A stretch of DNA of 64,000 bases from positions 49,228,001 through 49,292,000 of the forward strand of contig OZ024748.1 of assembly GCA_964016885.1 (NCBI GenBank). The letters run 5' to 3'. Made by a program: the position numbers and the translations under genes. The stretch comes from Eledone cirrhosa. Taxonomy: Eukaryota. Below the pieces are notes generated by a model, which saw only the letters and a program-made list of their open reading frames with translations, did no database searches and was not told the DNA's origin. This document shows positions 1 to 64,000 of the stretch, piece by piece; position 1 is the first letter of the stretch; the number at the start of each line of letters is the position of its first letter.

Positions 1-389
1 TTTCAACGTAATTCTATTATTACAACTAATCAAGTGTTCGATAAACACACGCGACAGACATAATGGAAGTAGAACGTGGAATCGGGGTGTGTGGTGTGAA
101 TTAAAACAATATAAAGATGAGTGTCAGAAATATATCATTGGCATAAGAGGTAGACAAAAAATGATAGCAATATAATTAATTGTTCAGGGTCGAGAAATAT
201 TAAAGTAGCGAAATTTACCCTTGAAATAGAGTATAATGCAACAAAATAAAATGGAGGGGAAATATATACAGGACCAATAAGAATATAAATTTGACCTTCA
301 AACAACCGAAATTCAATTGACATGCATTAAAAATTAAGGAAAATGATAATGACTTATTGAAGTCAAAATTATAAAAATTTGTTACGAAC

Positions 390-434
390 CATGCAGCGAG
401 TAGCCGAGGGGATGTATCTGGTGCAGGCGTACAT
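390..434 (-). CDS. First coding exon of a divergent gene; probable mitochondrial presequence of ATP synthase subunit c (ATP5MC/ATP5G-like); gene continues beyond window start
   Basis: Strong minus-strand acceptor (ttttttctttcttttttcctgtcag) opens an exon at 466; ATG at 434; MYACTRYIPSATRCM then phase-0 donor ATG|gttcgt at 389. Resembles ATP5MC N-termini (MFAC.K...) and their noncoding exon 1 / short coding exon 2 layout. Identity rests on 15 aa only. Confidence 0.5.
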
Positions 435-652
435 ATTTCTCAGTCAGAACTTTACCCAAGGTAAACCTGACAGGAAAAAAAGAAAGAAAAAAATGCCGGC
501 TGAAGGTTAGTTGGAGGATACAGAACGAGGAAAAAATCCGAATTCACTGTAATAAAAGACAGCAACTGTTAATTTTTTTCTGAAACAATTGAATGTTGAA
601 TGTTATAGTATTTCTAAAATTCAATTAATAAATAATGATGGCAAAAATTTAC

Positions 653-735
653 CAGTTAGTAAGATGGATTGATCAGAGTAACTTCGCCACAGAAACAAAC
701 TCGACAGACTGAGTGATCAGATCAAGAGGGAGAGA
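653..735 (-). other. Putative non-coding exon 1 of the divergent gene
   Basis: Minus-strand donor ctg|gtaaat at 652; pyrimidine-rich start region tctctccctctt near 725-736; exact TSS uncertain. Confidence 0.4.
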
Positions 736-995
736 TAATCTCACGCATGCGCAACACAGAAATTTGTTTTAATTCGTTTAGAGATTAAGTTATAAAAATA
801 ATTTTTATAATGAACATTTCTTATTGACATTGAACGAATTATGAAGGAGAATGAATATATAATATACATATGTTTTATTTAAAAAAAATATTGTCATTTT
901 CAGTTTCATAACGGAAACACACGAGTGAGCTCCGTCAACCACATGCGTAGCGGCCTGTGTGCATATGTCTACCTTGAGTCTGTTAAAGTTGGCAA
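736..995. promoter_or_regulatory. Compact bidirectional promoter with NRF1-like site
   Basis: CGCATGCGCA at 744-753 (NRF1 consensus TGCGCATGCGCA); lies between divergent gene starts; aaatggcgg (YY1/TISU-like) overlaps the JAZF1 ATG. Confidence 0.5.
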
Positions 996-1095
996 ATGGC
1001 GGTGTTTCTCATTAATAACTGTCAATTTCAAGGATGTGGATTGCGATTTACGACATTAACAGAACTCATACAGCATATAGAAGACACTCATTTAG
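996..1095 (+). CDS. JAZF1: JAZF1 exon 1 (first C2H2 finger)
   Basis: MAVFLINNCQFQGCGLRFTTLTELIQHIEDTHL matches JAZF1 C.F.GCGL.F.TL..LI.HIED.H; donor G|gtaggt; 100 nt, phase 1. Confidence 0.93.
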
Positions 1096-2390
1096 GTAGG
1101 TTTTTCCGCTCTTCCTTCAGCATTCTTTCATCGGTAATAACAAATCGAGCTGTGGCCCCGGCCCGACTTACGCTCAGATCCATCACTACTTGCTCGCATG
1201 ACTTGAAAACAAGTTTGTTTACATTCACTTTTCTTATTGGAGATAGTAGTAGATGGTCTTTAATTTATTGTCGTTGGCATGGCATGCATTGTGCACTTAA
1301 ACAACAGTACTTTTAATATTGTTATATGGATGAGTGACGAAGCGCAACCGACAGATAGTGTGAGGGGTGGGCTAACACCCGGCGAGGCGAGTCTGCGACC
1401 CGGTTTCGTTTCCAAGTTGAAAGCTGTTATTATTTTCACCAACGATGCTACTGACAAACTCATGAACGCCACATAACCTCCTTTCTGTTATATAGCAATA
1501 AATCTGAAAAATGTGTGCCTATATGTAGAAATGATCGTCGTTACACGACCAGGTCCGTAGTTGTCAACACGACTGCTGTCTTGCAGTCCTCCGCCTATTT
1601 GCTTGTTATGAAGGCGTGGTGTCGGATTGTTTTGCCGGTATCAAACGAAGCTGGTCACATCTATCTATCTATCTACCTACCCCCCTTTTGGGAATTTCGT
1701 TTGTATGTAAACTCCCCAATTGTATTTGTCCCCATCTTTTGCGCCCTTGTGGCAAATAAAGAAATATATCTATCTATCTGCCCCCCTCCCATCTGTATAT
1801 GTATCTATCCATGTATCTATCGATTTATTTATCTATCTAACCCCCATTTGTATATCTATATATCTATATATCTATATATCTATGTGTATACGTATGTATG
1901 TACGTATGTATGTAGGTAGGTATTTATATATTTGTCTAACTCTCCATCTGTATATGCATCTATCTACACATTTATCCATGTATCTCTCTATCGATCTATA
2001 TATATCTATCATTTATGTTTCTATCGATCTATTTGTGTATGTATCCATCTACCTAGCTCAATATCTACATATGTATTCATCTATATTTATATCTAAGTAT
2101 GCATGTATCTATGTATGTGCCTATCTATCTCGATGTACGTACGTATGTATCTATCTATCAGTGTATGTATGTATGTATGTATGTTTGTATGTATGTATGT
2201 ATGTATCTATCTATCTATCTATCAATGTATCTATTTATCTAGCTACCTATCTATACATCTATCTACCTACATATCTATCGCACTATCGATCGATCTCCCT
2301 ACCCATCTATCGCACTATCTATGTATTTGACTACCTATCTATGTATGTAGTTATGTATTTATCTGTCTCACGTCTCTGCATCTATCTATC

Positions 2391-5669
<3,279 letters not shown>

Positions 5670-5670
<1 letters not shown>

Positions 5671-6205
5671 ACTTTGAATAACTTTGAAATGTATTGGCCC
5701 AGGCCATGTCTAACTTAATAGCACCACCTGGCGAAGTCTTTCAATTCAGGATTTGGGCACCATGGCCCATTCGAGAAGAGAATTACTGTTTGCGGAGACA
5801 TATCCGGGTGTGGGTGGTTTGTCCGGGATTACTTGGAGGAATTTGTCCAAAGACTTCTTGAATTTTGTGTGGTCAGTTTCTGTTTTGACGTGTCCTGGTG
5901 TGATGTTGAAGAGAGCAGGGCCGATTGAGGTGAAATAATTGTGCCGTATTGTTGTTATGAGTTGCGATTTAGATTTTTGAATGGGACGGATAGCACGGGG
6001 CCCAAGCCTTGGTGTATCTTGAAGGCGATGCCAACATCATTTGGGCAGTGATGATGGAACATTTTCCACATCATGCAGATAATATAACGCTCACGGCGAC
6101 GTTGGAGTGAGTAAAGTTTCAGGTTTTCCAATCGACCCCAGTAGTCAAGGTCTGACATGCCATCTATCTTTTTCGTGATTGCCCTTTGAGGAGCTTCAAG
6201 TTTCA
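5670..6205 (-). mobile_element. 3' end of CR1/L2-group LINE
   Basis: [22 protein letters not shown]...FKKSLDKFLQVIPDKP; tandem ttcaaagtta tail; near-identical to 51272-51592. Confidence 0.8.
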
Positions 6206-6220
6206 TGATACTTGATACTT

Positions 6221-6314
<94 letters not shown>

Positions 6315-6360
6315 CATATATGTATATGTATGTATGTATGTATATATATGTATGTATATG

Positions 6361-6420
<60 letters not shown>

Positions 6421-6426
6421 TGTATG

Positions 6427-6512
<86 letters not shown>

Positions 6513-6518
6513 TGTATG

Positions 6519-6618
<100 letters not shown>

Positions 6619-6639
6619 TGTATGTATATATATATGTAT

Positions 6640-7247
6640 GGTCAGGTCACCAGTTGGTGCTACTGGTAACATGTATCCCAGTACAACCTGTCTCATGGTC
6701 GGGTCGTTGGCGACTAAACTGGCAACCCCACCAAGGTTTCTTGGTGAGGAGGGTGACTTTGGACATCCTACAGGACTAAAAACAAAACCTGTCAAAAGGG
6801 CAAAGGAGCTCTTAAGAGTCAATGGCCATCTAAAATCACCGGGAGAGATGACCCCTTAGCCTTTGTCAAGGCAGAATTCTAGGAGAAGGAAAACTCTGAT
6901 ATAACACCTGCAACCCTGATGGTATCCAATGATGTTGACTAGTTCTTCTTTTTGGTAAATATCATCTTGGTTAAGAGAGTGGGACTGGCTTTGTGCAGTG
7001 CCTTTGCTCACTATAAAAGCTTCACAGCACAGGCATTGCTTTATATCTGGAGATCTCTCTGCATTTGTCATCACGTGGTACCATGGGCCCAACACTATGT
7101 GTCAATAATTGTCACAAGTGTAGTGATTGTGCCAGTTTTCAAGTCGCTGGCTGGACTAAAAAGTCACACTCGTTCAGCGCATCGGTAGGGGTTCTCCTAC
7201 ATGGATATAAAGTAGTGGCCGTACTCGAAAACGAGTTGGCAGCCACC

Positions 7248-7250
<3 letters not shown>
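6640..7250 (+). mobile_element. ~600-bp non-autonomous repeat in (TATG)n with RTE-like 5' sequence
   Basis: Homologous to 42222-42838; contains ggagaaggaaaactctga, a motif typical of RTE 5' regions. Confidence 0.65.
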
Positions 7251-9990
<2,740 letters not shown>

Positions 9991-10320
9991 AAAATATTAA
10001 ACAAATAATGAACAAACAATTCCTTATATTAAACAAAAAAAGTTCATTATTTAACGATCGTTTCTAGGATATATATGTGTTATAATTGGTATGCATATTC
10101 AACAGATCTATGTACAAAATTATACAAAATTATACAAATTATCAAGATTAAATATACATACCAAACACATATATACGCCAATATTTTATCTTGACTCTGT
10201 ATACCGTTTATCTTTCACCGAAAGTCGTTTTTCATTGCATCTCTTCTTTCCATGATATCCGGAATACATTGAGTTCTTCATACGGATTGGACACTACCGT
10301 AAACTCTTGGTAGATTTATC

Positions 10321-12465
<2,145 letters not shown>

Positions 12466-12862
12466 CCAAACCCATGCAAGCGTGGAACACGGACGTTAAA
12501 CGTTGATGATGATGATGTGTATATATATATTCTTGTCTCAAACATAGACTCAAACACACATACATATATAATCTGAATATGAGTGTGTGATAAACGTAAT
12601 GAAACTGAAAATAGGACAGTACATATACAAAGGAACGTGACAAACACAACGATTAAAATGTCTTTTCTTTTCCCCCCTCTCTCTCTCTATTTATTTATGT
12701 AGTGTCTATACATATTTGTCTGTCTGCCTGTCTGTATGTATGTTTGTATATATATCTGTCTGTATATGTTTATCTATATGTATATCTGACTGTCTGATTA
12801 TTTCTCTCTCTTTCTCCCCACCACTCTCTCGCCCTGCTCTCCCTCTCTCGCTGTGTGCGTAT

Positions 12863-12893
<31 letters not shown>

Positions 12894-12905
12894 CATATAT
12901 ATATA

Positions 12906-13631
12906 TATCCTTCTATGTTGTTTACTTGTCCCCTCGCTTTACGCGAATTACTGGTCCCAATAACTTTTTGGGGTTATTGCTCGCACCAACCTGAGGTATT
13001 TGATTTTTAATGCGATGAAATACCAATGATGGTTGGAAAATCACTGACGAAGGACTATTTTTATTATATGTAACCCATGTGCAACCACGCAGTATTCTTC
13101 TCATGTTTTTTATATATATTTACCTCAGCTGCGTTTGTCTGCTTCTCTCTTACTGCTTCCCCGCTCTCTCTGTTTCTCTCGCCTTCTTTCGCCCCCTCTG
13201 TCAGTTACACTTTCTCTCGACTGACCTCTTCCTCACACTTCCACTCACTCACTCTCTGTTTCTCCCCTTCTCACTTCCTCCTGTTTGGCTTGTAGTGGGT
13301 CTCTTCTAGCTTACATCTCACACACATCAACACGGTCTGTACCTCTCTCGCTCATGAAATCCACCCAGCTTATGCTGACCGGACAACCATGTTGCTTGTT
13401 TATTTTCCTATCTTCGGTTTGCTTTTATCCTTCTATGTTGTTTACTTGTCCCCCTTGCTTTACGCGAATTACTGGTCCCAATAACTTTTTTTAGTTATTG
13501 CTCGCACCAACCTGAGGTATCTGATTTTTAATGCGATGAAATACCAATGATGGTTGGAAAATCACTGACGAAGGACTATTTTTATCATATGTAACCCATG
13601 TGCAAACCACGCAGTATTCTTCTTTCTTCTC

Positions 13632-13640
<9 letters not shown>
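12906..13640 (+). repeat. ~200-bp direct repeats (12906-13110, 13427-13640) flanking a pyrimidine-rich spacer; pseudo-LTR-like
   Basis: Near-identical copies, each with truncated hammerhead start CTGACGAaggac. Confidence 0.7.
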
Positions 13641-13678
<38 letters not shown>

Positions 13679-13926
13679 CAATGGAATTGTGGTAAGGAAC
13701 CAGATGGACCATAACGCACCAGAGTACTCAATACTTAGGCTAGTAGAGTGGGAAATAGGAAAAAAAATATATATATGTCTGTTTCTCTCTCTCTCTCTCT
13801 TGGCAAGCTGTATATATGTAGATATATATATATATGTGTGTAAAAGGTAAACAGAAATAACAACACAATCGGTACAGTATATGGAAGGTATATAGTAGGT
13901 TAACGCTTGATATAGCAGGAAGAGGG

Positions 13927-13962
13927 TCTTAACGTTTCGGACGCTAGTCCTTCATCAGAAGA
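13927..13962 (-). ncRNA. Minimal type-I hammerhead ribozyme motif (Penelope-like element type)
   Basis: tctt CTGATGA a ggac-tagc-gtcc GAA ACGT T aaga: core, stems I and II, palindromic stem III. Confidence 0.7.
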
Positions 13963-14057
13963 AAGAATGAGAAATAAAATAGATTAAGGTGTCAGGCGGG
14001 ATGGAATTGGAAAAAATGTCTTTAGATAAAAATAATAGGTCCATTCATGTTGAAATC

Positions 14058-14107
<50 letters not shown>

Positions 14108-14260
14108 GTTGAGCCGGTGGTCGAGGGTGGCGTAGAGGCCGTGTAAGCGTGTATATATATATATATTTTATAGTGGAAACAGTGAACAAAAAAACAACAA
14201 TTGGAAGCGAAGAGGCAGTACAAAATGTTAATATTAGTTTCATGCTTGAGAGTGGGGGAA

Positions 14261-14288
14261 AACGTTTCGGGCACAAGCCCTTCATCAG
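14261..14288 (-). ncRNA. Hammerhead core with decayed stem I
   Basis: CTGATGA a gggc-ttgt-gccc GAA ACGT T; stem I partner missing. Confidence 0.55.
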
Positions 14289-15039
14289 GAGAAAAGTGGA
14301 CAGAAAAAGAGTTCCGATGGTGTGAGGGGGAGTGGTGGAAAGACATTAAAGGGGGGCACATTTTCTTGGAGGGTAAAAAAATTAAAACGAACCAAGTGGT
14401 GAAAGGCTGTGAACCGTGTAGGGGTGGTGGTGGTGGGAGGTGGGGGGGGGGGTCCGGGCGGGTAGGGCTGAAGGTGGTGTGTGTGTATGTGTGTAGGTGT
14501 ACGTGTGTGTGTGGATGTGAATCTGAGCGTTGGGGGAAGAACGAGGTTCCGTGTTCGGGTAATAGGGAAACCAGTGTGTACATGGGGTGGGGTGTAAGTC
14601 GGTGTGTGTGGGCGTGTGGATGGAGAGAGGTCAGAGGGGGTGGGGGAGAGGGGTGTGCGGAGGCTGAGTGTGTGTATGTGAGGATACGCAGGTGTGTGTG
14701 TGTGTGGTGTGGATGTATGGTTGCGTGGTGCGAAAATAGCCTACATGAAAACACTGACATGATCCTTATAGTGTGGACTGGTCTCTTTTGTTGAAGCTCG
14801 AGGTGGGGATCACTTTATAGAGGAGGTTGAAAACTTGGGAAGATGCTTGGGGAAATTGGGGACGTAGGTATAAGGGAAGTTTATGGGAAGAGAGATGGTA
14901 GGGAATGGTGTTGCCTACTAAGTATATGACTCAGCCAGAGAATAATAGAGGGCGGGTCTTCTGTAATACTTGATAGTGCCAGAGGTCACGGTCCTGTGTC
15001 ATCATTTTAGTGAGGTGTAATTGATCAAAATCAGCTCTT

Positions 15040-15865
15040 ATTATCTCATCCCAAGTATTCCTAGGCCTTCCTACTCAATGGCTACAGTCAACTTTGAATG
15101 CTCTGCACCTTTGTATATAGCTGTCTTCTTTCATACGCATCACATGTCTATACCAACGCAATCTCTTTTCCTGCACACATCTGATCCCTCTTATGCCTAA
15201 TTTCTCGCGCAGTTCATTTATGCTTTGCCATTCACATATATTGCTATTGCACATCCAACGAAGCATGGAGGCTTTTCAATCTTCGCATTTCCTCTGCACA
15301 CAATGCCCAGGTCTTGCTGCTGTGCAACATTGTTGTTCTTATACATGCGTCATACAGTCTGCCTTTCATTTTGAAGGAAAAACCTTTTGTAGTTAGCAGC
15401 GGTAATAGAACCCTGAACTTTCTCCAACCCAATCTCATTCTGGTTACTGTACTTTCAGAACACCCTCCCTCACTGCTGATTTGGTAACAGAAGCTATCTA
15501 CCACTTTTATAGAGCCCTCTGGGCTGGTTGTATCCTGAAAGCACTTGCTACTTATTGCTCCTTTGCACCGACTGCATGTAAAACCTGCATTCTTTGTTAA
15601 TCTGCCTGGGATCCCACTACATCTCTTACACTTGGGACATAGGATGGAATTTCTACCTACTCCTATTCTGCACACTGAGCAAGGCCATTTCCCTGAGGAA
15701 ATCTGGACCCTGTTATGCTTTCTATTTATTAGCACTTTAGTCTTTGCTAAGTTGACTTTAAGACCTTCAGATTCCAGGCCGTGCTTCCAGGTTTGGAATT
15801 TCATCTATAATTCAGCTATAAGGGTGAGGTGATCTGCATACAGAAGTTCCCAAGGGCAGCCAGTT
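15040..15865 (-). mobile_element. RTE-clade LINE fragment
   Basis: GCPWELLYAD, GLKVNLAKTKVL, KWPCSVC, RLRWYRHVMR; frameshifted. Confidence 0.85.
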
Positions 15866-15881
15866 TGTTTGGCAAGCTGTA

Positions 15882-15916
<35 letters not shown>

Positions 15917-16269
15917 CATCATCATCATCATCTTCGTTTAATGTCCATCTTCCACGCTAGCATGGGTTAGACGGGAGTTGTCCCACTTGAGGCAAGGTTG
16001 GTCGGGTGACCGTGCCTCGCTCATATAGGACTATCTGGCAGGTTTTCTACGGCTGGATGCCCTTCCTAACACCAACCACATTTACAGTGTGGACTGGGAA
16101 CTTTATATATATATAATTCATTTTTGAATTTGTTTTGTGAGATTTCTTATCAGTAAACGTATGTTGAAACAGATTTTGTTATACTTTGGGAGGGTCGTGA
16201 TGCCAATAAAAACATACTCCTGTTAGTTTTCATTTTAATTTATTTCAATTTATCAGCACAGGGGGATCT

Positions 16270-16541
16270 TTGAAATGGGTGTGTTTTGTTAATTAGGGTT
16301 TTTATGGGAATACCTGGTCTTTCAACTATCTTGATATTTAATTTGGGGTCCTTCTAAATCTATAAGCTAGTTCGCCTCTAGGGGTCATATTGACGAACAT
16401 TACATTCTGGTATTTATTGCTATCATACCATGAGTTTATTTTATTTGCCTTATTCCTAATCCTTTCTATTCTGTTCCAAAATTTGGTCCTATACATGGGG
16501 CAACTTCCATTTGCATAATTTTCTTCAATCTTTGCCTGCAA
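16270..16541 (-). mobile_element. Probable Penelope-like element ORF fragment
   Basis: PMYRTKFWNRIER...WY...VMFVNMTPRGELA...IKIVEK resembles the RT-to-GIY-YIG linker of PLEs (recalled motif). Confidence 0.45.
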
Positions 16542-16571
16542 ATTTTTATGTTTTTATTTTACATTTTATAG

Positions 16572-16644
16572 AAACAGATCTTAAAACACTTGAAAAACAA
16601 GAAATGCACCCGCCAGCCTCTGTCCCTCTAAGTCAGATTTTAAG
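16572..16644 (+). CDS. JAZF1: JAZF1 exon 2
   Basis: ttttatag|...ETDLKTLEKQEMHPPASVPLSQILR...AG|gtaagt; homologous to human DTDPRVLEKQELQQPTYVALSYINR; 73 nt keeps phase. Confidence 0.9.
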
Positions 16645-16761
16645 GTAAGTTCAGACAATTAAATTTTATGCATGCATACACACCTAACCTGGTACACATC
16701 TATATATATATATGTATATTTATGTATGTGTATATATGAATATGTGTATATATATATGTAT

Positions 16762-17094
16762 CATCATCATCATTTCATTTTACGTCCGCTTTTCCCTGCT
16801 TGCAAGGGTGGGACGGGAACTGATTCTGGCTCGATTTCTACAGCTGGATGCCCTTCCTAACACCAACCTCATTTACAGTGAGTGCTGGGTGCTTTTTTGC
16901 CGTGGTGCCTCCACGTCCACTTTGCAGTGGAATGATAGGGACCCCAGTCCCTATCATCTCATTTCTACAGCTGAGTAAACTGGAGTAATGTGAAATAAAG
17001 TGTCTTGCTCAAGGAAACAACACATCACCCGGTCTGAGAATTGAACTCACAACCTTTCGATTGCAAGGCCAATGCTCTAACCACTAAGCCATGT
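16762..17094 (-). mobile_element. tRNA-derived SINE (V/Meta-like body, ATG-repeat tail)
   Basis: A box tggcttagtggtt, B box gagttcaattc, ccttgagcaagacac body; near-identical to 19887-20233 and 22626-22967. Confidence 0.85.
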
Positions 17095-17178
17095 GTATAT
17101 ATATATCATGTTAAGTATTTCCATAGAAAAGGTAAAGGAAAGAAGAGTGCTCTATCTATTGTACAGAGCTATTTAATT

Positions 17179-17531
17179 ATGTAATAAACAATACAATATA
17201 ATTATTCCATTACCCAAGGTTTTGCGAAGTTAAACAATTCTAACAGAAACGTCTGATTTCATTCATCAGATATATGTATATTTTTATCTTTATTTTTATC
17301 TTCAATTTTATGTATGTGTGCATGTATATATATATGATTCTGTCTGTACATGTATTTTTTCTGTTATTTTAATTCAGCCTAACTTTCATTTGAAATAGAT
17401 TTTAATTTTGTATCTTATATCCATAATAAAGATATTTCATCTGATGAATGAAACCAGACGTTTCTGTTAGAATCATCTAACTTCGCGAAACCTTGAGTAA
17501 TGGAATAATTATATTGAGTTGTTTATTACAT
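17179..17531. mobile_element. MITE-like inverted-repeat element (TGTAATAAACAA termini)
   Basis: ~90-bp imperfect arms; related termini at 38727-38873. Confidence 0.65.
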
Positions 17532-17544
17532 TGTTATTTGCAGA

Positions 17545-17815
17545 ATTATAATAATAATAATAATAATGAAATTATTGTGTACAGTGCTCAGGTGCACTAC
17601 AACTCATCAAAGGTGCATGTATAGTACATAGAATAATGTACAAATGTCAGGAAAGTGAACAGTGTATGAGTCATGATATAATAATAATAATAATAATGAA
17701 ATATTGTGTACAGTGCCCAGGTGCACCACAACTCATCAAAAAGTGCATGTACAGTACATAGGGCAATGCACAAACATCAGGAAAATGAACAGTGCACGAG
17801 TCATGATACACACGT
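17545..17815 (-). mobile_element. Two tandem CR1-like LINE 3' tails with (ATT)n
   Basis: Homologous to 35310-35535, which encodes RVAKAWNKLPASVV on the minus strand. Confidence 0.7.
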
Positions 17816-17978
17816 GTGCATGTGTATTATGTAACAGGATTACGTTTAACCCAAACATAGAATAGGGGATAGAAAATTTAATTCGGGAACAGTCCGCTAA
17901 TATGGTGTTATATCTATAGCAGATGGTCCCCGAATGACACTTGATGCCAACTTTGTGGGCATACACACACACACGCGC

Positions 17979-18009
<31 letters not shown>

Positions 18010-18096
18010 GATATATATATATATCCTGGAGCTTCCAACAGTAATGGTTGCATTCTTTAAGGGTATGTCAATATTTATAAAACTGCTCTATATTAT

Positions 18097-18159
18097 ATTT
18101 TATCTGATGAAAGCACACCATAATTTAACTTGGTGTCCTTGAAATATGTATAATGAAAT
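18097..18159 (+). ncRNA. Type-I hammerhead motif, family A
   Basis: attttat CTGATGA aagcacacca-loop-tggtgtcctt GAA ATATGTAT A atgaaat; homologous to 40609 and 45514 copies. Confidence 0.65.
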
Positions 18160-18932
18160 AAATATGGTTTTATAAATATAGTTTCCATTTGTTAATATCA
18201 TATATATATATATATATATTTATTAAAATAACAGATTCAAGTTTAAGCAAAGAATCGCTGCTTTCACCCTTAACGGGATCTTCTGAAACTAACAAAGTCA
18301 ATCTGTAAACGCGGAAGTGGATATTTCAAAAACGTTGCAACCGGAGGAAAACAGGAAGATGATACTTTGGTTCGTGGAAACGTTCGCTGGCAAAGAACGG
18401 GAAAAAAACGAATATAATACGTCATTAATAGGAGCGGTGAAAAACAATTACGCGCAAAGACAGAACCACGTTAATGGTATAAAGAGGTCGTAGACTAATG
18501 TTCTCTTAGGTGGTTCATAGAGACGTTCTCTGGCAATGAACGAAAAAAACGAAGGCAATACGTCATATGTGGAGCGTGGAGAACAATTGCACGCAAAGAC
18601 AAAACCACGTAAATGGTATAGCAGAAGTCGTAGACTAAAATTCTAACTAGGAAACCGAATGAATCTCCGCTTATGAGTTAAGAACAAAGTAAATAAATAC
18701 AATACAGAAGTAATAGAAATTAAATAAATACATACACGCATACAAATACGTACATACACAAGCATACGCAAAAACACTTACCATAGGTATACAAAACCAC
18801 GCACAGTGTGTATATATATATTTGTGTGTATTTGTATATATATATATATATGTGTGTGTGTTTTTTGTGTATATATGTGTGTGTATTGTTATTATTTTTA
18901 ATTATAGTTTATACTGTGACTTTTACTTACAG

Positions 18933-19024
18933 AATATCAGCAGATGCTGCTAAAAGAGCTCAAGTTGAGTTGATTCGAAAGAGGTCCCATGCTCAATCCC
19001 CTGTGTGTTCTCCTTCAAACAATG
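18933..19024 (+). CDS. JAZF1: JAZF1 exon 3
   Basis: cttacag|ISADAAKRAQVELIRKRSHAQSPVCSPSNN|gtaagt; homologous to FMTDAARREQESLKKK; 92 nt keeps phase. Confidence 0.9.
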
Positions 19025-19886
19025 GTAAGTAATCATCACATAGATGTAATATCTCATAGACTAAGTCTAATTGCTGCTGTAAGCAATCGATTCTAAGTCA
19101 GTTATTTAAAACAATGGTTATATCATATTTGGCCTAGTGGTTAAGGAATTAGATTCATAATTGTGGGGTTGCGAGTTTGATTCCAGGACTGGGTGTTGTG
19201 TTATGTCCTTGAGCATGACACTTTATTTCACATTGCTCTGTCTGCCATGTGTTTCGACTGGTAGATAGTATGGGCAATAGAATGACCAAAGGGAACATTG
19301 TTTCCTTGGTCCAATTTGACGAGTTCCACCCCGACTTAGTGAGCCAATGAGATCTGGTATCTTTTCGATCGTTTCCTACCTATTAATGTATCTATTTGAA
19401 ACTGACTCTGGTGATTCTAGGCTGCAAATTGCCAGAGTCCTTAGAATGTCGGATAGAGTGCTTTGTGGTATTTCCTCTCTCTGCTCTCTTAGTGCAAATC
19501 CCACCGAGGTCAACTTTGCCTTTTATCCTTTTGCGGTCAATAAAAAAAGTACCAGTCTAGTACTGGGGTCGATTCTTCTTCTATATCTCTTTCTCACTGC
19601 CATTCTCTCACTTTCTCTATCCTTCACTGGAAGATATTTGCTGTAGTCAGGCCTGGCGGGAAGGCTGCCTGTTAATCTGGCGTTCCTACGACTCCCTCAG
19701 GAGTAATGGGACTATACCATACCAGAATAGTTTTCTTAATCTCACAAAATGTCTTCTTTGTTTTCTCTTTCTTCTTGCTCTAATTCTTCTTTCTTCTTGC
19801 TCTATTTCTTCTGTCTGTTCATTCACTGAAGATACAGCTTTCTTTAATTAGTAGCAGCACTAACATAGTGTGGTTCATAATTGAGG

Positions 19887-20233
19887 CATCATCATTCATC
19901 ATCATCATTTCATTTTACGTCCACTTTTCCCTGCTTGCAAGGGTGAGACGGGAACTGATTCTGGCTTGATTTCTACAGCTGGATGCCCTTCCTAACACCA
20001 ACCTCATTTACAGTGAGTGCTGGGTGCTTTTTTGCCGTGGCACCTCCACGACCACTTTGCAGTGGAATGATATGGACCCCAGTCCCTATCATCTCATTTC
20101 TACAGCTGAGTAAACTGGAGCAATGTGAAATAAAGTGTCTTGCTCAAGGAAACAACACATCACCCGGTCTGAGAATTGAACTCACAACCTTTCGATTGCA
20201 AGGCCAATGCTCTAACCACTAAGCCATGTGCCT
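19887..20233 (-). mobile_element. tRNA-derived SINE, same young family
   Basis: Near-identical to 16762-17094. Confidence 0.85.
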
Positions 20234-20667
20234 CCATCTATATATACACAATATATTTATGTGAAGGTGCATAGCCTAGTGATTAGGGTGTTTGATCTAT
20301 GGATTCCATTCCTGGATCAGGTGGCATGTTGTGTTCTTGAAAAAAACACTTTAATTTACTTTGCTCCAGTACACTCAGCTGAAAATGGGTAGCAGCAGAT
20401 GGTGGGAGATAATCCTGTCATGTATTTCTAATTGATTATAACAGCCAGAATGACATCCAGCTATTTGAACTAAAAGTTGCTTGAACAATAAACAAATATC
20501 TAAATTTCAATAACAAAAACAGAGTAAAGCGTTCTGCTTTATGGAAAACATGGACAAATGAGCGAATCTATTGAAATATTCCTGTAATTCCAATCCTTAT
20601 TTTTCTTATTCTTCTTATTCTTATTTTTCTTATTCTTCTTATTCTTATTTTTCTTATTCTTCCACAG

Positions 20668-20766
20668 AAGTAAATCATTCCAAAACTGGTCTTGTATTGA
20701 ATGTTGAACAGTCTAGCATGCAGTCATCACCAACAACTACTTACACCCGAAGTAACTCTACAACAG
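20668..20766 (+). CDS. JAZF1: JAZF1 exon 4
   Basis: Long polypyrimidine tract, ccacag|EVNHSKTGLVLNVEQSSMQSSPTTTYTRSNSTT|gttagt; ends like human RSSTPTG; 99 nt, symmetric phase 1. Confidence 0.8.
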
Positions 20767-21589
20767 GTTAGTAAGGGGATGATATTGTTGTCATGAGGTC
20801 CTTAGGAGTAAATTGTAAATTGGTTAGACTGAATTTGTGGTAAACCCATGTGATAGATCGATCACCATCATCATTTTACATCCATTGTTCCATTCTTGCA
20901 TGGGTTGAACGGGTGCTTCTTAGTACAGCATTGTCGCATTCCTTTGTCATCCCTGTGAGTTTTAACGATCTGAGATCAGCCCTCATCTCTTCCATCCAGG
21001 TCTTCTTTGGTCTTCCTTCCACTGGAGATTACTTGACACTTCTTCATCTAGCAATTATCATCCATCTGCATCACATGTCCTTATCAATCCTCAAGGGGGT
21101 CGATAAAATAAAGTACCAGTAATGCACTGGGGTTGATTTAATCAACTTTCCCCTTCCCATCAAATTGCTGGCTCTTGTGCGAAACGTAGAAACTATTACT
21201 GTTGATACAATATAGGGTTGTAGATTGGCAGATTCATGAGAGCTTCCAACAAATACTACTTAGCAGTTCTGAGTTCAAATCCTGTCAAGGTCCATAAAAT
21301 AAAGGGACAGCAGAAAAGTTCATAGGCTGACCAAGATACTCTCATGGAATGACCAAATGAGATTTATTTTTCAACATAGTCTCTGGAAAGAAACAATGTA
21401 TAAGAAGGGTTGAAATTAATTCATGCAAGATTTCACAGCTTTAGAATCACTCCTTCATAGTCAACCTATGAACCTTTCAGCCTATCCTAGTATCAGTCAT
21501 GTTGATATAATCAACTTCCCTACTCCCCACAAAAACAAACCCTTGCTGGCCTTGTCCAAGTGCTAGAATTGTTGTTGATATATTAATGA

Positions 21590-21815
21590 TTTCTAGTATA
21601 GGCACAAGGCCAGTAATTTGAGGGGAGGCGAAAACCGATTAAATCGACCCCAGCACATTACTGGTACTTTATTTTATCGACCCCCCCCCCCCCCCCCCGT
21701 AAGGATGAAAGGCAAAGTTAACCTCGGCGGGATTTGAACCCAGATCATACAGGGCCGTAACTCAATGCTGCAAAGCATGGCGTCTGACCCTCTACCGATA
21801 CTGCCAATTGACCGC
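21590..21815 (-). mobile_element. tRNA-derived Nin/Deu-domain SINE
   Basis: ggttcaaatcccgccgaggttaactttgcctttcatcc...ggtcgataaaataaagtaccag core. Confidence 0.8.
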
Positions 21816-21883
21816 TCTGATTGATTCTTCAGATATATTATTTGATATATTAATGCTATGCTGTTGTCACTGTTGTTTTTCAG

Positions 21884-21977
21884 GTAGTGAGTTTGATGAA
21901 GAAGAGGTCAGTGAAAATGAAGACAGTGATGATTCTTGGACTAATCAAGAAGAATTTTCATCTGATTTGATTTTAAG
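21884..21977 (+). CDS. JAZF1: JAZF1 exon 5 (acidic region)
   Basis: tttttcag|GSEFDEEEVSENEDSDDSWTNQEEFSSDLIL|gtcagc; matches GSEYDEEEVDYEESDSDESWT. Confidence 0.92.
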
Positions 21978-22625
21978 GTCAGCTTAAAATTCCATACTTT
22001 ATTCAGCTTAAGCCTTCTTTTGATCTTATTATCTGTGTCACTTTAGTTCAACTTTTTTGACATCAGTAACAATATCTCTCTTTCCTCATTCCTTTTGTCT
22101 TGCACGCAATTGCTTGTACATAAGTCAGAGCTCAGGAAATAATATCAGGCTCTTCGTACTATTTGATTCTATTTTGTATGTTCATCATCATTATCATTTC
22201 CGTTTAACGTCCATTTTTCTATGCTAGCATGGGTTAGATGAGCTGACTCGTCAGTGCAGATGACCATGTCTTGCTCATACACAACTGATTCTGGCTTGGT
22301 TTTTACGGTTCGATGCCCTTCCTATCGCTAACCACATTTACAGTGTGTACTGGGCACTTTTTGTTGTGACACCTACATGACCACTTTTCAGCATGGACTG
22401 CATTTTTTATCATTATTTGTAATTATTACTTTATTAAAACCTGATTGTACTTGATCATGGAATTGTTAGTTACTAATCTTATTGCCATATCATAGAAATA
22501 ATGCATTAATGCATTTGTTACAGTATTTCTAATGAAATACATTACCTATCTATTGATCAGATAATATAGTTCCACTTTCTATGCCATCATCATCATCACC
22601 ATTTAACATCTATTTTTCATGCCTG

Positions 22626-22967
22626 CATCATCATTTCATCATCATTTCATTTTACGTCCGCTTTTCCCTGCTTGCAAGGGTGGGACGGGAACTGATTCTG
22701 GCTTGATTTCTACAGCTGGATGCCCTTCCTAACACCAACCTCATTTACAGTGAGTGCTGGGTGCTTTTTTGCCGTGGCACCTCCACGACCACTTTGCAGT
22801 GGAATGATAGGGACCTCAGTCCCTATCATCTCATTTCTACAGCTGAGTAAACTGGAGCAATGTGAAATAAAGTGTCTTGCTCAAGGAAACAACACATCAC
22901 CCGGTCTGAGAATTGAACTGACAACCTTTCAATTGCAAGGCCAATGCTCTAACCACTAAGCCATGTG
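22626..22967 (-). mobile_element. tRNA-derived SINE, same young family
   Basis: Near-identical to 19887-20233. Confidence 0.85.
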
Positions 22968-23124
22968 CATGGCTTAGACAGACTGTCACATTATGAGGTT
23001 AGAGGAATCAGGTGACCATATCTTACTTCATACATTCCATTTTGGGTTTGGTTTCCTATTGGGAACTCTTTTCATTGTGCCACCACTATTACTTAACAGG
23101 ATGGACTGGGTACTTTTCTGTTGT

Positions 23125-23383
23125 GGCACCAGCACGACCACCTTAACAGAGTGGACTGGGAACTTCTCTGTCATGGCACCAGCACGACCACCTTAACAGA
23201 GTGGACTGGGAACTTCTCTGTTGTGGCACCAGCACGACCACCTTAACAGAGTGGACTGGGAACTTCTCTGTCATGGCACAGCACGACCACCTTAACAGAG
23301 TGGACTGGGAACTTCTCTGTCGTGGCACGAACACGACCACCTTAACAGAGTGAACTGGGAACTTCTCTGTCATGGCACCAGCA
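23125..23383. repeat. 50-bp minisatellite, ~5 copies
   Basis: Unit ggcaccagcacgaccaccttaacagagtggactgggaacttctctgtcat. Confidence 0.92.
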
Positions 23384-23634
23384 CTGAGGGAGAGCAAGGA
23401 ACGTGTCATAGCAGTGGCCTTGAAGAAAAAAACAAAATGGGATAAGCACAACTAAAATGTTTTCAATGATAGGTCTATCCAATAATGATTTAAAACAAAA
23501 ATATCAACAGCTGTCAATTTCATCAGACCCCACTATCCCCTCTCCCTCATCAATATACAATACAAATCATCAAAATCTATGCCAGTATTTGGCTAATTAG
23601 TCACCTTTTATTCTTTTTTTTTAAAACTTTGCAG

Positions 23635-23763
23635 CATGCGGAATACAAAAGAAGTTGACGGAGACAAGCCTTTTGGATGTCCTGTTCCTGGTTGTAAAAA
23701 ACGTTATAAGAATATCAATGGAATTAAGTACCATGCACGACATGGTCACCGCAAGGATGCACG
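23635..23763 (+). CDS. JAZF1: JAZF1 exon 6 (second C2H2 finger)
   Basis: ttgcag|SMRNTKEVDGDKPFGCPVPGCKKRYKNINGIKYHARHGHRKDAR|gtgagg; near-identical to human KPFACPVPGCKKRYKNVNGIKYHAKNGH. Confidence 0.95.
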
Positions 23764-24389
23764 GTGAGGACAAACTCTCTTTTATTTACAACGAATTTTC
23801 TTTATGGCTTTTTATTTTGTTTTTCTCAAAATGTTTTTCAATGTCTCACATTTAGTCTTGCTGTGCCTATGTAATACTAATGCTTTTTTTTTCAACTCAA
23901 GAATCTATGGAGTCCTATGTCTACCTATTAGTCAACAACATACATAATTACTACATCATTACCACCATTTAACATCCCTGTTCCATGCTAGCATGGGTTA
24001 GATAAATTGTCCTGTTGTGAAACAAGTCAGATCACATGACCATGCTTTACTCAGACGCAACTGTTTCTGGATTAGTTTCTACAGTTGGATGCCCTTCCTA
24101 ACACCAACCACATTTACAATGTGGATTAGGTGATTTTTATCATGGAAAAAATACAAAACAAATCTTGTTGATAAGTTTCATTTTATCAAACCTAAAGGAT
24201 TCTGGCATTTTGTCAATTAAGCCGTCATTTTTCCAAATTGACAGAAGACCACAAATTTGCGGAGTGTTTTTTTTCAAACCCACCCCACTAAGATGTGTCA
24301 TGCTCAGTCAAAGGCATTCTCTAAATCAATGAATGCTTTATATAGTGGTTTACTCTTGCAATTATCTTGCTAAGAAGAGGGCATTGGTT

Positions 24390-24910
24390 GTACTCTGTCA
24401 TGGAACAAATCCAAACTGCATTTCATGTAATCTAACTCTGTTCCTAATCAGTTGTTCTAAAACTCTGTCCATTTGTTTGATGCCTCTGTAATTACTCCTT
24501 TCTGAAACATCACCATTTCCCTTGTAGCAGTTAATGATGATACTAGTTAATGATTATACCATTCATCAGGTATGACATCATCACGTATTACCTGGTTGAA
24601 TGTAAGAATAGCTTGAGCCCTATTTTGCAAAATATTTTCTGCATCTCTGCAACTATCTCAAATGACCAAGTGGCTTTTCCTGTCTTCATGTAATTAATAG
24701 CTTCTTTAATCCTATCACTGTCAGCTTCATCTGTTGATTCCTTTGTTTCGTTTAAGGTTAGTTCCTCCTCCTCCACATTCAGTAACCTCTCATATATATG
24801 GTATAGTATGGTCTCACAACTCCTGATGGAGTTGTAGGGGAGCCATAGCAGCATATAGCATTTCTTGGCCATTTTAAGCCTGGTAGAGCCCATCACTCTC
24901 CAGGTCTGAA
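24390..24910 (-). mobile_element. Decayed RTE LINE fragment
   Basis: IKEAINYMKTGKA...IVAEM, YKGNGD motifs. Confidence 0.7.
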
Positions 24911-25158
24911 CACTTCAGATTTCTTCCAGAGAAGGATAGAGAGTGAGAAAGAAATATAGAAGAAGAATCAACCTCATTACTGAATTAGTACATTTTCTTT
25001 TATCGACTTTGAATGTATGAAAGGCACAGTTGACCTCTGCAGGATTTGAACTCAGAGAGCAGAGATCCGGAATCAATACTACATGACATTCTATTCAATT
25101 TTTTAACAACTCTGCCAATTTGTTGCATATATATTTATATTTTTTCTGGTATTTTCAG

Positions 25159-25642
25159 TGTGAGGAAAGGTTACCGGTGCCACTGTGGAAAAAGCTACAA
25201 AACTCCTCAACGTTTACGCAGTCACAGCATTAACCATCACCCTTCATTTGACATTCTATCACAACAGAGCTGCACATCGACACAAGTACAGTCTTTACAA
25301 TTACCGACACAGCAACAGCAACAACAACAACAACAGCCTCCGCCACCACCACTGCCGGTGCGACCTACTCATTTGACAGTGTCCCCTGCCAAGCCATCTG
25401 CAACACAGCTGACGTGCACCACCTCAACAGCTGCAGTCAGCACGCCTTCAATTACTCCAACAAATCTCACTTCAGTCAGTCCATCATTAGCTGCTGCTCT
25501 ATCCTCCCAGCTGATGGCTCAGCTGCCCTCTGGCATCTCTTCAATGTCAGCGTCATCAGCTAATTCTGCTCAGGCTGTTGGCCATGTCCAGCTGATTAGC
25601 CAGCCTGCTGCTCTTGTCACTACTGCAGCTTACGAGAAGTAA
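25159..25642 (+). CDS. JAZF1: JAZF1 exon 7 (third finger plus Q/P/S/T-rich tail, stop)
   Basis: ttttcag|VRKGYRCHCGKSYKTPQRLRSHSINHHP...AAYEK*; total CDS 1071 nt = 356 aa + stop; AATAAA at 25709. Confidence 0.92.
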
Positions 25643-26546
25643 AACTGAAGAAACTAAGAAAGATTCTCATTGCTGTTAAAAATGTTGAATTCAACAACAC
25701 CACCAAATAATAAAAAATCTCATCCTCACTCTCCCATATTATTATATACCAAGAAAAAAAAGAAAAAACTATTAAAAAATTAATTAAAAATTATTAAAAA
25801 AAAAAAAAAAAGCCAACCAAACAAAAATACCCATAAAAGATATATAAAAAAAGAAAACAAATTCTCCTGGTGCTGTGAAACTTTTTTTCAAGAATCTCAC
25901 AGAACATATTACATTGTGATGTTTTTGTGAAGTTATTACTCCCTGTTATAATTATAATTATTATAATTATTATCATTATTATTATTATTTTTAACATCTT
26001 CCTTCCTCCACTTATCACCATCACAAAACTCCCATTTAAATATTGCCATGACCACCACCACCACCACCCCAACTACCACCACCACCACCACCACCCAATC
26101 TCTTTGCCCACCTTTTCACATTCACATACCCACACATATTTTATATTAACACCATCTTTATTTTCTACTCACCTCACCTCCATTTTCATATACAGTAACT
26201 TAACATCCATCAATGTTCAAACCACTTCTTTTATATTGCCATGTCAACCTACCCCTACCACTGCCACCACCACCACCACCAACTACAGTTTTTCACAGTT
26301 GCTACTCCTGCCCTTCATAACAGACACATTGACCACTATTTCATCATCCACCCCTGACAACACTGGCTCCCACCCACAACTATCTCACCGTCATCACATC
26401 ACCCACTGAAGAAGAAGAAGAAGAAGAAGAAGATGAAGACACAACCTGCATCATCTCATCAACGAAAAAAAAAACTGCCATGGCAACAACAACAACTTCA
26501 TTTACTCTGATTTCAAACTAAAAAAATTGTAGTGAGTAAATTGGCT

Positions 26547-28395
26547 GACACACACATCCATACTGACATACGCAATGATGCACAGAGAGACACACACACA
26601 TCCATACTGACATACGCAATGATGCACAGAGAGACACACACACATCCATACTGACATACGCAATGACGCACAGAGAGACACACACACATCCATACTGACA
26701 TACGCAATGATGCACAGAGAGACACACACACATCCATACTGACATACGCAATGACGCACAGAGAGACACACACACATCCATACTGACATACGCAATGATG
26801 CACAGAGAGACACACACACATCCATACTGACATACGCAATGACGCACAGAGAGACACACACACATCCATACTGACATACGCAATGATGCACAGAGAGACA
26901 CACACACATCCATACTGACATACGCAATGACGCACAGAGAGACACACACACATCCATACTGACATACGCAATGATGCACAGAGAGACACACACACATCCA
27001 TACTGACATACGCAATGACGCACAGAGAGACACACACACATCCATACTGACATACGCAATGATGCACAGAGAGACACACACACATCCATACTGACATACG
27101 CAATGACGCACAGAGAGACACACACACATCCATACTGACATACGCAATGATGCACAGAGAGACACACACACATCCATACTGACATACGCAATGACGCACA
27201 GAGAGACACACACACATCCATACTGACATACGCAATGATGCACAGAGAGACACACACACATCCATACTGACATACGCAATGACGCACAGAGAGACACACA
27301 CACATCCATACTGACATACGCAATGACGCAGAGAGAGAGACACACACATCCATACTGACATACGCAATGACGCACAGAGAGACACACACACATCCATACT
27401 GACATACACAATGACGCACAGAGAGACACACACACATCCATACTGACATACGCAATGATGCACAGAGAGACACACACACATCCATACTGACATACACAAT
27501 GACGCACAGAGAGACACACACACATCCATACTGACATACGCAATGATGCACAGAGAGACACACACACATCCATACTGACATACGCAATGACGCACAGAGA
27601 GACACACACACATCCATACTGACATACGCAATGACGCAGAGAGAGAGACACACACATCCATACTGACATACGCAATGACGCACAGAGAGACACACACACA
27701 TCCATACTGACATACACAATGACGCACAGAGAGACACACACACATCCATACTGACATACACAATGACGCACAGAGAGACACACACACATCCATACTGACA
27801 TACACAATGACGCACAGAGAGACACACACACATCCATACTGACATACACAATGACGCACAGAGAGACACACACACATCCATACTGACATACGCAATGACG
27901 CACAGAGAGACACACACACATCCATACTGACATACACAATGACGCACACAGAGACACACACACATCCATACTGACATACACAATGACGCACAGAGAGACA
28001 CACACACATCCATACTGACATACACAATGACGCACAGAGAGACACACACACATCCATACTGACATACGCAATGACGCACAGAGAGACACACACACATCCA
28101 TACTGACATACACAATGACGCACAGAGAGACACACACACATCCATACTGACATACGCAATGACGCACAGAGAGACACACACATCCATACTGACATACACA
28201 ATGACGCACAGAGAGACACACACATCCATACTGACATACGCAATGACGCACAGAGAGACACACACACATCCATACTGACATACGCAATGACGCACAGAGA
28301 GACACACACACATCCATACTGACATACGCAATGGCGCACAGAGAGACACACACACATCCATACTGACATACGCAATGACGCACAGAGAGACACAC
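26547..28395. repeat. 44-bp minisatellite, ~42 copies
   Basis: Unit cacagagagacacacacacatccatactgacatacgcaatgaYg. Confidence 0.96.
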
Positions 28396-29402
28396 AGATA
28401 CTCACGTACACACATTGACACACAGACAGACACACACTCACACACAAACAAACACACATGCAGACACACACATTCACACACTGACTGACACACACTCATG
28501 CACTGACAGACATACACTCACACACTCACGCACAGACAAACACATTCACACACTGACTGACACAGACTCACGCACTGACAGACACACACTCATGCACTGA
28601 CAGACACACACTCACGCACAGACACACACTCACGCACAGACAAACACTCACACACTGACTGACACACACTCACGCACTGACTGACACACACTCACGCACT
28701 GACTGACACACACTCACGCACTGACTGACACACACTCACGCACTGACTGACACACACTCACGCACTGACTGACACACACTCACGCACTGACAGACACATA
28801 CTCACGCACAGACAAACACTCACACACTGACAGACACACATTCACACACTGACTGACACACACTCACGCACTGACAGACACACACTCACGCACTGACAGA
28901 CAGACACTCACACACACAGACACACACTCACGCACAGACAGACACACACTCACGCACTGACAGACACAGACACACACACTGACACACAATCACACCCTGA
29001 CACACACACACACACAGATACACACTGACAGACACATATATATATATAGATGCATATACACACACATACATAAACATATAGAGACTGACAGCCACCCACA
29101 TGTACAAATAATATATATATATATACACACACACACTCAGACACACAAATAAATATATAGATACACACACACACTCAAACACATACACAAATATATATAT
29201 ATACACACACATACATAAACATATAGAGACTGACAGCCACCCACATGTACAAATAATATATATATATATATATACACATACACACTCAGACACACACAAA
29301 TAAATATATAGATACACACACACACACACTCAAACACATACACAAATATATATACACACACATACATAAACATATAGAGACTGACAGCCACCCACATGTA
29401 CA

Positions 29403-29439
<37 letters not shown>

Positions 29440-29570
29440 CACACTCACACACACAAATAAATATATAGATACACACACACACTCAAACACATACGCAAAT
29501 ATATATATATATATACATACATTCAAACACACACACGCACTCAAACACACACACACACAAATATATAAAA
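28396..29570. repeat. CA-rich degenerate tandem repeats
   Basis: 20-bp cacactcacgcactgactga units, then ~140-bp units containing gagactgacagccacccacatg. Confidence 0.85.
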
Positions 29571-30221
29571 CACAGTTGTTTTAATTGTTGTTCACACACA
29601 AAAAAAAAAAAGAAATGTCTAAGTGAATTATTTTTGTTTCTAATGAAATAACCACATTCCTCTTGTTTGTTGTCTTATAATTATGTCTTAAGATATGTCT
29701 TATATTAAGACATGTCTTACACCCAAAATAACTACACAAAGTTGAGATGGTTTTTTTTTTCCTTTTTTTTTTAGTGTTTGTAATTTTCTTTGTTTGGAAT
29801 CAAAAAATTGTTGCTTTTTTTTTTTTGTGAATGTGTTTTATTGTTTGGTTTCTCTCATTTTCATATCTTTTTTGTTTGCTGTGTTTATGTGTGTGTGTAT
29901 GTGTTCGTGTTATGTGTGTGTGTGTTTGTGTTATGTGTGTATGGGTGTGTTGTGTGTGTGTGAATATTAAATGAGGAATTCTCATTGCTTTCTCTCATTG
30001 TCAAATATTTTTTGTTCGTGTTCATGTGTGCTTGTGTTTGTGTGAGTGTGAGTGTGCATGTTCATGTCTGTTTGTGAATTTTAAATGAAGAATTCTTGTT
30101 GAGATTGTACATTGTGTGTGTGTATGTGTGTATAGTGAGTCTGTGAATGGGTACTCCTAATGTATAACTGAAGCAAATGGAGGAGGAAACACACGCGCAC
30201 ACACACAGACACACACACACA

Positions 30222-30268
<47 letters not shown>

Positions 30269-30565
30269 GAAACCCTAAAGAAAGAAATAAAATGTGTTCC
30301 CTGTCACTTCTCCCCTATAATATGTAACCCATCTTTTTTTTTATTTGATTTTAGTTTTGTATGAGTTGAATAATATATGCAATATGTATAATTTATTCAA
30401 GAGAGATGTGAAATGGTTGTGAATATATTCAAGACTGAGGATTGGCTGATACAAGCTAACAAACTCCAATAATCGAATTAGCTATTCTAATCAAAAAGAC
30501 CATAACATTTTTTTTGAAGTATTTTTGAAGGCATACAGAAACAGACATGCATGCGTACAGATGAA

Positions 30566-30618
<53 letters not shown>

Positions 30619-31741
30619 CTGTAAGGCAGTAACTTTTCCTTTCAAGGACAAAAAAAAAAATGAAAGCTCACCTATCTCATCAGAATTATTCTCCAGTTGA
30701 AGGAAGACAAAGATCAGTCACAATTGCTGACTGTGGAAATGTCTTGAGTGGTACTTCAGTTATTGAATGCACCAGTTACAGGAACTTATATAAGTGTATA
30801 CAATATATTTTTGTATAATATACATAAGTCTCGCTATGGGTATTTTAAGCTCTGATCATGTCACAGCTACCTCATTAGTGTTTCAGGATAGTTTTATCCA
30901 TCAGTAATGCATATCCAATCAGTACTGAAACAAGAATAAGTTATAGCTTATATACATTTTGCTACAGATGTATATACACACATACATGCACATTAATAGA
31001 GCCCCCCCCCCTCCTTATCATAAGTTAACTTCTCTTACAAACGTTTGCATTTATGGCAACTTGAGTAAATCTTAACAATTTAAAAGCTACACTTTCTTTT
31101 TAGTCAAGACCAAAATATAACTAACAATTTGAAAACCAATCATGATATGTATATATATGTGTGAGTGTATACATACACTATATATTGTGAGTGTATACAT
31201 ACATTATGATCTGCAATATTAGAGAGATTGTTGTGTCTTTGACATAATTGAAGAATCCTTACAATATGTATCATCATCATCATCATCATCATCGTTTAAC
31301 GTCTATTTTCAACGCTAACATGGGTCTGGGCGGCAATTGTCCCACTTGAGGCAAGATTGGTTGTCTTGCTCAGGACTGTCTGGCGGGTTTTCTACGGCTG
31401 GATGCCCTTCCTAACACCAACCACGTTTACAGTGTGGACTGGAAGGTTTTTACCATGTTACCTACATGGCCACATTACAGCGTGGACTGTGTGTTTTTTT
31501 TGTCGTGACACCTACATGACCTCATTTATTTAGGACTGGATGTTGAGGTACCAACATAGCTTTACATCGAAAGGGGCGGTGGGAGTAGGGGTAGTGTGAC
31601 GGGGGTGTATTTTGGTTAAGAGGTGCCTACTGACTGTAGGTTTTGCTTTGTACTTAGGCAAGGCGGGTCTTCTGTATTACTACGTAGCGCCAAAGATCTC
31701 AGTCCAGTGACATTGTCTTGGAGAGGTGTAAGTGAGAGGTG

Positions 31742-31784
<43 letters not shown>

Positions 31785-32984
31785 CCTGGGACGTCTGTGG
31801 CCATGCTTCAGTACTGACTTATGTAGACCTATCCAACCCTTGCTAACAGGGAAAGTGGATGTTAATGATGATGGTGATATATACTCTTGGGTCCCAAATA
31901 ATAGGGCTGGGATGGGTGGAGAATCGATAATCTTTTAAAAACCATTCTATTTATTTTATAATGTATGAAATTTCTTGTAATGTTCTTTTATTGTCATGTA
32001 TAAAGTTTTTCAATGTCTAAAGAAAATTGTTGCAGGAATGCTACCACTTAAAATAAAATTTCGATGGAGATAGATTAGCAAAATTTAATAAGTGGGGTAA
32101 CTGGAATAAGAGTTGGGGGTTTGGAAAAACTCTGAAAAATTAATAAGCGGGCAGGGGTGAGGCAGGATTATTTGAGACTCTAGAGTATATATATACACAC
32201 ACACACACACGACATGACACTCTAGTGTCTCTAGTCTTGCTGATCTACATAACACTCTTATACTCTGTAATGTGGTTGTTGAAAGGAAAGGTATCAAGCT
32301 GTACAAAACCAGCAAAACAAAGAGATCTGGAGATCTTTTCAGACATGTCAAAAACATGACAACCTCCATAGTGTTGGTGCTATAATAAAATACATACATT
32401 CCTGCACTTTAACAAGTGTAAGGTGCAGGCCCTGGCTCATCAGAGATGTCAGTAGTACTGACTTGGTCTGTGATGACTTGTTCAGCCCTTGCAGGTAAAA
32501 CAGATGGTAAATGATGATATATACATGAGCTGTTGTTTGCATATGAGTTACTATAAACACAGTGTGGGAATGGAACTTTTCACTGAATATTTGTATATAT
32601 TTTCTTGGGTCACAATGAATGTGCTAGACCGTCAGAAATAGTTGCTGAGATGTTTTCAGGGTTTGAGGAAGTAGAGTCTGAACTAGTCACTCACAGTCTG
32701 TCATACCTAATTACTAGCTCAGCAGTATAATCATTAATTGCTACAAGGGAAAAGGTGATGCAAAGAAAAGGAGCAACTACAAATTAAGGGTTCATTATGT
32801 CGGACGCCATGCTTTGACGCATAGAGTTACGGCCCTTGCCATTCTGAGTTCAAATCCCGCCGAGGTTAACTTTGCCTTTCATCCTTACGGGGTCGATAAA
32901 ATAAAGTACCAGTAATGTACTGAGTAATTTTCTGGCCTTGTGCCAATAGTAGAAACAATTATGAAAGTGACAGTTCTATTGCAA

Positions 32985-33770
32985 CTTATTTGGGAAAGAG
33001 TCAAACCAGATGACATGCAGTTTGATTTTGTGCCAGGGAGGAGTACTGCAGATGCCCTCTTCTTAGACAACTACAAAAGAAGTTCTTAGCTAAAAGTAAA
33101 CCTCTATATCTAGCTTTTGTTGATCTAGAGAGGCCTTTAACAGAGTACTATGATCTATCATCTGGTGGGCCTCAATGAAACTAGGTGTAGAAGAGTGGCT
33201 TGGGAGAGAAGTGCTAGCCATATATGGAGGAACTGTTTGTAAAGTGAGAGTAGGAAATGAGTTTAGCAAGGAATTCAAAGTACAGGTAGGAGTGCATCAG
33301 GACTTAGTTCTTAGCCTGCTGTTGTTTATCATAGTCCTCTGGGCCTATTTGTCAATGAGTACTTCTGTATGTTGATGATCTGGTTCTTATAGCTGAATCC
33401 ATGGCATGGAAGAACAAATGAACAAATTCAGACTGTAAAAACAGAACTTAGAATCAAAAGGGCTGAAAGTAAACTAAGCAAAACCCCAAGTTTTAATAAG
33501 TAAGAAAGAAGACAAGGCCCCAATCCCATCAGGGAAATAGCTGTGCTCACAATACAGAAAAGGAGTAGGTAGAAACTCTCTACCATGTGCACAATGCAAA
33601 TCTTGGGTACACAAGAGGTGAGCGAGATAGCAGGCAGACTAACAGGAAAGGAAGTCCTTGTATGTAATAGATGCTCAGGGAAAATTGATTGTAAGAGTGA
33701 CAGTGATATATACTTTTTCAATCGAAGGTAGGATCCATAGAAGTAGTTGATAGATTCTGCTATCTACGTA
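32985..33770 (+). mobile_element. RTE LINE fragment
   Basis: KVRVGNEFSKEFKVQVGVHQDLVLSLLLFIIVL. Confidence 0.82.
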
Positions 33771-34112
33771 TCCAACCTAATGTATAAGGAATGGTTCTAC
33801 ACTAGCGACCAAGAGACGAAAAAAATCGTAAATACAGTCATTCTTTCTAACATGGACACAAGGCCGGATATTTAGAGAAAGGATAAAGTCGATTACATCG
33901 ATCCCAGTACTTGATTGGTTCTATATTTTATCGACTGCGGAAGGATAAAAGGCAAAGTTGACCTTTTCTGGGGTTTGTATTCAGAACATAAGAAGCTAGA
34001 ACAAATACTTCTAAGCATTTGTCCGGCATGAAATAAATAAATAAATACTGACTTTAAGGGAAATAACTAAAAAGACTTGAGGAGTAACTTCCCTTCGTTA
34101 TTTACTCAGGGG

Positions 34113-34300
34113 CGGTGGATTGGCAGTATCGGTAGAGGGTCGGACGCCATGCTTTCCAGCATAGTTACGTCCCTTTACGATCTGAGTTCAAATCCCGCCG
34201 AGGTTGACTTTGCCTTTCATCCTTACGGGGTCGATAAAATAAAGTACCAGTAATGCACTGGGTGATTGCTGGCCTTGTGCCTAAAGTAGAAACAGTTATT
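34113..34300 (+). mobile_element. tRNA-derived Nin/Deu-domain SINE (full length; other copies ~32800, 35731, 40149, 48594, 55663, 57590)
   Basis: A box tggcagtatcggta, B box gagttcaaatccc, Nin-like core, gtagaaaca tail. Confidence 0.82.
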
Positions 34301-34469
34301 TACTCGAAATGTTTTAAATAAATTTGGCATTTCTTGCTATGTCAAAGGAACAGAGTTGCCAGAGCGAAGAATAAAATACCTTGTCGTATTTATTCTTTCT
34401 CACTGCCCAGGAATTGATAGAATATAGGAAAAGATGTCTTGCTATCTATATTCTGAATCATTACGTTCT

Positions 34470-34701
34470 TCAGTTTAAATACCGGGACTTGACAGACTGC
34501 TTACTTTTGGTTGCGGTCGCCGTCGAGAACTACTGTCCCCGCACTACCGATTTCCTCCGCAAAATTGGAAAGACAGCATCCCGCTTAGGGAAGGATGCTC
34601 TTGAGGCGGGGTGGCTGTTTCAGTGGGTGTGTCACAGTGACAATGCCTTCGCCATTCTGTCTACGGGGCACGGCCGAATCACCACTCAGACTGGAATGTA
34701 G
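34470..34701 (+). mobile_element. C-terminal restriction-like endonuclease fragment of a CRE/NeSL-type retrotransposon
   Basis: KYRDL...VAVAVE...FLRKIG...WLFQ...NAFAIL. Confidence 0.55.
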
Positions 34702-34979
34702 AGTCTGCCTCCCACCCGCTCTCTCGCTTTTTTGGGTTTTTTTCATTTAAATATTATTATTTTTTAATTGTAAATATTATTATATTAGAGTTACTTCCAC
34801 CGAGGATTTTGCCTTTCATCCTTTCAGTAATTGATACAATAAAATACCACACCAGGACGAAATAGTTATGGCGTCAGAAAGTGAGATGTTCTGAGAGGAA
34901 TTTGTTGGAGCTAGTTATGTTCTGAATCCTTAGGTGGTCAACCTAAACCACAGTGGTTGTCCGTTTGTATACCAACTTC

Positions 34980-35108
34980 CAGTTGCGTATCTAGAGTGTG
35001 TGGCTGCTCTTTGAGTGAGGACAAGCACACCACATTGGAATAAATACAACAGACCCGAAAGTGTTGCTCAAGGCGGACTACCTCCCCTCCCACCTAGCTA
35101 CGCTACTG
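34980..35108. mobile_element. hAT-like MITE
   Basis: TIRs cagttgcgtatctag / ctagctacgctactg; TSD not preserved. Confidence 0.55.
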
Positions 35109-35589
35109 TCACCATCTGGACCTTGGATGCCTTGAGTGGAGTCCACTTTTTGTTTCTCCACTTAAAAAAAAACCTGTATCAAAGAGAAAATATAACGACC
35201 CTTGTGGTGTGTGTGTGAGAAAGAGAGTTCTAGGTATCGTTTCTTTTATATGAGGTATATTACTACGTCACTAAATGTGTATGATAAGTCGCTTCGTAAA
35301 ATCATAATAACAATAATGAAATTATTGTGTAAAGTGCTCAGGTGCACTACAACTCGTCAAAGGTGTATGTATAGTACATAGAATAATACACAAATGTCAG
35401 GGAAGTACATGTGTGTATGTGTTCGCTGTAGTGTTGGCGGATCTCGGGAAGCATGGAGGCCTTAAAGGATGCAGTGTCTCGACAGCTAACAACTGATGCA
35501 GGTAGTTTGTTCCATGCTTTAGCAACTCTGAGCGTGATTCCGCTACGATTACTTCTGAGTCAGATTGCCGAGAAAATAAACAATCGATA

Positions 35590-36250
35590 TATTTAAAAAA
35601 AGGGCAATGAAAGAGAGGTTTTAGTGTTGCTAGTGCACAGGTTGAATTACTAGAATGGTGCTAAATTGAAATCATTCAGTGTGAAAGTCTGACTCCGCCA
35701 AGAGTGCATACTGTCACTTCTGTTCATTTTTACGATCTGAGTTCAAATCCCGCCGAGGTTGACTTTGCCTTTCATCCTTACGGGGTCGATAAAATAAAGT
35801 ACCAGTAATGCACTGGGTAATTGCTGACCTTGTGCCTAAAGTAGAAACAATTATTTACATGAACCGGATTGACAAGCGCAACAGGGTTGGAAGTGGTATC
35901 ATCACTGGCAGGTGTAAAATCAGTCGACTGGAGCTTGCAGACGACATGGTGTTACTTAACTCAACAGAAGATGATCTCCGACTTGCACTCGATAGGTTGG
36001 ATGCCAAGTGCTGCATGGCTGGAATGAAAACCAATGTTGCATAAACTGAGACACTCGTCTTCTCAAGGAAGTCTGCACAGTGCACTCTACAATGTAAATA
36101 GAGTTCCACTGAAGCAGGTAGAGAAGTTCAAGTATCTCGGGGCCGTGTTCACGAGTGATGGAAGGCAGGTGGCTGAAATAAGTGCAAAAATTGCAGGAGC
36201 AGGTGCAGTAATGCACCAGCTTCAGCATTCAGTAGTCAGAAGAAAGGAAG
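35590..36250 (+). mobile_element. RTE-like LINE fragment interrupted by a SINE (35731-35855)
   Basis: LADDMVLL, QVEKFKYLGAVFTSDG. Confidence 0.75.
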
Positions 36251-36573
36251 AAGATTCATGACCCTAGGTATGAACTGGCATGAATACCGAATTGAAGATA
36301 GCGAGTCTGGCTTTTACGCCTTCTTTCCTTCTGATGTTGAATGCTGAAACTGGCGCATATGAAATTGACATGATTATGCTGATTGGAGTGACCCAATCAC
36401 AGTCCCAGCTACCAAATTATGAAACGCACAAAGAAATGTAGTGTAGTGTATGTATGGTGGCGAAGTTGAATGTAGTTGAGTAGATGTAGCGATGCATGAA
36501 TTAGTTTGTGCTTGTTGTTCATTTCAGAGTAGTGGAGTTTGTAGTAGTCATTGTTGTTGGCTTATATCCCTTA

Positions 36574-36843
36574 TGGTCCCGTTTCATAGTTCGTAGAACA
36601 TAGGCAAAAATCAATCTAAGTAATTAATTATCGATTACCAACTATCGATTTGGGTAAAACCACGGAAGACGCGAAATTAATCATCAGGTATTTTGTACTT
36701 TATTGGAATATATCCAAAGACGATTTCTTCTGATGATTAGTTTCGTGTCTTCTGTAACTTTACTAAAATCGATAGTTGGTAATCGATAATCGATTACCTA
36801 GATCAATTTTTGCCTCGGTTCCACGAAATATGAAACGGGCCCC
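36574..36843. mobile_element. Palindromic MITE, PIF/Harbinger-like
   Basis: ~115-bp imperfect arms ggtcccgtttcata / tatgaaacgggcc; flanked by TTA and TAA. Confidence 0.7.
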
Positions 36844-36940
36844 TAAGGATTATAAGAACTTAAAGTATGTACTTTTTACTAAATATATGTACAGAATACT
36901 ATGTGTTTCTTTAACGATATATAGCTCTCTCTCTCTCTCT

Positions 36941-36996
<56 letters not shown>

Positions 36997-37407
36997 GAGA
37001 GAATTAGAATTTAGCTTCGAGCGTAGCTGTATACAGATATGTATTGGAATTTCATATTTCTAAAGAAATACGGTAACTTTATAAATAAACATTTAGAAAG
37101 CCGTAGCTATGCAAAAACACCGGCGGCTATCGCCACCTTGCGGCGTCCAGTAGAAGCAAGGGGGACAATCGGCGATGCATTTCGAACTGAACTGGTTCTC
37201 ATAAGGATGATGTAAATGAGGCGATTAATCTCATTTCCATATGAAGCTTTGTATATAAGTTGGCTCAACTTATAATAGAATATATATATATATGTATAGG
37301 TGTATATATATATATATATATTCCATTTGGAGTACATATTTTTCTTCGAAATATGTGCTTTGTATATATACAATATACTGTGTATTCTCTTTGATATATG
37401 GTCCTCT

Positions 37408-37470
<63 letters not shown>

Positions 37471-38254
37471 GGAACCAGGAATTTCAGGAAAATCTAGGAA
37501 GGAAGAAGTGAACTGAAGGAGAAATTTATTGTGTTGAATGTTTAACATATGTTTCTGTACAACTACATAACCGTCTACATCTGCTGACTACATTATACAA
37601 TGTTCATTCGTTTGCATTACATGTCTGTGATTGCACTTCATCAGAAAAAAAGACAAGAAAAACAAATTAAGAGGAAGGAAGAAAAAATTGGCTATAGTCC
37701 TAGGTGTGGATACTGCATTTCTGCAATAAACATTACTTACTGCTGACAAAGCTAAATTACAAAACATTGGTATATAGAGAAATTCAGAATCAACATATAA
37801 TATACAAATAACAAAAATAGTAAACAAATATAGTAAGCAAAAAATAATAGATAAGTACACGTTTTTCCTGGTACCATATTTATACTTATAAATACTCCAT
37901 GGTCTTCTCCTTGGAAATAATTGTTTCTACTTTTGGCACAAGGCTACCAATTATCTCAGTGTATTACTGGTACTTGGGATAATTGGTGGCCTTGTGCCAA
38001 AAGTAGAAACAATTATTTCCGAGGAGAAGACCATGGAGTATTTATAAGTATTCTCCTTGGAAATAATACCATAACCTCTTTAACTGTATACCTATGATAC
38101 GTACTACAAGGAACACGTTGAGAAAAAAATGTTTGCTAAGCAGTCAGCATAATCACCTTCGAGTCAAAAACATTATTTTCTTTGCTTTTTCTCCTTATGG
38201 CATCTAGGATTGTGTTTACCATTATTCCTTTATTATACAACTATTATGCAATAT

Positions 38255-38311
38255 GCACCTGATGATGTCACCAGGTCCTACGTAACCTGGCCACTGAAAT
38301 GTACATAGTGC
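38255..38311 (+). ncRNA. Type-I hammerhead motif
   Basis: gcac CTGATGA ...ccagg-loop-cctgg... GAA ATGTACAT A gtgc; AATAAA just downstream; base of stem II imperfect. Confidence 0.6.
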
Positions 38312-38494
38312 TTTCAGAAATAAAAATTTGAAGGAATTTCACCTGTCCGGCTTCCTCTCATTTTACAAAATAATAATTAACTCCGTTCCTGCACCACCAA
38401 TGGGATTCAACATCAAACATGGATGAGTTGCGTAACGTTGAGTGCTTTTCTTACTATTATATCATGGTTAACTAGAGATATATCTTATAATTTG

Positions 38495-38558
<64 letters not shown>

Positions 38559-38691
38559 CAAGTAGGGATATTTTCGAAACAGCGAGTTTGGTTTGAAATT
38601 ATTAGAAATGTAAACTATCGCCGTATTTTGACTAAAGAAATTAAAGAAATTATTTACCCTGATAGTGGGGTTAAGAACACTCGGAGAAATG

Positions 38692-38727
<36 letters not shown>

Positions 38728-38940
38728 GTAATAAACAACATAAGGCAATTATTCCATTTACCAGTGGTTTCTTAAAAGCAAAAAATGTTGCTTTCAATCA
38801 TCAGAATGAAAAAATCCTGGCGTATTTATTGACGTTGGATTTTAAAATAATTGCCTTATGTTGTTTATTACATAACTATTAATCTCTGTTACCTACATAG
38901 AGCACTCTTTTTTCCTGGACTTTTCCGACGGAATTACTTC

Positions 38941-39049
<109 letters not shown>

Positions 39050-39074
39050 TGTATTACACGGCTACATAGAGATG

Positions 39075-39401
39075 CTACTGGATGAGAATGTTCCATAGAT
39101 ATAAATATGTGGTGTCAGTTTGTAAGTCGATGTCTTCTCCGTTTGATAGGAAATTATCCAAGTCTCGTTGGAATTCATTACTAAACACCATCTTAAGGAT
39201 ATTGTCTTCGATAACAGGAAGACTGTACGGTACTCCGATTTCATTTCCCTCCACCAGGGCCTCAAGGACGCAGTCTACTTTATGTTCAAGGTCATCTAAC
39301 CATTCTGGAAGGTGTGAAGTTGGAACTGGTTTGGCGGGACTACATCCATTTGACGTGTCTTCTTCCTCAGTGATGAGGTCCCTGGCATCGTTGTCAGCCA
39401 T
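39075..39401 (-). CDS. Orphan acidic 108-aa ORF of unknown origin
   Basis: High-complexity ATG-to-stop ORF (MADNDARDLITEEED...) between two microsatellites; no family recognised. Confidence 0.3.
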   Translation of the reverse strand: MADNDARDLITEEEDTSNGCSPAKPVPTSHLPEWLDDLEHKVDCVLEALVEGNEIGVPYSLPVIEDNILKMVFSNEFQRDLDNFLSNGEDIDLQTDTTYLYLWNILIQ

Positions 39402-39566
39402 TACATAAACAATGTATTAGGCTGTGGCTTTCCCTTTATTATTTAATGTTTTGTATATATGTATGTGCGGATGTATGTATGTATGTATGTATGTATGTAT
39501 GTATGTATGTATGTATGTATGTATGTATGTTTTGTATGTATGTATGTATGTGTGTATGTGTGTGTG

Positions 39567-39602
<36 letters not shown>

Positions 39603-39788
39603 AAGCTTAGTAAAGTCGAAGCTTTGGCTGTGGCCAAGCTAACGACCTACAATTAGGAATGAACAGCAAAGCACTCAATAAGGTTGGCCCTTAGAGTGAT
39701 AACATACGTTTAGACAGCTTGACAAATTGAAAATTGCGGCAGGCAGACCTAGCCACACAATAGCAAGAACAACGAAAAAATTAATCAG

Positions 39789-39866
<78 letters not shown>

Positions 39867-40608
39867 AATTTCACAAGCAAGCTGTTTCGTGCATCAAACA
39901 ACTACAACACTCGCCGTCGAAACAGACGGAGATCCAGCGATGACCACGTAATGTGTCTGTGCGGCCTCTGCGGTCAATAATGGAAGAATATTTTTCATCG
40001 TTTCTTTCATTTTTGTCATTTCTAATATTTATTTGTGTTGTTTTCCATTTGTTCAGAATTGTGGTTATAAATAATTTGGTTATCTAGAAGACAAACAGAA
40101 AATGAATTATTATTGTTATTATTGTCAGTTTTAAAAATATTATTATTACTGCCTTTCATCTTTATGGGGTCGATAAAATAAAGTACCAGTAATGCACTGG
40201 GTAATTGCTGGCCTTGTGCCAAAAGTAGAAACAATTATTATTATTATTAGTAGTAGTTTTATTATACCGCTGAGGTTTGCTTTGCCTTTCATACTTACGT
40301 GGTCGATAAACAAAGTACCAGTAATGTACTGGGTCGTTTTAATCGACTTTCCCCTCCCCAATATTGGTGGCCTTGTGCCTAAAGTAGAAAATTATTATCA
40401 TTGTTGTTGTTGTTCATAATTATATACAGGTTGTCCCACAAAAATATATATAAATGTGTGTGTATATATATAAAAGCAAAGAGTTATTTAATTTGTTGGT
40501 TATTCAACAAATTTATTTATAACAAATTCGAAGCACTCTACAAGTCTCTTCTGGAGTATAATATCAATAATATTAATAAATGGAAACTATCTTTATAAAA
40601 CCATATTT

Positions 40609-40668
40609 ATTTTATTATATATATTTCAAGGGTACCAACATTTTTGGTACGCTCTCATCAGATAAAAT
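40609..40668 (-). ncRNA. Type-I hammerhead motif, family A
   Basis: attttat CTGATGA gagcgtacca-aaaatgt-tggtaccctt GAA ATATATAT A ataaaat. Confidence 0.72.
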
Positions 40669-40744
40669 GTAAAAATTGTTTTATAGATAGTGACATATCC
40701 AAAAACAGAACTTAAAACGATAAGTTCTTGTTTTGGGATATGTG

Positions 40745-42190
40745 CATGCCTTGTTTTACCTGTCCTATATCGTTATATCTGGTCTGTTATGCTTACATTT
40801 TATTGGGGTTTTAACTGGAACATTCCACCAGCACGCTTTCATATTATGTATGAATATGTTTACCACATTGCTGTAACTTTTAATATGTTTATTGTCGGGG
40901 CTATCTTTTCTACGGATTACATTGTACAGTGTTTTGGCCATTACATCATGCCTCATAGACAGATTGTATCATGATGTTATCTTTGGAGAGCTGCTTATGA
41001 CATGGGTGACATCTTCGATGTTAATTCTGTAAAGTCTGCACTTGTCACATCTAGGTGTTTTGCCTGCATCCCTTTCTCTTTTGTGAATCAGGTATTTTGT
41101 ATTGATTTCCTGTTCTTGGATTGCAAAAGCATATCCTTCTAAGTGAGAGCCCATATAGCGGTTGTTGGTTCAAGATAGACAACTTTGTTTATCTATATTA
41201 CTCTCACTCTGGAACTTCCTGGCAACATATCCATGCATGATTTTTTGCTGATAAGCATGCAGTTTTTCATCCATGGATTCACTGCGGTACTGCTGAGCAA
41301 CTTCCCTGGGTGTGAGTTTTTTGGTTATCATGCAGAGGGTATTTTTCAAGGAGCTTCTTCCCAACTCTTATGATATTATCTGTCTCATGCAGACAGACTT
41401 GCTCGATTGATGGTCTCCCACGCTTGGAGGTCCGTAAATGTTGTCGGAGGGATATGATGCGACACTCAAATGCTGTCTGGACTGTTGTTATGCATCTGCC
41501 TCCCTGCTTACATTTCAAGAGGTGGTCTATATCACTGTTGATGTGGAAGTTTCCGGTGTTGTTTAAGATTTTTCGTGTTTTAACATTTCATCAATCGTCC
41601 AATTGAGTATTCCAAACGTTGGCATTAGGACAGGCACAGCACACACATTGTCAGCCTCTGTAGTAATATTCTCTGGTTACATGATCCTTGTTACAGATTC
41701 TACCATAGGATATATTATCATCTATCCCTAAGTATCTGAAGCAGTCCTCGTCAATCATATATGAACATTTATCTTAGCAAAACTCCATTCCTATATCCTT
41801 TGAGAATGTTGTAACCAGGTCGAGATTTTCTTCATCCAATTTATGTTCTCGGCATAGAGTTTCAGGTCATTCACAAATAGTTTATGGGTTAAGTTCGTAT
41901 TTCTGTCCTCCTGTGAACCAATGATGTATCCTTCACAATTCTTGAGCAGAAAGGACAAGGGGTTTATTGACAGGATAAATAGTATCACAAAGAGACTGTC
42001 TCCTTGAAATATACCCCTGTGATATTCTATTTTATCAGTGAAAATAAAGTCCTCCGTCTTTAACTTTAGGATAGTAACCCAAGAAGAAGGTAGGTTTTCT
42101 ATGGCTCTGATAATAGCGTCTGGCACTTTAGCAAAGTGGAGGGCCTCTATCATCCAAGAGTGAGGAACAGAATCAAATGCTTTCCTGCAT
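40745..42190 (-). mobile_element. R4/Dong-clade non-LTR retrotransposon fragment (RT, zinc knuckle, RLE)
   Basis: KAFDSVPH, RGIFQGDSL, FAIQEQEINTK, KCRL...HVIS, RHD, HNRPDI. Confidence 0.82.
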
Positions 42191-42221
42191 GTATGTATGT
42201 ATGTATGTATGTATGTATGTT

Positions 42222-42838
42222 GGGTCACTCTTGAGTGTTACTGGTAACATGTAACCCAGTACAACCTGTCGTATGGTCGGGTCGTCGGCGACTAAACCGG
42301 CAACCCCACCAAGTTTACTTGGTGAAGAGGGTGATTTTGGACACACTGCAGGACAAAAAACAAAACCTGACAAAGACCAGAAGAACTCATAAGAGTCAAT
42401 GGCCATCCAAAAATGTGTACATATGTATATACACATGTACATATGTATATATATGTGTATATACATGGGTGCATGTGTATGTATATGCGCGGTGACATAG
42501 AAATAGTCGGGCTGGATACCCGATCGTGTGGTTAAACCACTGGGAGTGAAGAGCCCCTAGCCTTTGTCAGGGTATTCTTCTAGAAGAAGGCAACTCAGGA
42601 AACTGGGATAACTCCGATATAAAACCTGCGGCTCTAGTTACCGATGATGTTGATCTTTTCTTCTTTTCAGGTTATAGCTACTGTCGCTCAGAGAGTGGGA
42701 TTGGCTCAGTGCACAGTGTTTCCTCACTTAAAAAAAAATCTTCACGCACAGGCATTGCACGATAGAATTAATTAATAATTATTAATAATGGTATACCGTG
42801 CAATGGCCATACTCGATAACGAGGGGGCAGCCATCATA
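42222..42838 (+). mobile_element. Second copy of the (TATG)n-inserted repeat
   Basis: Homologous to 6640-7250. Confidence 0.65.
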
Positions 42839-43178
42839 TGTGTATCTGTGTATGTATGTATATATATATGAAGTTACGTTTGTATGTACATGTGGCAGTA
42901 TGGTTAGGTTGGTTACTTAGCAGCAATTCTAAAGTAATCACCACGCCCCCTCCTCCCCCATACTCGCCCTAGCATACACACACATACACAGGTCCATACT
43001 CACACACACATACACAGGTCCATGCACTCATACATACGCCCATTCACACACTGTAGCACACACTACCATGAATACACAAGCACACATCTATGAAGATACA
43101 CATACAAACGCACATGTACACACATACACCCACACACATATACACTCATGCACACACACACACACACATACACCCATG

Positions 43179-43209
<31 letters not shown>

Positions 43210-43477
43210 ACCTACAGCCATGTACACACACCTACACCCATGCACACACACACACACACACATACAGCCATGTACACACACATACAGCCATGCACACACA
43301 TACATCCATGCACGCACACATACACACACAGCCATGTACACACACATACACCCATGCACACTCACACACACACACACACGTACACGTAATTAACTTAAAT
43401 GCTTAGCAACACATTTTAAAACTAATTACCACCAAAACACTGACCAACCTTGTTGTTGCTACAATTGTTTTGTTGCT

Positions 43478-44197
43478 AACATTAACTACCACTACTACCA
43501 CTACCACTACTACCACTACCACTATTACTACTACCAGCACTAACACCACCACTACCACTAACACTACCACCACTACCACCAGCACTAATACCACCAATAC
43601 TACTACTACTACCACTACCACTACCACTACCACTATTACCACTACCACCAGCACTAATACCACTACTACCACTACCACTACCACTACCACTAACACTACT
43701 ACCACTACCACCAGCACTAATACCACCAATACTACCACTATTACCACTACCACTACCACTACCACTAACACTACTACCACTACCACCAGCACTAATACCA
43801 GCACTACTACCACTACCACTAACACCACCACTACCACTACCACTAACACTACCACCACTACCACCAGCACTAACACCACCACTACCACTACCACTAACAC
43901 TACCACCACTACCACCAGCACTAACACCACCACTACCACTACCACTAACACTACTACCACTACCACCAGCACTAATACCACCAATACTACCACTACCACT
44001 AACACCACCACTACCACTACCTCTAACACTACCACCACTACCACCAGCACTAACACCACCACTACCACTACCACTAACACTACCACCACTACCACCAGCA
44101 CTAATACCACCAATACTACCACTACCACTAACACCACCACTACCACTACCACTAACACTACCACCACCACTACTACCACTACTACCACTACCACTAA
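43478..44197. repeat. Compound (ACC/ACT) trinucleotide array
   Basis: accactaccact... with recurring agcactaatacc variants. Confidence 0.93.
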
Positions 44198-44536
44198 GGG
44201 TATTGCTTCTATCTGAGGGGCGCAGACGTTCGTAATTTCCCGACAAAATAACTAAATTTTTCAACAAAATCACAAAATTTCTCAAAAAAAAGACTAAATT
44301 TTCCGACATTATTTTGGAGGGATGCAGCTGCAACCCCGCACCCCCAGAAATCGCCACTGAAAATTGAGATTAACTATTAAGAATATCAGTTGAAAAGGTA
44401 GGACAGGTAAAAACAAGGAAAGTAAACTTAATTATTAACAGGTAAAAGTGTAGTGTGGTGTGGATGCAAACTCCAGGACTAACTAACTCAGTACAATTGC
44501 TAGGTGTGTGTGGTTTTTGTGTAAGGTAGGGGCGGG

Positions 44537-44729
44537 CAGACCTGTCAACTCCCTCCGTCCGACGGGGAGATCTGCCACCCACTTTGGGGTAGGTGAGAGA
44601 TGTCTTTTCTTGTGAAAATGGGTATACCAGAAATGAGGTAAAATATCCCCATTTTGCCTCATTTCTCCCCGTTTTGGGCACTTTTTTCATGCTACTCTCC
44701 GTTTAGGTTTTTAGAGATTGGCAGGCTTG
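44537..44729. mobile_element. hAT-like MITE
   Basis: cagacctgtcaa / ttggcaggcttg termini; imperfect G-rich flanks. Confidence 0.45.
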
Positions 44730-45048
44730 GGTGGCGGGGTGGGGGTGGGGGTGAGGATGTACTATCATGAAAAACTTCAACATAAACTTTCCTTGTTTTC
44801 TTTATCTTTCTTTTTTTAAATGTTTCTTTTACCTCCCATCGTCCTTTCTTTCTTGTTTCCACTTCCCAGCTAAAGATGAAAGGTTAAGATGACCTCGAAA
44901 AAATATGTTTGTCTCCCTCTTTCTCTCCCTCAACACACATACGTATATATAAGAGGCACCGCTGAAAAGTTTATAGGATAATTATGAAGGAGTGATGCTA
45001 GAGCTGTGAAATCTTGCATGCATTAATTTTAACTCTTCTTCTTATTAA

Positions 45049-45133
<85 letters not shown>

Positions 45134-45161
45134 ATCAAAAGATGGTTAAAAGTGTTCCATG

Positions 45162-45232
45162 TATTTTATTATGCGCATTTCAAAAACAAATATCAGCATG
45201 CAATAACATTTGTGTTTTCATCAGATAAAATA
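45162..45232 (-). ncRNA. Type-I hammerhead motif
   Basis: tattttat CTGATGA long stem II GAA ATGCGCAT A ataaaata; perfect 8-bp stem I. Confidence 0.75.
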
Positions 45233-45401
45233 GGAAGACATGATATGAAGGTTAAAAAACACTTGTGAATAGTGCAGATTTAAATCAACATATCTTATAT
45301 ATTATGTATACTCCAGTCCTACAAATTGTAGAGTGCTTCTTATCCGATATCTGCATTGCTTTATTGTACTACAATAAAACTCACATCCTACATATATATA
45401 T

Positions 45402-45470
<69 letters not shown>

Positions 45471-45513
45471 ATGATATTAAATAAATGGAAACTATATTTA
45501 TAAAACCATATTT

Positions 45514-45572
45514 ATTCTATTATATATATTTCAAGGGTATCAAAACTTTGGTACGCTTTCATCAGATAAAAT
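45514..45572 (-). ncRNA. Type-I hammerhead motif, family A
   Basis: attttat CTGATGA aagcgtacca-aagtt-ttgataccctt GAA ATATATAT A atagaat. Confidence 0.68.
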
Positions 45573-46135
45573 ACAAAGTTTGTTTTATAAATTTTGACAT
45601 AACCAAGAAAAGATACCTTAACGGTTCAAGTTTTTCTTGGATAGTGAAGGGAAAAGAGAAGAAAAGTCAGATATTTCAAATTATTAAGATGAGTATGCAA
45701 ATAACAAAGAGGTTGTGGTAAGATACCAGGTGGACCATACGCAGCAGAGTACTCAATACTTTGGGTAGTTGAGTGGGTGATAGGAAAAGAGTCAGGACCC
45801 CGATCTCGCTGTCGAAACGGCGGAGCTCAGCCGTCGGAGTCCTGACTCTTTTCCTATATATATATTATTGGCAACATGACCCTCCCAAAGTATAACAATA
45901 TATATATATATATAAATATAAATATATATATATATATTTATATTTATATATATTACTTTAATCCGACTCATTCAACTATTAATTATTATTATCTGCATTG
46001 TGGCCGCTTCTCAGAAAAGCAAACATTTTCAAATTTCCCCAATGCTTTGACTGCATGCGTGTATGTGTGTGTGTGTGTGTGTAGCGCGTGTGTGCGTGCG
46101 TGTGTGTGTGTGTGTGTGTGTGTGCGTGCGTGCGC

Positions 46136-46174
<39 letters not shown>

Positions 46175-46195
46175 CGTGTGCGTGCGTGTGCGTGC

Positions 46196-46243
<48 letters not shown>

Positions 46244-46362
46244 CTCTATTGCGGAAGGTCTCCACTTACCTGATGCTGTCTGTCGACTTTCTAATTCTGT
46301 ATGTTATAACAGGGTGTATGTGTTGTATGAAAAGGAAAGTTTTTATAACAGTGTGGAGAGAA

Positions 46363-46396
<34 letters not shown>

Positions 46397-46494
46397 GAGT
46401 CTTTTACTATCTCTTTCTCCTCCTCCTGTCTGTCTCCCGTTCCTTTTCATACTTTCTTTATCCTTATAGATAGATAGAGATATATATAATATTT

Positions 46495-46948
46495 TACACG
46501 TTTTATTGTATGTAAACTTCCCCCTTTGTATTTGTCCCCTTCTTTTGTGCCCCTGTGGCTAATAAAGAAACATATCTATCTATCTATCTATTCCCTTCTT
46601 TAAGTATCACTTTAGAAGGAGAATCAGGGTGGAGAGAGAGGCATTGCACCCCAGTAAATTTACTGAAAGGTGGGTGAATGAAGCGAAAATGGCCCGAGTG
46701 ATTTATAAGCCTGCAGGTTGAAGAAGAGAGCAAAAGGAAGAAAGGAGCTCTTGCACAACACGCTCCTGGAGTTGAGGGTTGTTCTCTCGACGGGGTATTA
46801 AACAACCCATTTGTGGCGCTTCCCCCCTATTGAGGATTTCGATTGTTGTAATTGTTTGTTTTATATTTTTTACACGACTGTATGTAAAATCCCCGGCATG
46901 TCTTTGTATTGTCCCCTTTTCTTGTGCACCCTTGTGGTAAATAAAGAA

Positions 46949-46981
<33 letters not shown>

Positions 46982-47870
46982 CAGAAGGAATATGAGAGTG
47001 GAGAGAGAGGTGCTACACCTCAGTAAATTCGCTGAAAGGTCGGTGAATATGACGAAAATGGCCCGAGTGAATGGACCTTCTCTGTATATAAACCTGTAGG
47101 TTGAGGAAGATAAACAGAGGGAAGACAAAACGTGTTCCTGATGTTGAAGGTTGTTCTATCCACGGGGTGTAAAACAACCCTGCAGTAACGTTACCCTCTA
47201 TTGGGGATTTCAATTATTTTATTATACATAGTTTATTGTTATTTATTAATGTTAAAGTTATATGATTTTTATGTAAAACCCCCGCCGTCACGTCTTGTAA
47301 TGTCCCATTTTTGTACGCCCCTGTGGCAAATAAAGAAAGATATCTATCTATCTATCTATCTTTCTATCAACTGGCAGCAGAACGGGAGAATTCCTAGTTC
47401 TGTGACCAGGGGCGTAGTCACACTAGTCAGGAAAGCAGCGTCGGCTTATGCCGACGACGTAACCGTAATGGTGTCGAAAACCTCGGACATCGGGGTAATC
47501 GGCAAACTATTACAGGAATACGAAACGTTGACAGGAGCAAGACTAAACCCAAACAAGTCTGTCGGTTTGCAGCTCGGCACATGAAGAGGCAAACCCATGC
47601 CTTCCGACAGTGTCGTTGGACGCTGGACGGAAGGACCGGTGAAATTGCTCGGGGTCTGGTTTGGTCCCGACCTCCAGGTGGACAAAACTGGAACGAGGTC
47701 ACGGTGAAGGTGTTTGCACTCACCCAGAAGTGGGCTGAGTGCAAACTCTCCTTGAATGGTCGAGCGGATGTGGCGAACACTTACATGCGTTCGCCATCTG
47801 CTACCACTTGACAGTCGTGCCTTGCCCCTGCGAATACCTCACCAAAATGGAACGCCTACTGTTCCATTGG
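46495..47870 (+). mobile_element. Tandem cluster of truncated Tx1/L1-clade LINEs in (CTAT)n
   Basis: Three 3' ends ...aataaagaaa(ctat)n; RRRIRVEREAL..KFTERW; SAYADDVTV...GARLNPNKS. Confidence 0.72.
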
Positions 47871-47874
47871 GGAG

Positions 47875-48296
47875 GAGATCCATCAAGCAATGTCTCCACC
47901 AAATCCTTGTAGTTTTCAGCCTTTTTGCTGTCCTGAAATCATTTCACAACAGACACTAACGAACTCTTTTTTCTACGTCAGTCATCGAGCTCGAGAAGTT
48001 TTAGCATTTCATTAATTTTCTGATTTGTGTCCAGTCAAAAACACCAGCCTTTATTTTATCATAATTTAGGCCAGTAAATGTTGTACATATGAATTTGAAA
48101 CAGTCACCCTCTACATTAAGAGCTTTGACAAACTGCTTCATTAATCTTAGTTTAATGTTAAGGGCTGGGTAGATGATTTTATCTCGCCAAACAAGGGGTT
48201 GGTGTATGATATTCTTATCCCCAACAATCAAACTATTTCTAACTGACCAGTACTTCTGTTCCCAATGTTTGTCTTTCACTTGGCTATCCCATAAAC
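47875..48296 (-). mobile_element. Chapaev (CMC) transposase fragment
   Basis: ALNIKLRLMKQFVKAL...KIKAGVFDWTQIRKLM...KAENYKDLVETLL. Confidence 0.72.
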
Positions 48297-49073
48297 ACCC
48301 GGATTTTAATGTACTAACTACATACCACCCTACTGTTATTAGCTGTCAACTAACCAACTGGTCACTAGATCAACATTATAAATCTCCTAACCTTTCTTTC
48401 ACTCTCTCTCCCTAAAGCCACATCAACCCCATTAAGATAAGACAATCAGCATGCCAAACATTTACCACACACACATATATCAAGACTCTCCACCTCAATT
48501 CTTATCCTCTATCTACCTATCTACTCCTTCCCCATCCTTAGCCCTACCCCTTATGTTTCATCCTCGTATCTCTTCCCCCTCTCACTTAATTTTTGTGGAT
48601 TGGCAGTATCGGTAGAGGGTCGGACGCCATGCTTTGCAGCACAGTTACGTCCCTTTACGGACTGAGTTCAAATCCCGCCGAGGTTAACTTTGCCTTTCGG
48701 GGTCGATAAAATAAAGTACCAGTAATACACTGGAATAATTGCTGGCCTTGTGCCAAAAAGTAGAAACAATTATTTTTTATCTGTCATTTGTTACTATTTT
48801 TATTTTCTACTCTATCCCCCTGAGATTTGACCACCACGTATATATATGTATATATTTGATGTTGCTTTTCATGTTAGTATTATCTTTACACATACACTTA
48901 CTCACTAGCACCACTATTATCAGCAATCGCATTCTGTACTTATTATTTTTTTTACATCCGTACCATCTTCATTCTATCTTCTTTACCTCTTTATAATTAT
49001 CTTTTATTATTGATGTTATTATTTTGATTCTCCGTTGTAGCTCTATATATACCAATGCCATATGTAAAACCTC

Positions 49074-49189
49074 CAGTATTCCGATGATTTGATCAGAGGT
49101 AAACACTGTATTTAAGGTCGAGTGACGCAACTTCGAGTAATTAGCGGCCTTTAGACTCACCTGATCAATGAAACAATTGTTAATACCTG
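49074..49189 (+). ncRNA. Degenerate hammerhead with extended stem II loop
   Basis: gtatt CCGATGA (core T>C) ttgatcag...ctgatcaa GAA ACAATTGT T aatac, followed by AATAAA. Confidence 0.5.
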
Positions 49190-49236
49190 AAATAAAACCC
49201 TTTTTTGTACAGCCGACCATGTTATTCTTCAATCTT

Positions 49237-49283
<47 letters not shown>

Positions 49284-49288
<5 letters not shown>

Positions 49289-49445
49289 AACGAGTAGGAC
49301 CCCGACGGCTGAGCTCAAGCCGTTTCGACGGCTTGAGCTCAGCCGTCGGGGTCCTACTCGTTCCTATTACCCACTCTACTACCCTAAGTATTGAGTACTT
49401 TGGTGCGTTATGGTCCACCTGGTTCCTTACCACATTTCCTTCGTT
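49284..49445 (-). mobile_element. TA-inserted ~160-bp element with 40-bp terminal hairpin (copies 45705-45856, partial 13676-13765)
   Basis: Shared body gtggtaaggaaccaggtggaccataacgcacc...gtactcaatact; perfect stem 49284-49323 / 49328-49367. Confidence 0.8.
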
Positions 49446-49456
49446 ATATATATATA

Positions 49457-49526
<70 letters not shown>

Positions 49527-50092
49527 ATCTGAGTCTTTCGAATATTAATAATAATTTTGGATTCGTTTGCAATTATGCAATTATGCAAATGAATCGAATC
49601 GAAAGACTCACGTTACATTTATTGTATTCAGCCATGTAGAGCGAGCGATAAACGATTTGTTATATATATATATATCTCAATGAGGTTTTCACATAGAATC
49701 TACTTGAGAATGTGCAAAATAGACTAACGAAACCATCTCTGGCCTGTCTGTTTGTCTTTCTGTTTGTCTGTCCGTCTGTCCGTCTAGTTGCTTGCCTCTC
49801 TGCACTGTTGAGCAAGAAGACAATACAACAGAGAATACGAGAAGAAAATGTATAAAACATGATATAATTAGTAGTTTGTATCACTTGAGGGAGTTTGTGG
49901 CGGTAACTGAGGAGATAAAAGACCTGTTGGACCAGAAACACCAGATACCCCACCCCACAATCACACACGCAAAACAGAAGGGAAGAAAGTGTGTGCGTGC
50001 GCATAAAGTATACAGATGTGTATCATATATGTGTGTGTAAAGCATATAACTATATATATATATAGATGTATATACAGTATATATGTATATAG

Positions 50093-50131
<39 letters not shown>

Positions 50132-50172
50132 AAGATATATATATATATATATACAAAGATATATATATACAA

Positions 50173-50233
<61 letters not shown>

Positions 50234-50277
50234 AAGATATATATACAAAGATATATATATATATATATATATATCTT

Positions 50278-50324
<47 letters not shown>

Positions 50325-50416
50325 GTATATGTATATAAATATATATATATAAAAACAAATAACGAAACGAAATTAAATTTCGTTTCGTTTGTAACTCACT
50401 TTTGTATGACTGACGC

Positions 50417-50838
50417 TTAAACAATTAAGTTAAAAATGTACATCCACATATGTATACTGAAATACTAGTATGCATATGAATACACACACGTATACATATG
50501 TAGATGTACCGAGTTTTTCACTGGTCACTTTACTGTGAGTGTCCAGCTATTCTGAATGTAAACACAAATATTGCTGATGAGATGTAACAACATCGAAACT
50601 AGTTCAATATTCCTTGTCTGGCTTTCTGGAGAATAGAGGAAAGGTGTTTCCTCAAAAACCAGTATGACTCTAAAAACCGGTTTGTCTGTGTGTTTACATA
50701 CAGAATAGCTGGACACTCACAGTAAAGTGACCAGTGAAAAACTCGGTACATCTACATATGTATACGTGTGTGTATTCATATGCATACTAGTATTTCAGTA
50801 TACATATGTGGATGTACATTTTTAACTTAATTGTTTAA
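50417..50838. repeat. 150-bp inverted repeat (arms 50417-50566 and 50689-50838) with 122-bp spacer
   Basis: Arms are reverse complements with one mismatch seen. Confidence 0.92.
50567..50611 (+). ncRNA. Type-I hammerhead ribozyme motif within an inverted repeat
   Basis: aatattg CTGATGA gatg-taacaa-catc GAA ACTAGT T caatatt; perfect 7-bp stem I. Confidence 0.8.
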
Positions 50839-51271
50839 TATATATATATATAGATAGATGTATATGAATGTATATAGATGTATATGTACATATATAGATG
50901 TATATGTAAGTGTATAAATGTATATGAATGTATATAGATGTATATGTATATAGATGTATATGTATGTATGTGTAAGTGTATAAATGTATATGAATGTATA
51001 TAGATGTATATGTATGTATATAGATGTATATGTATGTATGTGTAAGTGTATAAATGTATATGAATGTATATAGATGTATATGTATGTATATAGATGTATA
51101 TGTATGTATGTGTAAGTGTATAAATGTATATAGATGTATATGAATGTATTGGCGCCTGATGTCTTAGCGATAATAAACCAAACTAAATACAACTCAGCAG
51201 TAGGCCTCGATAGGTTTCCTGAAGGTGTGTCGACACCAATTTGCATCTCCTCTTGCTAAGTGTAAGTGAAA

Positions 51272-51592
51272 TTCCCATTCAAAAATCTAAATCGCAACTC
51301 ATAACAACAATACGGCACAATTATTTCACCTCAATCGGCCCTGCTCTCTTCAACATCACACCAGGACACGTCAAAACAGAAACTGACCACACAAAATTCA
51401 AGAAGTCTTTGGACAAATTCCTCCAAGTAATCCCGGACAAACCACCCACACCCGGATATGTCTCCGCAAACAGCAATTCTCTTCTCGAATGGGCCATGGT
51501 GCCCAAATCCTGAATTGAAAGACTTCGCCAGGTGGTGCTATTAAGTTAGACATGGCCTGGGCCAATACTGGCCAAAACATATCAAAGTTATA
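51272..51592 (+). mobile_element. 3' end of CR1/L2-group LINE
   Basis: Near-identical to the reverse complement of 5690-5985. Confidence 0.82.
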
Positions 51593-51595
51593 TCC

Positions 51596-52585
51596 CTGAA
51601 AATGGCCTGTCCCAATCTGTCATCCCAGTTTTCAAAAAGGGAAACAAGTCTATTGCAGTGAATTACCATCTGATCTCACTCAACCCTCATATTACTTTGA
51701 TGAGATTTTAAGGGCTTTGTGAGAAGGCTCCAGCACTAATCTAATCTACCTTGATTTCAGCAAGGCTTTTGACAGGGGTGATAACATCCCGTTGAAAAAA
51801 ACTATCCAATATTGGTGTCTCTGGAAAGTTACTACAGTGGATGAAGTGTGTAGCGACGTGGTTAGTCAGTCTAGTCCCTACTTCTGATCAGATCCGAGAA
51901 TAGCCCTTAGAAGGACTTTTATCGCATACGGTCTGATCAGATCTGAAGATAGTCCTTAAAAGGACTGTTGTTGCATATAGCCCTTAAAAGAACTGTTGAG
52001 GATGGACAGACGAAAGCACAAGTTGAAAGAACGAAGCAAGGCGAGATGTAAATTCGATCAGCTATTTATTTTCACATGAAGCGACGATACGAGGTCACAA
52101 GGCGTGTGTGGGTGACAAAGTGTGGCAGAGGCGGGGAACAACGATGCGCTAGCTGACTCTGCCAAAAGTCGACTGGCGAAGGGTTTGGAACCACTCTATT
52201 TATACAGAAACAATCGTTTGATGTTTAGCCGATGTGTAGGCGTTTATTCTGGTAGCTTTTAAGGGTTCTTTTGTTTCACGTTGCGGTAGCTAGCTAACAG
52301 ATAGATGGCGCTGTATATTTCACAGATGTTATTTCCGGTGGCTGTACAAGTGTTTTCTGACAGACAGAGCCCAACATGTAGTCGAAGGAGTGCAATGAAG
52401 CCCAGCCAAAGTCAGTAGTGGTGTTCCACGAGGCACAGTTTTGGGGCCACTTTTTTTTCATTATAAATGACGTTGCTGACGTCAAGCGCAGCAACATAAG
52501 AATCTTCGCAGATGATTCCAAACTCCACAAGGTCATCAATGGAGTGGGTGACCGGACGTGCCTTCAATCAGATCTACTTGCTGTT
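51596..52585 (+). mobile_element. Decayed CR1-group RT fragment interrupted by a solo LTR
   Basis: PVFKKGNK, IYLDFSKAFD, QWMKC|FLTDRAQ, IFADDSKL. Confidence 0.8.
51849..52348 (-). mobile_element. 500-bp solo LTR (Ty3/Gypsy-like)
   Basis: TG...CA termini, 4-bp TSD AGTG (51845-51848, 52349-52352); minus-strand TATAAA near 52200 precedes AATAAA near 52068. Confidence 0.85.
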
Positions 52586-52752
52586 AAAACAACTCAAAAT
52601 GTACACCCCCCCCCCCTCCCCCTAGCATTACATTATCTGCATGATGTGGAAAATATTCCATCAGCATTGACCAAATGATGTTAGCATCATCTTGAAAATA
52701 CACCTAATTCGTCGGTTCATCGGCCCCGTGCCGACAACAAAAATGAAGCTCA

Positions 52753-53200
52753 CATTAACACACACAGACATGTACATACGAACATACACCAAACAGAATA
52801 CACGCACACATTAACACACACAGACATGTACATACGAACATACACCAAACAGAATACATACACACATTAACACACACAGACATGTACATACACCAAACAG
52901 AATACACGCACACATTAACACACACAGACATGTACATACGAACATACACCAAACAGAATACTTACACACATTAACACACACAGACATGTACACACCAACA
53001 TACACCAAACAGAATACACGCACACATTAACACACACAGACATGTACATACGAACATACACCAAACAGAATACACACACACATTAACACACACAGACATG
53101 TACATACGAACATACACCAAACAGAATACACGCACACATTAACACAGACAGACATGTACATACCGACATACACCAAACAGAATACACACACACATTAACA
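52753..53200. repeat. 56-bp minisatellite, ~8 copies
   Basis: Unit ttaacacacacagacatgtacatacgaacatacaccaaacagaatacacgcacaca. Confidence 0.92.
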
Positions 53201-53332
53201 CACGAACATACACACAAAGGCACAGACAGAGACAACAATAAATAAATAAGTAAAATAGAATAAGAAAACATTACAGGAATGCAACGGGAGGAAACAGAAA
53301 CATCACTGATGATGTCACGGCGGTAGGAGGGA

Positions 53333-53374
53333 CCTTCCTGACGAAGGCCAGTCAAGCCTGAAATGCATAGATGG
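53333..53374 (+). ncRNA. Type-I hammerhead motif
   Basis: ccttc CTGACGA aggc-cagtcaa-gcct GAA ATGCAT A gatgg. Confidence 0.68.
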
Positions 53375-53843
53375 TTGTCCCCCTTGCTTCTGCTGGACAC
53401 CACCAGAGGGCGTTAGCCCCGGTGTTTGTATAACTACGGCTTCCTACAACCGTATTTCTTTAGAAATACGAAAGTTTTCTCTCTCTCTCTCTATATATAT
53501 ATATACAAGTGGAAGTTTAGTAAAATCGAAGTTTTGGCTCTGGCCAAGCTGACGATATACAATTAGGAATGTGCAGCAAAGCACTCGATAAGGTTGTAGG
53601 CCTTAGAGTAATAACTGTTTCTACTTTAGGCACAAGGCCAGCAATTACTCAGTGCATTACTGGTCCTTTATACGTTTAGACAGCTTGACAAATTGAAAAT
53701 TGCGGCAGGTAAGCCTAGCCACATAATACCAAATCAACGAAAAAAACCAATCCGGTTAAACAACTGATCTGGACAAATCGAACGATATTATGCAATACGT
53801 CCGATAGGTTTCTATGAATGCGAAATCAACAATCCTACTTGAG

Positions 53844-53888
<45 letters not shown>

Positions 53889-54844
53889 GGGGGGGGGCAC
53901 GTTCGTACATCTGTGTATGTCTGTGTTTAGCGGTTCGGAAAAAAAATAAGATCAATGAAATAAATACAGGTGTTAATATAATCCCTTAAATCATAGCGTT
54001 GCCCCAACATGGTCGCAGTCTTATAAGTGAAACTAGTAAAAGAATATGTATATATTCATATAGACTGCGAATTGGCAGAGTCGGTAGAACAACAGATAGA
54101 ATGGTTTAAGGTATTCGTTCCGGCTCTCTGCTCTCTCAGTACAAATTCCGCTGAGGTCAACTTTGCCTTTCACCCTTTCGAGGTGGATAAAAAAAGTACA
54201 GGCGTCGATTATTCCTCTCTATCTCTTTCTCATTTCCTCCATATCTTTCTCTGGAAGAAATCTGTTGTACTAGAGTTTTAAAAAATGCCCAAGAAACGCC
54301 GTAAGTCGATACGGCGCCCCTACGACTCTATCAAGAGTTACGAGATATTCATATAATGATGTATATCTCTTTCTCTCTACACACACATATTTATATGCTA
54401 CAGTATTTTTGATGTAAATACCGCAATATGGTGTTGCCTCCCCTTGGTTTTGACCGCACCCACCTCCTGATTGCTATATCTAATTTCCGGTGACCTATAA
54501 ACGGTGAAGCCTTAAAATAATCTCTTTCGGTGTTTCGGTGTCTTTTTATAAACAAGAGTAAATCTCATTAAAAACAAAAACAATCCTATACCCGTATATT
54601 CATATATACGATATATATGAAGATACGCATCGAAAATAATATTAAGTAAATTAATACTTAAAAAAAAACAAACTCGCTCACTTCCCACATAAATATATAT
54701 ATATATATATATATACATACATACACATCTGTTATGAGATTACCGGGTTGTTAAAAAACATCGGCAATGTCAAAAATATAATTAGTTAATGTTAGATATT
54801 TATTTGTTTAGAAAAGTTTCACGGAATACAACGAAACTATACAA

Positions 54845-54867
54845 ATGGTGCTGAGAGTTATACTACG
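54845..54867 (+). CDS. NCBP2AS2: NCBP2AS2 homolog exon 1
   Basis: caaATG GTG CTG AGA GTT ATA CTA CG|gtaagt = MVLRVILR (human MVLRRLL). Confidence 0.82.
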
Positions 54868-55776
54868 GTAAGTCATTTTTTAAATTATATCTTTATTAAT
54901 AGGTCTGTCATTCATTCATTAATAAATAAATGAACCATCGTCGGTCTCGACAACGAGTGTTCTAGTTTTTCGGTTAACGGTACGGCCTACTATGTAGTAG
55001 TAACAATGTAAGTGGTTGAGTATTCCACATAAACACTACTATCGTTAACGTAATTCTCATGACCTTTGTATTATAGATACAGTCCATTTTATATTGTACT
55101 TTAACTAAATATTCTGTAAACATGTATACCATTAACGTAATTCTCGATAAGATTCAGCTTGATACTGTGTCTTACAAGCTGGTCCTTATTCCTGAGAGGG
55201 TCGTGGGGGGCAGAGTCCAGCGATTCTGTCCTATGACATTCTAACCACATGTCTATAATATCGGAACTGTGATCTCTCAATTAGAAGTAGCGTCTCTACC
55301 TGGAGAAACTCTCTGATCTCCGAGCTACGCACTTTATCAAGTAATGTTACTCCATAACCCTTCGGAGGAATCCCATTTCAACCGCTTGTATTCGCAATCG
55401 TATTCTTTCGGTCATTACTCAACGTTCACGACCATAGGTAAAGGTTGGCACGAAAACCGAATTGAAGATAGCGAGTTTGAATTTTACATCTACTTCCCTT
55501 CTTCTGATTACTGAATGCTGAAGCTGTTGTATTATGGTGTAAGTGGCTGAGCATTCCACAGACACAAGTACTATTAACGTTAATTCTCCGAATGTGTAAC
55601 AAGGGTGAATGAAGGGCTGTTATACCTTTTTTTTTATAGTTGATATAATATAATATAATATAATTGTTTCTACTTTTCGCACGAGGCCAGCAAATACTCA
55701 GTGCATTACTGGTACTTTATTTTATCGACCCCGTAAGGATGAAAGGCAAAGTTAACCTCGGCGATTATATAATATA

Positions 55777-55815
<39 letters not shown>

Positions 55816-55828
55816 TAAAATAACAGAT

Positions 55829-55865
<37 letters not shown>

Positions 55866-56147
55866 ACATATGTATAAGGAAGCAGGAACGAAGTCAAGTT
55901 TGCGCCATAAATAAACTGATCCGATATCGAACAGCCCAAGGTATGATCATAATGATCGGGGTCCGACGTTGTATCGATATTTCATCAGATATGCGAGTTC
56001 GTAGGCACGGAACATCCCTCCCCCCGATGGTAGATGGGAATCCGAAATATAGGGACTAATAAATCGATTCCAAAGTAACTTCATCTCTGGTTTTCTTTTC
56101 AGTTTACATTTCCGCCCTTCCTCTGTTATCCGCTGTCTTCCTACTGC

Positions 56148-56309
56148 CAAGGCCGTCCTAACAGCATTATAGCCCCCCCCCCCGGGCAAAGCAGAGCACT
56201 GGGGCCCCTACCTACACAACCACTCAGGAATAAAAATACAAATGGGGCCCCTATCCTCGTGGGGCCCCCGGGCAACTGCCCAGCGTGCCCGTGCGTTAAG
56301 ACGGCCCTG
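56148..56309. mobile_element. hAT MITE with perfect 8-bp TSD
   Basis: TIRs caaggccgtcctaac / gttaagacggccctg; TSD CCTACTGC at 56140-56147 and 56310-56317. Confidence 0.9.
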
Positions 56310-56376
56310 CCTACTGCCACTTGACTTTGTTACCCTGGGATTTATCCATGTGCATTGTAGAGGCTTCCCAAAACGA

Positions 56377-56413
<37 letters not shown>

Positions 56414-58591
56414 ACACAAGTAAGAAGTACAAATACGTACAAACACAGGTATCTGTAGATTTACAAGCACCCCCCTCCTCCCAAGTTACAGAAACACAGG
56501 TTACATAACATAGTACGAAGAGATTATCGAAAAGTACATTGAAATATTATGTACCCTCAAGGTTAGAAACTAATGTCAAGAATGTTTGTAATTTGTTTTC
56601 AACAGTTTTTTAGAGGAGAAATACAGAAACATAAGCTCTATTCTATGTTGTTGTTTGTATAACTGAGACTGAGGAAGTGTGTTTTGACTTTAATTTTTAC
56701 TTATTTTTATTGTTATTGCCCATTTGTTAATTTTTATAAATAATATCTTTCGTTAATGAATAAATACATTTTTACTCCGAGGTGAACACCGACATAGACA
56801 AGGTTGAGCAGGGATCCCAAAACTTTTTAGACCATCGATCCCTTCATAGGATCCTTGACTCGTCATAGAATTCTTGATCCCTCATCTACCTTACCTTGTT
56901 CCTCCAGCTGATGTACAGCAAAGGGCCACTTGTGGTTTCTGTAGTATGGTGTTTTTACGGGGTTACGTTACTAGACCAACACCTGATCTTATCCCTTTCT
57001 CAAACTAGCGTAGGGCAGTCTACATCAGTTTTGACCCCTCATCAACCCCAGCCATATAAAATAAATAGACCATAAAGTTTAATTATATATAAATCAGAAA
57101 TATGTATAAATTATATTTTAGTGTATTATTTTAGGTATTTTCATTTCTTATACAAATGTCAGGTTTTGGTCTCTAAATTCAATCGACTCCCATTTTGGGA
57201 CCTTTAATGGGAATCCTTTACATAATGAAACGTTTCATAAATAAAGATCTTTACACAAAACCCACTAGGCTAAAAGATGTCTTAAACAAATATTATGTGG
57301 ACCGTATACAGCCCCTAAGTTAGTTTTACCTCACATTTCAAATTTGGGTTAGGTAACGTTTATTTCAATTTCAAAAGAGGGGTAACAGCCAAGAAAGGAA
57401 AGGAAAGTTGATCGTCAGATCAGCTTATAAAACCCTATAAACTGAGTATATATGGTATATTTCGGAAATAAATCTCTGTGTCTGTTTTTTTGAAGATAAT
57501 TACATCCGTCTCGCTTTGGAAATGAAATGTATGTTTTCCCTATGGTTTCCTGAGGAATTTTGAACGAATCTCACCTTTAAAACCCTCGGACGTTACGGCC
57601 CTTGCCATTCTGAGTTCAAATCCCGCCGAGGTTAACTTTGCTTTTCATCCTTACGGGGTCGATAAAATAAAGTAGGTATCAGTAATACACTGGGTAATTG
57701 CTGGCCTTGTGCCAAAAGTAGAAACAATTATTTATATATATCTTTTGTAATTTAACTGGTCATGGTGGTGGTGGGCACCCTTGGTTGTTTCCTTTGCAAT
57801 TAAATCCATCTTCTTTTGGAGGTAAATTTATGTTTTTCTCAAGGGTTTTGGCGTGTTTTGAACAAATCTGATCTTCAAAAACTGTCGGAAATTATTACTA
57901 GAGCGTCAGACACCATGGTTCGCGACATAGAGTTGCGGCTCTTTACGTTGGTTTCAAATGCCTTTCATCCTTACGGGGTCGATAAAATAAAGTACCTGTA
58001 ACGCACTGGAGTAGATTTAATCAAAGTGGAAGGGAAGTGTAGGGGTGTGGGGGTGTATATTGAATTAAAAGGTACCTACTGAGTAAGTTTAAGTTTGTGC
58101 ACAAGGGAAGGCAGGTCTTCTGTGTTACTGCATAGTCCAAAGATCTCTATCCTGTGTCATTGTCTTTGAGAGGTGCAAGTGTGCAAGGTCAGCTCTTATC
58201 ACCACGTCCCAGGTCTTCCTACTCTGTAGCTTCCATCAATTTTGATCGCCCTGCACTTTTTTTTATACAGCTATCGTCCTTCGTACACATCACATGACCA
58301 TACCAATGCAATCTCCTCTCTCGCATACTGCATCTGATCCCTCTTATGTCTAATTTCTCACTTGGTTCGTTTATGCTTTGCTGTTGGTATATATTACTAT
58401 TACACATCCAATTAATTATTACTAGTTACCTCACAAATACAATGCACCAAAATATAGGACCAGAGCAAGAGAAAGAAAAAAATAGCGGGGACAAAAACAA
58501 AAACGCCCATCAATTCACCACCAAGTCTGTCAATCGGTCACACATTACAACACAAGGATCAATGGAAATTTTTGAGGCAAGTTAATACACT

Positions 58592-58730
58592 TGGAGCATT
58601 ATTACGGGTGATGGCGAGGCTAAGGTCGCCTGACATCTCAGTAAGGTGAGTCACCAGCGATGACAAGAACCTCGCTGTCAGCGGCCCAACTTCACCAAAC
58701 GTCTCGAATGCCACAGGCTGGAAGAAATTG
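58592..58730 (-). mobile_element. CRE/NeSL-type RLE C-terminal fragment
   Basis: FFQPVAFETFGEVGPLTARFLSSL...SGDLSLAITRNNA. Confidence 0.65.
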
Positions 58731-58860
58731 TTTTGGATGTGATGTTTTAAAATGAATATGACTGGGAATTTTTCTTAATTTTTTAGTCAAGATATCTGTA
58801 AAACCCATTTAAAACTAATTTTATTATCTCTATTAAAATATTATTGTTTACTTTCCACAG

Positions 58861-58894
58861 CTTCCTCTTACACAATGAACAGCTTGTACAACGA
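58861..58894 (+). CDS. NCBP2AS2: NCBP2AS2 homolog exon 2
   Basis: ttccacag|FLLHNEQLVQR|gtaagt (human LLHSPQLVER); 34 nt. Confidence 0.85.
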
Positions 58895-59079
58895 GTAAGT
58901 AAGATTTCTATAATGTTTTTCTTTCTAAATTCATTGTTGATTAAGTATTCTTGATCTCTATGACTGGGTACCCTTCCTAATGCCAAGTACTTTACAGAGT
59001 GTATTCCCTCTATTTATTAATTACACTCCCACTCCGTCACCTGTGTTACTTTTGATTATCTTGTCTTTTCTTTTGTCAG

Positions 59080-59152
59080 CTATCGGAGAGCTACCCTATA
59101 CGACGCACTGCCCAGTTAGTGGCGTCTATCTTTATGAGAGGAAAAGAGAAAG
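59080..59152 (+). CDS. NCBP2AS2: NCBP2AS2 homolog exon 3
   Basis: ttttgtcag|LSESYPIRRTAQLVASIFMRGKEK|gtcagt (human LSESRPIRRAAQL); 73 nt. Confidence 0.88.
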
Positions 59153-59815
59153 GTCAGTGGAAACTTCCATGATTAATTAACTAATCTAAATTAATTATAT
59201 ATTACACCACACAGTATCTGACATAATCTATTGGTATAGAAATAGTGATAGTAATATATGGCGACATGACAGTGAGTGCAGGACAGCCCCACAATGACAT
59301 TTGTATGGATCACACATGTGGAGCCAATGGACCAATCTGATGCAAGTGTACTCATCAAGAAGGATACTGGCTGATGAGGAAGGCACCACATTGAGCCACA
59401 CACTGCTGTTTGACTGTAAAATGGATCAAAGGCGGCGTTGTCCAAGCCAGACACTATCCGCCTGAAGGAAGGCCTACATTTGATGTCATCACAAGGCCTT
59501 TTCCTGTCCAGTTGGCCAGAATCTGCTCAAATTCTGGGGCCACGTCAGGTTCAACCATCTTGCTGAGGACCTCGCCGACGAGAATGTGACTGGAGGAGAG
59601 GTAGGTTGGCAGTGCCAGATCTGAAGTGGATTGGGGGCCCGAGGCCACTGAACGTCGCTGGGAGCTTTGCCTGTTGCCAGCTGGCACTGACAAAACTGAC
59701 ATTGCAGATGAGTTCAGCACAGTGTCGGTTGGTGATGTTGAGTTCACTGAGATGATCAGCGTGTAGGTGACAAGGTACACCATGCAGCATGAACAAAAAT
59801 TTGGAGAAGGCGAAG

Positions 59816-60745
59816 CTTGACATGCACATTGACATTGCACACCCAACGGAGCATGCTTGCTTCATTTCTCTCCAACCGTCGCAAATCCTCTGCAGATCCT
59901 GCCCATGTCTCACTACCATGCATCATCATCCATCTCACACAGGCACCATATAACCGGCCTTTTGTACGCAGGGAGAAACCCTTCTTTGTTAACAGAGGAA
60001 GCAGCTCCCTAAACTTTCAACTTGTCCTTATTCTAGATATTATGGCCTCGGAACACCCGCCCCTCCCATACTAATCTGATCACCTAGGTACCGTGAGCTA
60101 TCAACCACTGCTATAGAACCCACCTGCATTTGAAAAATGTGTCTAACACTGCGACTTCTACTGTCAAATTTCCCTGTACATCTACTGCATACGTAGTTTT
60201 CCTGCTATCCCACTACATCTCTTGCGTACCCAAGATCTGCATTGTGTACATTTTATAGAATTTATGCCAGCTCCTTTTTTACATATCGGACATGGCCATT
60301 TCCCTGATGGAACCAGAGTTTTGTCCTCTTTTCTACTTATCAACACTTTAGTCTTAGCTAGGTTCACTCTCAGTCCTCTTGATTCCAACTGCTGTTTCCA
60401 TAGCCAGAATTTATTCTCTAGCTCCTCTACTGATTCTGCTATAAGAACCAGATCGTCAGCATAGAGAAGTTCCCATGGGCAGCCAGTCTTAAACTCCTCT
60501 GTTATGGCTTGGAGGACTATAATGAACAAGAGCGGGCTGAGGACCGAACCCTGATGTACTCCTACTTGAATCTGGAATTCCTCACTAAACTCCATTCCTA
60601 CTCTCACTTTACTGACAGCACCTCTGTACATAGCTTGCACTGTCCTCACAAGCCATTCCTCTACACCTAGTTTCCTTAGGGACTACCAGATGACAGATCG
60701 GGGTACCCTATCAAAGGCCTCCTCTAGGTCAACAAAAGCTAAGTA
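59816..60745 (-). mobile_element. RTE LINE fragment
   Basis: VGVHQGSVLSPLLFIIVLQA...ELLYADDLVL...KWPCPIC. Confidence 0.9.
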
Positions 60746-61138
60746 TATATATATATATATATATATAGTTGCTAATTACTCTTATTTATCTATAAGAGTT
60801 TTGTTGTGACTTGTTATTGATAAGGTGTAAGCAGGTAAGATCACTTCACGTCAATTGTATCTATCCAGTATGATGTGTTTGTTCACTGGACTTTAGCAAA
60901 CATGGTAGTATCCAATAAATATGATTATGTAACATCTGTCTTAGATGCAAGTCTACATGTGAACACATATCTGAGGAGCATATTCTTTGTCCCCTTATAC
61001 ACTATTATTGATACTTTGCTCTCCACGAGTATCGAGTGCTCATCTTGGCATACCGCCTATGGATGCAATTAATTTGTACCTCTAATACCTGTATATATAT
61101 TTAATTCTTTTTAAAGTTTTTTTTTAATCTATTCCCAG

Positions 61139-61254
61139 GACTGGAAAGTATTGAAAAATTAAAAGATGGTAATCCTGAATCACCAACACGGTTACAAGCA
61201 TTTAAGAACACTTTGCAGGAAGGCATCAAAGAATGGAAGCGAAAGAATCCATAA
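61139..61254 (+). CDS. NCBP2AS2: NCBP2AS2 homolog exon 4 (stop)
   Basis: attcccag|GLESIEKLKDGNPESPTRLQAFKNTLQEGIKEWKRKNP*; total 246 nt = 81 aa + stop; AATAAA at 61741. Confidence 0.8.
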
Positions 61255-62130
61255 TTTATAACAAACTTTAGTATAGTTTTGAAACCAGAAGCTTCCCTCG
61301 CGTATTTTTCATATTTTGCTATTTCTAGAGGCCTTATTCAAAATGTACAATGTTGGATTTAGATATAAACCGAACTTTCTGAAGCTTGGGCATGTGGGGA
61401 GATTACAATCTACAGGGTAGGGCAACAAAATTATTAAGATTTATACTATATATACTTGTGTATATGTTACACTTCTATTTTACATACAACATTTACAATA
61501 CAACAGCAACTGTTTTAAGGCCATTGTCAAGTTATACATACAGCTGCATTTTAAGTGCACTTTTTACACTTAAATGTACTTAAAAACTCACACAAGTATA
61601 TGTACACAATACACCATAAAACTGGATGGTCACATCCTGTAACCATCTGATGTCGCTAAAGTAGTGGAATTTCAATGAATTGACTACAGGATAGACATTA
61701 AGTATTTTTTATTAAAAGTATTGATCTGGTGTGTCTGAAAAATAAAATCGAAAAGCCCATCAGGTGACAAGCCTTTGGCATTCCCAGGGCACATCTATCT
61801 TACTAGGCTCCACCCCTGCCAATAGGGCCCCCAGGGACAAATGCCTCATCTACACTACTATAAATCCGGCACAGTTTATATATATATATATGCAGTGGGT
61901 GCATATTATCTTAAATACTTCAATGTCCCTGAAAAAAATGAAAGAACATTTGATGTTAAAGAAAAAAGAAGATAAATGTGATTTTTGCAATGATTTGTCG
62001 TTTTTTATTTCACACATTTTTACAATTTATTTGTTTTCAGATAATCTTTGAAAAAAAAAAAAGGAAAACAATATAATTGATATATTAATTAGTATGTATC
62101 ACAGATATGCAATGTAAGATCACAGTTGAA

Positions 62131-62162
<32 letters not shown>

Positions 62163-62507
62163 GTGTGTGTGTGTGAGTTGTTGACCTGCATGGCTTGTTT
62201 GTATATGTGTGTTGTTACAGATGACTAGTTGATGTTGAAACCAGTAAATTACATCACCAGTGTGCATATAAACAGAAATACGTCATCATAAATGTGTATG
62301 TATATATATATATATATATATATATACGTCATCATAAATGTGTATGTATATATATATATATATATATATAAACACATACACAGAAACACATTGTTAACAG
62401 CTATGTGTATGTGTTGTAACAGCTAACACAATTACATCACAAGTATATATTTATATATACATTATATATATATTCATTATTAAGTAGAAATAACTACTGC
62501 AATGTTT

Positions 62508-62738
62508 ATAGAAAATGTATTTTCGGATGTCGAAAATAACTGTAAATACAGATACTTGCTATAAATAGCTTAAAAGCTCAGCTAGACTCTTTATAGACAG
62601 AAAAAAAGTATCTAGTAGCCATTATGTGGAATCAAACCTCATATATCTCAGATACTGGCTGAGTGCTCTAGCCATTTCTAAGCTATTTATAGCAACAGAT
62701 TGTATTTACAGTTATTTTTCTGCGTTTACATTTTCTAT
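62508..62738. repeat. Imperfect inverted repeat (MITE-like)
   Basis: aaaataactgtaaataca..ttgctataaatagctta / taagctatttatagcaa..tgtatttacagttatttt. Confidence 0.65.
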
Positions 62739-63695
62739 GTACTTTGTAGTTTCTCAGCACTTTGAAATTTCAAAGTTTACTGCAATGTTATAATGGAAGA
62801 AACAAATATAATAAACACTTCATAAAATAAATAGAATACTCATTAAGTTTTATCTCTAGTAAACATAGCATGGTAAATCTCACATAAACCTACAAATGCA
62901 CACTACAGCAAATTTAAAAACATAACACATCATAACTTTTTACATCATCATCATGCCCATGAGTTGGAATGAGACTTTTCAAAGCATGTTTTCAGTTTCT
63001 TATTGTCAGATACCCTACCCATCTTTATACCAACCCTAACATGTGATTTATGTAGACGGCTTTTTAAAAGTGTGTCTGGTCTAAAAGCTACATAAGATCT
63101 CATGCCAGAACTGAGCACCATATACACTGAAGCGGTCAAGCTTTGTATTGAACAGACAACCATTATATATATATATATATAAGTATAGTGTATTTGTGTG
63201 TGATGTTGATTCCAGAGTTGGGTGCGATCAGTGTTAATGACAAGCGCACCATGTGTCAATAAACATGATGTTATGTCGATACTTTGCTCCTGCTCCTTTT
63301 TATTATATATATATATATATATATTGTGAACATTTCTCAAACAGCCATGCTGCGGGACATATTGTTAATGGGGAAACTTAAACAATGTTAACACTGGTGT
63401 TATTTTATAAATGGCATTAATATGACATTTTGCAGTGATTGGTGCACACACACATACATATATCATGGTGCACACACATACATATATCATAATCATCATC
63501 AACCCCTTTTCAATGCTGGCATAGACAGGATAGGTTATCACAGACCAAGTCGGTTCTTAATGAAGATACTGTCCTCTCAGGCAGACCAGGGACCACATCT
63601 CACATTTGACACAGTTTCTACAGCTGGATACCTATCCTATATATATATACATACCCAGGAAAAACATACCTTATCAGTTGGATATTCTCTGGATA

Positions 63696-63729
<34 letters not shown>

Positions 63730-63909
63730 CATCTATTTTTACCTAGCTAGCAGTTAAAACTGATGTAAAATGATGAATATATATATATATATATATATAA
63801 ATCAGACTTTGTCCAGTTTTTATCTATCAAATTCATATGCAAGTATCTAAAGTAGAAAACCATAGCTAGGTATAAATGGAAGCAAAAATAGGTTACAAAT
63901 ATTCATAAT

Positions 63910-63974
63910 TCACCGGAGCTGCAGTAAGTCATCAGTGTTGAAATATTCAGAGAATTGCAAATGACACTCATCAC
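63910..63974 (-). CDS. Possible terminal coding exon of a convergent gene starting beyond the window
   Basis: tttcctgtgtggctatag|(G)DECHLQFSEYFNTDDLLQLR*; open frame only, no homology recognised. Confidence 0.25.
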
Positions 63975-64000
63975 CTATAGCCACACAGGAAATTCAAAGT

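Follow-up and report, generated by a model that had tools for sequence, protein, structure and literature searches.

A perfect hairpin in a (TA)n microsatellite of Eledone cirrhosa is a stub of the 3' end of a Penelope-like retroelement

The window, as we call the whole 64,000-nucleotide stretch of Eledone cirrhosa DNA analyzed here (contig OZ024748.1, positions 49,228,001 to 49,292,000), comes from a (TA)n-rich genome of 3.0 Gb and contains a perfect 40-bp inverted repeat (49284-49323 and 49328-49367) closed by a TTCG loop. The stem had been noted in a preliminary description of this DNA and is borne out by an inverted-repeat search and by folding (DNA fold z = -18, with 0 of 200 shuffles equally good). 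Except for a 14-bp stem at 50361, it is the sole perfect, non-simple hairpin of at least 12 bp in the window, and the 3 bp at its outer end are common to the TA flank. The insert itself spans 159 bp (49287-49445), within which an inverted copy lies head-to-head with a sense copy that is followed by an 81-bp tail:

49241..49286, no strand: (TA)n target microsatellite, left flank
49287..49333, minus strand: inverted, 5'-truncated copy of the end of a Penelope-like element (PLE), 47 nt (halves: 47 nt short-end, 37 nt tail)
49328..49333, no strand: 6-bp microhomology at the inversion junction
49328..49364, plus strand: sense copy of the PLE pseudo-LTR end, hammerhead-like as predicted from sequence
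49365..49445, plus strand: 81-bp tail between two fixed ends
49446..49523, no strand: (TA)n right flank

The inverted half, loop included, terminates without a tail at a fixed short end, TTCC/TA (slashes mark boundaries). Along the sense half follow a hammerhead-like stem III, a predicted cut after 49347 (GUC), the 3' strand of stem I, and a subfamily-specific segment that runs to the short end. The 6-bp microhomology exists because the element contains a small palindrome, AGCCGT-CGAA-ACGGCT, of which it is a by-product. The last 118 bp (49328-49445) are 100% identical to the end of copy L386, in which the C-terminus of an endonuclease lies about 1.2 kb upstream of that end. Thus, the plus strand is the element sense for the second arm and the tail, and the first arm is an inverted, truncated second copy. 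In a genome search, all 40 scored matches were 97-100% identical across the full 159 bp (three at 100%, including the window copy), and all 30 of the near-identical 159-bp copies that were fetched sit in TA repeats. We conclude that the insert is a real feature of a known kind, a stub of a PLE 3' end.

Two further stubs of the family lie in the window:

45703..45854, minus strand: second stub (subfamily C), in which the tail and 21 nt more adjoin an inverted short-end half about 53 nt long
13677..13764, minus strand: third stub (subfamily B), consisting of the tail and about 7 nt more, without an inverted half

They are 80% and 92% identical, respectively, to the 49284 copy. Searches with both recovered the 81-bp segment, an adjoining inverted repeat, a variable interior, and a second repeat at the far end. 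A copy near 45705 had been reported with arms differing from those at 49284; it exists, and its arms differ as described, but its stem comprises only 19 outer bp with one mismatch, the interior being imperfect. Its tail-side half ends about 2 nt beyond the predicted hammerhead cut. No (TA)n run adjoins its tail end, contrary to the statement that all copies border one. The hairpin-less copy reported at 13676 is likewise present; it is a tail-only, 5'-truncated insertion of another subfamily and not a copy that lost its hairpin.

The window also holds other structures at TA runs. An unrelated family is represented by a second fold-back stub (49524-49660) on the same TA run as the 49284 stub, with a 20-bp inverted repeat from the TA edge and a one-sided tail of about 45 bp containing GTAGAGC; related sequence flanks copies L177 and L191. 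Another stub (38724-38940) has a 33-bp inverted repeat at the TA edge and a one-sided extension with TAGAGCACT, a motif that is also found after the tail of the studied family. At 50352-50837, a 150-bp inverted repeat (99%) reaches up to a TA run and includes a perfect 14-bp hairpin (50361-50389); it is probably a further inverted insertion. Canonical CUGANGA...GAAA hammerhead-type motifs, matched by regular expression only, occur at 13958 and 14288 (minus) and at 17441, 38259, 50574, and 53338 (plus), and are likely to be the ends of other PLE families. The remaining repeats include a 10-kb TA-rich array (2394-12463) and minisatellites of 50, 44 (42 copies), and 56 bp (23092-23384, 26548-28396, and 52751-53203).

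The class of the element had been left unclear in the preliminary description, which proposed looking for an autonomous partner with the same terminus. Long copies settle the class: they carry a reverse transcriptase (RT; YRDDG), a CNCx5C linker, and a GIY-YIG endonuclease (VIY..YIG), then a 3' untranslated region (UTR), and then the same ends as the stub. YRDDG and VIY..YIG..R..H..E..N are present in natural copies (L096, L152, and L212) and are conserved across 75 aligned homologs; every long copy read has breaks. Copy L201 has the pseudo-LTR arrangement expected of a PLE, with the end motif flanking the open reading frame (ORF) at 2046 and 5172 and a tandem unit of 3,126 bp, and several of copies L171-L200 likewise carry pseudo-LTR tandems. 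In tandem copies that bear the ORF start, the same end lies upstream of the ORF, and the tail is followed directly by the next unit, some 100 nt upstream of the ATG.

The protein contains RLRWR, HSDKTG, CNCPDRSTC, CNLC, and CKH, matching the markers RW(R/K), DKT, CxCx5C, CxxC, and CxH given for the Hydra clade in the clade description of PMC8557442. Among the best 120 of 1,320 relatives from a protein search, nearly all of them unnamed, RW[KR] occurs in 109 and CxCx5C in 111. Compared by eye with the published alignment, these motifs assign the element to the Hydra-clade PLEs. Pfam searches with the element and homolog proteins gave no meaningful match and did not return PF26215 or PF28514, which are listed for relatives; a PDB sequence search with the element protein found none. 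An AlphaFold model of the protein (mean pLDDT 78, pTM 0.47) gave weak RT matches only in Foldseek (best E 0.029). A literature search found no paper on the family, and the available portions of PMC13282606 and bioRxiv 10.64898/2026.07.22.740005 do not describe it. The family is probably undescribed or merely auto-annotated, and Repbase or Dfam may already contain it.

Both ends of the element are fixed. The tail measures 81 bp in 234 of 269 tail copies, and the tail end runs into a TA repeat in 240 of these 269 and into a next unit in 16. Inverted 5'-truncated copies with a tail at one end only, as well as the (TA)n target, are among the published PLE and Hydra-clade features in the parts of PMC8557442 concerned, the supplement of which lists Hydra-1_Obim and gives (TA)n as the target of nearly all Hydra-clade members; the present family has both traits. 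Exact genome counts gave 465 hairpin junctions, 62,608 arm motifs, and 42,845 tail motifs, with 0 for reversed controls. The bulk of the tail copies, which number at least 43,000, are stubs of 130-250 bp. An AGT..GAG..ACT motif occurs 22 and 19 nt after the two ends; it showed no covariation within the studied family. In two insertions (L398 and L174), the tail is found on both sides, so both strands can start at the tail end. At seven loci (L022, L036, L043, L086, L155, L157, and L405), several stubs, often of different subfamilies, are stacked in one TA tract or within a few hundred bases; new TA flanks may draw further insertions.

The arm is half of a predicted hammerhead-like fold. Upstream of the arm, long copies have the order stem I, UUGANAA, a long stem II, GAAA, stem III, GUC, and the returning strand of stem I, a type I layout that, fitted by hand, pairs 92.7% of cells. 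The TTCG loop of the 49284 stub is the antisense of C-GAA at the core junction of this fold. The core is U3-A8 in 107 of 151 copies and C3.A8 in 41, the latter in all 27 long copies of the window's subfamily. Between subfamilies, both partners of three stem II pairs differ, each probably through a single event; any structural selection would thus act on the hammerhead-like RNA fold and not on the 40-bp stem. Rfam searches of the window and of copy L179 returned no hammerhead and nothing else relevant, and RNAalifold favors a rival, small CGAA-capped local hairpin over the hammerhead layout. Halves that end 16-20 nt from the short end, around the predicted cut at 17, number 10 of 133, versus 3 at 9-15 and 8 at 21-35, a distribution that local CG overlap could favor too. 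Five copies (L395, L170, L367, L392, and L382) have internal deletions between two GACGGC/GCCGTC repeats of the hammerhead region, about 26 nt off one arm, which suggests template slipping by RT.

We show that the two arms of one insertion are far more alike than arms from different insertions. Among 182 parsed insertions (a sample in which query-like copies are over-represented and L205 appears twice), both arms read the same in 111 and differ by one change in 43, whereas 11.8% of shuffled pairs are identical. In an unbiased subset, the arms are identical in 18 of 31 and one change apart in 8, versus 12.9% in shuffles. At least 27 of the first 30 hairpin junctions have the same haplotype on both arms (by eye), and rare variants are mirrored on both arms in L016, L332, L337, and L168. 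The differences between the 45703 copy and the one at 49287 are markers of subfamilies C and A1. The preliminary description had named subfamilies of a MITE or SINE that explain the arm differences as the outcome that would tell against it; subfamilies do explain them, those of a PLE.

Changes that arose later fall mostly on a single arm: in the 30 closest copies, 15 affect one arm and 1 is mirrored, which argues that the 40-bp stem is not under selection. The earlier suggestion that the hairpin is maintained by selection on structure is thus not supported. Its alternative, that the hairpin is regenerated at insertion, is largely supported by the shared subfamily of the arms, although simple fold-back is not general, given the insertions with a longer short-end half described below. 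In L041, L087, and L278, the arms have different subfamily segments beside the short end (by eye). Such insertions may reflect two-RNA events or later conversion, and one RNA is therefore not the sole route; same-subfamily arms could also stem from two RNAs of one dominant source locus.

To describe the junctions, we used an unbiased tail set comprising 70 tail-motif copies from one end of contig C1 and those in 590 kb at round-number positions. In 54 of these 88 copies, an automatic parser detected a directly adjoining inverted short-end half, and visual reading adds more; the remaining 34 include some parser misses and some truly non-inverted copies, and several lengths were mis-called in both directions. 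Among 51 auto-parsed insertions, 28 have a short-end half that exceeds the tail half, 16 show the reverse, and 7 have halves of equal length; the overlap at the junction is 0-2 nt in 27. Long copies also include cases with a longer short-end half (L066, 197 versus 116; L296, 252 versus 101; and L189, 385 versus 169). The perfect hairpin is one junction among many, amounting to under 1% of the arm matches. Of its first 30 examples, 14 show the window's loop orientation and 16 the opposite one, and at least six haplotypes or sub-lineages are represented; the hairpin junction has thus formed repeatedly, at the 6-bp overlap. Strand-switch joints in contigs were too few for junction mapping.

The insert consists of two head-to-head copies of the PLE 3' end, probably made from one RNA by two cDNAs primed on a nicked TA repeat. 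The GIY-YIG endonuclease would nick both strands of (TA)n, and each 3'-OH would prime reverse transcription, one at the tail end (GTT/A) and the other at the short end (TTCC/TA), at start points 81 nt apart. Both cDNAs would mostly stop 50-64 nt upstream of the short end, after which the two free cDNA ends would be joined by end-joining with 0-2 nt of overlap. Joining via the 6-nt AGCCGT/ACGGCT overlap around the hammerhead GAAA would produce the perfect 40-bp hairpin. The arms would then mirror each other because both copy the same template and not because the stem is selected. The longer short-end halves and the 0-2 nt overlaps fit two cDNAs from opposite strands and not fold-back of one tail-primed cDNA.

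These inferred steps parallel those of PAc, a Poseidon-clade PLE of Anolis carolinensis (Frangieh et al. 2024, PMC11167929). In the sections of that study on the purified protein, both DNA strands of an AT-rich target are cut and extended, RT starts at two internal sites bracketing the tail, and the RNA spans the pLTR-ORF junction; the same arrangement is proposed here. The present element belongs to another clade, and both of its starts lie upstream of the likely ATG, with TA matching the target at each, whereas the PAc starts are reported there as not homologous to the cut DNA.

Inverted halves could also be made by self-priming, whereby a local palindrome lets a cDNA or an antisense template fold onto itself and be extended along its own sequence; palindromes at inverted junctions of rotifer Penelopes are read in this way in the pertinent part of PMC3846280. 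The window junction does lie on a 6-bp mini-hairpin, which is also predicted by RNAalifold, and the mirrored private variants agree with this route. However, most junctions have overlaps of 0-2 nt without a palindrome, and the hairpin junction is rare among arm matches. Tail-primed fold-back cannot yield the longer short-end halves seen in the 28 auto-parsed insertions and in long copies, and the TTCG loop of the window copy is on the wrong strand for it. Fold-back of a short-end cDNA cannot provide the tail; followed by annealing, it would give the same perfect-hairpin product and may explain this minority. As an account of the stubs in general, we consider self-priming unlikely.

It is still less probable that the 159-bp form stands alone as a non-autonomous element (resembling a SINE, MITE, or retrozyme) that is amplified as a unit and needs its hairpin for mobility. 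The near-identity of the 40 scored matches over the whole insert would suit such an element, and some secondary mobilization of stubs may occur, but the junction exists in both orientations and on six or more haplotypes, the same as occur in long copies. It also accounts for a very small share of arm matches, one-arm mutations build up freely, and no Rfam family is found in the window. As specific candidates, a MITE was rejected on the grounds that one repeat lies 81 bp inside the end and that repeat and element lengths vary continuously, as opposed to fixed-length inverted repeats at both termini, and a SINE on the grounds of no Rfam match in the window, variable 5' ends, and a sequence that is the end of a coding PLE. 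A third rival, that the stub arose by deletion within a DNA element with asymmetric inverted repeats (of the Helentron/HINE, DIRS-like, or foldback type), is scarcely credible. The layout recalls such elements in having one inverted repeat at a terminus, another in a subterminal position, and an interior of apparently variable length, yet the "interior" is PLE 3' UTR and RT/endonuclease coding sequence in either orientation relative to the tail, the repeat ranges from about 17 bp to over 800 bp, and tandem pseudo-LTR copies exist. No Rep/helicase, recombinase, or transposase was found in the translated long copies. Helentrons and HINEs have short asymmetric subterminal repeats and a Rep-helicase partner; they were rejected here, where repeats of up to over 800 bp are made of PLE sequence and the partner is RT/GIY-YIG.

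Two cDNAs with separate starts, the origin we prefer, nonetheless end at a shared position. Of 133 halves, 72 have their end point 50-64 nt upstream of the short end, and just 11 reach beyond this interval; the parser behind these counts under-counts long inverted halves. Both cDNA types stop at one position despite starts 81 nt apart; thus, the cause is positional. In one public DNA sample, possibly the assembly's own, contig depth across the stop point rises about ten-fold, and fifteen- to twenty-fold in a further run, summed contig depth being a rough measure. Most copies of all three subfamilies have a TTAGT motif at the stop point, which may resemble an initiator. The D. virilis Penelope has an internal TATA-less promoter (PMC2377424, in the part dealing with transcription), and the stop point here perhaps marks the 5' end of the RNA.

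A tentative reading, which we hold to be somewhat less probable than its negation, is that the stubs correspond, in a PLE, to the strong-stop DNA of retroviruses. An RT dimer would begin at two starts near the 5' end of one RNA and run off about 58-62 nt upstream of the short end, at TTAGT; full-length and tandem copies would arise only by a cDNA jump to the 3' pseudo-LTR. A literature search found no strong-stop step reported for PLEs. The main alternative is an RT pause at an RNA structure or bound protein. Of 24 parsed copies that bear the ORF start, 1 begins near the stop point and 14 extend past it, so that a start site at this position needs a template jump. An extra C after the 58th nucleotide, a cap signature, was seen in 16 cases among 213 halves reaching that base; the partner half could explain it. 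A splice acceptor at TTTAG/TCCAG was rejected, since the junctions have no constant upstream exon.

With the Hydra clade, as characterized in the relevant sections of Craig et al. 2021 (PMC8557442; Hydra-1_Obim of Octopus bimaculoides and Penelope-13_HM), the element shares RW(R/K), DKT, the CxCx5C linker, CxxC and CxH around conserved E and N, a C-terminal GIY-YIG, and the (TA)n target; near the 3' end, where the clade has a hammerhead, it has a predicted hammerhead-like fold, and a 5'-truncated inverted copy is also found in Penelope-13_HM. It is a different family from Hydra-1_Obim, with a different N-terminus and hammerhead when compared by eye with the supplement. Its unit of about 3.1 kb, its long 3' UTR, and its 81-bp tail, as against 30-40, are unlike those usual in the clade, and unlike canonical CUGANGA motifs with tiny loops its predicted fold has a U3-A8 or C3.A8 core, a stem III of 5-6 bp, and a loop of 7-9 nt. 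The portions of Cervera and de la Peña 2014 (PMC4209133) on Schistosoma Cercyon PLEs describe hammerheads with the same U3-A8 core covariation and paired motifs 100-700 bp apart on opposite strands, also seen here; the motifs there are minimal and dimer-type, in contrast to the long stem II and full stem III of the present fold. Head-to-head inverted ends, a one-sided tail, palindromes at some junctions, and partial tandems are shared with Penelopes of Adineta vaga and Drosophila virilis in the insertions described in PMC3846280 and PMC2377424. Those are low-copy and mostly ORF-bearing, whereas stubs of 130-250 bp predominate here.

In itself, the 49284 hairpin is unremarkable, a leftover of a retroelement class already known, and its proper annotation is a PLE end; naming a new SINE or MITE family for it would be wrong. 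Such stubs might easily be mislabeled in automated repeat libraries; for Octopus vulgaris, 893 unclassified SINE families are given in PMC13282606. The value of the stubs lies in the data they offer on the PLE mechanism. In a young family with at least 43,000 tail copies, start sites, stop sites, overlaps, and one- versus two-template events can be counted, and the stop position predicts where the RNA begins. If the strong-stop reading is true, about nine in ten events fail the jump and are sealed as hairpin stubs. The genome would then preserve tens of thousands of examples of an intermediate that has yet to be demonstrated in a PLE.
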